Notes: generated by a model not told the origin, from the letters alone. Positions 1 to 64,000 are shown, counted from the first letter of the stretch. The stretch is DNA of 64,000 nucleotides from an uncultured Rhodothermaceae bacterium (GCA_964503085.1 CAZCYQ010000014.1:211-64210); one strand, 5' to 3'. Numbers and translations: made by a program.

Positions 1-74
1 AGAATGATCTCATAAGTGAGCTCAGTGCGAGACTCCCTAGACATCCGCCATGGGAGTCGCAGTAGCCAGCATGA

Positions 75-1073
75 TCAAGTGTGCAGGAGTACCTTAATCC
101 ATTCCGGCTCCACCTGTCTGTGTAATCTGTCAAAAGCTTCGGGTCCGTCCCCAAGCGGCAGAACAGCGCTTACGAGCGGGGAAGGATCCAGTTGTTTTCG
201 GGATACAAGGTCAATAATTTCATCGTATTCCCCCGCATTTGCATAAGTCCCGATCAAAGTCAGCTCCTTCGCGACGACACGTTGAATATCAACCGGTGGG
301 TGCTGGGAAGTATTTCCAACAAGCACAATGTTTCCACCTAGTTTAGTGTGATGGATGGCCTGGGCAACGGTTGAGGTAGCCCCTACGGCCTCAAAAGTGA
401 GATCCGCATCAATAGTCAGTGTACTTTTCTCGGGATCAAGCACGTGATCAGCACCAATCTGACGTGCCATATTTTTTCGATTCTCATTGGGCTCAATGAC
501 TATGATTTCGCTCGGCTCCTGCAATCGCACGGAGAGTAGGATACTCAGGCCAATCATTCCTGCGCCAATAATAAGAACTCGAGCGCTTTGGGCATTGCCG
601 CCTCTGTGTACAGCATGCAAGCCAACCGCTAGCGGTTCAAACATCGCTGCAATATTGAGCGGTAGCCCCTCGGGTACGCGCCTGAGCACATGGGCGGGCA
701 CGCAAACGAAATCTGCCATTGCACCGTCACGTCGAAAACGAGGCGTGCTCACCCCGAATACCGTTCGTTCGGGGCAGCGGTTCACCCTGCCGGAGGCACA
801 TTCGGGGCATGTGGTGCATCCAATAGTAGAGTCAAAGCAAACCTCTTCACCTGCCTCAAATTCGTTTGAGGATTTTGCGACTCGCCCAGCCGCCTCATGC
901 CCCATAATGAGTGGTGGAAGGCGACGCCCGGTTGTTCCGGTATATCCGTGAACATCAGATCCACAAATACCGACCGTGTCTACTCGCACAAGCACTTCGT
1001 TAGGAAGCGGCTGCGGATCAGGTACCTGTTGCAGGTCAATCTGAAACGCTCCCGTATATACAAGCGCACGCAT
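75..1073 (-). CDS. Zn-dependent alcohol/polyol dehydrogenase (MDR superfamily, sorbitol/threonine dehydrogenase-like)
   Basis: 332-aa ORF. Catalytic-Zn motifs 'GICGSDVH' and 'GHEAAG'; structural-Zn Cys cluster 'CTTCPECASGRVNRC'; Rossmann 'VLIIGAGMIGL'. Confidence 0.85.
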   Translation of the reverse strand: MRALVYTGAFQIDLQQVPDPQPLPNEVLVRVDTVGICGSDVHGYTGTTGRRLPPLIMGHEAAGRVAKSSNEFEAGEEVCFDSTIGCTTCPECASGRVNRCPERTVFGVSTPRFRRDGAMADFVCVPAHVLRRVPEGLPLNIAAMFEPLAVGLHAVHRGGNAQSARVLIIGAGMIGLSILLSVRLQEPSEIIVIEPNENRKNMARQIGADHVLDPEKSTLTIDADLTFEAVGATSTVAQAIHHTKLGGNIVLVGNTSQHPPVDIQRVVAKELTLIGTYANAGEYDEIIDLVSRKQLDPSPLVSAVLPLGDGPEAFDRLHRQVEPEWIKVLLHT

Positions 1074-1076
1074 AGA

Positions 1077-2756
1077 TCAGGTTGTGGAGGCCGCGTCAGT
1101 AATACATCCGTCACTGGCCGAGGATACGGTTCGCGCATACCGTAAGAGTACACCGGCATCTGCCTTAAGCGGTGGGGCCGACCAGATTTCCCGTCTTGCA
1201 TTCAATACGGACTCACTAACTCCAAGTGTCAGAACGCGATTGACCGTGTCAATGGTGATAGGATCCCCATCTTCCACCAGCGCGATCGCACCGCCAACCT
1301 GTGCCTCGGGTGTAATGTGACCGACCACGAACCCGTGTGTAGCGCCGGAGAAGCGACCATCGGTGATAAGTGCGACTTTGTCTCCTAAGCCGGCGCCCAC
1401 GATTGCGCTGGTTGGGCGGAGCATTTCTGGCATACCGGGTCCTCCCTTGGGGCCGCAGTAACGTAGGACGAGCACATCTCCGGTTTTAATTTTTCCTCCG
1501 AGAATAGCTTCCATAGCCTCCTCCTCCGTGTCAAATACACGCGCATATCCGTCAAACCGCTCGCCTTCCTTGCCCGTAATTTTAGCGACAGCCCCGTCTG
1601 TTGCTAAGTTTCCGTAAAGAATCTGCAGATGCCCGGTTGTTTTGACGGGTTGATCAAGTGGTTTGATCACTTCCTGCCCTGCTGTCAGATCGGGCACTTC
1701 TGCCAAATTTTCTTGCACTGTCCGTCCAGTGATGGTCATGCAGCTGCCGTGCAGCAGATCATTTTCGAGGAGCATCTTCATCACAGCGGGGACTCCGCCC
1801 ACGTTATAGAGATCTTCCATTACAAAACGTCCGCTGGGCTTGAGATCACCCAGTAGGGGAGTTTGGTTGCTCATGGTCTGAAAGTCATTCAGAGTCAGCG
1901 GCACTTGGGCAGCCCTGGCCATGGCAATAAGGTGGAGGGCAGCGTTGGTTGATCCCCCCAGCACAATGACCACGCGCAATGCATTTTCGAATGCTTCACG
2001 GGTGAGAATATCTTTTGGCTTGAGGTTCTTTTCCAGGAGCTGATAAATCACCTCACCTATTAGGCCTGTTTCTGCCTGTTTTTCGTCGCTGACTGCGGGG
2101 TATGACGAGTCAAAAGGCACGGTCATCCCCAGAGCTTCAATGGCGGAAGCCATCGTGTTCGCCGTATACATGCCTCCGCAGGCACCGGCACCTGGACAGG
2201 CGTGACGGGCAATTTCCCGAAAATCCTTATCGGTTATGGCTCCGGTGGCCCGCTGGCCAGCCGCTTCAAATGCAGATATAATATCTATCGGTTTACCATT
2301 CCAGCATCCAGGCTTGATTGTGCCGCCGTACACCATCAGCCCGGGGCGGTTGAGTCTCGCCAATGCCATGATGGATCCGGGCATATTTTTGTCACAACCT
2401 GCAACGGCTATCACGGCATCATACCATTGAGCTGACGCGACCGTCTCAATGGACTCAGCAATGAGGTCGCGAGAAGGAAGCGAGAACCGCATCCCCGAAG
2501 AGCCCATGGAGATCCCGTCGCTTACCCCAATCGTGTGGTAGATCAGACCTACCAAGTCCTGTGTCTGGACGCTACCTTTGATGCTCTTCGCCAAGTCATT
2601 GAGGTGCATGTTACAGGGGTTTCCTTCCCAGCCCATGCTCACAATACCAACTTGTGGCTTATCAAGATCTTTTTCTGTCAGGCCGACGGCGTGCAGCATG
2701 GCGCGCGCACCGCTTTGCAGGGGATTCTGTGTCACCTGTTTACTGTATCGGTTCAT
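1077..2756 (-). CDS. IlvD/Edd-family dehydratase (dihydroxy-acid or aldonate dehydratase)
   Basis: Family motifs 'CDKNMPG', '[14 protein letters not shown]', '[11 protein letters not shown]'. Start trimmed to the ATG at 2756 ('[21 protein letters not shown]'), 6 nt after the upstream GntP stop; the track start at 2843 would overlap that gene. Confidence 0.9.
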
Positions 2757-2761
2757 TTTTA

Positions 2762-4114
2762 TTATGTGAGAGGAAGAAGAAGTGATAGGATCACGGACAT
2801 CAAGCCTGCAGAAATCCCCAGAATGACTAGCAGCATTGACCAAGACTTGAGTGTCTCAACCTCGGTGAGGCCGCTCATTTTTGAGTATATCCAAAATCCG
2901 CTGTCATTCATCCAAGATCCAACAAGTGAGCCTGCACCTATGGCCGTACCCAGATATACTACATTGAATCCGAGATCTTGGTCGGGTGTGATCATTGCTG
3001 CCAGCATAGCTGAGGCCGTGATCATGGCGACAGTTGACGATCCCTGGGCAAACTTGAGTAGACTGGCAATACCGAAACCAAGTATGAGCATTCCCAATCC
3101 CGATGTTCCCGAGGTTCCGGCAAACAGATCACTGATTGCGGGTCCAATTTGGGCCTCTTTGAGCATGGCACCGAACGTCCCGCCAGCGGCGGTAATGAGA
3201 ATGATGAGTCCACCACTCATCAGTGACTGCTCAATCAGTTTGCCAAGATTCTCTCGCGACGGTCTCCGCATCTGGATATAAACTGAAGTGGACACTGCGG
3301 CTGCCAGTAGAAGTGCCATATTTGGGTCGCCTAGTACGATGATCCAGCGAGCGAGAATGGTATCGTTATCCAGGAGTGGGAGAAAGACCGTTTTGCCCGC
3401 AATCAGGAGAATCGGGAGGACAATAGGCAGTACAGAGAAGCCTAAGCCGGGAAGTGTGTCAAGCACAGTTGCATCGGCATCTACCCCCGGAACGTCTCGC
3501 ATGGGGACGGTCATTCTTCTATTCAGCCAGCCAGCATACATCAATCCCAGGATTGCGGCTGGCAGTGCAACTGTAATCCCCACCAGAATCATGATGCCCA
3601 AGTCCACACTCAGGTTTTCTGCGATAATCAGGGGCCCGGGTGTAGGAGGTACCAGCGCATGCGTGGCTGCTGCTCCGGCGGCGATTGCGACTACATATTG
3701 GAGATAATTTCGCTTGGTCTGGGTAAACAGTGAGCGGGCGAGGGGGATCAGCAGGTAAAAGACCGTATCAAAGAAGACCGGAATTGACAGCATAAAGCCG
3801 CTGGCTGCCAGAGCAGGACTGCCCCGCTCCTGTCCCAGTAAACGAATAAAAGCCTGAACGACACGGTCGGCCGCACCGCTGTTCATCATGGTTACGCCAA
3901 TCACTGCTGCCATGGCTATCACGATGCCAATGCTTCCTGCGGTTGTTCCAAAGGCGGTGGCCACGCGTGTGATCTTGGTTGACCATTCTCCGGGGGAAAG
4001 AATACTAATCACGATAGCCGCTGTAATAAGTGCGACAAACGCATTGATTCGCAGACCTACGATCAAGCCTACGACAATGATGATTCCAAGCAATAGAATC
4101 AGGATAGGAGTCAT
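2762..4114 (-). CDS. GntP-family permease (gluconate/sugar-acid:H+ symporter)
   Basis: 450-aa polytopic membrane protein with GntP-like N-terminus and Gly-rich helices; sits inside a sugar-acid operon. Confidence 0.8.
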
Positions 4115-4119
4115 CGCGA

Positions 4120-4968
4120 TTATAGATTGAGTGAACGTGCAACCTGCCGGGCCCTGCCGAGCCCGTCAATACCGAGTTCGACAACATCCCCCGGCTGCAG
4201 GAATCGCTGAGGTTTCAATCCCAGGCCAACCCCGGCCGGTGTGCCCGTAGAAATCACATCGCCAGGCAAGAGTGTCATAAACTGACTCGTGTAACTGATT
4301 ACCTCCCACACATTAAAAATAAAATCGGCTGTTGAACTCTTCTGCAGCATAGTTCCATTGACCGACAACCATAGTTTGAGGTTATTGGGGTCGGGGATTT
4401 CGTCGGCGGTTGCAAGGAAGGGCCCCAGTGGTGCAAATGTATCAAAGCTCTTTCCCTTGACCCACTGGCCACCACGCTCTAACTGGCTTATACGCTCGCT
4501 ATAGTCATTGTGCAGAACATAGCCTGCCACATAATCCGGGGCCTGTTCGACGGAAACGTAGCGGGCACGTTTGCCAATGACCACGGCCAATTCGACTTCC
4601 CAATCGGTTTTGTCATCGGGAATGATCACATCATCAAAAGGACCGCAGATGGCTGAACTAGCTTTAAAGAACAGTACAGGTTCCGCGGGGGGATCCATTC
4701 CGCTTTCTTTGGCGTGCAGCGCATAATTAAGTCCCACGCAAACAATTTTTGAAGGGCGGGCAATAGGGGGACCCATACGCGAATCGGGGTCCAGTTCCCG
4801 TTGCGATGTACCTCCGTTAACCCATGCACGCAGCCGAGCAAGGCCGCCCTGATCGAAGAAATGTTCGTCGTAGTCATCCACAACCGGGGTAGCGTCAATA
4901 CGCCGGCCGCTATCTAGGAGCAGTCCCGGTTTTTCTTGTCCTGCGGGTCCAATACGAATAAGTTTCAT
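4120..4968 (-). CDS. Fumarylacetoacetate hydrolase (FAH) family protein, 2,4-diketo-3-deoxy-acid hydrolase-like
   Basis: FAH motifs 'GKSFDTFAPLGP' and 'PGDVISTGTPAGVG'. Start trimmed to the ATG at 4968 ('MKLIRIGPAG'). Confidence 0.85.
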   Translation of the reverse strand: MKLIRIGPAGQEKPGLLLDSGRRIDATPVVDDYDEHFFDQGGLARLRAWVNGGTSQRELDPDSRMGPPIARPSKIVCVGLNYALHAKESGMDPPAEPVLFFKASSAICGPFDDVIIPDDKTDWEVELAVVIGKRARYVSVEQAPDYVAGYVLHNDYSERISQLERGGQWVKGKSFDTFAPLGPFLATADEIPDPNNLKLWLSVNGTMLQKSSTADFIFNVWEVISYTSQFMTLLPGDVISTGTPAGVGLGLKPQRFLQPGDVVELGIDGLGRARQVARSLNL

Positions 4969-4981
4969 AATTACGTAAATA

Positions 4982-5749
4982 TTAAGGTTGTAACGTGAAG
5001 GCGCCGCCATCCATAGGAAGTGAAACCCCTGTCAGAAACGCACTTTCATCGGAGGCAAGGTAGCAAATCAATGCGGCCACCTCCTCAGGTGTGGCCATAC
5101 GCCCCATGGGTTGAGCTTTGGATAATCTGCTGAACATCTCTTCCTTCGCATCCGGGTAGTACTTCTCCAGGTATGCGTCTACAAACGGAGTGTGTACACG
5201 CGCGGGTGCGACACTATTGCAACGGATACCGTCTTTCAAGCTGTCCACTGCCATGCTGCGAGTCATAGCCGCTACGGCCCCTTTGCTGGTGGAGTATGCA
5301 AAACGATCAGGAATGCCAACAATGGATACAATTGAAGCAAGGTTAATAATGCTTCCTCCGCCTGATTTTTTCATATGGGGCAGGGCTGCAAGCATTCCGT
5401 AGTACACGCTCTTGACATTGATTGTATACATGCGGTCCATATCCTCCTCGGTCGCCTTATCAATGCTGCCAATGTGGCCCGCTCCCGCGTTGTTTACCAG
5501 AATATCCAGCCTGTTATGTGTTTGGGCGATTGTGTTTATGGTATCTGTTACAGCACTTGAATCCGTAACATCGCAGCTGTGCGCCTCACAGCGTGCACCC
5601 AGATCGTTTGCAACCCTGTGAGCGTTTGGCATATCAATATCAAGCAAGTGCACGGTTGCTCCCTGTTGAATGAATGCACGGCAGGTAGCTTCACCAATTC
5701 CCTTGGCACCACCGGTGACGATAGCTATTTTCGATTTGAGACTGAACAT
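4982..5749 (-). CDS. SDR-family oxidoreductase (2-keto-3-deoxy-sugar-acid dehydrogenase-like)
   Basis: 'TGGAKGIG' cofactor motif, 'NNAG', catalytic 'YSTSK'. Confidence 0.85.
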   Translation of the reverse strand: MFSLKSKIAIVTGGAKGIGEATCRAFIQQGATVHLLDIDMPNAHRVANDLGARCEAHSCDVTDSSAVTDTINTIAQTHNRLDILVNNAGAGHIGSIDKATEEDMDRMYTINVKSVYYGMLAALPHMKKSGGGSIINLASIVSIVGIPDRFAYSTSKGAVAAMTRSMAVDSLKDGIRCNSVAPARVHTPFVDAYLEKYYPDAKEEMFSRLSKAQPMGRMATPEEVAALICYLASDESAFLTGVSLPMDGGAFTLQP

Positions 5750-5828
5750 GATTATAACAGTTACTTATGTCTGCACAAAGGTAGACCTGTGACGTTTCAG
5801 TGATGCACTAAAATAACGGTTGTTTCTG

Positions 5829-6626
5829 ATGTCACAGCAACTTTTTGATCTTTCTGGACGGGTTGCGTTGGTTACCGGTGCCAGCCGGGGACTGGGCCAG
5901 TACATGGCACGGGCCTTGGCGCGGGCTGGGGCAAACATAGCGATCACAAGTCGTGATCGAGATAGGCTTGTGGAAACCGAAGGAGATATTCTGGACATCG
6001 GAGGTCGAGTACTTCCGGTGGAACTGGATGTTCTGGATCTGTCCAGTATTCAGTCGGCTGTCCAAAATGTGGAAGCACGGTTTGGACGACTGGATGTCTT
6101 GGTGAACAACGCTGGTTGTAACGTTCGCCGTCGTGCCTTGGAGGTCACTGCGGAGGATTGGGACAAGGTCGTCAATACGAATCTCCGCGGTGCTTTTTTT
6201 GTGGCACAGGCGGCGGCGCGTATTATGAAAGCGCAGCATTGGGGCCGGGTGATTAATATTGGTTCAGTGACTTGTGTTGCGGGTTATGCAGGGATGGGGC
6301 CCTATTGCGCAAGCCGGGGTGGTATTAAGCAGCTTACAATGTCGTTGGCCCATGACTGGGCGGAATACGGAATCACAGTCAATTGCCTGGCTCCGGGCTG
6401 GTTTAAGACAGAACAAAGCAGGATGCTTTACGAAGACGAGACTTGGCTCACTATGCTCAAGGAGCGGATACCAATGGCCCGACCAGGTCGGCCGGATGAC
6501 CTGGATGGAATGGTAGTTTTTCTAGCGTCTGAATCCAGTCGCTATATCACGGGCCAAACTTACCTTGTTGACGGGGGAGTATCCATTGGGGCTATCCGTG
6601 CGATGCCACAAAGCGAACTGGAGTAG
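5829..6626 (+). CDS. SDR-family oxidoreductase (gluconate 5-dehydrogenase/KduD-like), with atypical Y-x3-R
   Basis: 'TGASRGLG', 'NNAG', then 'YCASR' where YxxxK is expected. ATG at 5829; the track start at 5820 is TTG. Divergent from the sugar-acid operon. Confidence 0.8.
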   Translation: MSQQLFDLSGRVALVTGASRGLGQYMARALARAGANIAITSRDRDRLVETEGDILDIGGRVLPVELDVLDLSSIQSAVQNVEARFGRLDVLVNNAGCNVRRRALEVTAEDWDKVVNTNLRGAFFVAQAAARIMKAQHWGRVINIGSVTCVAGYAGMGPYCASRGGIKQLTMSLAHDWAEYGITVNCLAPGWFKTEQSRMLYEDETWLTMLKERIPMARPGRPDDLDGMVVFLASESSRYITGQTYLVDGGVSIGAIRAMPQSELE

Positions 6627-7688
6627 TCCTCTGGGTAGGGGTATATTGGATTTGGCAGGATGTGGTTGAGCAGCCGGCTATTGATTAATTGTTCGGTTGC
6701 GTAGCTTCGAGTAGATCAACTACTCCCTCATCAGGAAGTTAGAACGGGGCATACACTGCCTTGTACAAACGGTTGCACTATCAGAAACTTCCAAGGTTTT
6801 TTGGAGCGCGTACTGGAATAGGCCGGTAAAACCGTCAAAGACGGATTTCACAAAGTTTAGTTCGGATGCGACATACAAGTCAAAATTGATACTTTCACTT
6901 TCCCATCAGACATATCGTCTAACCTTGATACCGCCTGGAAAGCAACAAGAAGTACACAGCTGAAACTTTTCCCTTAATCAGACCCGCTTGCGCCGTCGTC
7001 TTTAGACCTGTCGTGCGTCGCTTACCCAATATCAATTACTGAGAGCTAGCCGATGAGTTTGCCAAGTTCTTAGCTGATATGTGCAGAGACGAGGACCTCG
7101 AGTTCAGGTTGCTTGATGGCATAATTGTTGAACTTGATCAAGTACCACTGGATAACGTAATCGTCGTCGCGAGTGAGAATACCACGGACGAGATTTACTG
7201 GATCTCGGTCGTATAGACAGCCGGTAAGGACTCAGCCTAAGATCTTACGCCAGGCCGGCTCACATCCATTAACTTAATCGCCCCAAGATCCGAGCAACTA
7301 CCCAGTCCTTCACGAAGTCGCAAAGGGGAATCATTAGGGCGCAATCACTCACCTCTTGACCAAGGAATTGGAAGACGGTATATACTGGGTTTCGTTTGAT
7401 GGTAAGTACTACTGCGATCAGCAGGGATCGGTCGACTTTTACCCTCTGCGGGGATTCTCCAGGCGATGGATACGCTTGACGCTTCTGTCCCAAGGCACGA
7501 CAAAAAATGGACTATCTTCATTATCCAGAAGGGATAATTGAGGACAACGACATCTACATTTTACATCGACGGGACTAAATTCCAGACAAAACTGGCTGAG
7601 GGGCCAACACACTGATAAAAACAGAAGATTCCCAATACGCAACCCTTAAGAATTTCTGAGTCAGTTTATAGAATTGGAGCGTGAGAAA

Positions 7689-7811
7689 ATGAAGGCACTG
7701 GAGGAGATTTGTGGTAATCTTGCTCCAATTCCGTTGGAAGCTGAACAGTTTACGGAACACCATCACGAGAGACCCACAACCCGAACGGCTGGGGAGCCAC
7801 AAGAAAAATGA
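7689..7811 (+). CDS. Possible 40-aa upstream ORF translationally coupled to the DUF4041/T5orf172 gene
   Basis: ATG at 7689 ('MKALEEICGNLAPIPLEAEQFTEHHHERPTTRTAGEPQEK'). Its TGA (7809-7811) overlaps the downstream ATG (7808) as ATGA. 'ggag' lies about 9 nt upstream. Too short to appear in the supplied track. Confidence 0.25.
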   Translation: MKALEEICGNLAPIPLEAEQFTEHHHERPTTRTAGEPQEK

Positions 7812-9139
7812 CACTTACATCAATCATAATCCTCATACTATCCGTCTCTGTGATAGTCGTAATTCTAGTTGTGCTTTGGCGCACTCTCAAGGAGCTAAAC
7901 AACATTCGAACCAGATTTGCACCAGCTATCTCCCTTCAGAAAGAAGTCGACCTGTTGGAGGGCACAAAAAAAGAAGTACTTGCCGACATCCAAAAACTCA
8001 AGGAAGACTACAAAGTAGGTCGGAAGACCTTCGAGCGTCTAAATGAGCAAATCACATCCTATAATGAGGAATTGGCATTTCGGGAAATGGGCGTCTATGA
8101 ACCGATCTTTGATTTCACAGACTCTGAGGAATACAAAATGGAAATCAAGAAGGTGAGGGAGCGCCAGAAAGCCAGGATCAAAGCGAAGACAGCCGTAATA
8201 GTCAAAACGGAATGGACAGTAGGCGGTAGTAAAGCAAAAGGACGTACAATGGTTAACCGAGCTGTTCGCCTTACACTCAGGGCGTTCAACAATGAGTGCG
8301 ATGTGGCAATTGCAAAAGCCCGATGGAATAATGTGCATGCGATGGAGAATCGGATTAAGCGTGCCGCAAAGCAGATCAACGCACTTAATGCATCGAACGA
8401 CCTTGAGATTCATGATGAATACCTCAAGCTGAAAATGGACGAACTGCACCTTACGCATGAGTACAAAGAGCGCCTGCAAGAAGAGAAGGAGCTGCGAAAG
8501 GAGCAAGCCAGATTGGAAAGGGAAGAGCGGCGCCTGCAGTCCGAAGCAAAAGCGGCTGCAAAAGAGGAAGCAAAGTATGCTCGGATGCTTGAAAAGGCAA
8601 AGAAGGAAGCGGGTGGCGAAATAAGTGCAGAGCTCCAGGCAAGGATCGACGAGCTAGAGAAGTCGTTACGGGAATCTCAAGAGAAGAAAGAGCGCGCACA
8701 ATCCATGGCAGAGCAAACGAAGGCCGGACACGTCTACGTCATTTCAAATATTGGCTCGTTTGGAAAATATATCGTCAAGATCGGAATGACCAGGCGCCTA
8801 AATCCTGACGATCGAGTTAAGGAACTGGGTGATGCCAGTGTACCTTTCATCTTTGATACGCATGCAATGGTTTATTCCAAGAATGCCCCTGAGCTGGAGA
8901 AGACTCTCCACAAGCGTTTCAATGATCACAGGGTAAACGCCGTCAATATGCGCAAGGAATTTTTTCAGGTACCTCTAGAGGACGTCGCCTCAGCAGTCCG
9001 AGAGTTTGATTCTGACGCTCGTTTTGTGATGGACCGAGAAGCCCGAGAATACATGGAAACCCTTGCTCTACGGGAACAGATGGACGCAGCACAGGAGGAA
9101 TTTGAAGAGCTTGAGGAACAATTTCCACTAACAATTTGA
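7808..9139 (+). CDS. DUF4041-like / T5orf172 (MUG113, GIY-YIG-related) domain protein with N-terminal TM helix and long coiled coil
   Basis: N-terminal TM 'IIILILSVSVIVVILVVLW'. Charged heptad-like region 'EKELRKEQARLEREERRLQSEAKAAAKEEAKYARMLEKAKKEA'. C-terminus 'GHVYVISN...VKIGMTRRLNPDDRVKELGDASVPFIFD...HKRFNDHRVN...REFFQV' matches the T5orf172 pattern. Confidence 0.7.
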   Translation: MTLTSIIILILSVSVIVVILVVLWRTLKELNNIRTRFAPAISLQKEVDLLEGTKKEVLADIQKLKEDYKVGRKTFERLNEQITSYNEELAFREMGVYEPIFDFTDSEEYKMEIKKVRERQKARIKAKTAVIVKTEWTVGGSKAKGRTMVNRAVRLTLRAFNNECDVAIAKARWNNVHAMENRIKRAAKQINALNASNDLEIHDEYLKLKMDELHLTHEYKERLQEEKELRKEQARLEREERRLQSEAKAAAKEEAKYARMLEKAKKEAGGEISAELQARIDELEKSLRESQEKKERAQSMAEQTKAGHVYVISNIGSFGKYIVKIGMTRRLNPDDRVKELGDASVPFIFDTHAMVYSKNAPELEKTLHKRFNDHRVNAVNMRKEFFQVPLEDVASAVREFDSDARFVMDREAREYMETLALREQMDAAQEEFEELEEQFPLTI

Positions 9140-9162
9140 TTAGTCAGAGGAAAAATGAAACA

Positions 9163-9191
9163 CCGGAAAACGCTTCTGGAAGTCTTATTTG
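9163..9191 (+). terminator. Weak candidate rho-independent terminator after the T5orf172 gene
   Basis: Hairpin ccggaa-aacgc-ttctgg (6 bp, including one G-U pair) at 9163-9179, followed by the T-rich 'aagtcttatttg'. Confidence 0.3.
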
Positions 9192-9437
9192 CGCCTTTGG
9201 CTTATGGTCAGTGCGGTTAGATGATTGTTCATGACCGGCTACTGTGTACGAGCTATAAGGGGTAGACAAACGAACGGCCATATGTCCAATTCTCACAGGA
9301 TGAGACGATGGTCGCCACCTCTTCAAGGAGAATCAAGGTGCCGGATGGTTTTTGATCCTGGAAGTTCCGACTTGCAACGTGATCCAGAAAATCCATCTAT
9401 TGTGCTACCTGCGAATCAGGCCATGCCATGGCCGACA

Positions 9438-10091
9438 TTATTTATCCAGAAATTTTCTGAGTTTAATGTCGGATGCATAGAATATCTTCATGCGGTATCC
9501 CCAGACCTTCCGTCGAATCTCTTCACGAATTTCAGCAAGCTCAACCTCTATTTCTCTTATTGCCTGTTCTTGCACCTCTGGTGAGAGCTTTTCGCCCGTT
9601 TCGTTCTCGTACTTCTGAATAGAATACTGGGCTACATCGATGAATCTTTCAGTTAAAATATTTTGACTGAAGGTATCCAGGAAGCGGGGGGATTCGCTGG
9701 TGTCCTTTTCTTCGATATCAGGCGAGCCATCTTCCTCAACGGGTAGCTCAATCCCTATTTCTTTAAGTGACTCGTCCAGGGAGTCAAATATTCGAACAAC
9801 CCTTTTGAAGCCGCTGACGCCCATCACCTCTTGAATTATACTCGGGAGCGAACATATGCCAAACAGCTTCTCTGAAGTAGCATATTCTTTTGCCACGATA
9901 AGCAAAATGCGCAACCCTGCACTGGAAATAAACGAGACTCTGGAAAAATCCAAAATCAAGCTCAAGTCATCAGGCTTGATCTCCGAGTTGATCAGGTTAT
10001 GAAAAGTCGTGCTACTCGGGCTGTCGATTCTTCCGCGAACATCACCAAACAGAAACAAATCTGATCTTCTCCAAGAAATTGATACCGACAT
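9438..10091 (-). CDS. STAS-domain protein (anti-sigma-factor-antagonist-like) with acidic C-terminal extension
   Basis: 'LILDFSRVSFISSAGLRILLIVAKE...LFGICSLPSIIQEVMGVSGF' is a typical STAS core. Start trimmed to the ATG at 10091 ('MSVSISWRR'). Confidence 0.6.
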   Translation of the reverse strand: MSVSISWRRSDLFLFGDVRGRIDSPSSTTFHNLINSEIKPDDLSLILDFSRVSFISSAGLRILLIVAKEYATSEKLFGICSLPSIIQEVMGVSGFKRVVRIFDSLDESLKEIGIELPVEEDGSPDIEEKDTSESPRFLDTFSQNILTERFIDVAQYSIQKYENETGEKLSPEVQEQAIREIEVELAEIREEIRRKVWGYRMKIFYASDIKLRKFLDK

Positions 10092-10259
10092 ATTTCGATG
10101 AATAAATGATTCTAGTATTTGTGGAAATGGCCTCACCCTCCAGTTTTCCGCTGAACATACGATGTGTCGCAAGGCAAGGTCAAATCACGGGGTGATTCAG
10201 CCGAAGTAAAGGACTTTTTGCATCGGATTCCTGGGGCTTGGCTGAACGACTGGGAGCAG

Positions 10260-10331
10260 CTCCCCGGGTAGGACTCGAACCTACAACCCTGCGGTTAACA
10301 GCCGCATGCTCTACCATTGAGCTACCGAGGA
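10260..10331 (-). tRNA. tRNA-Asn (anticodon GTT)
   Basis: Minus-strand read 'tcctcggtagctcaatggtagagcatgcggctGTTaaccgcagggttgtaggttcgagtcctacccgggga-g'. Acceptor 7 bp (one G-U), anticodon stem tgcgg/ccgca, loop ctGTTaa, T-arm gtagg-ttcgagt-cctac. No encoded CCA. Confidence 0.9.
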
Positions 10332-10425
10332 AACGGGCGCAATAACCAATTTGGTTGCACCTTGTTCCGGATCACAAGGTTTTATCGGGGAACTTTGAGC
10401 TGCAAAATGGTATCACGTTGACCTT

Positions 10426-10509
10426 GCCCTGGTGGCGGAACTGGTAGACGCGCAGCATTCAGGATGCTGTGCCCGTACGGGCGTGGAGGTTCGAGTCCTC
10501 TCCAGGGCA
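10426..10509 (+). tRNA. tRNA-Leu (anticodon CAG), class II with long variable arm
   Basis: 'gccctggtggcggaactggtagacgcgcagcattCAGgatgctgtgcccgtacgggcgtggaggttcgagtcctctccagggca'. Acceptor gccctgg/ccagggc, anticodon loop ttCAGga, variable arm gcccgtacgggc, T-arm ggagg-ttcgagt-cctct. Confidence 0.9.
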
Positions 10510-10632
10510 CTCGCTGACCCATGTGGGCTTCTGTTCGCGGGGGTTGTTTGGTCACTTCCTTAGCTTTTTGAGCATTGTTGCCGCTTACTAATTTGATCTA
10601 CACCACGGCGGCGTCAGGTTGCGAATCTGCTC

Positions 10633-12438
10633 ATGACCTTACATAAGAGTCGTATCCGCAACTTCTGCATTGTCGCGCACATTGATCACGGCAAGAGCAC
10701 ACTCGCTGATCGCCTGTTGGAAATTACCGGCACAGTCGCCAAACGCGATATGCAGGATCAGGTGCTGGACTCCATGGACCTGGAGCGCGAGCGTGGCATC
10801 ACGATCAAGAGCCATGCCATCCAAATGACGTATCGGGCCGCCGATGGTTTGGACTATACCCTGAACCTGATTGACACGCCGGGCCATGTTGACTTCACCT
10901 ACGAAGTATCACGGGCCCTGAAAGCCTGTGAGGGGGCTATACTCGTCGTGGATGCAGCGCAAGGAATTGAAGCCCAGACGATCAGTAACCTGTATCTGGC
11001 ACTGGATAGTGATCTGGAAATCATCCCTGTATTAAACAAACTGGACCTGCCTGGCGCGCGCGCCGATGTGGTTGCGATGTCCATCGAAAGCCTGATCGGT
11101 GAACCAGCCGAAGATGTACTCTCTATCAGTGCGAAGACGGGCGAAGGCGTTCAGGAGTTGTTGGAAACCATCATTCAACGGGTACCACCTCCCGAAGGGC
11201 AACCTGATCACCCACTGCAAGCCCTGATCTTCGACTCAATCTTTAATCAGTATCGTGGTGCAATAGCCTACGTACGCATCTTTGAAGGCACTCTGCGCAG
11301 GAGGGAGGCAATCAGGTTTATGGCTACAAAATGTGAGTATCTAGCAGAAGAAATTGGTGTGCTGAGACTCGGAATGCAACCGACGGAAGAACTCTCAGCC
11401 GGAGACGTCGGGTATGTTATCGGGTCGATCAAAGATGTCAGAGATACGCGTGTGGGGGATACAATCACACATGCGAATCGGCCTGCTGCCACCGAGATTG
11501 CAGGATTTCGAGAGGTTAAACCGATGGTGTTCTCCGGTGTGTATCCCACGAACACCGAGGACTTTGAAGATCTTCGAGCCTCGCTGGAACGACTTCAGCT
11601 AAACGATTCGGCTATTGAATATGAGCCAGAAACCTCAGCAGCTCTTGGTTTTGGATTTCGTGTGGGTTTTCTGGGGCTCCTTCATATGGAAATCGTCCAG
11701 GAGCGGCTCGACAGGGAATTCAACCTGGATATTATTACGACGCTGCCAAACGTTAAATATGAGGTCGTAACGAATGACGGAACCATTGAGATTATAGAAA
11801 ATCCCAACAAGGTACCGGCAGCAGGTAAATTAGATCACATAAATGAACCGTTCGTAAAAGCAGAAATTATCTCCCCTTCGGAGTACATTGGCAATATCAT
11901 GAAGTTGTGCACGGATCGGCGGGGAGAGTTTGTAAATCAGACGTATCTGGGTACGGAGCGGGCTACGCTGGAGTACCAGTTGCCGCTAGCAGAAATTGTT
12001 TTCGACTTTTATGATAAGCTCAAAAGTTTCTCCCGCGGTTATGCATCGTTTGACTACGATTTCTCAGGTTACCGCCGAAGTGATTTAGTCAAGCTTGACG
12101 TACTGATCAATGGCGACCCGGTGGATGCACTGAGTGCAATCGTCCACCGAAGCAAAGCTTACGAAATGGGCCGCAAGCTTACGGCCAAGCTCAAGAATCT
12201 GATTCCACGCCAAATGTTTGAGGTGGCAATACAGGCAGCTATTGGCAGCCGTGTGATCGCACGAACAACCGTAAAAGCAATTCGCAAAGATGTAACCGCC
12301 AAGTGCTATGGCGGGGACATAACAAGAAAACGTAAGCTTCTAGAGAAACAGAAAGAGGGCAAGAAGCGCATGAAGCATGTGGGCAATGTTGAAGTCCCAC
12401 AGGAAGCATTCCTGGCCGTACTTTCAATGGAGAATTGA
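10633..12438 (+). CDS. lepA: Translation elongation factor 4 (LepA/EF4)
   Basis: 601 aa. GTPase motifs 'AHIDHGKST', 'DTPGH', 'NKLD'. Full-length LepA-like sequence, upstream of lepB. Confidence 0.97.
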
Positions 12439-12442
12439 CGTC

Positions 12443-13240
12443 ATGCAGCGAAGCTTCTGTGTTATGTTGATGCTGCTCATGCACACATTGCAGACCCATG
12501 CGCAAAATGGGCGTATAGCCTGGGATGAGGTTGGTTCTGTTTACGCTCAAGAGAAATTTCAGCGCACCTACCGGACGTACCTGGAGACTTATGGTGAGTA
12601 TGTCAGCCCTCTAGGGCAGACCCGGTTTCCGGTTGCCAGTGACTCTCTGTTTGGATGGATCAGGCAAGCTATGGGTCTGCCGGATCCATCTTTGTCCAAG
12701 CCATTTCAAGGAGAGATACATGCATGGACACTGGCGTCAATCGATGCGCGAGCAGATTGGCTGGCACGGTTTGGTCACGTGAAATGGGCATATCTGGGGA
12801 ATAATTTTTTTACGCCGCTTGACACAGTGGCCACGCCCGAAATACGTGCTCACCTGGAGGCACACTTTGGCCCGCCTACGCAGACGGCAGTGGAAACAAA
12901 ACAAGGCGATGCAACACCTTCTGACGAGAATGGTCAGTTTGAGTACTGGTTCGTGGTCAATGACTCGATTCCAATGATGGTCATGGATGTTCGGGGGCCG
13001 TTTGATCGTGGAGTAATTGTAGCAACGGATCAGCGGTTCCGATCATTTCTCTATCGAATGCGACAGTCGCTTCTTGCAGCGGCGATGCGCCGCATAGAGC
13101 CAGCACCTTATGTAGATTACTACTACAATTATACTACAGATAAATGGTATTCAACAGGATACAACGGTGCGGAGTATTTTCTGAATCAAATACGTCGACC
13201 AAACCTGACACTCGGAAGACCGGTTCAAGCCTCATCATAA
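12443..13240 (+). CDS. Hypothetical secreted protein
   Basis: Start trimmed to the ATG at 12443, giving a signal-peptide-like 'MQRSFCVMLMLLMHTLQTHAQ'. No recognisable motif. Confidence 0.5.
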   Translation: MQRSFCVMLMLLMHTLQTHAQNGRIAWDEVGSVYAQEKFQRTYRTYLETYGEYVSPLGQTRFPVASDSLFGWIRQAMGLPDPSLSKPFQGEIHAWTLASIDARADWLARFGHVKWAYLGNNFFTPLDTVATPEIRAHLEAHFGPPTQTAVETKQGDATPSDENGQFEYWFVVNDSIPMMVMDVRGPFDRGVIVATDQRFRSFLYRMRQSLLAAAMRRIEPAPYVDYYYNYTTDKWYSTGYNGAEYFLNQIRRPNLTLGRPVQASS

Positions 13241-13277
13241 CAGTCGAAGACGGCGATATTCACCTAGTAACTAACTG

Positions 13278-14420
13278 ATGCCTGAATCAATTGGCAAGAA
13301 GGAAAGAAAACAGCGACGCGCGGAGAGAGCTGCTCAGCGTAGCGGTAAGCGCGAGAAAAAGAAAAAGGGGCCGCTGAGAGAATGGTTGGATGCCATTGTA
13401 TTTGCGATCATCTTTATGGTCATTATGCGAACGGTATTCTTTGATCTGTTTCAGATTCCAACCCCCTCTATGGAGAAGAGCTTGCTGGTTGGGGACTACA
13501 TCGTGGTGTCAAAGCTACACTACGGCATGAGGACTCCGATGACTATTGGCATTCCCTTCACTCAGATATACGTGCGCGGGCTTGATCTTCCATGGACGCG
13601 ATTCCCCGGTTTTACTGAGCCTAAACGTTTTGATGCCGTGGTCTTCAACTGGCCTGCGGATGAAGAGAACAAACCCATTGATCGCAAGACGTACTACATC
13701 AAACGGGTCATTGGCATGCCGAGTGATACGCTTGAGATAATTGACAAAATTGTTCACGTCAACGGTGATACGCTGTTTTTCAAGGAGACGAAGGAACCCT
13801 TCAAGGATACCATGCAGCATTTCTGGTACGTCTATAAGGAGGACCCACGTATGCGCCTGCCAAGTGCGCGCCTGGAAGAATTAGGCGTCTCGGAACACTG
13901 GCCGACCACAAATCCCACTGTCGTACGGATCCAGGCTACCGATGCTGCCGCGGAGGCCATCGAAGCATGGGAATATGTGACGGCAGTCAACCCCGTTGTT
14001 AGGGAACCAACCGTAAATCGGGCCTACTCACTATACCCCCCAAGCAGCAATTATTCGACGGATAATTACGGGCCAATTACAATCCCGGGCAAAGATCTCG
14101 TTGTAAATCTGACACCGGAAAACTGGCCGGTTTATGAGCATGTGATCACCAAATATGAAGGACATACTGCATCCCTGAGCAGTGATGGCACGATTCGCAT
14201 CAACGGCGAGGCGCGAGACTCCTATACCTTCACGCAGAACTACTACTTCGTAATGGGTGACAACAGGGATAATTCTGAGGACAGTCGTTTTTGGGGCTTT
14301 GTTCCAATGGACCATGTTGTGGGACGTGCAGTCGCGGTCTATTTCTCGTGGAACAGCGAAGGCAGCCCGTTCATACTGGGCCAAATTCGCGGTAAGCGAA
14401 TGTTTCGCGCTATCCAATAA
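13278..14420 (+). CDS. lepB: Signal peptidase I
   Basis: Catalytic Ser box 'PTPSMEKSL', Lys box 'YIKRVIGMPSDTLE', and 'GDNRDNSEDSRFWGFVP'. Classical lepA-lepB neighbourhood. Confidence 0.9.
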   Translation: MPESIGKKERKQRRAERAAQRSGKREKKKKGPLREWLDAIVFAIIFMVIMRTVFFDLFQIPTPSMEKSLLVGDYIVVSKLHYGMRTPMTIGIPFTQIYVRGLDLPWTRFPGFTEPKRFDAVVFNWPADEENKPIDRKTYYIKRVIGMPSDTLEIIDKIVHVNGDTLFFKETKEPFKDTMQHFWYVYKEDPRMRLPSARLEELGVSEHWPTTNPTVVRIQATDAAAEAIEAWEYVTAVNPVVREPTVNRAYSLYPPSSNYSTDNYGPITIPGKDLVVNLTPENWPVYEHVITKYEGHTASLSSDGTIRINGEARDSYTFTQNYYFVMGDNRDNSEDSRFWGFVPMDHVVGRAVAVYFSWNSEGSPFILGQIRGKRMFRAIQ

Positions 14421-14453
14421 AAGCCCAGCGTATAGGTACACGCTCAGGGATGA

Positions 14454-15407
14454 TCAATCAATCTGCTGTGACTTACGAAGTTCGTCAAATTTTTCCTGTT
14501 GGAGAGTGCCGGGAGGCACATCATAAGGGTGGGCAGGCAGGTCAACGAGCTTCAGGACCGGGTAGCGACGACCATGCTCAAATGGTTGCGGCTTGCCGCG
14601 CGGTTCCTTGCCGATAACCAGTACAGTAGTACCCTGTTTCAGGATTTTTGCCCCAACAGATACAATTCCATCGGATGTGCTGGTGGTTTGCCAGGTGTCC
14701 GCCCAGTCGTAAACCCATTTTGCATCAGCATCAACCAGCCGCACACACCCGTGACTCATCGGGCCGCCGGTGGGCATTTCGTATTGGTGGACATGCATGC
14801 CGTTGTGATGGAAGTTCATAACCCAGTACATTTCCCAAGGCTCGCCTTCTGGGCTCTCCGATGATATGCGGTACTCCTCACGCCAATTGAAATTGTAGCG
14901 GCCGTAGGGGGTTGGTGATTCATCCGGGTCACCAGTATTGATGATCCCCCACCGCATAAGGCGTCCGTATTCGTAAGCGGCAAAGGCCTGAATGGTCTTG
15001 TCCATAATGAAGAGCTTGTCAAACTCCCGTCCGCCGGCATAGTAGCGTGGAAATGGCGAGTAAGCCCTGAAATCCAATTCAAACCGTGTCGGCGCGATGA
15101 TGGTATCGCCGACGGTATAGGTCTGCATCATGCGACGATTGATCATTTCGACAAGCATTGCGCGTCGAGTACCAAGTCGGGTGTTGCCATCGCCGATTCT
15201 ACGATAGAACACATTCCGGGCCAGAACGCTGTTGTTCCGGTCATTTTCGAGGACATGGTACCTATAGAATACCTCCGGGATATGTTCAAGGCTTTCGAAG
15301 CGCAGGTTAAGCAGGTCCGCAACCGCATCCTGATCAATGTACCCTCCCGACTGGGCGTAGGCGGCCGGTACAAAAAAGAGAATCCAAAGTAGTTTTAGCA
15401 AGCGCAT
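14454..15407 (-). CDS. L,D-transpeptidase (YkuD) family protein
   Basis: Catalytic motif 'SHGCVRL'. Start trimmed to the ATG at 15407, giving the signal peptide 'MRLLKLLWILFFVPAAYAQ'. Confidence 0.8.
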   Translation of the reverse strand: MRLLKLLWILFFVPAAYAQSGGYIDQDAVADLLNLRFESLEHIPEVFYRYHVLENDRNNSVLARNVFYRRIGDGNTRLGTRRAMLVEMINRRMMQTYTVGDTIIAPTRFELDFRAYSPFPRYYAGGREFDKLFIMDKTIQAFAAYEYGRLMRWGIINTGDPDESPTPYGRYNFNWREEYRISSESPEGEPWEMYWVMNFHHNGMHVHQYEMPTGGPMSHGCVRLVDADAKWVYDWADTWQTTSTSDGIVSVGAKILKQGTTVLVIGKEPRGKPQPFEHGRRYPVLKLVDLPAHPYDVPPGTLQQEKFDELRKSQQID

Positions 15408-15415
15408 CTGAATGT

Positions 15416-16489
15416 TTACCGTGTTTTTCGCGAGATGTTGTCTGAGGTTTTTTTGGAAGCCAGGCATCCGTCGTTGATGAGTTTACCAATCATTTCGATA
15501 CTTCCCAGCACTATCAGGATATTCCCCGCTTCAATCAGATCGTCAGGTCCTGGATAGAAATGCCTGTCCTGATCAGTATCTCCTTTGATGATAGCGATGA
15601 CGATAGTTTCCCAGAACCGTCGAAAATCTGCTTCTTTGAGGGTTTTACCAGCCAAGGGCGCACCTTCTTCAATCAAGACCTGCTCCATACTCAAGCCTAG
15701 GTCATCAGCCTGCAGTACGTAAGACATAAACTGATCTACATGGGGGCGCAAAACCACCTGGGCCATTCTCTCGGCTCCAACCTGCACAGGTGAGACCACT
15801 TTTGAGGCGCCGGCCTGGAGTATGCGTCGTCGGCTGGCCGCATCGGACGCACGTGCCAGAATAAATAATTCAGGATTATTCTCACGCGCAACAAGTGTGA
15901 CGTAAACGTTTTGGGCGTCATCGGGCAGCAGTGTGATAAGTCCGGTTGCATTTTTTATGCCCACCGATAGCAAGGCGCTGTCCTGAGTAGCATCTCCACT
16001 AAGTGCATTAATTCCGTTTTCAACCAGATGCTTTATGAGGTTTTCATTTTTGTCTAGAACTACGAGAGACTTTCCAGCCCCTAGGAGCATATGTGTGACA
16101 TCCTTTCCTACACGCCCATACCCGCAAATGATATAGTGGTTTTGCATGTTTTTGATTCTAAACATCCGGCGACGGTTTCGGATCAGTGTTCCTGCAACAA
16201 GCAGACGTGCCCATCGCGCTGCCACAAAAGCTAAGGATCCTATCCCGACGGATGCAAAAAAAATTGTAAAGATCCTCCCCTCATTTGACAGGTCTTGTAC
16301 TTCGGTAAACCCTATTGTGCTTAACGTTATGAAAGCCATATAGAGTGAATCCAGAAGCCCCCAGCCTTCAAGGACCGCATACCCTGCTGTGCCGACTCCC
16401 ATCCAGACCGTTAAAAACAGCGTGCTGTAAAAGACCTCGCGCCCTTGGGGGATTCTGTCGCGCAATTGCCGACGAAGCGTCGCAGACAT
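15416..16489 (-). CDS. RCK/TrkA-domain cation channel (K+ channel family) with non-canonical filter
   Basis: Two TM helices plus pore segment 'TLSTIGFTEV'. TrkA-N Rossmann 'ICGYGRVGKDV'. C-terminal TrkA-C-like domain. Confidence 0.8.
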   Translation of the reverse strand: MSATLRRQLRDRIPQGREVFYSTLFLTVWMGVGTAGYAVLEGWGLLDSLYMAFITLSTIGFTEVQDLSNEGRIFTIFFASVGIGSLAFVAARWARLLVAGTLIRNRRRMFRIKNMQNHYIICGYGRVGKDVTHMLLGAGKSLVVLDKNENLIKHLVENGINALSGDATQDSALLSVGIKNATGLITLLPDDAQNVYVTLVARENNPELFILARASDAASRRRILQAGASKVVSPVQVGAERMAQVVLRPHVDQFMSYVLQADDLGLSMEQVLIEEGAPLAGKTLKEADFRRFWETIVIAIIKGDTDQDRHFYPGPDDLIEAGNILIVLGSIEMIGKLINDGCLASKKTSDNISRKTR

Positions 16490-16707
16490 TACATGAAGGA
16501 ACTTATGTTGGAGGACCCTTCATCTATCCTCACCAGTTCGCCAATTCGTTGTGCTCTAAAAATACAGAACGTCTGCATTTCCGTTTTCGACGGGAATGAT
16601 ATAATTCCCTGCTGCATAAAGATTGTAGGCAATGCGCTTTCTGAACGGGCTCCTAAAAATGGCAATCTGCGAATGAACACGTCCAGTACTGTTTCTAAGG
16701 CATTCTT

Positions 16708-17223
16708 TTACATCGCGGTCACAGGTGTGCGATATAATCGGCTATAGACGGAATCTGCAAGCGGAAGCTCAAATTCTCTGGCGCGTAGTGCCCTCAAGGT
16801 ATAGATCCCAGGGTTAAACACCTTGGTAGCGGAGCTTATAAGGCCCTCAGCAACCATTTTTCTAAAATTCCCACGAGAAACATAGTTTACTTGGTCGCTC
16901 TCGGATCTGTAATAGATCAACATAGATGAAAGCAGTCGACAGTTTTCAATCGTGGAAGCATCCTTGACCGCACGCATAAGCGCGTCAATGCCGCAGCCGC
17001 TGATAGTACCATCGGCAACTTCGCCGGCAACTAACAAGAATCGGTTAGCTTCAAGCGCGGCTGCACCTTGAACAGGGCGGCCGTGCGAGACCCATTGTTC
17101 AATAAATTGTTGTGTTCGGGTAAGCAGGCCCTGCAGTCCGGCCTCATCCCCGTCAAGTGCTATGACCCAAAGACGAGCTTCGTCGGACAGATGGTGCAGG
17201 ATATGATCAGATGCCGGAGACAT
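16708..17223 (-). CDS. Hypothetical protein, translationally coupled to xseB
   Basis: 171-aa ORF. Its ATG (17221-17223) overlaps the xseB stop by 1 nt. No motif recognised. Confidence 0.5.
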   Translation of the reverse strand: MSPASDHILHHLSDEARLWVIALDGDEAGLQGLLTRTQQFIEQWVSHGRPVQGAAALEANRFLLVAGEVADGTISGCGIDALMRAVKDASTIENCRLLSSMLIYYRSESDQVNYVSRGNFRKMVAEGLISSATKVFNPGIYTLRALRAREFELPLADSVYSRLYRTPVTAM

Positions 17224-17471
17224 CAGTTGGAAAGAGTAAATTCGTCAGATGGAGCATCCGTGTCCGCCTCAAGGATACTGCGCAATTCAGTGACCCGTTG
17301 TTCGGCTGTATCCAGCCGTTTCATACATTCTTTGGCGAGACCGATGCCTTCCTCGTATTTTTTCAGGGCCGATTCCATTGTACCGGAATCTTCGGACAAG
17401 TCCTTTGCAATGGACTCTAGGCGCTGCAGAAGCGTATCAAGCGATTCTTCGGTCTCTGTGGTATTGTTCAT
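17223..17471 (-). CDS. xseB: Exodeoxyribonuclease VII small subunit
   Basis: 'SLDTLLQRLESIAKDLSEDSGTMESALKKYEEGIGLAKECMKRLDTAEQRVTEL' is a typical XseB helical hairpin. Start trimmed to the ATG at 17471. Confidence 0.8.
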   Translation of the reverse strand: MNNTTETEESLDTLLQRLESIAKDLSEDSGTMESALKKYEEGIGLAKECMKRLDTAEQRVTELRSILEADTDAPSDEFTLSN

Positions 17472-17540
17472 GGAGTCATGACAACGATAACGGAACGTAC
17501 GTAAACGGTCCATAGATTATACACTTAAAGTCTTAGAAAG

Positions 17541-18320
17541 ATGAATTTAGGTCTCAAAGGGAAGGTTGCAGTTGTTACCGGTGCCAGTCGGGGATTGGGC
17601 AGAGCCATTGCACTGGGGCTCGCAGCAGAAGGATGCCGTCTTGTAGTTTGTGCTCGTGGTAAAGAAGCGCTGGAGGCTGTGAGGGAAGAGATCTCCGAAC
17701 TTCATGGTGTGCCCGTACTGGCGAAGCAAACAGATTTAACGGTACCTGGAGAACCGGAAGCCTTGATTAAAGCTGCCGCCGACCACTTTGGAGCGGTTCA
17801 ACTTCTGGTCAACAACGCGGGTGGCAATCGCCGGGGCAAGTTCGCTGATTTGTCAGATCAGGACTGGGATGACATATTGACCTTGAATTTGAAAATGCAT
17901 CTACAAGCCAGTCGTGCGGCGATTCCATACATGAATTCAGCCGGAGGTGGCGCCATTCTGTTTATAGGTTCCATTTTCGGTCGTGAAGCCGGTGGTCCCG
18001 GGTTGTCGATTTACAATACGACCAAGTCCGCACTCATTAGTGCCGCCAAAATCATGGCATTGGAATTGGCGCCGGACAACATCCGCGTAAATACGCTGGC
18101 GCCTGGTTCTATTCGATTTCCTGGAGGGTCCTGGGACAGACGGGTAAAAAGTGACCCAGAAGGGATGAAGGCCTTTATTGCAGACAATCTGCCGATTGGC
18201 CGGTTTGGAACGGCAGAAGAGATTGCAGATGTCGCTGCATTCCTGCTTTCTGAGCGGGCGAGTCTGATTACCGGGGCCTGTCTGAATGTTGACGGCGGCC
18301 AGTCACGGTCTCTAATCTGA
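17541..18320 (+). CDS. SDR-family oxidoreductase (FabG-like)
   Basis: 'TGASRGLG', 'NNAGG', catalytic 'YNTTK'. Confidence 0.85.
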   Translation: MNLGLKGKVAVVTGASRGLGRAIALGLAAEGCRLVVCARGKEALEAVREEISELHGVPVLAKQTDLTVPGEPEALIKAAADHFGAVQLLVNNAGGNRRGKFADLSDQDWDDILTLNLKMHLQASRAAIPYMNSAGGGAILFIGSIFGREAGGPGLSIYNTTKSALISAAKIMALELAPDNIRVNTLAPGSIRFPGGSWDRRVKSDPEGMKAFIADNLPIGRFGTAEEIADVAAFLLSERASLITGACLNVDGGQSRSLI

Positions 18321-18323
18321 TTT

Positions 18324-19364
18324 CTAAGTGAAGCGCAATAGACGCAAGTGCATCTCGCGGACATCCGATTCAGGACGTCTCCATTGAATTAGTATCGGGC
18401 TTTGGTAAGTGCCGACCACTACGCGTCCTAGAGGATCTTCGTCTTTTGCGTTGATAAGCAACTGGATCGTACTGCCCAAATTCATCCAGCGTGCTTCTAG
18501 TGGAGATGCAATCCGATCAATTATATGCTCCAGCAGGGGTAAATTTATACCTAAACGCTCCACCATGTACTCAAGGATGGAAACACTGCGATTTGCAACT
18601 CTCAGGCCATCCCGGATGGCAAGGCGTATTTCATATTGAAGCATGTTCTTGGCCTTGCTCGGAACCATCAGCGGATGACGTGCAAACTGGGGAGCATTGT
18701 GCAGCATATACTTCAGTGGGTTCATAAGCACATCGGTGATATCCCGTTCGACAAGGAGTGCTTCAAACTCATTCACCGTTATCCCCGCATGTTTCTCGCC
18801 TGGAGCCAGTTCAAGGGTGACGAGTCCCCGATGAATCTGGTATTTGGCCACGAGCGCCTGCAGGTCGGGCAGGCTTCTGTTGAGATCCACTGCGCATTGA
18901 TTTTTCTTGGGCAATTCAACCTTCAAGGTTTCTTCGTGCACGCAGGTGGCATTGTTGTATCCCACGACCATTGATCTTCTGGACCGAAAAGTCTCATTGG
19001 ACTCACCGTCGAGATCAATGAAGTAGACGGGGTGATCTGGGGTAAATTCGTACAGGACGCAATTGCACAGACCGAGACATATGAAAGCCAGGTGCGAATC
19101 TGCGTTCAGGGGTTCGTGTTTGCGTTGCTCGGCAGACAATTCACTTCGGAGTTCCATGCGATCATGCCAGTAGGGCGCGCCTTCCGGAAAGAGTCTGCGA
19201 GCCGAACGAACGAGTGATTCAATACCCTGGCGATTGTTGCCCAGTTTCAGGACAAGAGGTTGCTCCAGAAACCCTGCCGTAGTATGAACTGAACAGAACG
19301 CAACCCTGTCAAAGTTGGAGAAGATACCAGAGTCTACTTTCCCCACCTGTTTCCCAACGTTCAT
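18324..19364 (-). CDS. YjbQ/UPF0047-like protein, apparently tandemly duplicated
   Basis: N-terminal 'VHTTAGFLEQ ... NADSHL', a second copy-like 'KHAGITVNEFE', and a C-terminal 'VGTYQSPILIQW' resembling the YjbQ 'LGTWQ.i.l.E' strand. At 346 aa it is about twice the usual YjbQ length. Confidence 0.45.
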   Translation of the reverse strand: MNVGKQVGKVDSGIFSNFDRVAFCSVHTTAGFLEQPLVLKLGNNRQGIESLVRSARRLFPEGAPYWHDRMELRSELSAEQRKHEPLNADSHLAFICLGLCNCVLYEFTPDHPVYFIDLDGESNETFRSRRSMVVGYNNATCVHEETLKVELPKKNQCAVDLNRSLPDLQALVAKYQIHRGLVTLELAPGEKHAGITVNEFEALLVERDITDVLMNPLKYMLHNAPQFARHPLMVPSKAKNMLQYEIRLAIRDGLRVANRSVSILEYMVERLGINLPLLEHIIDRIASPLEARWMNLGSTIQLLINAKDEDPLGRVVVGTYQSPILIQWRRPESDVREMHLRLLRFT

Positions 19365-19463
19365 TATATCAATCCGGGATCGGGGGGAGATCTGGAGTGT
19401 GGTTGCTATTGTGGGGCGACTAGGAATCGTACTATCGTATTTGGGAATAAGGGACGAGAATTG

Positions 19464-20666
19464 TTAATCGCTGATTACGGCTTCCCGACGCCCGTCGGCA
19501 AAATGGAGAGCCACCTGGTCGTGTGTATCCAGTTCTTGACTGGAACGCACAACTTTGCCCTCCCTTTCTATACGAGCGTAGCCACGCGCGAGATATCGAC
19601 GCGGGTTCAGTGCGGTTAATTGTCCGTTGAGCAATGCTACTTGGTGTCTACTTGACTGAATGCGACTGTTCAGAGACTCGTTCAACAAGTCTACGTAATT
19701 GTTCAGCGTCTGTTGTGCGTCGCGCACGCGATTGATCGGCGTATTGAATGTGTATGATTCTGTAATCTGGACAATTCGCTGGCGCAGGCTGTTTATTCGG
19801 GAGGTAACGGTCTGATGCATTTGCTGTGTGCATCCTTGAATATTCCAGACGAGGGACGAGAGCTCTGGTACACTGGTTTGAGCGGCATGTGTGGGCGTCG
19901 CAGCGCGTACATCCGCCACCAAGTCTGCAATGGTTGTGTCGGTTTCGTGTCCAACCGCACTAATAATAGGGATCCTTGAAGCGAAAATAGCACGTGCGAC
20001 TGGTTCTTCATTGAACGCCCAGAGGTCTTCAAGCGAACCACCCCCACGCCCAACGATAAGCACATCAGGACGACTGTTTGCTGTTAAACGATTGAGTTGT
20101 TCAATAGCATTGGTAATTTCCGGCGCTGCGTTTGGGCCCTGAACACGAACGGGTGCCAGGATAACTTCAGCAACCGGAAAGCGATCCCGCAGGATACGCA
20201 GGATATCCTGTAATGCTGCTCCTTCTCCTGAGGTAACAACGCCAATGCGTCGGGGTATTGCGGGAAGGGCTATTTTTTTGCTATCGTCAAAAAGCCCATC
20301 CTGAGCAAGCTTCCGGCGAAGCTCAAGAAAGCGTTTCTGGAGCTCGCCGGTGGTGTGTCGGCGCTCAATTCTGTGGACGTTGAACTGGAGATTACCAAAC
20401 TTCGGATAAACAGTGGGCGAACCATACACACGCAGTAATTGTCCCGGTTCGGGCGTGAATCCGACATACAGCGTACGACTTTTCCACATTACGCATTTGA
20501 GCGCGCTTGAGTCATCTGCAATTGAAAAATACCAGTGTCCCCGAACAGATTTATGCTCAGAAAGCTCGCCCTCGACCCAAGCAAACCCGTTGGCTTCAAT
20601 ATACTCGCGCAGGTCCGACATGTACTTGCCTACGGGGATGGCTGCCTCTCTCGAGTTTGCACTCAT
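19464..20666 (-). CDS. xseA: Exodeoxyribonuclease VII large subunit
   Basis: N-terminal OB-fold region 'AWVEGELSEHKSVRGHWYFSIADD', catalytic-core region 'IGVVTSGEGAALQDI...LIVGRGGGSLEDLW...SAVGHETD'. ATG at 20666 preferred; a GTG at 20693 is possible. Confidence 0.9.
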   Translation of the reverse strand: MSANSREAAIPVGKYMSDLREYIEANGFAWVEGELSEHKSVRGHWYFSIADDSSALKCVMWKSRTLYVGFTPEPGQLLRVYGSPTVYPKFGNLQFNVHRIERRHTTGELQKRFLELRRKLAQDGLFDDSKKIALPAIPRRIGVVTSGEGAALQDILRILRDRFPVAEVILAPVRVQGPNAAPEITNAIEQLNRLTANSRPDVLIVGRGGGSLEDLWAFNEEPVARAIFASRIPIISAVGHETDTTIADLVADVRAATPTHAAQTSVPELSSLVWNIQGCTQQMHQTVTSRINSLRQRIVQITESYTFNTPINRVRDAQQTLNNYVDLLNESLNSRIQSSRHQVALLNGQLTALNPRRYLARGYARIEREGKVVRSSQELDTHDQVALHFADGRREAVISD

Positions 20667-20837
20667 GGATACCTCCCAGTATTTGAATTGCACAAATCGC
20701 CTGCTTCAAAAGAAGACGCGAGTATTCCTCGTACGATAGGATCTCCAAAGCACAGTATACACATGTTCGGCTAGTTCGTGCGGTCGCGCGCACAAAATAT
20801 ACATAAACCTACAACGATTCTTCAAGTATACGGGCCG

Positions 20838-21341
20838 ATGCTATCCTTACCAAGAAAGCCCAGGCGGATCATGTTCGTATGTTTGGGCAATCATTGTAGA
20901 AGCCCGCTCGCACATGGGTATTTTCAGTATCTCGTGGAGAAGTGTGGACTGGAGGATAATATAGAAGTGGTCTCCTCGGGGACGAGCGGTTGGCATATCG
21001 GCGAAGTTCCAGATTCACGGGTTTGTCGGGTTGCGAGACGACATGGTGTCAGGTTGGACCATATCAGAGGACAGAAGATCACCAAAGCTGATCTGCGGAC
21101 ATGTGACCTCATACTGGTTATGGACAGATCGAATCTGAGAGATGTACTTTCATTGGACAGAGATGGACGTTACACCGAGAAAGTGAGGCTGTTGCGCACT
21201 TTTGATCCATCTTCCGTGGACGACGAAATCCCAGATCCGTATTACAGCGGCATCTTTGACGAGGTCTACACGATTGTATCCCGGGCATGCGATTCCCTGT
21301 TAGAAGAGATCAAAAGCTCACTTGGTGCACCCACTAGCTAG
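20838..21341 (+). CDS. Low-molecular-weight protein-tyrosine phosphatase
   Basis: P-loop 'CLGNHCRS' (C-X5-R-S) near the N-terminus and 'DPYY' Asp loop. Start trimmed to the ATG at 20838. Confidence 0.85.
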   Translation: MLSLPRKPRRIMFVCLGNHCRSPLAHGYFQYLVEKCGLEDNIEVVSSGTSGWHIGEVPDSRVCRVARRHGVRLDHIRGQKITKADLRTCDLILVMDRSNLRDVLSLDRDGRYTEKVRLLRTFDPSSVDDEIPDPYYSGIFDEVYTIVSRACDSLLEEIKSSLGAPTS

Positions 21342-21710
21342 ATTAGGTTGCGCTAGTCCCTACGGAAAATCGGTGTGCTGAGATGTATTCGGGCTGATTT
21401 TTCAGAATAGTTCGCATTATCGTCAGACGAACAATTGGCGATATATTCGGCGGGGTTCGAACTCGCCAAAGAGAAGCGCCTTTCTACGCGCATGGCGAAC
21501 TTGGGCTACCAGCTATTGGGGTAGCCCGTGAGATGCCGGGGCATCGGTTTTCACAGCCATGGTAGATTGATTTAGCTCTCTGATGCCCCCCGGAATTCAA
21601 GTGCTTCAATTGTTGAGAAAGGTGCAACTTTTTTGCCTTCAGACGGAAACAAATTACATAGTTAACTGTTTATCCGTGCAAATCGAAAACATAATTCGAA
21701 ATCTACAAGA

Positions 21711-22895
21711 ATGTTGTCCCGTAATGCATTACCAAAGGTGCGTCAAGCACTGAATCGACAGGCCGCCACGGCACTGCTTGGGCCCCGCCAAGTGGGCAAG
21801 ACTACGCTGGCCTTAGAGATTGCAGCCATGACTGAAGCGCTGTATCTCGACCTGCAGTCCGGTAGTGATCGGGCACGGCTGATTGACCCTAGATTGTATC
21901 TGCGTCATTACGAAGATCGACTTGTGATTCTGGACGAAATTCACCGAGTGCCTGAACTATTTTCTGAATTACGTGGTCTCATTGACGAAGGGAGGCGGCG
22001 CGGCCTAAGAACTGGGAGGTTTCTCATCCTCGGGTCAGCAACTATGGATCTGCTTAAACAGGCAGGAGAGAGTCTAGCGGGTCGAATCGAATTTGTGTCT
22101 CTCAATCCTCTCAGCGTCCTTGAAACGGACGCGAATGCCCAGGATTCTCTATGGGTTCGTGGTGGTTTTCCGGACAGTTATCTCGCAGGCACTGACGACG
22201 ACAGCCTGGTATTCCGTCAGAATTTCATTCGCACGTATCTGGAGCGTGATTTGGCGGAATTTGTGCAGGTTCGAATACCTGCTGAAACCCTTGAACGATT
22301 CTGGATCATGTTGGCTCACAGCCAGGGGGGACTCCTGAACATGGCACAGTTGGCGAGCAACCTTGCCATGAGTGCCCCCTCCGTGTCACAGTACATTGAT
22401 GTGCTGACTCGCTTACTCCTCGTGCGGCGACTTTCCCCCTATTCGGCCAACACGCGCAAGCGGCTTGTCAGGTCTCCCAAGATTTACGTCCGCGACAGCG
22501 GCCTTCTGCACGCTCTCTTGGGCATCAAACAATTTCACGACCTTGTAGGACATCCTATCGTCGGAGCCAGTTGGGAAGGATTTGTAATTGAGAATCTCCT
22601 TTCTGATGCTTATCCCCGAACGCGTGCCAGCTTTTACCGAACGTCCGCGGGAGCTGAACTTGACCTTGTACTGGAGATTCCCGGATTCCGGCGGCCTATA
22701 GCCATAGAAATTAAGCGCTCACTCACCCCAAGCCTCGGCAAAGGATTCCACAATGCCATTAGTGATATTGAGCCGGAGCGTGCCTTTGTGGTATATGCGG
22801 GCGAAGAACGCTATCCGGTGGGGGAATCAACCGAAGTCATCGGACTCAGCGAAATGGCCCTACTGCTTTCACAGCCTGATCTGCTGCGCTCGTAG
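21711..22895 (+). CDS. AAA+ ATPase of the AAA_14/DUF4143 type
   Basis: Walker A 'GPRQVGKTTL', Walker B 'LVILDEIH'. Length (about 390 aa) and C-terminal region are typical of the DUF4143 family. Preceded by about 370 nt of non-coding DNA. Confidence 0.8.
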   Translation: MLSRNALPKVRQALNRQAATALLGPRQVGKTTLALEIAAMTEALYLDLQSGSDRARLIDPRLYLRHYEDRLVILDEIHRVPELFSELRGLIDEGRRRGLRTGRFLILGSATMDLLKQAGESLAGRIEFVSLNPLSVLETDANAQDSLWVRGGFPDSYLAGTDDDSLVFRQNFIRTYLERDLAEFVQVRIPAETLERFWIMLAHSQGGLLNMAQLASNLAMSAPSVSQYIDVLTRLLLVRRLSPYSANTRKRLVRSPKIYVRDSGLLHALLGIKQFHDLVGHPIVGASWEGFVIENLLSDAYPRTRASFYRTSAGAELDLVLEIPGFRRPIAIEIKRSLTPSLGKGFHNAISDIEPERAFVVYAGEERYPVGESTEVIGLSEMALLLSQPDLLRS

Positions 22896-23041
22896 AAATC
22901 TGCCGAGTGGACTATGTTTGAACTGATAAGGAGACACCCAAGAATGGACTGCCCCTTTTTGTAGATATTTGCCTGGATCATGGATTTTTCTCTCTTCAGG
23001 CGGTCTTATTGTATGCTTCAACCGTTCTACAATCTCCGAAC

Positions 23042-23770
23042 TTATAACCGTGCCTGTTTCAGATATAATTCCCTTTTGATACGTGGTTGTTTGTTAATGC
23101 CGATTTGGCTGCAAAAGAGATCAATATCCGTAAGATCTCGTAGCAGCACGTCTGGATTTGCCGATCTAAGATCTTGGTAACTAGTGTAGCCGGTTGCCAC
23201 GGCGACGGACAAGGCGCCAATGTCCATTCCGCAGGTTATATCATGTACGGAGTCGCCAACAATTACGATTTCGTGTCCAGGAAATGCCTTTCCACAGTAT
23301 TGAAGAGCTCGGGCGGCAGCAATTGCGGGGAGTCGGTTTCGATCAGCATGATCGCATCCGAAAGCACCAAAGGGAAATAAATGATCCATTCGGGCCGCGG
23401 CCAGCTTGCGATAAGCAGTGACGCGAACATTGCCCGTCAGCAGTGCAAGCTGCACAGTTTCGATGTTTCGCAAATGTTCAAGAAGTGCACGCACGCCATC
23501 CGAGGGATGCACGTCGTTTGAGGCATAGGTAGCGTGTTCTGTATAGTGTGCCAGTGCGTCTGGCAGCAAGTCGGAAACCTGTTTTGGCCCAAAGCCGGCC
23601 AATAGCAAGGTCTCTTCCAGGATTTGTGGATCCGTGCGACCGGAAAATTCCACGCCTTCGGTGGAGATTGGCTTACCACAGAGTTTGCCGAGTACGTATT
23701 CAATATGCTCTCGGCCTGATCCAATAGGCTTGACGAGCGTTCCGTCGATATCGAACAGAAGCAGCTTCAT
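23042..23770 (-). CDS. HAD-superfamily hydrolase (phosphoglycolate phosphatase-like)
   Basis: Motif I 'LLFDIDGTLV', motif IV 'VGDSVHD'. 4-nt overlap with rfbB. Confidence 0.8.
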   Translation of the reverse strand: MKLLLFDIDGTLVKPIGSGREHIEYVLGKLCGKPISTEGVEFSGRTDPQILEETLLLAGFGPKQVSDLLPDALAHYTEHATYASNDVHPSDGVRALLEHLRNIETVQLALLTGNVRVTAYRKLAAARMDHLFPFGAFGCDHADRNRLPAIAAARALQYCGKAFPGHEIVIVGDSVHDITCGMDIGALSVAVATGYTSYQDLRSANPDVLLRDLTDIDLFCSQIGINKQPRIKRELYLKQARL

Positions 23771-24828
23771 ACCGAATACTGCGTTTGTAGATACGTACGG
23801 TAGGTCTCATCCATGACAGCCTGCAGCCAGGGTCTATTGGCCAGATACCACTTAACGGTTGTGCGTAGCCCAGCTGCAAGCGTGTGATTCGGCTTCCAGC
23901 CCAATTCGGTTATGAGCTTACTGGCATCAATTGCATAGCGAAAGTCGTGTCCTGGACGGTCTTTAACGAAAGTTATAAGACTCCAGCTGGTCCCTTCCGG
24001 TCGGTCCAACTCTTCATCCACAATGGTGAGCAAGAGGCGAAGCAGTTCCAGATTGGAGCATTCTCCGCTGCCTCCTACCAAATAGGTGTCTCCGTTTAAG
24101 CCCTGATGCAGCATGAGTGCCAGTGCCTCACAGTGATCCTCAACGTGAAGCCAGTCACGAACATTTTCACCTTGGGAATACACAGGGATTGGTGCCATTT
24201 CGAGTGCACGCACGATTGCCAATGGGATGAGTTTTTCTGGGAATTGGTAGGGTCCGTAGTTGTTGGAGCAGTTCGAGATGACCACTGGAAGGTCGTACGT
24301 AGCAGCATATGCACGAACAAAGTGATCGGCTGCAGCCTTAGAGGCAGCGTACGGCGAGCGAGGGGCATAGGGCGTGTCAATCGTAAACTTGCCGGATTCC
24401 TCGAGCGCCCCAAAAACCTCATCCGTAGACACATGCAAAAAGCGGCATTGCCGTTGATCAGAATTAGACCAGGCAGCTCGTGCAGCTTGCAACAGAGAGA
24501 CCGTACCCTCCACATTTGATTTTACAAAATCAATGGGCGCATGGATTGATCGGTCGACATGGCTTTCCGCCGCAAAATGCACGACTGTTGTAAATCCGTA
24601 TTGCGCAAATAGCCGTTGCATCAGGTCCAGGTCGCAAATATCCCCATGTACAAAGGTGTAGTTTGGAGCACTCTCTATTGCGTGCAGGCTTTGAAGGTTT
24701 CCTGCATAGGTTAACTTGTCAAGGTTCACGATTGTGGTTTCGGGGAACCGCGGCACCATGAGGTGCAGAAAATTTGCGCCGATAAAGCCGGCGCCCCCCG
24801 TGACTAAAATGCGAAGCGGTTGATGCAA
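23767..24828 (-). CDS. rfbB: dTDP-glucose 4,6-dehydratase
   Basis: 'TGGAGFIGANF', catalytic 'YAASKAAADH'. Full-length RfbB-like sequence, 353 aa. Confidence 0.92.
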   Translation of the reverse strand: MHQPLRILVTGGAGFIGANFLHLMVPRFPETTIVNLDKLTYAGNLQSLHAIESAPNYTFVHGDICDLDLMQRLFAQYGFTTVVHFAAESHVDRSIHAPIDFVKSNVEGTVSLLQAARAAWSNSDQRQCRFLHVSTDEVFGALEESGKFTIDTPYAPRSPYAASKAAADHFVRAYAATYDLPVVISNCSNNYGPYQFPEKLIPLAIVRALEMAPIPVYSQGENVRDWLHVEDHCEALALMLHQGLNGDTYLVGGSGECSNLELLRLLLTIVDEELDRPEGTSWSLITFVKDRPGHDFRYAIDASKLITELGWKPNHTLAAGLRTTVKWYLANRPWLQAVMDETYRTYLQTQYSV

Positions 24829-24962
24829 AATAGTGTGTTCACTCTGGTAACAAGAATTATCGGTAACGCCTTATCCAAGGCATTGATCACCTTGCCGCGA
24901 CTCGGACCGCAGGGAATTGGACGAACACTGGGCATACCCAGCGAGATGAGGCGGTTGATCGG

Positions 24963-26306
24963 CTATGATTCACGCGCATTTACACGGCGTCTCCAAAAGA
25001 AATAAGCGGCTGCCGGCAAGCCGGAAAGCACAAAGGACAGGTCAATCAAAGATTGCTGCCAATCCAGTACGCCGCGGACGAGAATTAAAGCCAGGAGCAA
25101 AACAAGGTAAAGCGCGGGAAGTACGGGATAGCCAGGCACCTTGAACACCGCGTTATCCTCGCCGACCTTGCGGTGTCTCAAAACAAACAGTGCTGCTGTG
25201 GTGACAGCATAGAAGATCAGAATAACGAATACCATGCCGGTCGCAATAGCCTCAAATGAGCCACGAACCAACAGAATGACGGCTCCCCAACCGCATTGAA
25301 GCAGGACCGCACGCGATGGTGTGCGATAAGTTGGATGCACATAGTTAAGCCAGCGAAAAAAGAGCCCATCTTTTGCCATGGCGTAGTAAACCCGCGGCGC
25401 GGCAAGTGTCGTCCCGTTCATGCTTCCCGTTGCCGAAATCATTATCAGGATCGCAAAGGCCCCCGCACCAACAGGCCCCAGTAATACGGTAGCCAGTTCT
25501 GCCCCCACACGGTTTGTTTCACGAATGGCTTCCAATCCCAGAGTGCTGTGGTAGACAAAGTTTATGGCTACGTAAATTACCATCACCACAACAAATCCAA
25601 GCAATAGCGCGCGTGGAAGAGAGCGGTTCGGGTTTTTCATTTCGCCTGCGGCGTAACCGGTTCGTTCCCAGCCGACCATGGCGAACAGGATCAGGAGAAT
25701 GGTGTCTGCTATACTTCCGGTGAACCCAAGACGGCCTTGACTTGCAGCGGTCTCTCCAAGTTTATTCTCACTGCCGGGTAGTACTATCAGGCCAATGATC
25801 ACAAGGAGCAGCAGACCACCTACCTTGACCACAGTCGAAAAATTCTGGTAGATCTTGGCATACTGAATCCCGGTATAGTTAAGGTAGCAAAGGGAAGCAA
25901 TGATACACAATGCAAGTACAGTCTCCTGCCAAGGGAGCAGTTCTACGAAGAACTCAAAGTAAGCAACCGTGACCAACGACAGGCCTGCCAGCGGACTCGA
26001 GCGGATAATAAAAATCTGTGCCCATCCAAATATGAATCCGGCCAGTGGCCCAAAGGCTTTGTTTATATACACATACTCTCCACCTGTAACAGGCAGGCGT
26101 GTACCAAGCTCAGCATAAATGAGGTATCCAACGAGTGCAAGGCCGCCGCAACCAACCCAGAGCCAGATGATCTGGCTGAATGAACTCATGTTCAACGCTA
26201 TTTGCTGCGGTACAGCAAAAATGCCGGCCCCAATCGTTATGCCGATCAGTACGGCCGAGGTGTCAATCGTGGTCAGGACTCGCCTGAGTTTTTGAGGTTG
26301 CGTCAT
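24963..26306 (-). CDS. APC-family amino-acid permease
   Basis: 447-aa protein with about 12 TM helices. N-terminal 'IGITIGAGIF' and overall APC-like pattern. Confidence 0.8.
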   Translation of the reverse strand: MTQPQKLRRVLTTIDTSAVLIGITIGAGIFAVPQQIALNMSSFSQIIWLWVGCGGLALVGYLIYAELGTRLPVTGGEYVYINKAFGPLAGFIFGWAQIFIIRSSPLAGLSLVTVAYFEFFVELLPWQETVLALCIIASLCYLNYTGIQYAKIYQNFSTVVKVGGLLLLVIIGLIVLPGSENKLGETAASQGRLGFTGSIADTILLILFAMVGWERTGYAAGEMKNPNRSLPRALLLGFVVVMVIYVAINFVYHSTLGLEAIRETNRVGAELATVLLGPVGAGAFAILIMISATGSMNGTTLAAPRVYYAMAKDGLFFRWLNYVHPTYRTPSRAVLLQCGWGAVILLVRGSFEAIATGMVFVILIFYAVTTAALFVLRHRKVGEDNAVFKVPGYPVLPALYLVLLLALILVRGVLDWQQSLIDLSFVLSGLPAAAYFFWRRRVNARES

Positions 26307-26311
26307 AGTTG

Positions 26312-28015
26312 TTAGAACCCGATGGCCCGTCCGTCGTAGCTGCGTGAATCCGCAGCACCATAGAAGGCGTCGTCTTTAATCATAATGCAATGTGCACTCC
26401 CCTGAGAGCTTCGATAACGTACAGTGTGTCCCTTGGCTTCGTAAAGACGCTTCGTATCCGGCGAAATCCCTAATGATTCGAAGCTGGTTATATCCGGGAG
26501 CCATTGATGATGAATTCGTGGGGATTCAACAGCCTGCGCTATGTTCATGTCAAAGCTCAGGACATTCAGGATTATCTGGAGGACGGTATTAATGATCGTA
26601 CGTCCCCCGGGGGTCCCCACGATCAGGAATGGCTTACCGTCCCGAGCTACGATCGTTGGGGTCATACTGCTCAGCATTCGTTTTTGTGGGGCAGCGAGAT
26701 TGGGCGGCGTGCCGATGTATCCGTTTGTACCTGTGTGACCTGGGATCGGGTTAAAATCCCCCATCTCATTGTTGAGCAGAAAACCCGTTCCATCGGCTAC
26801 GATCTGAGATCCATAACTGTGTTCGAGTGTATAGGTCAGCGAAACTGCATTCCCCGCAGCATCAACGACGGACAGGTGGGTGGTTTCTTCACTTTCGGCC
26901 GGAAAATACAGTTGGCTCAGCTGTTCAGGGTCACTTTTGGAGGCTTGCGCTTCATTGATAGACCCTCTTAGCTTATCCGCATGCGCTTTGCTGATCAGAC
27001 GTTCAATCGGCATATCCGGGTTGAAATTTGGGTCACCCAGGTGTTCTGCGCGGTCAGCGAATGCGCGCCGCATCGCCTCTGTCATTAGGTGCAGGTATTG
27101 TGCAGAATTATGTCCGAGCCCTGACAGATCATAGGGTTCCAGAATATTGAGCATAGTGACCAGTGCCACCCCTCCGCTGCTAGGCGGGCTCATGGAATAA
27201 ATGTCATAGGCCCCAAAGGTGCCGTGTATGGGTGCCTGCTCCTCCGCCTCGTACAATGCCAGATCCTCCATGGTAATAAGCCCACCGTGACGGGCCATGA
27301 ATTCGCTTAAAAGTCGTGCAGTCTCGCCGTCATAGAAGCCATCGTGTCCATGATCGCGAATACGTTCCAAGGAGGCCGCCAAATCCGGCTGTTGCCAGAT
27401 TTCTCCAGGTTCAAAAACGTCAGTCCCATTCTTGAGGAAGGCTTGGCGGGTTGCCGAATACAGAGGAGAAGATGTTTGTGCAAGATGTCCCAGGAAGCCC
27501 TGCATTGCGCGCGAGGAGGGGAATCCTTCTGCGGCCAACCGGACTGCCGGCTCTACAAGGGTACTCCAGTCAGCTTTGCCCAGACGTTGATGGGCGAGCC
27601 AAAGGCCTGCAACTGTGCCGGGTACACCAACCGAAAGGGGACCCTCATGGTTAGAATTATCTTTAATTTTACCGTCACGCCCCAGAAACATTGTTGCGGT
27701 GGCTGCCAATGGAGCTTTCTCCCTGAAATTGAAACTGGTTACATAACCATCTGCACCGTGGTACACCAGAAAACCTCCTCCCCCAATGTTACCCGCCGAT
27801 GGTAATGTTACGGCCAGTGCAAAAGCGGTCGCTATGGCAGCGTCCACGGAGTTGCCCCCATCGCGGAGCACTTCCATCCCCACTTGTGAGGCCAGATAGT
27901 GACTGGAAACAACCATACCGCTGTCAGCTGCAACCGGAATACGTCCGGCCTGGCCCGATACCGAGCCTGCAAACAGAATTAACGCAGTAAATATCGTAGC
28001 ACAATAGCGCACCAT
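26312..28015 (-). CDS. ggt: Gamma-glutamyltransferase
   Basis: Signal peptide. Autoprocessing/nucleophile region 'ETTHLSVVD', and 'GTPGGRTIINTV'. 567 aa. Confidence 0.92.
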   Translation of the reverse strand: MVRYCATIFTALILFAGSVSGQAGRIPVAADSGMVVSSHYLASQVGMEVLRDGGNSVDAAIATAFALAVTLPSAGNIGGGGFLVYHGADGYVTSFNFREKAPLAATATMFLGRDGKIKDNSNHEGPLSVGVPGTVAGLWLAHQRLGKADWSTLVEPAVRLAAEGFPSSRAMQGFLGHLAQTSSPLYSATRQAFLKNGTDVFEPGEIWQQPDLAASLERIRDHGHDGFYDGETARLLSEFMARHGGLITMEDLALYEAEEQAPIHGTFGAYDIYSMSPPSSGGVALVTMLNILEPYDLSGLGHNSAQYLHLMTEAMRRAFADRAEHLGDPNFNPDMPIERLISKAHADKLRGSINEAQASKSDPEQLSQLYFPAESEETTHLSVVDAAGNAVSLTYTLEHSYGSQIVADGTGFLLNNEMGDFNPIPGHTGTNGYIGTPPNLAAPQKRMLSSMTPTIVARDGKPFLIVGTPGGRTIINTVLQIILNVLSFDMNIAQAVESPRIHHQWLPDITSFESLGISPDTKRLYEAKGHTVRYRSSQGSAHCIMIKDDAFYGAADSRSYDGRAIGF

Positions 28016-28056
28016 GTTCGTTGAGGTTAAGTTATAGGGCAGAATGGATTAATACG

Positions 28057-30138
28057 ATGGATCCAGTTAAGTTAATGTACACAGCCCTGCCATGGGTGTG
28101 CAGCCTGCTGCTGATTGCAGCCTGCTCGAGCGAAAATGAATCGGAATCTCCGGTATTCACGGGACTTGACAGTGAATATGCGGGAGATGCTGTTTGTTTC
28201 GATTGTCATGAATCTGAATGGACCGGCTTTCAGGATCATGGCATGGCACGATCGTTTTATCCACTGACCAGTGACAATGTTGTGGAAGATTTCAATGCAG
28301 ATCCGATATGGCATGAGGAGAGTGGGTTCTGGTACAGGGTTCTGGAAGAAGATGGAGCTTATTGGCAGGAAGAATATCGGCTTAACGACCAGGGAGAGCG
28401 GGTTCACAGTTTGAAACGACGTATAAATTTTGTTATCGGCAGTGGCAATGCGGCGCGTACCTATGCGTCTGAATCCAATGACCGTTTGTATGAACTCCCG
28501 CTTACATGGTATAGCCAGACGGCTCAGTGGGATTTCAGTCCGGGCTACGGCGTTGCTAACAAACGCTTCGGGCGTCTGATCCCGGATCGCTGTATGGCTT
28601 GTCACAATAGCTATCCCAGCACTGTTGAGTGGGTTGAGGGCAAGTATGATGAGGTGCCCAATGGTATCAGCTGTGAGCGATGTCATGGACCGGGCAGTGA
28701 ACATGTTGATTTGCGTCTTGCCGGAGGTGGTCCCACCGAAGATGCCGACTATTCAATTGTCAATCCGGCCAGGCTGACCCACGATCTTCAAATGGATGTC
28801 TGCCAGCAATGTCATTTACATACGAGTGTTTCGGTTCTGCGGGATGGTCGAGGGCCGTTTGATTTTCGGCCATCGGAGAGATTGCAGGATCATCTTGCAT
28901 TATTTTCCGCACGTGACTCAGTTGGTGGACTGGATGTGATTTCGCACGCCGAACGGCTTGCTCAGAGCGCCTGTTATCTGGCCAGCATCCCGCAAATGAC
29001 ATGTACGACATGTCATAATCCGCACGAAGCTTTTCGAGGCAAGGGCCCGGAGTATTTCAACAATACTTGCATTTCCTGTCACGAGGCCGTCCCTGAACAT
29101 GAACTGAGGACGGATTGCGCGAGTTGTCATATGCCGAAGCAGGTTGCAGATGGAACACCTCATGCCACATTCACGGATCACTGGATTCGTGTAGTTGAGG
29201 ATGAAGCCCCGCTGGCAGCGCATCAAACCCCGTTGCTGACTGCGTACTACGACCGTGACCGTACGGGGACTGGAAAAATGGAAGCCATCGCGACATTGGT
29301 ACATGCGACGCAAACGAGCGACGTCAGCGCCATGGAGGCCGGCATTGATCTAGTGCGTTCACTGGGGCCATCGGATACTACTGGGGAGGCTCGGTTTTTA
29401 ATGGGAGTCTCACTTTGGCGTTTGGGGCGCTCGGAGGAAGCTATTGCGCCTTTGGAAGCCGCAGTTGCTGTTCGCCCCAATATACCAGAGCGCTTAAATG
29501 CCTTGGCACAAGCCTATGAGAGTGCGAATGAAAAACTGGATCAGGTAAGAGGGCTATATGAGCAGGCGCTTGCAATTCAGCCGGCGCTTGCTGACATCAG
29601 GATCAATTATGGGCGCTATCTGGAACTGGTAGGGGATCTCACGGGTGCGATTGCGCAATATCGGCGTGCTGCTAGCGAAAAGCCTTGGCTGGCGCCGGCG
29701 CACTATAACCTAGGTACGGCGCTCTTGCAGAATGGTGAGTTTGCAGAGGCTGAAGCTGTACTTGAGCAGACATTGGTTCTCGACCCAGATCATGCCGATG
29801 CGCTTGGGAATCTGGGACTTTATCTCCTGACAGAGAATCGCATTCAAGAGGCGGGTGCACGGTTTAGGCAGGCGGTTGCGTCGGCACCAGAGAATCCGAT
29901 CGCGCTTAGCAATCTAGGCAGCTGGTACTTCAATATTGCGGGTTTTGAGGAGGCTATAATTTACTTGGAGCGTGCGGTTGCCATTGAACCGGAGTATCTT
30001 GGGGCATGGGAGAACCTGGCGCTTTCTTATGCCCGCATAGACAGGGGGGTAGACGCTATGCGGGCAGCTGAACGGATAATGGAACTGGACCCCAATAACC
30101 AAATGGCGCACGCCATACTGGACGCGTTTGGAACATGA
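28057..30138 (+). CDS. Multiheme c-type cytochrome (7 CXXCH) fused to TPR repeats, lipoprotein
   Basis: Lipobox 'LIAAC'. Heme motifs CFDCH, CMACH, CERCH, CQQCH, CTTCH, CISCH, CASCH. C-terminal third has TPR-like repeats ('AHYNLGTALLQNGEFAEAEAVLEQTLVLDPDHADAL...'). ATG at 28057; the track start at 28021 is TTG. Confidence 0.85.
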   Translation: MDPVKLMYTALPWVCSLLLIAACSSENESESPVFTGLDSEYAGDAVCFDCHESEWTGFQDHGMARSFYPLTSDNVVEDFNADPIWHEESGFWYRVLEEDGAYWQEEYRLNDQGERVHSLKRRINFVIGSGNAARTYASESNDRLYELPLTWYSQTAQWDFSPGYGVANKRFGRLIPDRCMACHNSYPSTVEWVEGKYDEVPNGISCERCHGPGSEHVDLRLAGGGPTEDADYSIVNPARLTHDLQMDVCQQCHLHTSVSVLRDGRGPFDFRPSERLQDHLALFSARDSVGGLDVISHAERLAQSACYLASIPQMTCTTCHNPHEAFRGKGPEYFNNTCISCHEAVPEHELRTDCASCHMPKQVADGTPHATFTDHWIRVVEDEAPLAAHQTPLLTAYYDRDRTGTGKMEAIATLVHATQTSDVSAMEAGIDLVRSLGPSDTTGEARFLMGVSLWRLGRSEEAIAPLEAAVAVRPNIPERLNALAQAYESANEKLDQVRGLYEQALAIQPALADIRINYGRYLELVGDLTGAIAQYRRAASEKPWLAPAHYNLGTALLQNGEFAEAEAVLEQTLVLDPDHADALGNLGLYLLTENRIQEAGARFRQAVASAPENPIALSNLGSWYFNIAGFEEAIIYLERAVAIEPEYLGAWENLALSYARIDRGVDAMRAAERIMELDPNNQMAHAILDAFGT

Positions 30139-32015
30139 AGCATGCAATAATCGCCTTGGTGCTTTCGCTCGTATTTATAGCCTGCGAGCGGCAGTCGCCG
30201 AATCCGTATCAGAACCTGAGTGCTGACTACGTAGGCATAGACGCGTGTGCGGACTGTCACCCGGATAAAGCTGCCACATTTAAACAATCACAAATGGGGC
30301 GGTCCTGGGAGCTTGCCAGCCCGCTCAACAGCAAGGCTGATTTTGACAATCCCACGCCGGTTTATGATGATTTCAACGATCTCTATTACGAGGCCCTTAG
30401 GAAGGGAGAAGAACTATATGTGGTAGAGTACCGGTTGAGCGGAAGGGATACGGTTCACAAGCGGGTGGAGCAGATAGATTATATCGTAGGTAGCGGTCAT
30501 CACACGAATTCACATATAATGGATGTGAACGGATACCTGTACCAGATGCCCTTGACGTGGTATGTACAGGAGGGCAAATGGGATCTTCCGCCAGGTTTTA
30601 AGGGGCCGAATAATAACCGATTTGACCGCCCGATTCCACTCAAGTGCATTACTTGTCACAATGCCATGCCAGCGTACGTGGAGGGCTCGGAGAACAGGTA
30701 CGTTTCTGTTCCGCATGGTATTGACTGTGAGCGTTGTCATGGACCGGGTTCGCTGCACATCGAATCTGTGAGGAGTGGCAATGCTGTCAACACCCTTCTG
30801 GAGGCAGATTATACCATAGTGAACCCGGCCAGGTTGTCAGTTGAGCAACAGTTTGACATTTGCCAGGGATGCCATCTTCAAGGGGCTTCGGTTAACAAAC
30901 CTGGCCACACGTTTGCAGACTTCAGGCCGGGGATGCCGCTTTCGGACATTGAGAATGTATTCTGGCCGCGGTATGCAGACAGTTTACGTCAGTTCGTTAT
31001 GGCCTCTCACCCTGATCGGTTAAGCCAGAGTGCGTGTTTTCAGGCTTCGGAAACCATGACCTGTATCACCTGTCATGACCCGCATGTCCCGATCGAGGCT
31101 ATGGCAGAGGATCATTACCGGGATGTATGTCAGTCCTGTCATACTGAAAATGAAAGCAGTCTAGTTTGTCCAACACCAGAGGCCGCCGCAGGAGCGGACT
31201 GCACAAGTTGCCATATGCCCGTATCCGGCTCACAGGATATTCCACATATCACAATTACGGATCACTTTATTCGATCTCCCGGCTCTGACGTATCGGAGGT
31301 CGTTACTTCGAATGCCCAGGCGGATTTTGTGCGTATGGCGAGCTTGATAGATAAATCTCCAAGTGATGCTGAAATTGCCGCGGGATTCCTGACCTATTAC
31401 GAAACAATAACCAACGCTCCGGGCTTCCTAGATTCTGCAGCGGTATATCTGCGGCGTGCAGATCGAGCGGGAGAGAATGTGGATGAGCAATTGATCAGAA
31501 TGCACTTCCTGAAGGGTGAGGCGACCAGCGTGCTTCGTATTGCACGTAACATGGGGGAGAGTATATCTGATGCCTGGACGGCCTATCGTATTGGTGAGGC
31601 ATATTTGATGCAGCAGATGCCAGAATCGGCTGTTACGTATCTGGAGCAGGCGATGCAGCTCTCGCCAGAGCATTTACGTTTTATGGTTCGGCTTGGTGTT
31701 GCATATAGCAATGCCGGGCAGGTGTCCGCAGCGCTTGCCATTTTTGATGAAGCCCTGCAACGCAATCCCAAGCAGGCAGAGGTCTACAATAATCGTGGCT
31801 ACGCGCATGTGCTGAACAGAGATTTTGAGAGGGCCGAGGAGGACTTCAGGGCCGCAATCGCACTGGATCCGGATATCATCATGGCCATAGCAAACTTGGC
31901 CTCACTCTACTACAATACGGATCGTCTGGAAGAGGCACGCATTTATGCGCAGCGACTCATCCAAATTGACGGAGCTAATCCACAGTTCAGGCGCCTATGG
32001 GAGCTCGTTCGATAG
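30135..32015 (+). CDS. Multiheme c-type cytochrome (7 CXXCH) fused to TPR repeats, lipoprotein (paralog of the upstream gene)
   Basis: Lipobox 'LVFIAC'. CADCH, CITCH, CERCH, CQGCH, CITCH, CQSCH, CTSCH. Shares colinear blocks with the upstream gene ('LPLTWY', 'GI.CERCHGPGS.H', 'DY.IVNPARL'). ATGA start/stop overlap with the upstream gene. Confidence 0.85.
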   Translation: MKHAIIALVLSLVFIACERQSPNPYQNLSADYVGIDACADCHPDKAATFKQSQMGRSWELASPLNSKADFDNPTPVYDDFNDLYYEALRKGEELYVVEYRLSGRDTVHKRVEQIDYIVGSGHHTNSHIMDVNGYLYQMPLTWYVQEGKWDLPPGFKGPNNNRFDRPIPLKCITCHNAMPAYVEGSENRYVSVPHGIDCERCHGPGSLHIESVRSGNAVNTLLEADYTIVNPARLSVEQQFDICQGCHLQGASVNKPGHTFADFRPGMPLSDIENVFWPRYADSLRQFVMASHPDRLSQSACFQASETMTCITCHDPHVPIEAMAEDHYRDVCQSCHTENESSLVCPTPEAAAGADCTSCHMPVSGSQDIPHITITDHFIRSPGSDVSEVVTSNAQADFVRMASLIDKSPSDAEIAAGFLTYYETITNAPGFLDSAAVYLRRADRAGENVDEQLIRMHFLKGEATSVLRIARNMGESISDAWTAYRIGEAYLMQQMPESAVTYLEQAMQLSPEHLRFMVRLGVAYSNAGQVSAALAIFDEALQRNPKQAEVYNNRGYAHVLNRDFERAEEDFRAAIALDPDIIMAIANLASLYYNTDRLEEARIYAQRLIQIDGANPQFRRLWELVR

Positions 32016-34048
32016 CAGGGATCGTCTTATTGGGCATTCTCAGCTCTCCTGTTTTTGGGCAGGATACGACTGCCTTCTGTCTGACGCATGCGCATGGCCG
32101 TACGGGAGCTGTCTTACCTGTGATCGGCAAGGCAGGTGCTCGACCGATACATGAAAACGAGCCGGCAGGTATGCGAGGTGCAAACGACACCCCAGACAAG
32201 GCAGAGCCACTTGGCGTACTGGAGAGTTCAGGGGTTCAAATTACTGGAATGCTGTCGCCAGAGCCTCCCATTCTGTTTAGTGGTTCGGATGAGGAAGTAG
32301 TTGATGATGGAGCAATCCAGTTAGCTCTCGAGGTGCACCTGGTCAGTGGGACACGTGTACAGGTGCGGGGCGTCATTGGCGATGGTCTTCACGGTAGCCA
32401 GGGCGGAAACACCGGAGATTTTGACTTCTATCGAATGGGTGCGTTGCTTGCGGGACAGAGAATAACGATAGATGTTGACACCTCTCCTGCTTCTCCCGGA
32501 CTTAACAGCAAGGTAGCCCTCTATGATAGCACGGGTATGCGGCTGAATGCCAGCAAGAATGGTGGAGACGGTGATAGAAACAGCTATTTAGAGGTGGTTA
32601 TTCCGGTAGATGGGGTTTACTTCGCGGTTGTTCGCGGAACTAACTCCTGGTGGCCGGACGATCCTTTTGATCCTGCCTCAGGCCCAAAAGCAGGTAGCGA
32701 AGGTCCATATATTCTCACGCTTGGCGTAGATGCAGAAGATTTTGACTGGTATAGCTTGGACATGCAGGCAGGGGATGTATTGAGTGCAGCAGTTGAAGAC
32801 TCAGCCCGCCATCTGGTACTTGCGGATGCTCATGGCACGGTTCATTTAGCGTCAGACCTTGACCGCAGTGATCTATTACCCGTTACAAGTCCATTGCTTA
32901 AAGGAGGAAATGCGAACTTTGCGCTTATCATCGCTGAGACAGGGAGATATTATTTTCGTGTAGGTCATGGAGCCGGTGGTTACTCGGTGACATTAACCGC
33001 TCGTCGTGCGGGGCAGGAGCAGGGATCCACCCAACAGGTTTTATTTGTGGATTTTGATGGTGCTGATTTTGATGCGCAGTTTCTTGGGGGTCGTGCTGAT
33101 GCAAAGCTTTCCCCTTTGCGCAAATTTTTGGAGAATCAGGGTATTGCGCAGGACGAAGATCACATCATTGATCTCGCACTGGCTACATTCAAGGAAAATC
33201 TGGTTGATGACATACAGGACGCGTTGGCGGTCGATGTGTTTTTGGATATCCAGAACAGCAGAGATCACCCGGATTCCTGGGGTGCGTCTAACGTAAGTCG
33301 TGTGATTGTTGGTGGAAGCCGGAGTGAGCTGGGCCTAGAGACGATCGGCATTGCTGAAAGTGTGGATGTGGGCAACTTTGTCTTGAATGAAACCGCTGTT
33401 GTGCTCCTGGACCGAATTACTGACCCGCTATGGGAGCCCTCTTTTTCTGCGGTACAGCGTGCTCCGGGCGTTTCGATGGCCGACCTGCTCGGGTTGGCGC
33501 TGGGCAATATTATTGCTCATGAAGCGGGACATTTAATTGCCAGTTTTCATACCGGACACGCTGATTATCCCTGGCAGATCATGGATGCAAGTCCCGAAGC
33601 AGCGGGATTTCTGGGAGCGGGGCCGGACAAAATACTGGGCACGGAGGACGACCTGGATGTAGATTTGGGTGTATCTCCTTATTGGGAACTTGAGGGTTTT
33701 GTTGGCCTACAGGATTCCCGTACGGCGACATTTTACGGCCTAGGTGGTGCGTACGTAACGCAGTTGGTCTCACGGGTTTTTCCATTGGACGGAAGGATAG
33801 GCGCAGTATATCCAAACCCCTCCCATGACCGGGCTTGGTTACCTGTTACACTTGAACGTGCTGGGCCGCTGCAGCTTGAGTTCTATGATATGCTCGGTCG
33901 TCGTCAGGTGAGCGTGGGCCAGAGTGTGGTGCCACGGGGCCACTCGGACGTATTGCTTCCGGTGAATTTATTGGCACCGGGAACCTACTTGCTGCGTGCA
34001 AGGCTGAATTTTGGCACTATAGGGCGGAAGCTTGTTGTGCTTCGGTAG
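31997..34048 (+). CDS. T9SS-sorted secreted protein with metzincin-like Zn motif and PPC-like domains
   Basis: Signal peptide 'IVLLGILSSPVFGQ'. 'GDFDFYRM' and 'DFDWYSL' (pre-peptidase C-terminal-domain-like). 'HEAGHLIASFH' (H-E-x-x-H-x5-H). C-terminal 'VYPNPSHDRAWLPV...LEFYDMLGRRV...GTYLLRA' is T9SS type-A CTD-like. Overlaps the upstream stop by 19 nt. Confidence 0.7.
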   Translation: MGARSIAGIVLLGILSSPVFGQDTTAFCLTHAHGRTGAVLPVIGKAGARPIHENEPAGMRGANDTPDKAEPLGVLESSGVQITGMLSPEPPILFSGSDEEVVDDGAIQLALEVHLVSGTRVQVRGVIGDGLHGSQGGNTGDFDFYRMGALLAGQRITIDVDTSPASPGLNSKVALYDSTGMRLNASKNGGDGDRNSYLEVVIPVDGVYFAVVRGTNSWWPDDPFDPASGPKAGSEGPYILTLGVDAEDFDWYSLDMQAGDVLSAAVEDSARHLVLADAHGTVHLASDLDRSDLLPVTSPLLKGGNANFALIIAETGRYYFRVGHGAGGYSVTLTARRAGQEQGSTQQVLFVDFDGADFDAQFLGGRADAKLSPLRKFLENQGIAQDEDHIIDLALATFKENLVDDIQDALAVDVFLDIQNSRDHPDSWGASNVSRVIVGGSRSELGLETIGIAESVDVGNFVLNETAVVLLDRITDPLWEPSFSAVQRAPGVSMADLLGLALGNIIAHEAGHLIASFHTGHADYPWQIMDASPEAAGFLGAGPDKILGTEDDLDVDLGVSPYWELEGFVGLQDSRTATFYGLGGAYVTQLVSRVFPLDGRIGAVYPNPSHDRAWLPVTLERAGPLQLEFYDMLGRRQVSVGQSVVPRGHSDVLLPVNLLAPGTYLLRARLNFGTIGRKLVVLR

Positions 34049-34333
34049 CTGGATTCTTCGGTACTACCCCGGAAGACAGTTCCAGTACACAGCATGCTCT
34101 CAAGTTTGTTTGATTATCGCTAATCCTCTGGATTACAACTCGCCATAACCCCTTTGTGCTGCCCCATCCTCATTGCGCACGGACGGGCCCTGCAGTTCCT
34201 TCTGTACTACCGGAGGAATTGTGTTAGCCGAAGCCTCTTGGCGCAGGTTCACCGGAATCATGTAGAATTTACATCTCTCACCAAATCAAAAGCTGTATAT
34301 TGCCAACTCAATCCATCAAATCTCATTTTGAAG

Positions 34334-34837
34334 ATGCGAAACTCTACGTTGCTTATTGTAACGATCACACTCATCGCGTTGTCGGGTTCTTACGAGCAGG
34401 TTCGTGCACAGGCTAATTCATTCGACAGTTTCGGCTACACTTATACATTCGACAATTTTGGCTACAGTAGTCTTTCTGCCGCTCCTCTGAGTTTCAAGAG
34501 TACATCAATGCTAGGTATGACTAAGTCACGATCATTCCGGACACACAGTTCAAATAACACTGGCGTTAGTGTAGATTTTGTAATCATTGGCGAGATAGGT
34601 CTGAAAGAAACGTTGACAAGTGCAGATTTGGGCAATCATTTCAATGAAATGGTTTTGTCATCCTCGCGACCAAAACACACATGTGTATTGGCCAAGGGCT
34701 CGACTCCGTCTCAAAGAGCAGGCTTTGATGAATGCAGAGCCAATCTCCCGGATTGTGATAAGATGAGATGGGATGTGAGCGGAGAGGGTCACCGGATCCT
34801 CTCCTGCAAGTGTTACCGAATATTTAGCAGTTGTTAG
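34334..34837 (+). CDS. Hypothetical small secreted Cys-rich protein
   Basis: ATG at 34334 gives the signal peptide 'MRNSTLLIVTITLIALSGSYEQVRAQ'. Internal repeat 'FDSFGYTYTFDNFGYS'. 7 Cys in the C-terminal half. No homolog recognised. Confidence 0.35.
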   Translation: MRNSTLLIVTITLIALSGSYEQVRAQANSFDSFGYTYTFDNFGYSSLSAAPLSFKSTSMLGMTKSRSFRTHSSNNTGVSVDFVIIGEIGLKETLTSADLGNHFNEMVLSSSRPKHTCVLAKGSTPSQRAGFDECRANLPDCDKMRWDVSGEGHRILSCKCYRIFSSC

Positions 34838-35042
34838 TCTTCTCTCTGGTGCAATCCCTCTTTGGGATACAATCAGGAAAGATCGCTTCTGTTGTTCTGG
34901 AGGCGAGGGCAACAATCTTAAGGCGCAGGAGGCGCACTGGTCTGGAAGTCTCATAAAATTTGGTAATTCAAACGTCCGCCGGGGTCAATGAATCGTTCCC
35001 GCGGAATATGGATATCTCTGCAACAGTTTTGGTATTTTGCAG

Positions 35043-35060
35043 TTTTAGCCTAGCCTAAAA
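35043..35060. promoter_or_regulatory. Candidate metalloregulator operator (imperfect 9+9 inverted repeat) upstream of the metal ABC operon
   Basis: 'TTTTAGCCT|AGCCTAAAA'. The half-sites match 8/9 as an inverted repeat. Ends 12 nt before the ATG at 35073. Confidence 0.3.
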
Positions 35061-35072
35061 ATGTAGAATATC

Positions 35073-36017
35073 ATGCGTTTGGCTGCGCTAAGTATCATGG
35101 TGCTTGGTCTGCTGATGTCTTGCACTTCAGCGGAAGAGGAGATTCCTCCACTTGAAGATCGCGCGATCAGGGTTGTAGCAACCACGAGTATTGTTGCGGA
35201 TTTGGTACGTGCAGTTGGTGGGGCGGACGTAAGTGTCGAATCGTTGATGGGGCCGGGGGTTGATCCGCATCTATATAAGGCCAGTGCCCGCGATGTCAGT
35301 AAAATGGTTGACTCTGATATCGTGGTTTATAATGGTCTGCATCTTGAGGGTAAGATGGGGGATCTGTTTGAGGCGATGGCTGAACGGGGGAATCCGACCG
35401 TTGCAATAGCTGAGGTCAGTGTTCCCGATAGTTTATTGCGAGCGTCGGAGCTTTTTCAAGGCAATTATGATCCGCACATCTGGTTTGATGCTGAGCTGTG
35501 GGCTCGTGCTGCAAATGCACTTGCCAATGCCTTAGGGGCCCTGGACGCTACGCGTGAAGATACGTTTGCAGCGCGAGGAGATGCTTATGCGGACGAACTT
35601 CTGGCGGTACATGCTTACGTGCAGAAGAAAGCTGATAAGATACCAGAGGAGAAGCGAGTACTCATAACCTCTCACGATGCATTCGGTTACTTCGGGCGGG
35701 CGTATGGGTTTGAGGTTCGAGGGCTCCAGGGAATTTCCACCGCATCTGAAGCAGGTGCAGCAGATGTACAGAATCTGGCTGTACTTGTAACTAAACGGCG
35801 AATTCCGGCGATGTTCATCGAGTCATCCGTTTCCCCACGTGGTATAGAAGCCGTTCGGGAAGCGGTGAAGGCCAAGGGCTTTGATGTCAGTATCGGTGGC
35901 ACATTGTATGGGGATGCGCTGGGCGGACCATCCACACAGGCAGCCACGTATCTGGATATGATCCGCTACAATATTGATACGATCGTTGAGGCACTCTCGA
36001 ATGGCGAACGCAATTGA
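35073..36017 (+). CDS. Metal (Mn/Zn/Fe) ABC transporter substrate-binding lipoprotein, TroA/ZnuA/MntC cluster A-I
   Basis: Lipobox 'LLMSC'. Metal-ligand regions '[10 protein letters not shown]' and 'YDPHIWFD'. 314 aa. Confidence 0.9.
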
Positions 36018-36735
36018 AGTACGTGACCTTACGGTAGCCTATCGGGAAAGCCCGGTTTTGTGGGATATTGACCTGGACGTCCCCTCGGGTGCACTGATGG
36101 CCATTGTTGGTCCCAACGGTGCGGGCAAAACGACGCTGATACAAACGATTCTATCACTGGTCAAGCCAGCTGCCGGCCAAATTCGGGTCCTTGGTCAACC
36201 TTATCGAAGTGTAGCCTCTAGCGTGGGTTACGTTCCTCAGCGCGGGAGTGTGGATTGGGATTTTCCAACCAGTGCCATGGATGTTGTTATGATGGGGTTG
36301 TATGGTCGTCTTGGATGGGTTCGTCGACCAGGACGCAGTGAGCGTATGGAGGCGATGGCCGCACTTGATCAGGTAGGTATGGCTGAATTGGCCCATCGTC
36401 AGATTAGCCAATTGTCCGGTGGGCAGCAACAACGCGTATTTTTGGCGCGGGCTCTGGTGCAGGATGCTCGCATCTACCTCATGGATGAACCTCTGCAGGG
36501 TGTAGATGCAACAACAGAACGGACGATCATTGAGCTCCTCCGTACGCTGCAATCATTAGGCAAAACGGTCATGGTCGTACACCATGACCTGCAAACGGTA
36601 TCCTCCTACTTTGATGAAGTGCTGCTATTGAATGTGCGACGGATTGCGAGTGGACCTGTTTCGGAAGTATTCACAGAAGCCAATTTGAGACTTACCTACG
36701 GAGGCCGTGTTGCAATTATTAGGGGCGCAACGTAG
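36001..36735 (+). CDS. Metal ABC transporter ATP-binding protein (TroB/ZnuC/MntB-like)
   Basis: Walker A 'GPNGAGKTT', signature 'LSGGQQQR', Walker B 'IYLMDEP'. ATG at 36001 preferred. Confidence 0.9.
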
Positions 36736-36737
36736 CC

Positions 36738-37850
36738 ATGGAGCAATTACTTGGTGACTATACGTTTCGTACAGTTGCCCTTGGGACGGCAATATTAGGC
36801 GCCATAAGCGGTGCGTTAGGAGCCTTTGCTGTACTGCGACGGCAGAGTCTACTGGGTGATGCGGTATCACATGCCGCCTTGCCAGGCGTTGGTCTGGCCT
36901 TTATAATTACCGGCAGCAAAGCTCCGCTAATTCTGATGGTGGGTGCAGGGCTCGCAGGATGGCTTGCGACAGTCGTGGTTTTAGTCATAACCACAACGAC
37001 ACGGATCAAGTACGATGGTGCACTTGGTTTTGTACTGTCTGTGTTCTTTGGTATTGGCCTGGTTCTGCTCACATTCATTCAGAAATTTCCCGATGCAAGC
37101 CAAGCAGGGCTTGATTCATTTCTATTTGGCCAGGCTGCCGCACTCGTTGAGCAAGATGTGATTACCATAGCAGTTTTGGGTGGTTTGGCTTTGGTCGTTC
37201 TGGTCTTGTTCTGGAAAGAGTTCAAACTCCTATCCTTTGACCCTGAGTTTGCAAACAGCCTGGTATTGCCTGTGCGTCGGCTGGACCTTGGGCTGACTAC
37301 GTTGCTGGTCGTTGCTATTGTTATTGGACTGCAGACGGTTGGTGTGGTGCTCATGAGTGCAATGATCATTGCCCCCGCAGCAGCTGCACGTCAGTGGACA
37401 GATAACTTGGGAATCATGGTATTGATTTCGATGGTGATAGGGGCATTTTCTGGAGTGGGCGGTGCCCTCTTGAGCACGAGCACATCAAATCTGCCAACCG
37501 GCCCGACGATTGTCCTGTGTGCAAGCGGAGTTGTGTTGGTTTCTGTAATTATTGCTCCGCGTCGCGGACTGGTTTGGGAGCAGATCCGCCGAACGCTTCA
37601 GTCCCGAAGGCTTAGGAGCGAAGCCATTCTACTGGATCTCTTTGAACTGGCAAGGAAGCATGACAGTTTTGAGCATCCGCATATGGAAGCTGCTTTATTG
37701 GTAATGCATCCTGATGCGAGCACATTGCGTCGGCAGTTGCGCAGCCTACATTCCAAAGGGCTGATAAGTGTGCATTCAACCGGGGGCTGGGCATTAACAC
37801 AGGAAGGGGCGAATACATGCAAGGAACTCTTGGCCAAACGTATGCGATGA
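36738..37850 (+). CDS. Metal ABC transporter permease (ABC-3 family) fused to a C-terminal DtxR-like winged-helix domain
   Basis: ABC-3 polytopic core of about 280 aa. Tail 'ASTLRRQLRSLHSKGLISVHSTGGWALTQEGANTCKELLAKR' resembles the DtxR/MntR N-terminal wHTH. Confidence 0.85.
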   Translation: MEQLLGDYTFRTVALGTAILGAISGALGAFAVLRRQSLLGDAVSHAALPGVGLAFIITGSKAPLILMVGAGLAGWLATVVVLVITTTTRIKYDGALGFVLSVFFGIGLVLLTFIQKFPDASQAGLDSFLFGQAAALVEQDVITIAVLGGLALVVLVLFWKEFKLLSFDPEFANSLVLPVRRLDLGLTTLLVVAIVIGLQTVGVVLMSAMIIAPAAAARQWTDNLGIMVLISMVIGAFSGVGGALLSTSTSNLPTGPTIVLCASGVVLVSVIIAPRRGLVWEQIRRTLQSRRLRSEAILLDLFELARKHDSFEHPHMEAALLVMHPDASTLRRQLRSLHSKGLISVHSTGGWALTQEGANTCKELLAKRMR

Positions 37851-38959
37851 GCCCGATTCAGCTGGAAATTCAATTGGTCGCTGCCGTAGTTGCAGTTGCG
37901 TGTGCGCTTCCAGGTACTTTTCTTGTATTGCGGCGAATGGCTATGATGAGCGATGCCATCAGCCATGCAATCCTACCAGGTATCGTAGTTGGATTCTTCC
38001 TGACCGGCAACCTATCATCTCCAATTCTGATACTCGGTGGTGCAGCGACTGGGCTGCTTACGGTTGTGCTGGTTGAGTGGATGCGAAAGACCAAACGTGT
38101 GCGCGAAGATGCTGCGATTGGGTTGGTTTTTTCGGCACTCTTCGCGGCTGGAGTAATTCTGATTGCCCGCTATGCAGGCGATGTGCACCTAGACACAGAT
38201 GCCGTGCTCCTGGGGGAGTTGGCCTTTGCACCATTTGACCGCTTGCAAATTGCAGGGTACGATCTGGGTCCCCAATCCCTGTATTCCACCGGTTTGGTTG
38301 GACTGCTGTGTGCAACCTTCATAATGCTATTCTACAAGGAACTTAAGTTGGCCACGTTTGACAGCGCGCTCTGTGCCACACTGGGTTTTCTGCCGGGGTT
38401 GCTGCACTATGCACTCATGGGATTAGTATCCATGACAGCGGTCGCCGCATTTGATGCGGTCGGATCTATTTTGGTAGTGGCACTTATGGTCGGACCTCCC
38501 ATCAGTGCATACTTGCTGACCAATCGACTTGATCGTATGATCCTGTATAGTATCCTCTTGGCGGTTACTGCCGCCGTTTCGGGATACTGGGTTGCACACC
38601 TGTTTGATGCTTCAATTGCAGGATGTATGGTCGCGATAGTGGGTGTCCAGTTCGGGATCCTGCTTTGCGTAGCCCCCAATCAGGGGCTACTGGCTGCATG
38701 GCAGCGCAGAAAACGTCAAAGATGGCAGTTTGCAATCAAGATGCTTGTGATTCATTTGCTACAACATGAGGGCACACCTGAAGCTGAGCGGGAATGTCGG
38801 GTCGATCATCTTCAAGACCATATGGCTTGGGAAAAACCCTTTGCCGAGAATGTAGTCTCTCGGGCAGCCGCACAGAGATTATTGCATTTGGTCGGAGAGT
38901 CCCTGGAGTTGACGGCAACGGGGCGTGAATTGGCGCGCGATGCAATCGTACACCGCTGA
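37847..38959 (+). CDS. Metal ABC transporter permease (ABC-3 family) fused to a C-terminal DtxR-like winged-helix-like tail
   Basis: ATGA overlap with the upstream permease (ATG at 37847). ABC-3 core, then 'NVVSRAAAQRLLHLVGESLELTATGRELARDAIV'. Confidence 0.85.
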   Translation: MSPIQLEIQLVAAVVAVACALPGTFLVLRRMAMMSDAISHAILPGIVVGFFLTGNLSSPILILGGAATGLLTVVLVEWMRKTKRVREDAAIGLVFSALFAAGVILIARYAGDVHLDTDAVLLGELAFAPFDRLQIAGYDLGPQSLYSTGLVGLLCATFIMLFYKELKLATFDSALCATLGFLPGLLHYALMGLVSMTAVAAFDAVGSILVVALMVGPPISAYLLTNRLDRMILYSILLAVTAAVSGYWVAHLFDASIAGCMVAIVGVQFGILLCVAPNQGLLAAWQRRKRQRWQFAIKMLVIHLLQHEGTPEAERECRVDHLQDHMAWEKPFAENVVSRAAAQRLLHLVGESLELTATGRELARDAIVHR

Positions 38960-39388
38960 GAAAATCTGGAAAGAATTGGCCGGAAAGTCACGCGCAAGAC
39001 TCAACGCAGGGCTTGCAGGCCTTTGTTTATTTGGCGACGCCTCACCAATTATAGTGGGAGCTACTGAAAAATCAGACACTTCACTGGAGATCAAGATCAC
39101 CCCGCAAAGCTTAATCCAGTGTGCGAAAAACGAGTTAGTTGGAGTTCCCCTGAACAGAAGGTTCGTTTTCACTATACATCGCCATAAGATTGAATTCTGA
39201 AATGCAAGGCGTGATCGCCCCCTTTTCTTGGGAGCGTGAGCCAAAAGCGGTGCGATGATCGCTATCCATTTTGCTGTCGGAGGTCCCTAGCAATTACGGT
39301 GTCTCGACCAGACAGGTGCATGTATCCACCACCGCGCGGGAGGGCATGTCAAGTGATCCCAGCGTTGAACCTGCCCACCGAGTGCCTA

Positions 39389-40055
39389 CTATGGTTGAAA
39401 TGTACCCTGATCAAGTAGCAGGTCTGCGATTACGGATTCCAATCTGGCAAGTCCGTGGCCCGCATCAGCCATTTTGAGAGCTGAATATTATTCTGGATGC
39501 CCATTCAAGCGTTCCGGCAAAATTGGTGCCCAGCAAGCCAGCATTGGGCATGGTTGCATATCACAAAGTAAGATGCTGCCCTAGCCGTCCTGCCATTTCC
39601 GTTTACGAATGGATGGATCCAGTTGATTCGCCAAAGAACGTATGCAGCCGATGAAATCGGAGTAAACTCTGACCACCAGCGATTGACGTGATTAACCATG
39701 TCGTCCATCAGTGGCGGAGCCCTGATGTGCATCGGTGGCTCATTATCCCCCCAGTCACTTCACACGGTCTGTATTGTCCTGCATACGCGTGTAGACAACT
39801 GATTGCATGGAAGTTTAGGGCCTTGATTACGGCTTGCGACAAAAAAGAGGTTCCTGATTGAATTGCCGCCTCAACCAAGTCCTCAATAAAGTCAAGCTGC
39901 CGTTGTCGGTTGGCCGCATCCAGTGTCCGATAAACAGGATGGGTTGCAGATGGGAATAATATAGCTAAGTCCGCGCGTTGAGTGGTAGAACCGACGGTTT
40001 TATTCCCAAAATGCCTGAAAATCTTCCTTCTAGGTCCATCTCGTCTACCATATCT
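39389..40055 (-). pseudogene. Fic/DOC-family (AMPylase-type) pseudogene, multiply disrupted
   Basis: The Fic motif 'IHPFVNGNGRTARAAS' is in the 75-aa ORF 39505-39732. The upstream part '...LNFHAISCLHAYAGQYRPCEV' is in a different frame, with the break at a C6/G6 run (39747-39752). The downstream part 'PILPERLNGHPE*YSALKMADAG...' is in a third frame with an in-frame TAA (39488-39490). No in-frame ATG at the 5' end. Outer coordinates are approximate. Confidence 0.7.
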
Positions 40056-40611
40056 TTAAAATTAGCTTCCGCTGAACTTTATCTATGGCCCCTACTACGG
40101 CCCAAATGGTTCGGAATAAGTGAAGCGGTGGATGCATTACAGTTCGGGCTCACGGGCCAGATCTAACAACTTATTGGCAGGGGAACTGGTAAATTGATGT
40201 TCAAAGAATTGGGGTATCCCCAGGCTTCATGGAGAATTATTATCTGGGATACAGGCAGATCCAACTTTCCGACCCTAGTAATCCGAGCAGCTAGTTTTGG
40301 GCGCACAAACGCGGTTGTAGGATTCCTGCCTCAACACATGGCTGGATTTCGCTAAACCAACTCTTCTTTCAACTACAAACTCGTTCCGCACTTTGAATCG
40401 GTCTACTGTATCTCCAGGAACTGACATGTGCCAGTTCACGACTGATGCCTAAGGCGTTGACGGAGAACCAAATAGTGTTTACCAATGCTAGGTGGTTGTC
40501 TTGTGCGGCAGGTAGAGATACGAGACACCCAGCAACGCGACTGCACGCAAGATTCGGAACCGCTAAAGACTGAAGTCTGTTTTACAAGCTTTGATATGGC
40601 ATCTCCCTGTG

Positions 40612-41805
40612 ATGGCTAAATCTCGGCATACATCATCCAAGTTCATTCCTGACCGTGGTCCCGCCAGATATTTTCACGGACGAAAAAAGATTCTGCGCAA
40701 TTTTAACGAACTTCTTCAATACGCGTCTGAAAAAACATGGGGGACGATCTTCCTTATCCAAGGTGCCCCAGGCGCGGGAAAAAGTGCTCTGCTTCATGAA
40801 TGTGAAAAATTGGCAGAAAGCAGTGGATGGAAAACATCAAGGATTCATGCGCCTGCTCTTTGGGATCTGGATGAACTGAGACAGTCCCTTGATTCAAGAA
40901 GAAAACTCAACGTTGAAGGTGGGGCGGCAAAGATTGCAATTCCAGGCATTGCAGAAGCGGGAGTCAGCGCGGAATTGCCTCCCCAGACCGTGAAGGGCCT
41001 ACTACAAAAAGGGAAAGCCCCATTGCTGCTTATCCTGGATGAAGCACAGGTGCTGGGAACGACCAACAAACCTTCTGGGGAGCAAGCCAAGATTGCGTCC
41101 AACGTACTTGATGTGGTCCACAACGGCACGCTAGGTCGGCCTGTGGTGTTGATAGCTGGTGGGTTGGGGACAACATTGAAATCCTTTGAAGAACTTGGAA
41201 TTTCGTGGTTTGCAGAGGATTGTTTTGTGGAACTAGGAGCGTTGAGCAGGAAATCTGAGCGTGCGGTGATCCAGGATTGGCTTAATAAGGAGGGAAGAGC
41301 CAAGGGAGATCCAACGGCATGGATTGATGCGATTGCGAAGGAAACGCAGGGGTGGCCCAGACATGTTCAATCTTATTCGAAACGTGCCGCAGATTATCTT
41401 GAAGCGAGGGACGGGACCATGACTGTCAATGGATTAAGAGCCGTACTGAAAGCGGGTCAAAAGGGTCGAGCGGTGTATTACAAGCAACGCGTAGATCGTT
41501 TTCGTGGAGATCAGATCCGGTGTCTGGCAATGTCCATGGCGGGTGTTCCCCAAGGAAAACCTGCTGAGTTTAAAGATATAATGTCTTTGCTGGTGAATGA
41601 GTATGGCGAAAGTAAGGCGAAAGAATTGTTTGATCGCTTTATAGAAAAGGGACTACTTGAGGAGAGCGGGATTGGATACGCTGTTCCTATCCCGTCCATG
41701 CATACATGGCTGACGGAAGAATATGCCTCCGAGAAAATAGAATTCCAACCAGACTCCCAGTCCGATCGGATCTCGAACAAACTGAACCGAGGGATGGAGC
41801 GCTAA
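40612..41805 (+). CDS. Orphan P-loop ATPase (AAA_16/AAA_22, ORC/Cdc6- or STAND-like), unknown function
   Basis: Walker A 'GAPGAGKSAL', Walker B 'LLLILDEAQ', helical C-terminal half. ATG at 40612; the track start at 40591 is TTG. Confidence 0.65.
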   Translation: MAKSRHTSSKFIPDRGPARYFHGRKKILRNFNELLQYASEKTWGTIFLIQGAPGAGKSALLHECEKLAESSGWKTSRIHAPALWDLDELRQSLDSRRKLNVEGGAAKIAIPGIAEAGVSAELPPQTVKGLLQKGKAPLLLILDEAQVLGTTNKPSGEQAKIASNVLDVVHNGTLGRPVVLIAGGLGTTLKSFEELGISWFAEDCFVELGALSRKSERAVIQDWLNKEGRAKGDPTAWIDAIAKETQGWPRHVQSYSKRAADYLEARDGTMTVNGLRAVLKAGQKGRAVYYKQRVDRFRGDQIRCLAMSMAGVPQGKPAEFKDIMSLLVNEYGESKAKELFDRFIEKGLLEESGIGYAVPIPSMHTWLTEEYASEKIEFQPDSQSDRISNKLNRGMER

Positions 41806-41907
41806 TTCAAGCGCGTCTCGGGGCCAAATTGATCCCTGTCCTTTATTGGTTCGTTAGGTCTCGGAATGACTGAAGTCCCCGTTCTTGAAACGAACAGGAA
41901 GCGAAGA

Positions 41908-44316
41908 CTACGCTGTTCGCGTTTTAGGCTTGCGGGAAGGAGACCTATGCAATGCCGTAGCTCGCCGTGCCGCGGATAGGAGGACCCCCCCACTCAGCAG
42001 GATAATGCCGATCCATACCAGACTGATTGCCGGTTTTTCCTGAGCCTGGACGATCACGTAGTCAGGTCCGGTTGCACCATCAAGCGTAAGCGTGATCTCT
42101 CCGGTGTCGACGTTCATATTTGTGAAGTAGTATCCAACCCCATCTGAGTGTGCAGGAATAGCGTTCACGCTGCGATCTGCTCGTATGGCGTAAATCGGTG
42201 TAATCTCTTCAATCAGGTTGGTGGTCATATTGGCTATCTGCAGCACTGCACCTACGGCAATCTCTAAACGGGCGGCTTCATCCTCGCTCATAACAGATTG
42301 GATATCCGGTGAAATATCGAAACCGGTGAAGGTGACCCGATATGCGCCATTGCCCACTAGGGTACTTTGTCCGCGGCGCAGGGTAATCTCATTGCCTGAA
42401 CTGTTGTCGTCCACCATAGCACGTGGGGTGACGGCGACAAAGATGTCCTTTTCGAAGTACAGTTTTAGATCAGGATGCTGAATCCATTGGCCCGTATTTG
42501 ATTCATAGGCTACGGGTTTGAGACGAAAGGATTGTCCGCCGGGATCCTTGAAGTCAAGCACAAAGCGTGTATGGCCCCGTTCGCCAGGTTCGGTGCCAGC
42601 ATAGGCCACCTCATATCCTGCAACAGAAACAACCTGACCTTGCTCAACGACAAAGTTATTTCGGTCACTACCTCGCGGTGCATCAGAAATCGCACGACTG
42701 AACCCCGAGGAGGCAATGATGCCGATAACCATAATGCCCAGTCCCACATGTGCGAGTGCCCCGCCAGCCAGTTTCAGGTTTCCTCGTCCAACGCGCCAAA
42801 GCACAGCGGCATTGCCGTAAAGTGCAAAAAATGACACGAAAAGAAGGAGCATTAATTGTATGCCGTATCCATGGCGCTGCCAGAAGCTCTCCCCTGAGGC
42901 GGCGGTTTCTGCTGCAAACGGTGTCAAGACCAACACAATACCAGTACTCACACTGGCGAGGAGCACCGGCCAAAGCAATACACGATTCACCTTCTGGACG
43001 TTCATCTTGGTCCACCAGAAAAGTTGTCCCAGTCCAGCCAGAAACAGGATACCAACCGTTAGCGGAAGCGTCCAGCTGTTGTAAAAATCAATGGGTACGG
43101 CTGCCGGGTTATTGCGGAACAGTTGTCCAAAAATCGGAGCACTTGTGCCCAGAATAACGACAGCCCCGACGACAGTCAGGAGTACGGACCCTGAGAATAC
43201 CAAAAACTCGCGTGAAAGAAAATGGGCTTCCTGCTGTGCGCTCGGAAGTTCACGGTAACGCCAGGCAAACAACCCGAAACCCAACAGACCCATTACTAGG
43301 ATCCAGATCAGGAGCTGGTTATACAGTCCAAGGTCGACGAAGGCATGCACGGAAGCATCTCCTAGTATGCCACTGCGGGTGAGAAAAGTGGAGTACACGA
43401 CCAGCATATAGGCTAGGATGGACAGGAAGAGTGCTGCTTTGTGTCCGATCCCTCCCTTGCGCTGAATGAGCATCAAGTGAATGGCAGCCACACCGATGAT
43501 CCACGGTACGAAAGAAGAATTCTCTACGGGATCCCAAGCCCAGTATCCGCCAAAATTAAGCGTTTCATAGGCCCAGTATCCGCCCATGGCAATCCCCACT
43601 CCCAGACACATAGCGCTGATAAGCGTCCAGGGAAGTGCAGGTCGGACCCATTGGACGTATTGTCGCTTCCACAGCGCAACCACAGCAAAAGCGAACGGTG
43701 CAATCATGGTGGTGAAGCCCACAAAAAGCATTGGCGGGTGGATCACCATCCAGTAGTTTTGCAATAGATCATTCAGGCCAGTGCCATCTGCAGGCACAAA
43801 GTCAGGGTTTGACTGGAAGATCGGGGCATCCGGATTGGCTTCTGCAATTGTGGCAAAGGGGGCGGCGCCGATTTCGACAGGGCCAAGCTTGATTCCTACA
43901 ATCATTGTGAGGAGAAAGACCTGGCAGAATGCTACGACGGCCATCACCGGCGCCTTGTAACCGGGTGCGGCCCAACGCAAAAGTGCAAACCCCATCAAGC
44001 AGTTCATGATAATCCAAAGCAGGAAGGATCCTTCCTGCCCCTCCCAACTGGCAGAGAACAGAAAATGAAAGGGCAGGTCCAGAGATGAATGAGCCCAAAC
44101 GTAGTTGTATTGGAACTGATGGGTCGCTATGAGAACGATAAGGAGGAGCCATGCACTGAAAAGACAGATTGTCATCACTCCCCAGAGCAGTTTGCCCAGG
44201 CGATAAAAGTCTACATCATCGTTCTTGAATTCTGCGGCACGGTAGAATGCGAAGACCGACAGAATGCAACTGACAAAAGCAGTCAGAATCAATAGATGTC
44301 CAATAATGCCTGACAT
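41908..44316 (-). CDS. ccmF: Heme lyase CcmF/NrfE-family cytochrome c biogenesis protein (long form)
   Basis: WWD heme-handling motif 'GGYWAWDPVENSSFVPW'. Many TM helices and a C-terminal periplasmic domain. 802 aa. Confidence 0.8.
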   Translation of the reverse strand: MSGIIGHLLILTAFVSCILSVFAFYRAAEFKNDDVDFYRLGKLLWGVMTICLFSAWLLLIVLIATHQFQYNYVWAHSSLDLPFHFLFSASWEGQEGSFLLWIIMNCLMGFALLRWAAPGYKAPVMAVVAFCQVFLLTMIVGIKLGPVEIGAAPFATIAEANPDAPIFQSNPDFVPADGTGLNDLLQNYWMVIHPPMLFVGFTTMIAPFAFAVVALWKRQYVQWVRPALPWTLISAMCLGVGIAMGGYWAYETLNFGGYWAWDPVENSSFVPWIIGVAAIHLMLIQRKGGIGHKAALFLSILAYMLVVYSTFLTRSGILGDASVHAFVDLGLYNQLLIWILVMGLLGFGLFAWRYRELPSAQQEAHFLSREFLVFSGSVLLTVVGAVVILGTSAPIFGQLFRNNPAAVPIDFYNSWTLPLTVGILFLAGLGQLFWWTKMNVQKVNRVLLWPVLLASVSTGIVLVLTPFAAETAASGESFWQRHGYGIQLMLLLFVSFFALYGNAAVLWRVGRGNLKLAGGALAHVGLGIMVIGIIASSGFSRAISDAPRGSDRNNFVVEQGQVVSVAGYEVAYAGTEPGERGHTRFVLDFKDPGGQSFRLKPVAYESNTGQWIQHPDLKLYFEKDIFVAVTPRAMVDDNSSGNEITLRRGQSTLVGNGAYRVTFTGFDISPDIQSVMSEDEAARLEIAVGAVLQIANMTTNLIEEITPIYAIRADRSVNAIPAHSDGVGYYFTNMNVDTGEITLTLDGATGPDYVIVQAQEKPAISLVWIGIILLSGGVLLSAARRATALHRSPSRKPKTRTA

Positions 44317-44322
44317 ATGCAG

Positions 44323-45792
44323 CTAGCCGCTACAGCGTGTAGAGAGATAGTCCAGTAAATCCTTGTGCAGACCTCCAAAGCCTCCGTTACTCATGATAAG
44401 GATAACATCATCGGGTCGGGCCTCCTGAAGCAGAGGCTCCATTAATTGGGGTACGGATGCAAAAGCGTGCGCTTCAGTGCCGGATTTACGGATATGATCA
44501 AGAACTACATCAATATTCATGAACCGTTCAGGAGCATCATTGTGCCGAAAGGAAGGCGAACAAAGATAAGCCACTTCGGCGTCCTTGAATGCTTCGCCAT
44601 ATGGAATTTCAAAAATTTTCCGTCGACTGGAATTGGAACGCGGCTCAAAGACTGCCAGGATCCGGCGATTAGGCCAGCGTTCGCCTGCTGCTTGAATCGT
44701 TGCACGTACAGCAGTTGGATGATGTGCAAAATCATCCACGACCAGAATACCGCCGGGTTCCCCAAGGACCTCCTGTCGCCGTTTAACTCCGGGAAAGGAT
44801 GCTAGACCGTGGGCGACCTCGTCTGCCGTTAATCCTTCATGCAGCGCCACGGTACTCGCTGCGAGGGCATTGCGGAGATTATGATGTCCATTCATTGGAA
44901 GGAACATAGTACCCAGATCTCGCCCACAATGCACCAGGTTGAATTGTACGCCATCTTCTGTTGCCTCAGTGATACGTCCAACCACATCATGCTTGTCGCT
45001 AAGTCCATACGTGAGTACAGGAGCACGACTAGAGAGTCGGGCCGCAGCAGGATCATCTCCACAGACGACTAGCAATCCGTCCGCAGGTACCAGGTCTGCA
45101 AAGGCAATGAACGCTTCCTGATATTCATCCCACGATGCGTAGATGTCGGCGTGGTCAAACTCCATAGAAGTCACAATGGCAACCTGCGGCGCATAGTGCA
45201 AGAATTTGGGCTGCTTGTCAAAATAGGCGCTGTCGTACTCATCGCCCTCTACGACAAACTGCGGTCCAGTACCAATGGAATAGCTTTTTTCGAGTCCCCG
45301 GAGAACGCCTCCAACCAGAAACCCTGGGTTGCGGCCGGCCGAGTACAGCAAGTGTACCAGAAGCCCCGTTGTTGTTGTTTTTCCATGCGTCCCGGCAACC
45401 ACTAGACTCCGGCGCTTAAGCAGAAAAAAATGACGTAAAGCCTCCGGCAACGAAAGCTGGGGCAGAGACTGCTCCCGTGCTACTGTTGCTTCAACATGTG
45501 TCGGCGTACATGCATTGCCGGTGATAACCAGATCAGGTGTAGGGGCGAGGTTCTCCACCGTGTACCCGTTGTGTACAGATATGCCTTGTTTTTCTAGGAA
45601 AGTACTCATCGGTGGATACACATTGCTGTCGGATCCACGCACTGCGTACCCCGCCTCTTTGAGGAGTCCTGCGAGGGCGCCCATGCCCGTACCACAGATA
45701 CCAATCAGGTATATGTCGCGTGTATGGGGTTTAGGCGGGGGTCTTTCAAAGATTCGCAGATTCGCATCAGCGAAATCCCCCAGATTTCTCAT
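44323..45792 (-). CDS. mpl: UDP-N-acetylmuramate:L-alanyl-gamma-D-glutamyl-meso-DAP ligase (murein peptide ligase)
   Basis: 'GICGTGMGALAGLL', Mpl-typical 'SDSNVYPPMS..LEKQGI', Mur-ligase P-loop 'GTHGKTTTT'. 4-nt overlap with the RND gene stop. Confidence 0.8.
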   Translation of the reverse strand: MRNLGDFADANLRIFERPPPKPHTRDIYLIGICGTGMGALAGLLKEAGYAVRGSDSNVYPPMSTFLEKQGISVHNGYTVENLAPTPDLVITGNACTPTHVEATVAREQSLPQLSLPEALRHFFLLKRRSLVVAGTHGKTTTTGLLVHLLYSAGRNPGFLVGGVLRGLEKSYSIGTGPQFVVEGDEYDSAYFDKQPKFLHYAPQVAIVTSMEFDHADIYASWDEYQEAFIAFADLVPADGLLVVCGDDPAAARLSSRAPVLTYGLSDKHDVVGRITEATEDGVQFNLVHCGRDLGTMFLPMNGHHNLRNALAASTVALHEGLTADEVAHGLASFPGVKRRQEVLGEPGGILVVDDFAHHPTAVRATIQAAGERWPNRRILAVFEPRSNSSRRKIFEIPYGEAFKDAEVAYLCSPSFRHNDAPERFMNIDVVLDHIRKSGTEAHAFASVPQLMEPLLQEARPDDVILIMSNGGFGGLHKDLLDYLSTRCSG

Positions 45793-48700
45793 TCGGTTGG
45801 CACTGACATTGAGGCACTCCTACTGGCTCGAAGATGCATAAGCAGCGAGTCGAAAGCGGAATACATGACTGGTACAATGACCAGGGTAAGGAACGTTGCA
45901 AAGGTAAGTCCACTGATGATCGCAGTCCCCATGGGCCCCCAGAACTGTGTGTTTTCTGATCCAAACTGAATATTGGGGGCTAGATCCGAGAATAGACCGA
46001 CAAAATCTACGTTGAGTCCGAAAGTGAGTGGTACAAGTCCGATCACCGTAGTTAAAAAGGTTAGCAGTACGGGACGCAGACGCGTAGCGCCACCATCTAT
46101 GATCGCTTCTACTTTACTCAGCCCGCGATCACGCAACTGACGGATATAATCTATCAGCACAATGTTATTGTTAACAACGATTCCAGCCAGACTGATGACC
46201 CCGATAAAGGTCATCAGACCGAAGGGGGTGCGTGTTAGAATCAGGCCAAGAAGTACGCCAATGAGTCCCAATGCCACCGCCAACATGATAATTATGGGGA
46301 CAATGACACTGTTGAACTGAGCAATCAGGATCAGGGTGATTGCGGCAACCCCGATGGCCATTGCGGTTTGCAAGAATCCAAAAGCCTCTGCCTGATCCTC
46401 GCTCTCGCCCGTATAGGTCAACTGGTACCCCAAGGGCAGGGAATCTCGATAGTCCCCTAAATGTGCCTGGACCTGCTGTAACACAGCAGCCCCGTTGGCC
46501 CCGGCAACAACATCGCCGGTAATGGTAGCAACCCGGCTCAGATCAAGCCGTGTGATTGATCCATAGCCGCTGGCAGTTTCAAAATCTGCAATTGCGGACA
46601 AGGGGATCTGAGCTCCTTCATGCAGAACAGTCAGTTGGTTGAGCGCTTCCAGGCTTGCACGTTGTTCCTCGCCCAAGCGCACAGTAACATCGTATTCCTC
46701 ATCCCCGAAGCGATATTTTGTAGCTTCGCTGCCTTGAACGGCTGAACGGACTACGTTGCTGATTTTACGCGTATCAAGCCCCAGGCGAGCGGCTCTTTCC
46801 CGATCAATCAGAATGCGGACCTCTGGGCGGCCGGTGTTTAGGTTGTTATTAAGATCCACGAGATCCGGGATCGTACCGTCTGCGGCTGCCTGCTGCAAAG
46901 AAGCCGTGACTTCCTCGGTGATACGCGTTATTTCAGTAAAATCCTGTCCGGTGATTTCAATGTTGACGGGTTTGCCCACTGGTGGGCCGGCGTTGTCTTT
47001 ATTGATTTCGAAGGTCACTCCGGGAATTCCCTGCAGAGACTCGCGTAACCGTTGGAGCGTATTTCGACTCGACTCGGGTCGATCACCATAATCAACTACG
47101 TTCAGCGTGAGAAGGGCCCTTTCGGGGCTGCCGGGGCCGCCTCCTGTAAGCCCATCTCCTCCGCTGCCGGTGCCAACATTCACGAGCATGTTTTTGATGT
47201 TGTCACGGTCGTTGTTGTTGTTGTTCAAAAGATCCTCAACCCTCGACTGCGTAATGTTGGCAACATTGTTTGTCTCATCTAGGTGCGTTCCCAACGGCAG
47301 TTCCATATCAACGGTAATGAAAGTGGGGTCCGTGTCAGGGAAGAACTCCACGCCGGTCGGAGCAGCTCCAAATAGCCCAATAATAGCCACGAAACCGCCC
47401 GTTACCCCTATAAGAAGTCTTGAACGGTTGTCTGTTAACAAGATTCGGGTTCGATACTTCAGCAGCTTTCCGTTCATGAAGTATCCCAGTGCCCCAATAG
47501 CCATGACGATCGCGGGTAGGCAGAGCAGGATCAGGATCGTCTGAAATTCTGCCCCGCGAATAAGTGACATTAGGCCCAGAATAGTCGAAGACAGCAGAGC
47601 AAAGAAACCACCTGCCTTGATACTTTGGAGTCCACCCAGATAGATGATTTCACAGCCATGCAGGAGAACCATCACAAGTCCCATCACCATCAATATGCCC
47701 GCGGGATAAAGAAGGACGGTTCCAGCAGCCGCATTGGCAAAGGACATTACTAGTCCGCCCAGAACTAAGAGGAGGAAACCCAGAGCTAAACAGGCAAGGC
47801 AGAAGGAATTTCGCAGATAAGGGTTGGGAGTGCGGAAGACCGCGATAATTGCAAGCACAACGGATGCCAGTCCAAGGAAGATTGCGACTCCAAAAAATGG
47901 TGAGGGCCCTTCTGGCGTAGCCATAAATATGGAGACCACAGCGGTAATTAGCCCCGCAAGATAGGTCAGCGCCACACCAGACCAAAGTCGTTTGCGTGCG
48001 AAGGCAGGAGATCGGACCTCATACTCACGCTGCAGTTGTGCGTCCAGAAACTTACGGTACCAACTAATGAGCCTAGGCATGCCCTTGGCGACGAAGCCCT
48101 TGGCGACAGGGTTGAAGCAGAAGCGGTGCAGTGTCATGAGCACTGGTATCGCAAGCGAGAGTACCACGAGGGTTTGCCAGTTGGTAAGTCCGATAATCAG
48201 CGCGATACCGGCGAAAAACACAAACAAACCAATCCGCAGGACGGCGGAATAACGCTTTTTCGGGTCGGTGTCTAGGCGAACGAAGTACCCCGTTATGACA
48301 GGGTTTATGATTATGGCAACAAAGAGCGAGCAGGTCAGCGTAATGATGAGCGTCATAGGGAGGTATCCCATAAACTCCCCTGTGATGCCGGGCCAAAACA
48401 TCATTGGAATGAATACTGCTACAGTTGTTGCAGTTGATGCCACGACGGCGGAGCCTACTTCGGCGGTTCCACGCTTGGCGGCCTCAAATCTGGAGTAACC
48501 CAGTTCCTTGTACCGATAAATGTTCTCAACAATTACTACGGCATTATCAACCAGCATGCCGAGTGCAATGATCAGCGAGAAGAGGATCACAAAGTTTAAC
48601 TCCTGCCCCAGTATCTGAAGCGTGAGAAAGGAGAGGAACATGGAGAGCGGAATAGCAATCCCCACCAGTGTTGCTGTACGGACACCTAGGAAGAACAATA

Positions 48701-49784
48701 GCACCAGAACCACAAAAATCAATCCACTGATAATGTTGTTCTCAAGGTCGGTTACGAGCTGTCCGACCTGCTCACTTTGGTCGCCGGTAATCAGAATTTG
48801 TAATCCGCGAGGGAAGGGGAACTCACCAAGGACGGCTTGAATGTCGTCAGCTGTATCAAGGATGTTTGCTCCACTGCGCTTCTTGACATTGAGCGTAATG
48901 ACGGGATACATCCCTGATTCAGCTAATCTGACCAGACGATTTCCCCGTTCCTCCTGCATGAGCTGCAGTCTCGCGTAAGTGGACCGTTCCTTGAAGCCGA
49001 AGTCGACCTCAGCCACATCACCTACGTACACGGGAAATCCCCCTGGGCTTTCGATCACCAAATCATTGATTTCCCGCTCAATTTCCCGGAATTCTCCGTC
49101 AATGCGCAGGATGTAGTTTTGGCGATCAACTCTGATCGTTCCTCCCGGTGTATTGGAGTTCTCGGCGTTGATGGTTTCAATGAGATCGGTGAACGTGAGC
49201 CCATATCCCTGTAGTGCACGGATATCTACATTCACCTGAACCTCTCGCTCGAGTGCGCCAATGACCTGTACTTCCAGGACATCGGGGCTCTTTTCAATCT
49301 CGTCCGCCAGATCCTCTGCGATATCTTTGAGTTCGGTAAGTGTGAACGCTCCCCCCAGATTGATACTCATGATGGGGATATCTTCGACATCGAATTCACT
49401 GACGATGGGTTCCTCAATATCACCGGGCAGTCGTGGTTTTGCCAGTTGTACTTTATCTCGAACTCGCTGGTAAGCGAGGTCAAGTGACACATCAGGATTG
49501 AATTCCACGATGATTGTGGAAACTCCCTGCACGGAGGAGGATCGAATTTCCTTGATCCCAGATACGGACTGGACTTCCTCTTCCACGATCCGGGTAATCA
49601 GGGATTCGATGTCGCTGGGGCTGGCTCCCGGATAAACAGAAGTGATAATAATAGTTGGTATCTCGATGGAAGGAAAGGCTTCCTTCGAAATCGTCAAGTA
49701 GCTGACCAGCCCCCCCACCGTAAGCATCAAGGTCAAAATTGCAACACTCGGGCGGTACTTGATCGCAATCTCAGTGATTTTCAT
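45789..49784 (-). CDS. RND efflux transporter permease (AcrB/HAE family), unusually long at 1331 aa
   Basis: N-terminal 'AIKYRPSVAILTLMLTVGG', two large periplasmic-loop regions, conserved TM4-like 'ALGMLVDNAVVIVEN'. Extra hydrophobic block between about aa 510 and 790. Confidence 0.9.
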   Translation of the reverse strand: MKITEIAIKYRPSVAILTLMLTVGGLVSYLTISKEAFPSIEIPTIIITSVYPGASPSDIESLITRIVEEEVQSVSGIKEIRSSSVQGVSTIIVEFNPDVSLDLAYQRVRDKVQLAKPRLPGDIEEPIVSEFDVEDIPIMSINLGGAFTLTELKDIAEDLADEIEKSPDVLEVQVIGALEREVQVNVDIRALQGYGLTFTDLIETINAENSNTPGGTIRVDRQNYILRIDGEFREIEREINDLVIESPGGFPVYVGDVAEVDFGFKERSTYARLQLMQEERGNRLVRLAESGMYPVITLNVKKRSGANILDTADDIQAVLGEFPFPRGLQILITGDQSEQVGQLVTDLENNIISGLIFVVLVLLFFLGVRTATLVGIAIPLSMFLSFLTLQILGQELNFVILFSLIIALGMLVDNAVVIVENIYRYKELGYSRFEAAKRGTAEVGSAVVASTATTVAVFIPMMFWPGITGEFMGYLPMTLIITLTCSLFVAIIINPVITGYFVRLDTDPKKRYSAVLRIGLFVFFAGIALIIGLTNWQTLVVLSLAIPVLMTLHRFCFNPVAKGFVAKGMPRLISWYRKFLDAQLQREYEVRSPAFARKRLWSGVALTYLAGLITAVVSIFMATPEGPSPFFGVAIFLGLASVVLAIIAVFRTPNPYLRNSFCLACLALGFLLLVLGGLVMSFANAAAGTVLLYPAGILMVMGLVMVLLHGCEIIYLGGLQSIKAGGFFALLSSTILGLMSLIRGAEFQTILILLCLPAIVMAIGALGYFMNGKLLKYRTRILLTDNRSRLLIGVTGGFVAIIGLFGAAPTGVEFFPDTDPTFITVDMELPLGTHLDETNNVANITQSRVEDLLNNNNNDRDNIKNMLVNVGTGSGGDGLTGGGPGSPERALLTLNVVDYGDRPESSRNTLQRLRESLQGIPGVTFEINKDNAGPPVGKPVNIEITGQDFTEITRITEEVTASLQQAAADGTIPDLVDLNNNLNTGRPEVRILIDRERAARLGLDTRKISNVVRSAVQGSEATKYRFGDEEYDVTVRLGEEQRASLEALNQLTVLHEGAQIPLSAIADFETASGYGSITRLDLSRVATITGDVVAGANGAAVLQQVQAHLGDYRDSLPLGYQLTYTGESEDQAEAFGFLQTAMAIGVAAITLILIAQFNSVIVPIIIMLAVALGLIGVLLGLILTRTPFGLMTFIGVISLAGIVVNNNIVLIDYIRQLRDRGLSKVEAIIDGGATRLRPVLLTFLTTVIGLVPLTFGLNVDFVGLFSDLAPNIQFGSENTQFWGPMGTAIISGLTFATFLTLVIVPVMYSAFDSLLMHLRASRSASMSVPTE

Positions 49785-49793
49785 TATAGCCGA

Positions 49794-50951
49794 TCAAAGG
49801 TCTGTGGTGGAATCCGAGCGCGCATTCAGGATAGGAATCCCAAACTCATCCAGTGCATAATAATGTTGGTCTGTGATTATGCGGTCACCGTCTCCCAGGG
49901 TTGATTGTCCGCGGACGACTACCGTTTCGCCGGCGGTCAGGCCGCTTGTAACCACGACCCGGTTGGCATATTCAGGACCGACGGTAATGCTACGACGTTG
50001 GGCGAAGCTACCCTCCTCACGCTGTTCAATGACATAAATAGCCAGTCCTGCTTCGTTGCGGGTGATGGCGTTGCCGGGGATAACCAGTGCATCTTCAATG
50101 GTGAGTCTCACAATTGCCAGTTGCACGATCATTTCGGGCTTCAATTTTCCATCCGAATTATCCACGGCAATTTTTACTTCAAATGAGCGGCTATTGGGAT
50201 CAATTACACTGCCGGCAAAACTGACGCGTCCTGTACGTGCAGGAGCTTCAGCGCTGCGTGGGCTGATTCTTGCCAGTGTGCCGATTTCGATCTCGCCGGC
50301 ATACCTCTCTGAGATGCCCGCCACAACTTGGACACTGCGTGAATCTACCAGGCGGAGCAATTGCGTACCGCCTACAACCTGCTCACCAGGTTCAATGTAG
50401 CGTTCCTCGACTGTGGCAGTGATTGGTGCAGGAAGAATGGTATTAGCCAGTTGGCGGGTAGCCTGATCATAGACGGCTTCAGCCAAGGACAGTGTTGATT
50501 TAGCCTGATCAAGCGTCGTTTCCAGGCGCGTGAACTCCAGGGCACTGATGATTGAATCTGCAAAAAGGGGCTGCTGCCTATCGTAGCTGTCCTGAGCAAT
50601 TCTCAGTGCAGCTCGGGCATTACTAACCTGTGCTTCGGCTTGACGATGCGCTGTTTGCAAGATTTCATCGTCAACACGAGCAACTGTTTGTTCTGCACGG
50701 ACAGTTTGCCCTAGAGGGGCGATCATTTCGAGTGTGCCGGTCGTTCGTGCCGAGACGATCACATCATGATTTGCTTCAATGGTCCCAGTGAGTTCGATAA
50801 AATCATCAAATGCAACGGGAAGCATTTCGAGCGTCTCGACATGCTTGGCTGGCACCGGCGGAGGTTCACTTTCGGCATTTGGACTATTCCCCGGATCTGC
50901 ACATGCAGACCAAAGGCAGCAACAAAGTAGTAGGATATAAGGAGTTCTCAT
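49794..50951 (-). CDS. RND efflux periplasmic adaptor (MFP/HlyD family) lipoprotein
   Basis: Lipobox 'LWSAC'. Coiled-coil hairpin region, beta-barrel C-terminus. Sits between the TolC-like and RND genes. Confidence 0.85.
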   Translation of the reverse strand: MRTPYILLLCCCLWSACADPGNSPNAESEPPPVPAKHVETLEMLPVAFDDFIELTGTIEANHDVIVSARTTGTLEMIAPLGQTVRAEQTVARVDDEILQTAHRQAEAQVSNARAALRIAQDSYDRQQPLFADSIISALEFTRLETTLDQAKSTLSLAEAVYDQATRQLANTILPAPITATVEERYIEPGEQVVGGTQLLRLVDSRSVQVVAGISERYAGEIEIGTLARISPRSAEAPARTGRVSFAGSVIDPNSRSFEVKIAVDNSDGKLKPEMIVQLAIVRLTIEDALVIPGNAITRNEAGLAIYVIEQREEGSFAQRRSITVGPEYANRVVVTSGLTAGETVVVRGQSTLGDGDRIITDQHYYALDEFGIPILNARSDSTTDL

Positions 50952-50963
50952 AGGTTGATTCTG

Positions 50964-52547
50964 TTACTTACCAGCCAAGGCCAGTCTGAGATCGGTCTGT
51001 CTCCCGACCGGTACGCCAAGAGCAACCTCCAGGTTACTTTGAGCAATCAGGAAGCTGTGTACGGCACGCAGATGGTTCAGTTTACTGGTATCCAGCTGCT
51101 CGGATGCAGATCTCACTTCCAGGAGGTTAGCTACGCCCTCATTGGATCTGGACAGGGTATACTCATAATTGAGTTCGGCATTTGCTACGTTAGTCTCCTG
51201 GCTTGAGATCTGGTGATAGGCAGTTGTGAGGTCACGTAAAGCTGATTCAATTTCCAATCTCATTGCAGCCGTAGCCTGATCAAGTGCCACTCCTGCCTGA
51301 CGGGCAGCAACCTGCGCACGCTGGACGGCACGTCTGTTTTGCAACCCGTCAAAGATTGTCCACTGGAGTCTGAATCCAACATTTACTGCGGACTGCCAGT
51401 ACGCTTCGCTGAAGTAGTTGTTACTGCCCTGCGAAAACTTGAACGGATTCTTAGGATCCGTGAGAGTAAAAGTTCGAGTATCCGGGACCCGACCGGTGTA
51501 GCTGAAATTGGCAAAGGCATCCAACGTCGGGAATCGGGTTAGTTTGGTGGCTCGGATCTCGTTCAGAGCAAACGTATAAGCTAGTCTGGCTTCTTCAATG
51601 TCCGGTCGCCCGCGGATAGCACGCTGGAATGCATCAGTTGCTGCAACGGAGAGATATGGTGATATCTCATCAATTGTCAATGTTCCATTAATGACAATAT
51701 CCTGCTCCATGGGCAGTCCAAGCATGTATTTAAGTTGGTCAACGGCATTGTCTGCCTGGGTTTGTGCACGAACCAATGCTGTTTCCTGATTGGTTAGCTC
51801 TACGTCCATGCTGAGTCGTTGGATTTTAGGCAGAATTCCCCTGCTTACACGGATTGCTGTTTCATCCCGTGAGGCACGAATCCTTGTCACACTCTGGGCT
51901 GCAACACGAACTTCTTCCTCGGCAAGCAATGCACCGTAGAATGCCTCGCGAACCTGACCAATAATGACCTGCTCCTGCCGTTCGGCCGCTTTACTGATTT
52001 GTTGAAGTGCGGTGCGGAATCCATCAGGATGCACGATTCTGACCCAATTGGCCACATTTATGATCGTTTGCGTGATCGAAACCGAGTTCAAGTACTGATT
52101 GGCAACCGAAAATGGGTTATCGCTGGGCTCGCTGGGCATAATTCCCGCTGCGTCCAGTCCTCTTCGCTGTCGGTCGGCAAACTCGGCAAATGTAATTGGG
52201 TGTGTAGTATTATTTCCATCTGTTCGCGCTGACTCATTAAAGCCTAGCCAGTCGATGAAGGCGAACCCGGAGAAGAAGTCTCCGGCAGCACTGCCGGCAA
52301 AAGGATTGGCGTCCTTCACGTTTCTCGTATAGGAGCTCGTTCCCTCGATCGTTGGGAAAGCTACGCCCACTGAGCCAAGAATCAGCAACCTGTTATCCTC
52401 CTCGGCAAGTTTACTGGCTTGAAGGGCATAATTGTTTAGCAGGGCAATCTCGACAGCCTCATTCAGTGTGATGCTTATGGGAGTGTCTTGGGAGCGGGCG
52501 AGGGGGACATGCAGGAGGAGAACAATGGCGATAATGGCGGGCCGCAT
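50964..52547 (-). CDS. TolC-family outer-membrane efflux protein
   Basis: Signal peptide. Two internally repeated helical/beta halves typical of TolC/OEP. First gene of the efflux operon. Confidence 0.85.
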   Translation of the reverse strand: MRPAIIAIVLLLHVPLARSQDTPISITLNEAVEIALLNNYALQASKLAEEDNRLLILGSVGVAFPTIEGTSSYTRNVKDANPFAGSAAGDFFSGFAFIDWLGFNESARTDGNNTTHPITFAEFADRQRRGLDAAGIMPSEPSDNPFSVANQYLNSVSITQTIINVANWVRIVHPDGFRTALQQISKAAERQEQVIIGQVREAFYGALLAEEEVRVAAQSVTRIRASRDETAIRVSRGILPKIQRLSMDVELTNQETALVRAQTQADNAVDQLKYMLGLPMEQDIVINGTLTIDEISPYLSVAATDAFQRAIRGRPDIEEARLAYTFALNEIRATKLTRFPTLDAFANFSYTGRVPDTRTFTLTDPKNPFKFSQGSNNYFSEAYWQSAVNVGFRLQWTIFDGLQNRRAVQRAQVAARQAGVALDQATAAMRLEIESALRDLTTAYHQISSQETNVANAELNYEYTLSRSNEGVANLLEVRSASEQLDTSKLNHLRAVHSFLIAQSNLEVALGVPVGRQTDLRLALAGK

Positions 52548-52699
52548 TGAATCAGTGATAACTGGTATTAGATTCGGGCGCGCTCAAATCCCGATTGAAC
52601 GGACCCAAAAGCGAACGCAGTTGTACGCGCGGCCTTGCTGTCGGTTGACAGTAAATAAGTCCCGGGAATTACGATGAGCGTGCACCGGGCTTCGCAGGG

Positions 52700-53767
52700 C
52701 TAAACGAAATCCTTGTGCTGGTGTGCATGCAGGTAGTCAACCACGTTCTTGACCTGCTGGGTGCTGCGATTGTGGCAGACGAGCAGTGCATCGTCGGTAT
52801 CTACGATCACCACGTCATGAACGCCTACGACGGCGACCAAGCGTTTACCGGCATGCACAAGCGAACGGCTAGTATCGTGCACGATAACATTTCCCCTGAG
52901 CACATTCCCGTGGCGATTCTTATCACTCAGATCATAGACTGCGCGCCAGTCGCCAATGTCGTTCCATCCAAAATTACCCGGAACGACGTAAACATTGCTG
53001 GCCCGTTCCATGACGCCGAAGTCAATGGAGATGCGCGTACTCTTGTGGTAGGCCTTACGGATGGCTGAGATTTCCTGCTCAGTCCCGATGTGTTGCGCTG
53101 CGTTATTGAAGGCGGCCCAGGTACTCCTCAGATGTGTACGCATATTTGACAGGAGTGCATCCGCACGCCAGACAAAAATCCCGCTATTCCAGAGAAAATC
53201 ACCGGAATCCAAAAATCTTTCTGCAGTTGCTTCGTTAGGCTTTTCGGCAAAGGTCCGCACTCTATGGGTGTCGGCACTCTCGTTGCTGGAGGTAGCATAC
53301 TGGATGTATCCGTAACCGGTGGCGGGGTAGGAGGGTTGGATACCAATCGTAACCAGGGCATCGGGCTGCTCAGCCGCAGCGACCGCCTTTTGCAGAATCT
53401 CAATAAAGCGTGCTTCATCTTTTATCAAGTGATCCGCCGGCAACACAATCATGATTGCATCGGGGTCTATCGCAAGCAGTTTGATCGCTGCGAAAGCAAT
53501 GCAAGGAGCAGTATTGCGGCTTATAGGTTCGCCAAGAATGCAGTCTTCGGGGATTGCAGGTAACTGTCTGCGTGTAAGGTCTGTGTAGCGCTCATGAGTT
53601 ACGACCAAGGTACGTTCTGGAGGTGTTATCGGGGCAACACGTTTCACTGTTTTCTGGAGTAGGGTTCCCTCTCCCAAGACATTAATGAACTGTTTGGGAT
53701 GCGCCTCTCTGCTCCGTGGCCAAAATCGACTGCCGATCCCCCCTGCCATAATAACGCTGTAAATCAT
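52700..53767 (-). CDS. manC: Mannose-1-phosphate guanylyltransferase
   Basis: N-terminal 'IMAGGIGSRFWPRSR', nucleotidyltransferase fold pattern. 355 aa (short form, without the isomerase domain). Confidence 0.85.
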   Translation of the reverse strand: MIYSVIMAGGIGSRFWPRSREAHPKQFINVLGEGTLLQKTVKRVAPITPPERTLVVTHERYTDLTRRQLPAIPEDCILGEPISRNTAPCIAFAAIKLLAIDPDAIMIVLPADHLIKDEARFIEILQKAVAAAEQPDALVTIGIQPSYPATGYGYIQYATSSNESADTHRVRTFAEKPNEATAERFLDSGDFLWNSGIFVWRADALLSNMRTHLRSTWAAFNNAAQHIGTEQEISAIRKAYHKSTRISIDFGVMERASNVYVVPGNFGWNDIGDWRAVYDLSDKNRHGNVLRGNVIVHDTSRSLVHAGKRLVAVVGVHDVVIVDTDDALLVCHNRSTQQVKNVVDYLHAHQHKDFV

Positions 53768-53957
53768 CTCTGTGTTGGTTGGACCAGAAGATATAAACCG
53801 ATTGTTAATTGGAAACAGTTCTACTATATACAGGCAGTTTAGTCACGGTTCCATCAAATGAGACAAGTTTATGCAAAGATTTGTTGTTACATGGGATGAC
53901 CCAATAGTAATCGCTTCGCGTACAAGTGGAGATTTGTTGCTTCGGGAGTACTAATTC

Positions 53958-55301
53958 ATGAAGATTGGGATAGTCGGAACAGGTTACGTTGGTCTGGTGT
54001 CGGGCGTTTGCTTTGCTGAAATGGGCAATGATGTCTGGTGCGTTGATGTCGACGAGGCCAAGGTTGCCAGTCTGCGTAGAGGAGAAATGCCGATCTACGA
54101 ACCGGATCTTGACAGCCTCCTGCACCGTAATTTGCGCGAAGAACGCGTGACCTTTACCACCTCGCTCAGCGAAGCCCTGGAAAATGCCGAGATCATATTT
54201 CTGGCATTGCCGACACCTCCTGATGCGGACGGAGAAGCGGATTTGTCCTACGTGCTGCAGGTCGCACACGCAATCGGCACTTGGCTCAGGGATAATGCGA
54301 AGTACAGGATTATTGTTAACAAGAGCACGGTTCCTGTGGGGACTGCTGCCAAGGTCAGGGAGGTACTGATTGCGCAGGGGGCTAGGTACGAGGAGGATTT
54401 TGACGTTGTATCCAATCCGGAATTTCTCAGGGAGGGAGCTGCCGTTGACGATTTTATGAAGCCGGAGAGAGTCATTTTGGGGACTTCGAGTGACCGTGCG
54501 GGCAACATCATGCGACGCCTCTATGAACCATTTGTCCGACAGGGTAATCCCATCATTTTCATGGACGAGCGCTCAGCCGAGGTAACCAAGTACGCGGCAA
54601 ACGCTTTTTTGGCATCACGGATCAGTTTCATGAACGAGGTGGCCAACTTGTGTGATCGCGTGGGGGCAGATGTCGATAAGGTGCGCATTGGGATTGGCAG
54701 CGATCGCCGGATCGGCAGGCATTTCCTGTATGCAGGGATTGGTTTTGGTGGCAGTTGTTTCCCAAAGGATGTACAGGCACTCCTGCGTACCGCGCATAGC
54801 AATGACTATGTTTTCAAGATGCTTCAGGCGGTACTTGAGGTGAACGAGAGCCAGCGGATATTATTGGTAGATCGTGTGCGGGCTTACCTAGGGGAAGGAT
54901 TGCGGGGAAAACACGCGGCAGTTTGGGGGCTTGCTTTCAAGGCCAATACGGATGATGTTCGCGAATCGCCCGCCCATGTAGTTGTCCGTGGACTTTTGGC
55001 GGAGGGTGTACGCATTACCGCTTTTGATCCTGAGGCTATGGCAACCTCTAGGACAGTTCTGGGCGATTCGGTGACCTACGCCAAGAGTGCTTATGCGGCT
55101 CTGGAAGACGTAGATATGTTACTCATTTGTACGGAGTGGCCGGAATTCAGGCGGCCGGATTTCGAGAGAATTAAGGGGCTTATGCGGCAACCACTTATCT
55201 TCGATGGGCGTAACTTGTATAATGCCCGCAGGATGGCAGAGCGAGGATTTGATTATCATAGCATTGGTCGTCCGAGGGTGTCTCCTGTTAGAGGAGCATG
55301 A
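53958..55301 (+). CDS. ugd: UDP-glucose 6-dehydrogenase
   Basis: 'GTGYVGLV' Rossmann, catalytic Cys region 'GFGGSCFPKD'. 447 aa. Confidence 0.92.
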   Translation: MKIGIVGTGYVGLVSGVCFAEMGNDVWCVDVDEAKVASLRRGEMPIYEPDLDSLLHRNLREERVTFTTSLSEALENAEIIFLALPTPPDADGEADLSYVLQVAHAIGTWLRDNAKYRIIVNKSTVPVGTAAKVREVLIAQGARYEEDFDVVSNPEFLREGAAVDDFMKPERVILGTSSDRAGNIMRRLYEPFVRQGNPIIFMDERSAEVTKYAANAFLASRISFMNEVANLCDRVGADVDKVRIGIGSDRRIGRHFLYAGIGFGGSCFPKDVQALLRTAHSNDYVFKMLQAVLEVNESQRILLVDRVRAYLGEGLRGKHAAVWGLAFKANTDDVRESPAHVVVRGLLAEGVRITAFDPEAMATSRTVLGDSVTYAKSAYAALEDVDMLLICTEWPEFRRPDFERIKGLMRQPLIFDGRNLYNARRMAERGFDYHSIGRPRVSPVRGA

Positions 55302-55331
55302 GTTTGTTCGATTCCCTAACTATAGACGGCA

Positions 55332-57098
55332 ATGGATTGGCAGGCGTATCTGACTATTGCTGTGATCGTCTCGATCGCTGTGGCACTTGTTCGGGACCTT
55401 GCTAGGCCGGACCTGATTTTTCTCGGTGCCCTGGGATTGCTTTTGGTTGCAGGGGTGATCACTCCATCGGAGGCATTTGCGGGTTTTTCCAACGGGGCGG
55501 TAATTGCACTCGGGTCACTTTTCGTTGTTGCCGCCGGAATAGAGGAAAGCGGACTGCTGCGCCGGTTTGAGCGGCAGTTACTGAGAAGGGTGTCTAACCT
55601 GCCAACGGCCCTGTTTCGGCTCATGGTGCCGACGGCACTGGTCTCGGCATTTATGAACAATACTCCCGTGGTTGCAATATGGACGCAACCTGTGCAGCGG
55701 TGGGCTTATAGATCCAGACTTTCTCCATCTAAATTACTCATCCCGTTATCGTATGCTGCAATTGCTGGCGGCATGATCACACTGATAGGTTCCTCCACTA
55801 ACGTGGTGGTTTCTGGATTGGCACAGGACGCGGGACTTACGCTAGCTCTTTTCGATTTCACCTTAATTGGGCTGCCGGCAGCTATCGTAGTATTAATATT
55901 TATGGCTTTTTTCGGAGTGCGACTTTTGCCAGATCGTGCCAGTGAGCCTACGTTTACCCGTTCCCGTCTGGAAAAGTGTTTGTTTGAAGTCCGCGTAACC
56001 AGGCGTTGTCCTTATATCGGTCAAACCTTAAAACAGGCTGGATTGGGTGTTGGAGACGAATCTGCAGTAATCGTTCAGATAAGGCGGGGTAAGCACGTAA
56101 TGGCTTTCGATCCGCAATTAATTTTGGGTCAGGACGATGTGCTATGTTTTAGCGGCAGTCTCTCGGTTCTGGAGGACCTGCTGGATAGACCAGGATTTGG
56201 TCCGGGAAGGGCTATTTCCGAACAACGACTTGGCAATCTTCTTCCAATGTATGAGGCTGTGATCAGTGATACTTCCACTATGATCGGCAAATCTCTTGCA
56301 GAGGTGGATTTTCTTGCTGCATACGGTGCGGTTGTGCTAGCGGTGCAGCACAAGTCGGGGGTGCTTGAAGGTGCTGGTATGAGAGATACAACCTTAAAGG
56401 CCGGAGACCTATTGTTGGTTGGTGCTGTAGCGGGTTTTGAGGAGCGTTGGAACGCAAGTCACGCAGAATTCTTCTATGTCGTGCCCCGCGGGGTGTCTCG
56501 TCGAAAGTTTTCGAGAGTACGGATGGTAACATCGGTGGGTATCTTGGCAGCCATGGTTTTGGCTATCAGTACTGGAAGGGTTCCGTTGCCAACAGCGGCA
56601 TTTACAGCAGCACTTGCCATCGTAGTGACACGCTGTATAACGGTTGCAACTGCCCGAAACGCGCTGGATCTGCAGGTGCTGCTACTTATAGCGTCTGCAC
56701 TAGGACTAGGGGTTGCTGTAGGAAAGACCGGAGTCGCAGAGAGCCTTGCCCAAGTCCTGACAGAAATTGGCGGAGTCAGCCCAATTCTGGCCTTGCTTGT
56801 ACTATATGCATGTACCAATGTACTAACGGAGTTGATCGCAAACAAGGCGGCCGCCGTACTGATGTTGCCGGTTGCATTTTCCATGGCCTCAACTTTTGAT
56901 GCGGACCCCAAGGCTTTTGTTTTGACCGTGGCAGTTGCCGCGGCCGCCAGCTTTATGACCCCCGTGGGTTATCAGACAAACCTGATGGTCATGGCCGCGG
57001 GGAATTATAGGGTTCGGGATTACTTACGTGTTGGGCTGCCGGTTAGCCTATTGGTAATGCTGGTCTCCACGACAATCATCTCCATAAGGTGGTTGTAA
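55332..57098 (+). CDS. SLC13/DASS-family anion permease with two central TrkA-C domains (probable sulfate or dicarboxylate transporter)
   Basis: 588 aa. N- and C-terminal polytopic halves flank a soluble insert of about 170 aa (TrkA-C-like, 'GKSLAEVDF...GAVVLAVQH'). Adjacent to sat/cysC. Confidence 0.8.
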   Translation: MDWQAYLTIAVIVSIAVALVRDLARPDLIFLGALGLLLVAGVITPSEAFAGFSNGAVIALGSLFVVAAGIEESGLLRRFERQLLRRVSNLPTALFRLMVPTALVSAFMNNTPVVAIWTQPVQRWAYRSRLSPSKLLIPLSYAAIAGGMITLIGSSTNVVVSGLAQDAGLTLALFDFTLIGLPAAIVVLIFMAFFGVRLLPDRASEPTFTRSRLEKCLFEVRVTRRCPYIGQTLKQAGLGVGDESAVIVQIRRGKHVMAFDPQLILGQDDVLCFSGSLSVLEDLLDRPGFGPGRAISEQRLGNLLPMYEAVISDTSTMIGKSLAEVDFLAAYGAVVLAVQHKSGVLEGAGMRDTTLKAGDLLLVGAVAGFEERWNASHAEFFYVVPRGVSRRKFSRVRMVTSVGILAAMVLAISTGRVPLPTAAFTAALAIVVTRCITVATARNALDLQVLLLIASALGLGVAVGKTGVAESLAQVLTEIGGVSPILALLVLYACTNVLTELIANKAAAVLMLPVAFSMASTFDADPKAFVLTVAVAAAASFMTPVGYQTNLMVMAAGNYRVRDYLRVGLPVSLLVMLVSTTIISIRWL

Positions 57099-57197
57099 AA
57101 GTCATGTGAACAGATATGCACCTTGTAGGTGCAACGCCGCTCCCCCGATTTTACGTGGTCTATTTTCTCCGATAACTTTTTCCCCAATAGAAACGCT

Positions 57198-58907
57198 ATG
57201 GCAGTTTTGATTGAGCCTCATGGAGGCTCATTGACGGAATCTCTCGTGGATCAAGAGCGCAGGGAGGCTCTTAAAAGCAGTTCGGTCAATCTTCAGTCAA
57301 TAGTCCTTTCAGATCGGCAATTGTGCGATTTGGAGTTGATACTCTGTGGTGGATTCTCCCCGCTCAGGGGTTTCCTAAATCAGGAGGACTACGAAGGTGT
57401 TGTGCGGGACATGCGCCTTTCGTGCGGCACTCTTTGGCCCATACCGATCACGCTTGACATTACTGAGGAGGATGTGAAGCGAATCAAGGGGCATCGTCAG
57501 ATAGCACTTCGTGATGTCACAGGGTTACTCCTGGCGATCCTTCATGTCGGAGATCTCTGGAAGCCAGACAAAGAGCGAGAGGCGAGAGAGGTCTTCAACA
57601 CGGTCAGCAGCGAACACCCTGCGGTGGAATATCTCTTCAACCGGGCAGGTACGTATTATTTAGGCGGTACACTGGAAGGGGTTCAGTTGCCACCTCATTA
57701 CGATTTCCCTAATCTTCGGCATACGCCCCGGCAACTGCGTGAAATTTTTCGGAGTCAAGGGAGTTCGCGTGTCGTAGCCTTCCAGACGCGCAATCCCATG
57801 CATCGTGCGCACAAAGAGCTGACCGATCGGGCTTCTCAGGAGATAGGCGGGAAACTGCTGATTCATCCGGTAGTGGGGATGACGAAATCGGGAGATATAG
57901 ACCACTACACGCGTGTGCGCAGCTACAAAAAGCTGCTAAATTATTATCCCGAAGGTCAGGCTTTAATAAGCCTGTTGCCGCTCGCGATGCGCATGGGTGG
58001 GCCGCGAGAAGCACTCTGGCATGCAATCATCCGTAAGAATTATGGCTGTACCCACCTTATCATAGGGCGTGATCATGCTGGTCCAGGCACAATGAAGGAT
58101 GGCACGCCGTTCTATGGTCCGTACGATGCCCAGGATCTGGTCAGGGACCATGCGAAAGAAGTAGGTATAGGTGTGGTACCATTTCGGTTAATGGTTTATG
58201 CGCCGGAATCAGACGTGTACAAGCCGATAGACGAAGTTGTTGAGGGCGAGGAAACCCTGAATATTTCAGGGACTCAGTTGCGGGGGATGCTTTCCAGTGG
58301 GGAGGAGATTCCCGAATGGTTCTCCTACAAGGGTGTGATTGAGGAGTTGCGAAAGACTTATCCTCCACGGGGACAACAAGGTTTTGCCGTGTTCCTGACG
58401 GGGTTGTCCGGTTCAGGAAAATCCACGATTGCAAACGCACTTCAGGCCAGGCTACTGGAGCTCTTGTCGTGTCCGGTCACGCTTTTGGATGGCGACGTAG
58501 TCAGGACCAATCTGAGTAAAGGTTTAGGTTTCTCGCAAGAAGATCGGTCGACGAATGTTCAGCGCATTGGCTATGTCGCCTCAGAAATTGTTAGGCATCG
58601 TGGAGTAGTTATCTGTGCACCGATTGCCCCGTATGAAGAGGATCGTGCCATTAATCGCCGGCGTATAGAGCGCGAAGGTGGTTACATCCAGGTTTTCGTA
58701 AATGCTTCGCTGGAAGTATGTGAACGTAGAGACGTAAAGGGGTTATATGCAAAGGCCCGTGCAGGAATCATAAAGGGTTTCACCGGTATTGACGATCCCT
58801 ATGAAGTTCCCGAAAATTCAGAAGTTGTCTGCCGGACGGATGAAGAAACCGTGGAAGAGAGCACGCAGTTAATCGTTCAAAAGCTGAGAGATTTAGGTTT
58901 TCTGTAG
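57198..58907 (+). CDS. Bifunctional sulfate adenylyltransferase / adenylylsulfate kinase (PAPS synthase-type fusion)
   Basis: ATP-sulfurylase motifs 'FQTRNPMHRAH' and 'GRDHAGPG'. C-terminal APS-kinase P-loop 'GLSGSGKST'. ATG at 57198; the track start at 57129 is GTG. Confidence 0.92.
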   Translation: MAVLIEPHGGSLTESLVDQERREALKSSSVNLQSIVLSDRQLCDLELILCGGFSPLRGFLNQEDYEGVVRDMRLSCGTLWPIPITLDITEEDVKRIKGHRQIALRDVTGLLLAILHVGDLWKPDKEREAREVFNTVSSEHPAVEYLFNRAGTYYLGGTLEGVQLPPHYDFPNLRHTPRQLREIFRSQGSSRVVAFQTRNPMHRAHKELTDRASQEIGGKLLIHPVVGMTKSGDIDHYTRVRSYKKLLNYYPEGQALISLLPLAMRMGGPREALWHAIIRKNYGCTHLIIGRDHAGPGTMKDGTPFYGPYDAQDLVRDHAKEVGIGVVPFRLMVYAPESDVYKPIDEVVEGEETLNISGTQLRGMLSSGEEIPEWFSYKGVIEELRKTYPPRGQQGFAVFLTGLSGSGKSTIANALQARLLELLSCPVTLLDGDVVRTNLSKGLGFSQEDRSTNVQRIGYVASEIVRHRGVVICAPIAPYEEDRAINRRRIEREGGYIQVFVNASLEVCERRDVKGLYAKARAGIIKGFTGIDDPYEVPENSEVVCRTDEETVEESTQLIVQKLRDLGFL

Positions 58908-58916
58908 AATAAAAGC

Positions 58917-60254
58917 ATGAAAACATCTGCATATGAGGCGCTGAAAGAGCGTATAGAGTCACGTGATCTGACGATTGCCGTGATAGGTTTGGGGTATGTA
59001 GGATTGCCGCTTGCAGCAGCTTTTGCCGAGGTAGGCTTCAGGGTTATTGGAATTGATGTTGACGAGAAAAAGACGCGATTGGTCAATCGAGGTATATCCT
59101 ATATAGAGGACATGGCCAGCGACCGATTGAGTACGCTCGTGGATCAGGGGTTCCTGCGCGCGACGAGCGAGTTTGACATCCTGGATACCTGTGATGCCGT
59201 TAGTATTTGTGTTCCGACTCCGTTGGGTAAGACCGGAGCACCGGATGTTTCTCACATCCTGAGTGCTGCAGATGCGATCGCTGAGCATCTGCATTCGGGC
59301 ATGATTGTCGTACTGGAGAGCACCACATATCCAGGCACGACCACCGAGGTGATTTTGCCGCGCTTTCATCAACAGGCGGTGAATCTTGAAGTTGGGAAGG
59401 ACTTTTTTCTGTGTTTTTCGCCCGAGCGCGTCGATCCTGGGCGTAGGGACTGGACTACAAAGAATACGCCAAAGGTGATGGGTGGAGTGACATCGGAATG
59501 CCTTCGCGTGGGCAGGATGCTTTACGAGTCTGCCATTGAGTCTGTAGTCCCGGTATCGAGTACGGAGGCGGCAGAGCTTACCAAGCTGGTTGAGAACACT
59601 TTTCGAGCCGTAAACATCGGGTTGGCAAACGAAGTGCTCCTGATTTGCGATAAGCTGGGCTTGAATGCCTGGGAGGTAGTTGAAGCAGCGGGGACCAAGC
59701 CATTTGGTTTTATGAAGTTCCTGCCGGGCCCGGGGCTAGGGGGGCATTGCATCCCCATTGATCCGCAGTACCTGTCCTGGAAGTTGCGCACCTTGGGATA
59801 CACTGCTCGGTTTATTGAGTTGGCAACCGAGATAAATACAGCTATGCCCAAGTATTGGGTAGGCTGTGTGCAGGATGTACTCAATGAAGAAGGAAAGCCA
59901 CTGCGGGGCAGCAATATTCTGGTCGTAGGTGTTGCATACAAAAAGGATGTTGGTGATTTACGTGAATCCCCCGCCCTGGATATCCTCAAGCTTCTTAGGG
60001 ATAAGGGGGCAATAATCAATTACCATGATCCATATGTGCCGGTTTTTACACTTGATGAACTGGAGATGGTATCGGTCGTCGATCTGGACGCTGCTTTGGC
60101 TGAGGCAGATTGCGTGCTAATTGCCACAGACCATACCAGTTATGACTGGCCTACATTGCATAAACAAGCTCGGTTGGTCGTGGATACGCGGGCTACGCTG
60201 GGTCAGGAGCAGGATGCGATCATGAGATACGCATGGGCGGGTGTGCGCGGTTGA
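58917..60254 (+). CDS. Nucleotide-sugar dehydrogenase (UDP-N-acetyl-D-mannosamine/-glucosamine dehydrogenase-like)
   Basis: 'GLGYVGLPLA' Rossmann, catalytic Cys 'GLGGHCIPIDP'. 445 aa. Confidence 0.88.
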   Translation: MKTSAYEALKERIESRDLTIAVIGLGYVGLPLAAAFAEVGFRVIGIDVDEKKTRLVNRGISYIEDMASDRLSTLVDQGFLRATSEFDILDTCDAVSICVPTPLGKTGAPDVSHILSAADAIAEHLHSGMIVVLESTTYPGTTTEVILPRFHQQAVNLEVGKDFFLCFSPERVDPGRRDWTTKNTPKVMGGVTSECLRVGRMLYESAIESVVPVSSTEAAELTKLVENTFRAVNIGLANEVLLICDKLGLNAWEVVEAAGTKPFGFMKFLPGPGLGGHCIPIDPQYLSWKLRTLGYTARFIELATEINTAMPKYWVGCVQDVLNEEGKPLRGSNILVVGVAYKKDVGDLRESPALDILKLLRDKGAIINYHDPYVPVFTLDELEMVSVVDLDAALAEADCVLIATDHTSYDWPTLHKQARLVVDTRATLGQEQDAIMRYAWAGVRG

Positions 60255-60291
60255 GTGGGGATTTACGGGAGATCGTGACTCTGATAAGCCA

Positions 60292-60307
60292 TCTTATAGC
60301 AGACCGA
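60292..60307. repeat. Left copy of an imperfect direct repeat bracketing the NYN/NACHT cassette
   Basis: 'tcttatagCAGaccga' lies 44 nt upstream of the ATG at 60351. It matches 'tcttatagaccga' at 63348-63360 (8+5 identical nt with a 3-nt indel). Confidence 0.35.
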
Positions 60308-60350
60308 TGGAAGTGGATCCGACATTCTGTGCATTTGTCGTTCATTCAAT

Positions 60351-61052
60351 ATGATTCTTCTTGTTGATTACGACAATCTTCCGAGGTCATTAAGAAGGGG
60401 GAATTTACGTCAGGTTATTGAAATACTGTTGGCAAAATTGGACCCCTCAACTGCAGACTCTATCAATAGGATCTCTTGTCGACTATATGGAGGTTGGATG
60501 CAAAACAAAACATTATCACGGGAGGCTCAGCGACTTTCACGACAAATCGATCGATACTTTCCGTTGGCTTTCGCACTGTCTGACCGTGCCAATGTAGTCG
60601 TAGAAGTTGGATTGGCAAGAGCACTTGCGTGTGATCCGCAACATGTCTTCACTCACACAGTCAGAACACGGCCAGAATCAGCGTTTAAGGTTAAACGGTT
60701 CCCCCTTAAAGAATGCGTGGCACCGTTTAGTTGTAGAATTATGGATGTAAATTCGTTCGTATACAACAAAATCTGCCCTAACACGAATTGCAATGTATCG
60801 CCAGAAATAGCATTTTTCCGAAGAGAGCAGAAACTAGTTGATTCAATGATGGTTGTTGACTTAGTGCACTATGCAATTCATCAAGAAAAACACCTAGTGG
60901 TAGTGTCTGGAGATGATGATATGTGGCCAGGCATCCGGTACGCATTGTTACAAAATGCCATGGTTACCCACCTAATTCCAAAACCTCTTGGCCGGCGAAG
61001 AAGTCCGTACAAACGACTATCTGCCAAGAATTACACCCTCGTAGCATTGTAA
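60351..61052 (+). CDS. NYN/PIN-like (LabA/limkain-type) putative nuclease with Cys4 insert
   Basis: Beta1 acidic motif 'LLVDYDNL' (aa 3-10), 'QKLVDSMMVVDL' (aa 160-171), 'VVVSGDDDMWPGI' (aa 183-195): the three acidic blocks of the NYN fold. Insert carries 'C..PFSC...(11)...C.NTNC'. 233 aa. Confidence 0.6.
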   Translation: MILLVDYDNLPRSLRRGNLRQVIEILLAKLDPSTADSINRISCRLYGGWMQNKTLSREAQRLSRQIDRYFPLAFALSDRANVVVEVGLARALACDPQHVFTHTVRTRPESAFKVKRFPLKECVAPFSCRIMDVNSFVYNKICPNTNCNVSPEIAFFRREQKLVDSMMVVDLVHYAIHQEKHLVVVSGDDDMWPGIRYALLQNAMVTHLIPKPLGRRRSPYKRLSAKNYTLVAL

Positions 61053-61068
61053 TTGTAGTCCCCTACCG

Positions 61069-63336
61069 ATGCAACTCGAAAACTTTAAACGTATCGTCAC
61101 CACATTCGCAGATGAGGACAGTGATCTAGCTGTAGATGGAGATGGAACTCTCCTACTTGGGATTCGAGGAATAGAGGTTGTAGCACAGATTAAGCGAGAC
61201 CCCCATGGAGTTAGAGTTAAACACGAGGGGGTTGAATGGGCTGCAGAAAAGTGGATATTTTCCTACCTCGCTAAACTTGACCGGCTTGCAGATCGAATCA
61301 TTAGTTCTGTATCTCCTCCTCCGCACTACGTATCCCCGAGCGGTGAGATTCTGAATTCGGAAAATCAAACCGATGAGAAATGTATTGACTCAAGAAAAGA
61401 AATTCTGAATCGACTCGATCAACATCCGGTTAACACGACCTTAATATATTTCTTGACCTCTGACGCGGGAGAAGGAAAAACCTCGCTAATTGAAAAAATC
61501 TCCGTTGATCAAGCAAAAGCATTTAAGAACAAAGAAACTTCGACACTGATCCTCCCGGTGCCTTTAGGAGGGCGCCCATTTTTGCGTTTCGACGATGCCG
61601 TCATCGCATCGCTTTCGAACCGGTTTCGTTTCCCATTTCTGTACTACGACTCATTTCTTGAACTTGTCAAGATGGGGGCAATTATCCCTGCATTTGACGG
61701 CTACGAAGAGATGCTATCCCAATCCGAATCCGGTGAAGCTATTTCGGCAATTGGTGACTTGGTGGGCCAATTATCATCCAGCGGAACTTTGTTGGTCGCA
61801 GCCCGAAAAGCATATTTTGATTCTTCATTAAGTTCCCAATCAAAATTGCTGGACTCTGTTCGTGAGGAGCAAAATGTAGAAATTCGCCGGTTCGCCCTGA
61901 ATCGTTGGAGTCGTGAAGTATTTCTCAAATACGCAGAAAAACGAAATGTCTCCAAACCTGAAGAACTGTACGACAAGGTTGCGGGCAGATTAAAGAAAGC
62001 CGATCATCCAGTTCTAACCAGAGCGGTACTTGTTCGAAGACTTCTGGATGTGGCCGAAGAGGAAAATGACCTAGATCAGTTTTTACAGCGCTTAGGTCAA
62101 TCGCAGACTGATTATTTTTTTGATTTTGTTGAAGGAATTGTTGATCGAGAAGTTAATCTTAAATGGATTGACAGCTCAGGCACTAACAAATCGCCTCTGC
62201 TCACACGTGATGAGCATCACGAATTGCTCTCAGAATTAGCATTCGAAATGTGGCATATTGGAGTAGAAGCTCTTGGCCTTGATGACGTTAGATCCGTTGT
62301 ACAAATTTTTTGCGATGGAAAGAATAAGACCCCAACCGTTCTAAGACAGATAAATAGTCGCATCAATGACCATTCGCTCTTACGCCTTGATCATTCCGCC
62401 GGCTCTACTAAGCGTATCAGATTTGATCATGAAGATTTTCAGGCATTCTATCTGGGCCAGGCCTTGGCCCGTGCCTTGGGTTCCATGGATGACTTAAACG
62501 CAAGACTGATACTTGATGCTCGTCAATTATCCAAACCAGTGATTGAAGAAGTTGCCCGTTACCTGACGGCCTCGGAATCCTCCACGATCCCGTCTAACAA
62601 ACTACTTGATGATCTTCATCAACTATCAAGAGGGAAACAGCATGCATCCTACATCCGGGAGAACTGTGGTGCACTGATGTTAGAATTAGCAGAACGTCTA
62701 GAAGAAAGTCATTCGATCACTGGTGTGAGTTTCCCCGCAAATGCTTTGGATCAACGAGAACTGAAAAACCTAGACGTATCGGATTCCTTTTTCAATTCAA
62801 CTAGGCTTTCCAATTCCAAGATCACCAACTGCTCCTTTACGAACTGTCGCTTTATTGAACTAGCATTTGATGGTAGGCATAACTTGGATGGGACCGTGTT
62901 TGATGACTGCGACTTTGACTCCGTTTCTATTGGAAATGATTTGGATGATGAGCATCGAAAATTCTTTAATCCCGCCAAAGTAAAAGCTATACTCATCAGT
63001 CACGGATTCAAGTTAAAGTCGCAGCAGGAAATAATTTGTGAAAATTCAGATCCCACCACGATGGATAGGGATTTGCAGACAGCCTTGCGTTTTATTCGAA
63101 TGTTCACTCGATCAACTTCTGTACCAGAAAGTTTTGCTCGCATTCGAATAGGCACAGAATCTGGCCGCTTTTTTCAGGCGCTCCTACCCAGGCTTCAACA
63201 CGCAAGGTTGGTGGAGACCACGGGGAAGCTCAAGAATAGACTCCGCTTGAGGGTTCCGCTGTCTGAGATAGATAGACTTGTTGAGAACTCAGGAGGCTCG
63301 TTTGAACAATTTATTGCGGACACATCAATTCGGTGA
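61069..63336 (+). CDS. NACHT-type STAND NTPase with C-terminal pentapeptide-repeat domain
   Basis: Walker A 'SDAGEGKTS' (K137). Walker B-like 'IIPAFDGYEE'. 'LLVAARKAYF' (cf. NACHT 'hhhTSRP'). 'RFDHEDFQAFYLGQAL' (cf. NACHT winged-helix 'F.H.sfqEyLaA'). Pentapeptide run 'NLDVS DSFFN STRLS NSKIT NCSFT NCRFI ELAFD GRHNL DGTVF DDCDF DSVSI' (aa about 566-620). Starts 16 nt after the NYN gene. Confidence 0.65.
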   Translation: MQLENFKRIVTTFADEDSDLAVDGDGTLLLGIRGIEVVAQIKRDPHGVRVKHEGVEWAAEKWIFSYLAKLDRLADRIISSVSPPPHYVSPSGEILNSENQTDEKCIDSRKEILNRLDQHPVNTTLIYFLTSDAGEGKTSLIEKISVDQAKAFKNKETSTLILPVPLGGRPFLRFDDAVIASLSNRFRFPFLYYDSFLELVKMGAIIPAFDGYEEMLSQSESGEAISAIGDLVGQLSSSGTLLVAARKAYFDSSLSSQSKLLDSVREEQNVEIRRFALNRWSREVFLKYAEKRNVSKPEELYDKVAGRLKKADHPVLTRAVLVRRLLDVAEEENDLDQFLQRLGQSQTDYFFDFVEGIVDREVNLKWIDSSGTNKSPLLTRDEHHELLSELAFEMWHIGVEALGLDDVRSVVQIFCDGKNKTPTVLRQINSRINDHSLLRLDHSAGSTKRIRFDHEDFQAFYLGQALARALGSMDDLNARLILDARQLSKPVIEEVARYLTASESSTIPSNKLLDDLHQLSRGKQHASYIRENCGALMLELAERLEESHSITGVSFPANALDQRELKNLDVSDSFFNSTRLSNSKITNCSFTNCRFIELAFDGRHNLDGTVFDDCDFDSVSIGNDLDDEHRKFFNPAKVKAILISHGFKLKSQQEIICENSDPTTMDRDLQTALRFIRMFTRSTSVPESFARIRIGTESGRFFQALLPRLQHARLVETTGKLKNRLRLRVPLSEIDRLVENSGGSFEQFIADTSIR

Positions 63337-63347
63337 ATTGACGGTCT

Positions 63348-63360
63348 TCTTATAGACCGA
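63348..63360. repeat. Right copy of the imperfect direct repeat bracketing the NYN/NACHT cassette
   Basis: 'tcttatagaccga' starts 12 nt after the stop at 63336. It is embedded in a 6-bp hairpin cggtct-tcttat-agaccg (63342-63359). Confidence 0.35.
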
Positions 63361-63480
63361 GCCGTCTTCCATAATACTATGATGTAACCGACAGAATCAG
63401 TTCGGTGGTTAAGAACGTTATTTCAGTACGTGTTGCAGTGCAAGACCAGACTCATGTTTTGGGTATAACTGCAATAGTTC

Positions 63481-63989
63481 CTATACCGCCTTGCTTGCGC
63501 CAGTCCAATCGCCGCGGAGCAAATGGTTCCGGGCCGGCTGGACATGGAATCTAGGAACCTCTGGATCTAATATGGCCACTCGCTCAAGGTGCTCCCTTGC
63601 AAGTTCTGACTCACTCGTTTGAAATACAAGTTTCACGCACACCCTTCCAATGCTGCAATAAGTGCGAACTATAGGGCGCCTACCGTCGGGGTAGTCTATA
63701 CGCGGCTTTTGGTGGTAATCCATGTCTGTAAAGTGCTCCGGTATGCTTGATCCAAATCTTCAAGGCGGGTAAAAAAGCGTTTTTGGACTGCCAGACTTGT
63801 TTGGAAGCGTCCCTGGTATGGGCCCAAGTGTCTTATGGAGCAAAAGGACCGGTCTGCTAATCTCCTACCGGAGCTTCCACACGGTGGAGCCATGCCGTGT
63901 GTAAAGCATATCCAGGCTACCCGTATCCGCAAGCATCCACTGCAGCGTCCAATGGATTCTCCAAGGCCAGGGCGATTCCCCTTGATTTA
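63481..63989 (-). pseudogene. Possible degraded IS200/RAYT-like (Y1 transposase) remnants
   Basis: Two overlapping short ORFs in different frames. 'GPYQGRFQTSLAV' resembles the family block 'G.lfQGRFKS.lv'. 'PRIDYPDGRRPIVRTYCS' resembles 'DY...G.YFVT.CT'. 'RFHVQPARNHLLRGDWTGAS' resembles 'YIh.NPvrAglv...dWpwSS'. The HxH core was not found. Weak, by eye only. Confidence 0.25.
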
Positions 63990-64000
63990 GGTGGCGAATA

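Follow-up and report, generated by a model that had tools for sequence, protein, structure and literature searches.

The cassette discussed here comprises two genes, gene A and gene B, found among sulfate-assimilation and UDP-glucose dehydrogenase genes of an uncultured Rhodothermaceae bacterium, within a window of 64,000 nucleotides that represents the whole stretch of DNA analysed. The locus raises the question of what the two gene products do together and whether, as an original prediction made from the sequence had it, they form an undescribed STAND-type defence system. We infer from its context that the operon most probably serves as a so far uncharacterised system of anti-phage defence, and the best reading of the pair is as a two-component bacterial NLR-like system with a separately encoded NYN effector.

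The cassette and its flanks

Both open reading frames are intact and lie exactly where the original prediction placed them, with 16 nt between them (Table 1). The motifs quoted for them are also in place: LLVDYDNL, VDSMMVVDL and VSGDDD are found at residues 3, 163 and 185 of gene A, and GEGKTS (with K137), IIPAFDGYEE, LLVAARK and FDHEDFQAFYLGQAL at residues 134, 205, 241 and 452 of gene B. These are real genes and not chance open reading frames, since more than 1,182 full-length homologs exist for gene B and at least 70 for gene A. The suggestion that the cassette is compositionally foreign is borne out as well. A recount of the three 60-nt spot values gave identical numbers (24/60, 18/60 and 35/60), and the cassette has a GC content of 0.443 where the window averages 0.508 (3-kb windows, SD 0.016), which makes it the lowest-GC 3-kb stretch in the window. 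The GC3 values of its two genes are 0.39 and 0.41, compared with 0.50-0.55 in three upstream genes.

Table 1. Positions of the cassette, its domains and its flanking repeat within the window
Feature	Position	Strand	Description
Left direct-repeat copy CTTATAGCAGACCGA	60293..60307	+	44 nt upstream of gene A start codon
Gene A	60351..61052	+	ORF, 233 aa; LabA-like NYN (PIN-like) predicted nuclease, putative effector
Gene A cysteine insert	60651..60821	+	aa 101-157; predicted zinc-binding (Zn-ribbon-like) module; pLDDT 61-69
A-B spacer	61053..61068	+	16 nt; tight operon junction
Gene B	61069..63336	+	ORF, 755 aa; NACHT-type STAND NTPase with pentapeptide-repeat C-terminal region; putative sensor/switch
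B N-terminal domain	61069..61413	+	aa 1-115; family-specific alpha/beta; proposed adaptor for gene A
B nucleotide-binding domain (NBD)	61414..61848	+	aa 116-260; Walker A, Walker B, sensor-1
B helical and winged-helix domains	61849..62703	+	aa 261-545; H313-P314 motif, F452-D453-H454 motif; AF2 secondary structure
B pentapeptide-repeat region	62704..62964	+	aa 546-632; predicted right-handed beta-helix; proposed sensor surface
B linker and C-terminal alpha/beta domain	62965..63333	+	aa 633-755; AF2 secondary structure
Right direct-repeat copy CTTATAGACCGA	63349..63360	+	13 nt past gene B stop codon

The cassette is bracketed by a short direct repeat, as had been noticed. The pattern CTTATAG, followed by 0-3 nt and then ACCGA, is found at 60293 and 63349 and nowhere else in the 64 kb, where 0.01 occurrences would be expected by chance, and an ungapped repeat finder is blind to it because the copies differ by a 3-nt indel. 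The repeat is absent from related loci, identical Logan contigs excepted, and its right copy lies within a weak hairpin (-9.1 kcal/mol, z = -1.6) that is not significant. The downstream region on the minus strand that had been described as transposase-like debris (63481-63932) finds no support: Pfam (even at E ≤ 10), Rfam, a tRNA search and tblastn against 72,556 plasmids all gave no match.

A predicted NYN nuclease and a NACHT-type NTPase

The assignment of gene A to the NYN fold stands on family profile matches and invariant acidic residues, whereas Foldseek does not confirm the fold. By itself, gene A falls 0.5 bit short of the Pfam NYN model PF01936 (23.7 bits, cutoff 24.2) in an alignment that covers only profile positions 71-114 of 145. 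The model is nonetheless matched by 27 of 35 family members (E ≤ 0.01, best 5e-7), many homologs carry a precomputed PF01936 annotation, and one member is annotated by JGI as a 'LabA/DUF88 family protein'. In the 35-sequence alignment no variation is seen at D6, N9, D164, D170, S186, D188 or D190, and D8 and D189 are at least 90% conserved. The AF2 model (pLDDT 81) has alternating beta and alpha elements and positions the acidic residues at strands 2-6 and 182-185 or immediately past them, and where helix 162-178 begins. The resulting pattern, hhhDxxN / KxVD...D / SGDxD, is the three-block order typical of LabA-type NYN domains. Foldseek searches of PDB and BFVD returned nothing below E 0.01: the PDB matches are generic and Rossmann-like (best E 0.076), and among the weak BFVD matches an 'NYN domain protein' ranks fourth (E 0.13, TM 0.39) and a 'LabA-like/DUF88' protein seventeenth. 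The insert of about 57 aa, with the moderate model confidence found there, may hide the core of the protein from Foldseek; no relative of gene A in PDB is detectable by sequence or by fold. From its sequence, gene A is predicted to be a nuclease with a LabA-like NYN domain.

The Cys4 cluster proposed for the insert is present as C122, C128, C142 and C147. Among the 35 sequences C142 is at least 90% conserved and the other three do not vary, and in a set of 66 sequences C122, C128 and C142 are at least 95% conserved. With LabA/DUF88-type NYN proteins (PF01936) and the eukaryotic NYN RNases MARF1 and Regnase-1 gene A shares the three conserved acidic blocks, along with the Pfam matches of its family. 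It differs from them in that this insert, rich in cysteine, separates the two halves of its NYN core, N-terminal and C-terminal.

Gene B, as was originally proposed, belongs to the NACHT-type STAND NTPases. With its AF2 model (pLDDT 81) the 45 best Foldseek matches are all animal NLR proteins with NACHT modules, namely NLRC4, NOD2, NLRP2/3/5/7/9/14 and NAIP5 (E 5e-13 to 2e-7); the first ORC/Cdc6 AAA+ protein is at rank 46, and neither Apaf-1/NB-ARC nor a solved Avs structure is found in the top 50. The alignments to the NLRs run over approximately 540-760 columns, and the low global TM-scores (0.2-0.4) arise because the domains of gene B are arranged differently. Profile signals are weaker. 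The Pfam NACHT model PF05729 matches neither gene B nor any of 32 family members (E ≤ 0.05), nSTAND_NTPase5 matches 13 of the 32 (best E 0.003) with AAA_16 also giving a weak signal, and two family members are automatically labelled 'NACHT domain-containing protein' by UniProt.

The four hallmark motifs of the module are at least 97% conserved in the set of 66 sequences. The Walker A consensus (GxxGxGK[ST]) is represented by A133, G134, E135, G136, K137 and T138, and the Walker B segment I-I-P207-A208-F-D210-G211-Y-E213-E214 reaches this level at P207, A208, D210, G211, E213 and E214, with the extra acidic residues of its DGxEE being typical of NACHT. Sensor-1 is R246, within L-L-V-A-A-R246-K at the end of the model strand 240-246. 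The winged-helix segment F452-D453-H454-E-D-F457, between strand 448-452 and helix 455-471, is conserved to the same degree at F452, D453, H454 and F457, and we take it to be the equivalent of the F-x-H-x-x-F winged-helix motif in NLRs. H313 is likewise at least 97% conserved, and P314 at least 90%.

The N-terminal domain appears to be specific to the family. A phmmer search of 1.84 billion representatives gave 90 matches, essentially all of them N-terminal in family proteins of about 750 aa or in short proteins, probably pieces of these; one match is to a 338-aa repetitive protein (P0250). Residues F13, W62, A68, L73, A74 and R76 of this domain are at least 97% conserved (66 sequences).

At the other end of the protein, the tandem pentapeptide repeats, of the A(D/N)LXX type, are present and in register, with F, L, I or V at the central position, but they number about 13-14, spread over aa ~553-622 with a single bulge of 6 residues, and not the eleven or so first counted. 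A beta-helix is supported from three sides. Pfam Pentapeptide_4 matches gene B at E 5e-4, below its 38-bit cutoff, and matches 25 of 32 members; the family profile finds McbG-like and MfpA-type chains in PDB at positions ~552-616 (E 1.4e-4 to 4e-4); and the model has regular short beta-strands across 548-632. Pentapeptide proteins such as Qnr, MfpA and the McbG-like proteins are DNA mimics that bind gyrase. The profile match indicates that gene B has in common with them a right-handed quadrilateral beta-helix, but its helix is of only about 85 residues (about 4 coils) and is set inside a multidomain NTPase. In the C-terminal domain beyond it, R677, R681, F701 and P707 are at least 97% conserved (66 sequences). 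Neither Pfam nor PDB gives a sequence match to this domain, and the order of its modelled elements (helix-strand-helix...strand-strand) suggests a winged-helix-like fold.

Conservation is graded along gene B. The NBD is the most conserved region (mean entropy 1.07 bits), compared with 2.4-2.9 bits for the HD2, pentapeptide and linker regions, and the pentapeptide region is among the most variable (2.39 bits). This gradient matches NLR logic.

Pairing, spread and genomic context

The two genes are conserved together. A homolog of gene A is found in 78 of 80 genomic loci anchored on gene B, nearly always directly upstream, and one of the exceptions is a contig edge; conversely, gene B follows gene A in all 57 metagenome loci anchored on gene A that have room for it. 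In 65 of 65 intact pairs from other genomes the distance from the A stop to the B start is between -20 and +16 nt, and no third conserved gene accompanies the pair in the 80 loci. The pairing looks obligate. The genes also diverge together (Pearson 0.87, Mantel p 0.001). When distant pairs are compared, gene A tracks the N-terminal domain of gene B (r 0.40, the best of the B domains) and its NBD (0.37) and does not track the pentapeptide (r 0.17) or C-terminal (0.09) regions, as expected if the N-terminal side of gene B works with gene A and the C-terminal side evolves against outside targets.

Gene A is inactivated by IS insertions and frameshifts about 10 times more commonly per kb than gene B, an excess that is consistent with a costly or toxic effector. 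The same bias could reflect a toxin-antitoxin-like or addiction module, in which gene B holds an NYN toxin inactive or under stress regulation and the pair is kept since its loss is harmful or since it stabilises mobile DNA. Preferential inactivation of gene A is what would be seen with a toxin, and if gene B neutralises gene A then loss of B would be lethal and loss of A neutral; gene B is indeed rarely disrupted. The obligate operon with its small nuclease gene first and its overlapping or nearly overlapping junctions, together with a patchy, horizontally spread distribution, also suits such a module. We nevertheless consider it unlikely, as an NTPase of the size of gene B (755 aa), with its NACHT module and variable repeats, makes an atypical antitoxin and the absence of the family from plasmids speaks against plasmid stabilisation. 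Toxin-antitoxin-like behaviour and abortive-infection defence are in any case compatible and not mutually exclusive.

Members of the family occur in more than 10 phyla, and none of the 80 loci is syntenic with the flanks of the pair in the window. The operon is horizontally acquired; its mobility follows from this spread, from flanks without shared synteny, and from the low GC content and flanking direct repeat seen here. In about 8 of the 80 loci the pair is embedded among type I restriction-modification (R-M) hsdS, hsdM and hsdR genes. Immediate neighbours match PADLOC models for type I R-M, BrxU/GmrSD-like HEC-05/06, Menshen NsnA, Thoeris ThsB and several PDC candidates; such matches make up around a quarter of the immediately downstream neighbours, a raw tally drawn from per-family counts, and are also found upstream. 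The pair is prophage cargo in two loci (L156 and L158), and in the first of these, from IMG/VR, it lies between tail sheath/DNA invertase and baseplate/tail-fibre genes. The family is rare in IMG/VR, with 5 contigs, and none of 72,556 plasmids or 50,697 phage genomes contains it.

Most loci, including this one, are nevertheless placed among housekeeping genes and not in obvious defence islands, and a Rhodothermales subgroup (L003, L004, L006-L008) retains the pair at one syntenic site. LabA-type NYN proteins also include regulators without a known defence role. These points would fit a signalling or RNA-metabolism module outside of any conflict, in which a cue from within the cell is sensed by gene B, which controls a LabA-like NYN RNase and through it the regulation of particular transcripts. 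Such a role appears very improbable against the sporadic distribution of the pair, its foreign composition here, its embedding in type I R-M operons and prophage accessory regions, the tandem duplications and divergent paralogous pairs found among the loci, and the rapid variation of the sensor region of gene B. These features are hallmarks of conflict, and for this reason a conflict system is preferred over a housekeeping regulator.

Relation to known systems and a proposed mechanism

The pair matches no named system in PADLOC v2.0.0 (2023) or NCBIfam release 20 (June 2026). Gene B has no match in PADLOC-DB v2.0.0, the Avs models included, and NCBIfam gives only sub-threshold matches, mostly to pentapeptide-repeat models (HalA, 18.6 bits against a cutoff of 250). 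No description of the two-gene system was found in the searchable literature. The term undescribed thus holds for the two-gene system but not for its domain types, which are already recognised; pentapeptide repeats, for instance, have been listed as a NACHT sensor type (Kibby et al., bioRxiv 10.1101/2022.07.19.500537).

A close comparison is with the bNACHT proteins, for many of which an anti-phage role has been demonstrated (Kibby et al., bioRxiv 10.1101/2022.07.19.500537). Gene B shares with them the central NACHT module with an identical motif set and C-terminal superstructure-forming repeats as presumed sensors. It differs in that the putative effector of the A-B system has a gene of its own, found in essentially every case, that its N-terminus is a family-specific domain without a catalytic appearance, and that no family member reaches the Pfam NACHT model; NYN is unmentioned by Kibby et al. 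(bioRxiv 10.1101/2022.07.19.500537). Most characterised bNACHT and Avs systems are single genes with fused effectors (same reference), so gene B could defend alone through its N- or C-terminal domain, with gene A as an accessory that regulates B expression or processes the operon transcript. Gene B has two domains of no assigned family (aa 1-115 and 665-755) and is kept intact where gene A is broken (loci L002 and L009). The N-terminal domain has no recognisable catalytic family in Pfam, however, and occurs in no other architecture, gene A retains the full invariant acidic set expected from sequence of an active nuclease, and its presence in 78 of 80 loci is unusual for a dispensable accessory gene. 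Defence by gene B alone is accordingly judged quite unlikely, and a separate effector is preferred.

Avs proteins are STAND NTPases in which the C-terminal sensor binds a phage protein, after which the protein oligomerises and activates a nuclease or other effector (bioRxiv 10.64898/2026.01.04.697583). By analogy, the mechanism of Avs1-7 is the one assumed for the A-B pair, but Avs sensors are mostly TPR-like and helical and their effectors (e.g. Cap4, Mrr) are fused. The single-gene candidate HEC-09 is an NYN protein embedded in defence loci, a predicted RNase with three conserved aspartates, and failed to protect in tests (Payne et al., bioRxiv 10.1101/2024.01.29.577857). A predicted NYN domain and, for some copies of the pair, embedding in defence loci are common to both systems, but HEC-09 (an Hma-embedded candidate, PADLOC PDLC04163) stands alone, lacks an NTPase partner and has an HTH-like domain at its N-terminus. 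It is the only PADLOC match of gene A, at E 0.04 and 11.5 bits over the shared NYN core; the two do not belong to one family.

An adaptor domain links a sensor to a separately encoded partner in CARD-containing bacterial gasdermin and CARD-NLR-like systems. The A-B pair may follow a similar logic, but none of the searches showed its proposed N-terminal adaptor to be CARD-like, and the putative effector is an NYN nuclease and not a protease/gasdermin pair.

With moderate confidence we favour a two-gene NLR-like (NACHT/STAND) immune module in which gene B is the sensor and switch and gene A the separately encoded NYN effector; the trigger and oligomerisation of gene B, its contact with gene A, the substrate of gene A and the defence phenotype of the pair are those that we infer. 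At rest, the NACHT module would keep gene B monomeric. Its variable C-terminal region, encompassing HD2, the pentapeptide beta-helix and the C-terminal domain, would recognise an infection-associated trigger, and nucleotide exchange at the Walker A/B site would then lead to oligomerisation and the clustering of the family-specific N-terminal domains. The clustered N-termini would recruit or activate gene A, a putative metal-dependent NYN (PIN-like) nuclease and most likely an RNase, which would degrade cellular and/or phage RNA, so that phage production stops through abortive infection or growth arrest.

A more specific version, which we regard as doubtful, is that the short pentapeptide beta-helix, as a DNA-mimic surface, and the C-terminal winged-helix-like domain together bait anti-restriction factors or the DNA-binding proteins of phages, with the new N-terminal adaptor recruiting and activating the zinc-containing NYN RNase in trans. 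Such bait would fit the repeated embedding of the pair inside type I R-M operons. If this version were true, the pair would represent a new and widespread two-component class of bacterial NLR, and a bacterial counterpart, made of unrelated parts, of the adaptor-mediated recruitment of effectors by inflammasomes. More broadly, the A-B operon brings together a predicted NYN-type nuclease and a bacterial relative of the animal NLR immune sensors, and this pairing is widespread.

The gene pair as an obligate unit

Two genes make up the cassette: A, encoding a predicted NYN nuclease and putative effector, and B, encoding a NACHT-type STAND NTPase and putative sensor. In the window both open reading frames are present exactly where the original prediction had placed them, 16 nt apart, and all of the motifs that it quoted are found at the implied positions. 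The coordinates of the genes, of the domains of B and of the flanking features are collected in the table.

Features of the cassette, of the gene B protein and of the flanking sequence
Feature	Position	Strand	Description	Basis
Upstream genes	window:55332-60254		CitMHS/TrkA-C transporter; fused ATP-sulfurylase/APS kinase; UDP-glucose/GDP-mannose dehydrogenase family protein	
Gene A	60351..61052	+	233 aa	ORF
Gene B	61069..63336	+	755 aa	ORF
B N-terminal domain	aa 1-115		alpha/beta	AF2 model
B nucleotide-binding domain (NBD)	aa 116-260			AF2 model
B helical and winged-helix domains	aa 261-545			AF2 model
B pentapeptide repeats	aa 546-632		about 13-14 repeats	
B linker	aa 633-664		poorly conserved; model confidence partly low	
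B C-terminal domain	aa 665-755		alpha/beta	AF2 model
80-aa ORF	window:63481-63723	minus		called as gene in identical Logan contigs

A and B are an obligate unit. At 90% identity the B family falls into more than 1,182 clusters, whose proteins are all about 750-770 aa long, and co-conservation, which the original prediction had proposed as a check, is found in both directions. Among 80 genomic B loci from one-genome-per-species sampling, 78 harbor an A homolog, nearly always directly upstream and in the same orientation; of the two that do not, one is cut by a contig end. Conversely, B directly follows A in every one of the 57 A-anchored metagenome loci that extend at least 400 nt further downstream. 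The distance from the stop of A to the start of B lies between -20 and +16 nt in all 65 intact pairs. Clustering of every ORF that flanks the genes in the 80 loci gave no third conserved gene. A generic ABC-transporter ATPase makes up the largest cluster (16 loci) and was treated as unrelated, and the PADLOC matches to mad3 and AriA are probably generic ATPase matches of the same kind.

The two proteins also diverge together, their pairwise identities being strongly correlated (Pearson 0.87, Mantel p 0.001). In distant pairs, the divergence of A correlates with that of the N-terminal domain of B (r 0.40) and of the NBD (r 0.37), as against 0.17 for the pentapeptide region and 0.09 for the C-terminal region. 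The NBD is the most conserved part of B, with an entropy of 1.07 bits, and HD2, the pentapeptide repeats and the linker are the most variable (2.4-2.9 bits). This is the pattern to be expected from NLR logic, with a conserved switch, an effector-facing N-terminus co-evolving with its partner and a rapidly changing sensor.

Disruption falls unequally on the two genes: interruptions and frameshifts are far commoner in A than in B (binomial p 2e-4 to 8e-4, gene lengths taken into account). An ISL3-like transposase of 407 aa sits within A just before the SGDDD motif in one locus (L002:6596-7819), and an insertion of about 1 kb splits A after VDSM in another (L009:6668-7732). A is also interrupted or frameshifted in loci L004, L006, L020, L070 and L156, and B is split in L045, L070 and L077 only. 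This excess could fit a costly or toxic effector, and some of the breaks may be assembly errors in metagenome-assembled genomes (MAGs).

Predicted structures of the two proteins

In gene B, sequence profiles detect the pentapeptide region alone (Pfam Pentapeptide_4, E 5e-4), and it is over this region that the family profile matches McbG-like and MfpA-type proteins in the PDB (E 1e-4). The repeats had been foreseen in the original prediction, their number being about 13-14 rather than the about 11 given there. No Pfam, NCBIfam or PDB profile search assigns B to the NACHT class by sequence alone, and the call therefore needed structure prediction and Foldseek. The Pfam NACHT model is reached by no B member, and the sole STAND profile signal comes from nSTAND_NTPase5, matched weakly by 13 of 32 members.

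An AlphaFold2 (AF2) model of B, built from a 32-sequence alignment, has a mean pLDDT of 81. When it is compared with the PDB by Foldseek, ranks 1-45 are occupied by NLRC4 (5e-13), then NOD2, NLRP2/3/5/7/9/14 and NAIP5, with ORC/Cdc6 from rank 46 onward; the best 50 matches include no Apaf-1/NB-ARC and no Avs structure. Conserved at 97% or more in an alignment of 66 orthologs are the Walker A motif (G134-E-G-K137-T138), the Walker B motif with its trailing acidic residues (D210-G-x-E213-E214), the sensor-1 residue R246 and the winged-helix motif F452-D453-H454. On account of these NLR matches and motifs, B is assigned, from its modeled structure, to the NACHT-type STAND NTPases, in agreement with the NACHT-like call of the original prediction. 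The Thauera and Burkholderia latens orthologs are automatically named 'NACHT domain-containing protein' in UniProt, and the Lonsdalea ortholog is named 'pentapeptide repeat-containing protein' by NCBI.

The order of helices and strands in the model suggests that the C-terminal domain of B is a winged helix. With the N-terminal domain, an exhaustive phmmer search of 1.84 billion representatives returned 90 hits, essentially all of them the N-terminus of family B proteins of ~750 aa or short proteins, probably fragments of these. The domain is therefore, as far as sequence comparison goes, family-specific, with one repetitive protein of 338 aa (P0250) standing apart. Residues 46-90 of the domain are matched by this protein at five separate places, which points to repeats of a similar beta-hairpin unit.

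For gene A, the window protein scores 23.7 bits against Pfam NYN, where the cutoff is 24.2, with a match over its C-terminal half only, and 27 of 35 family members match PF01936 (best E 5e-7). Residues D6, N9, D164, D170, S186, D188 and D190 are invariant in the family, and their three blocks, hhhDxxN, KxVD...D and SGDxD, form the LabA-type NYN signature. Known NYN enzymes are mostly RNases. Between the two NYN halves lies an insert of ~57 residues with conserved cysteines C122, C128, C142 and C147, plausibly a zinc-binding module. The AF2 model of A (pLDDT 81) displays the alternation of beta and alpha elements that a PIN-like fold would have. Foldseek found nothing significant in the PDB or BFVD, with NYN and LabA-like proteins among the weak hits only, and the assignment is therefore limited to sequence profiles and motifs; PDB sequence searches, run once with the family profile and once with the member closest to LabA, gave no match either. 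The NYN call of the original prediction is supported by the profile and the acidic motifs, with no significant fold match in these two databases.

Hosts, mobility and genomic context

The pair is found, among other hosts, in Rhodothermales and other Bacteroidota, Acidobacteriota, Binatia, Planctomycetota, Spirochaetia, Myxococcota and Heliomicrobium, as well as in Beta- and Gammaproteobacteria (Thauera, Polaromonas, Burkholderia, Lonsdalea, Lysobacter and Rhodanobacter). The B family is also known from Firmicutes, and Mucilaginibacter is among its cultured carriers. Intact pairs occur in Lonsdalea quercina (WP/MFP1950417-18), the nearest enterobacterial source to E. coli, and in Burkholderia latens (WP_151063306) and Thauera (WP_004357357). 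The nearest relatives of the window cassette come from sponge-associated-type Rhodothermaceae/Bacteroidetes MAGs, and the exact cassette is present again in Logan assemblies of at least six sequencing runs.

The cassette was originally described as compositionally foreign, and the three 60-nt GC counts offered for this are all exact. Its GC content of 0.443 compares with a window mean of 0.508 (3-kb windows, SD 0.016) and no other 3-kb stretch of the window is lower; at third codon positions GC is 0.39 in A and 0.41 in B, as against 0.50-0.55 in the three upstream genes, which are ordinary housekeeping genes. Other low-GC patches (1-kb windows below 0.47; mean 0.508) occur at 6751-8500, 8751-10250 and 34001-35250 and may be further horizontally acquired segments. 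The flanking direct repeat was also recovered: CTTATAG[0-3 nt]ACCGA is present in exactly two copies over 64 kb, where 0.01 occurrences are expected by chance, 44 nt 5' of the A start and 13 nt 3' of the B stop. An ungapped repeat finder overlooked it because of a 3-nt indel between the copies. Hairpins around both copies are no more stable than those of shuffled sequence, and therefore no structural claim is made. A scan for sigma-70 promoters and intrinsic terminators, whose consensus may not suit this host, gave fewer sites than shuffled sequence and none upstream of A.

The transposase-like debris reported downstream is not borne out. The minus-strand ORFs at 63481-63932, searched singly and joined across an apparent frameshift, have no Pfam match even at E<=10; a tblastn search of 72,556 plasmids with the joined sequence was empty, and no Rfam family or tRNA was found downstream of the cassette. 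The 80-aa ORF within this region, itself without a Pfam match and not recognizable as a transposase, shows 41-52% tblastx similarity to L005:17587-17800, a segment of another Rhodothermales genome that lies 7 kb past the cassette there, on its downstream side.

Synteny of the window flanks is common to none of the 80 loci, and a common site is seen in one Rhodothermales subgroup only. In about 8 phylogenetically scattered loci (L029, L034, L043, L044, L061, L063, L074 and L075) the pair is nested in type I restriction-modification genes, with hsdS directly upstream (at L063:990-2294, just 5' of A) and hsdR/hsdM downstream (hsdR at L075:10289-13399, just 3' of B). This 'embedded gene' pattern is the basis of defence-system discovery by Payne et al. 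(bioRxiv 10.1101/2024.01.29.577857). PADLOC matches in the nearest flanking ORFs also include BrxU/GmrSD-like HEC-05/06, Menshen NsnA, Thoeris ThsB and several PDC candidates, and roughly one quarter of immediately downstream neighbors have a match, by a tally of per-family counts without a background rate. The defence-gene neighborhood is in this qualitative sense suggestive.

The pair occurs on five IMG/VR contigs. In one (L156) it lies inside a myovirus-type prophage, flanked on one side by genes for tail sheath, tape measure and DNA invertase and on the other by those for baseplate/tail-fibre and head. In L158, tail and tape-measure genes are found within a few kb of it. No member of the family is present in the collections of plasmids, phage genomes and complete E. 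coli genomes. One Rhodothermales locus carries two cassettes in tandem (L008:3251-6284 and L008:7280-10316). A Vicinamibacterales locus has, 2.5 kb away from its main pair and on the opposite (minus) strand, a second pair that is far more divergent (L015:12821-15782; E=3e-61 for B and E=4e-16 for A) and hints at a wider superfamily of NYN and NACHT pairs.

A candidate two-component defence system

STAND/NACHT sensors are already known in defence as bNACHT proteins, among whose listed sensor types are pentapeptide repeats, and whose genes are rarely in operons, those being poorly conserved (Kibby et al., bioRxiv 10.1101/2022.07.19.500537); NYN is never mentioned in that survey. The pair differs in its strictly conserved operon with a separate effector. 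The only NYN candidate in PADLOC, HEC-09, has a single-gene architecture, unlike A and B, and gave no protection when tested (Payne et al., bioRxiv 10.1101/2024.01.29.577857). Membership of A in HEC-09 was rejected, the match (E 0.04) covering the NYN core only and the architecture being different. Neither protein matches the anti-phage models of PADLOC v2.0.0 or NCBIfam r20, which agrees with the original view that the pair lies outside the named systems. In the searchable literature no paper on NYN, NACHT/STAND and pentapeptide repeats describes the pair, and none cites the family accessions. The 589 clades of a 2026 STAND survey may include this family (bioRxiv 10.64898/2026.01.04.697583). 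What appears to be new is the conserved operon, the separate NYN effector with its cysteine-rich insert and the family-specific N-terminal domain of B.

The pair may be read as a toxin-antitoxin-like module, as a non-conflict RNA-regulatory module, or as a B protein that works alone with A as an accessory. All three fit less well with its distribution, with its presence inside defence loci and with the invariance of the catalytic residues of A. The best-supported model is that of a two-component bacterial NLR. In this model, the NACHT module would keep B inactive at rest until a trigger binds its variable C-terminal region; nucleotide exchange would then lead to oligomerization of B, the clustered N-terminal domains would recruit or activate A, and the nuclease would shut down the infected cell. 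The pentapeptide beta-helices of Qnr and MfpA are DNA mimics, and by analogy the sensor of B may bait DNA-binding phage proteins.

A and B thus represent a well-supported, widespread and experimentally tractable candidate system of predicted function. STAND/NLR-type sensors are a central theme joining bacterial and animal innate immunity, and the characterized bacterial examples are nearly all single proteins with fused effectors. With sensor and effector split over two genes, the pair would offer a clean system in which to study the activation of a partner in trans by a NACHT oligomer, the signal sensed by a pentapeptide beta-helix and the substrate of a LabA-type NYN nuclease. Its validation would add an entry to the defence catalogue that is at present missed by PADLOC v2 and NCBIfam, and would give a function to 'hypothetical' and 'pentapeptide repeat-containing' proteins of cultured bacteria, Burkholderia, Lonsdalea, Thauera, Polaromonas and Mucilaginibacter among them.
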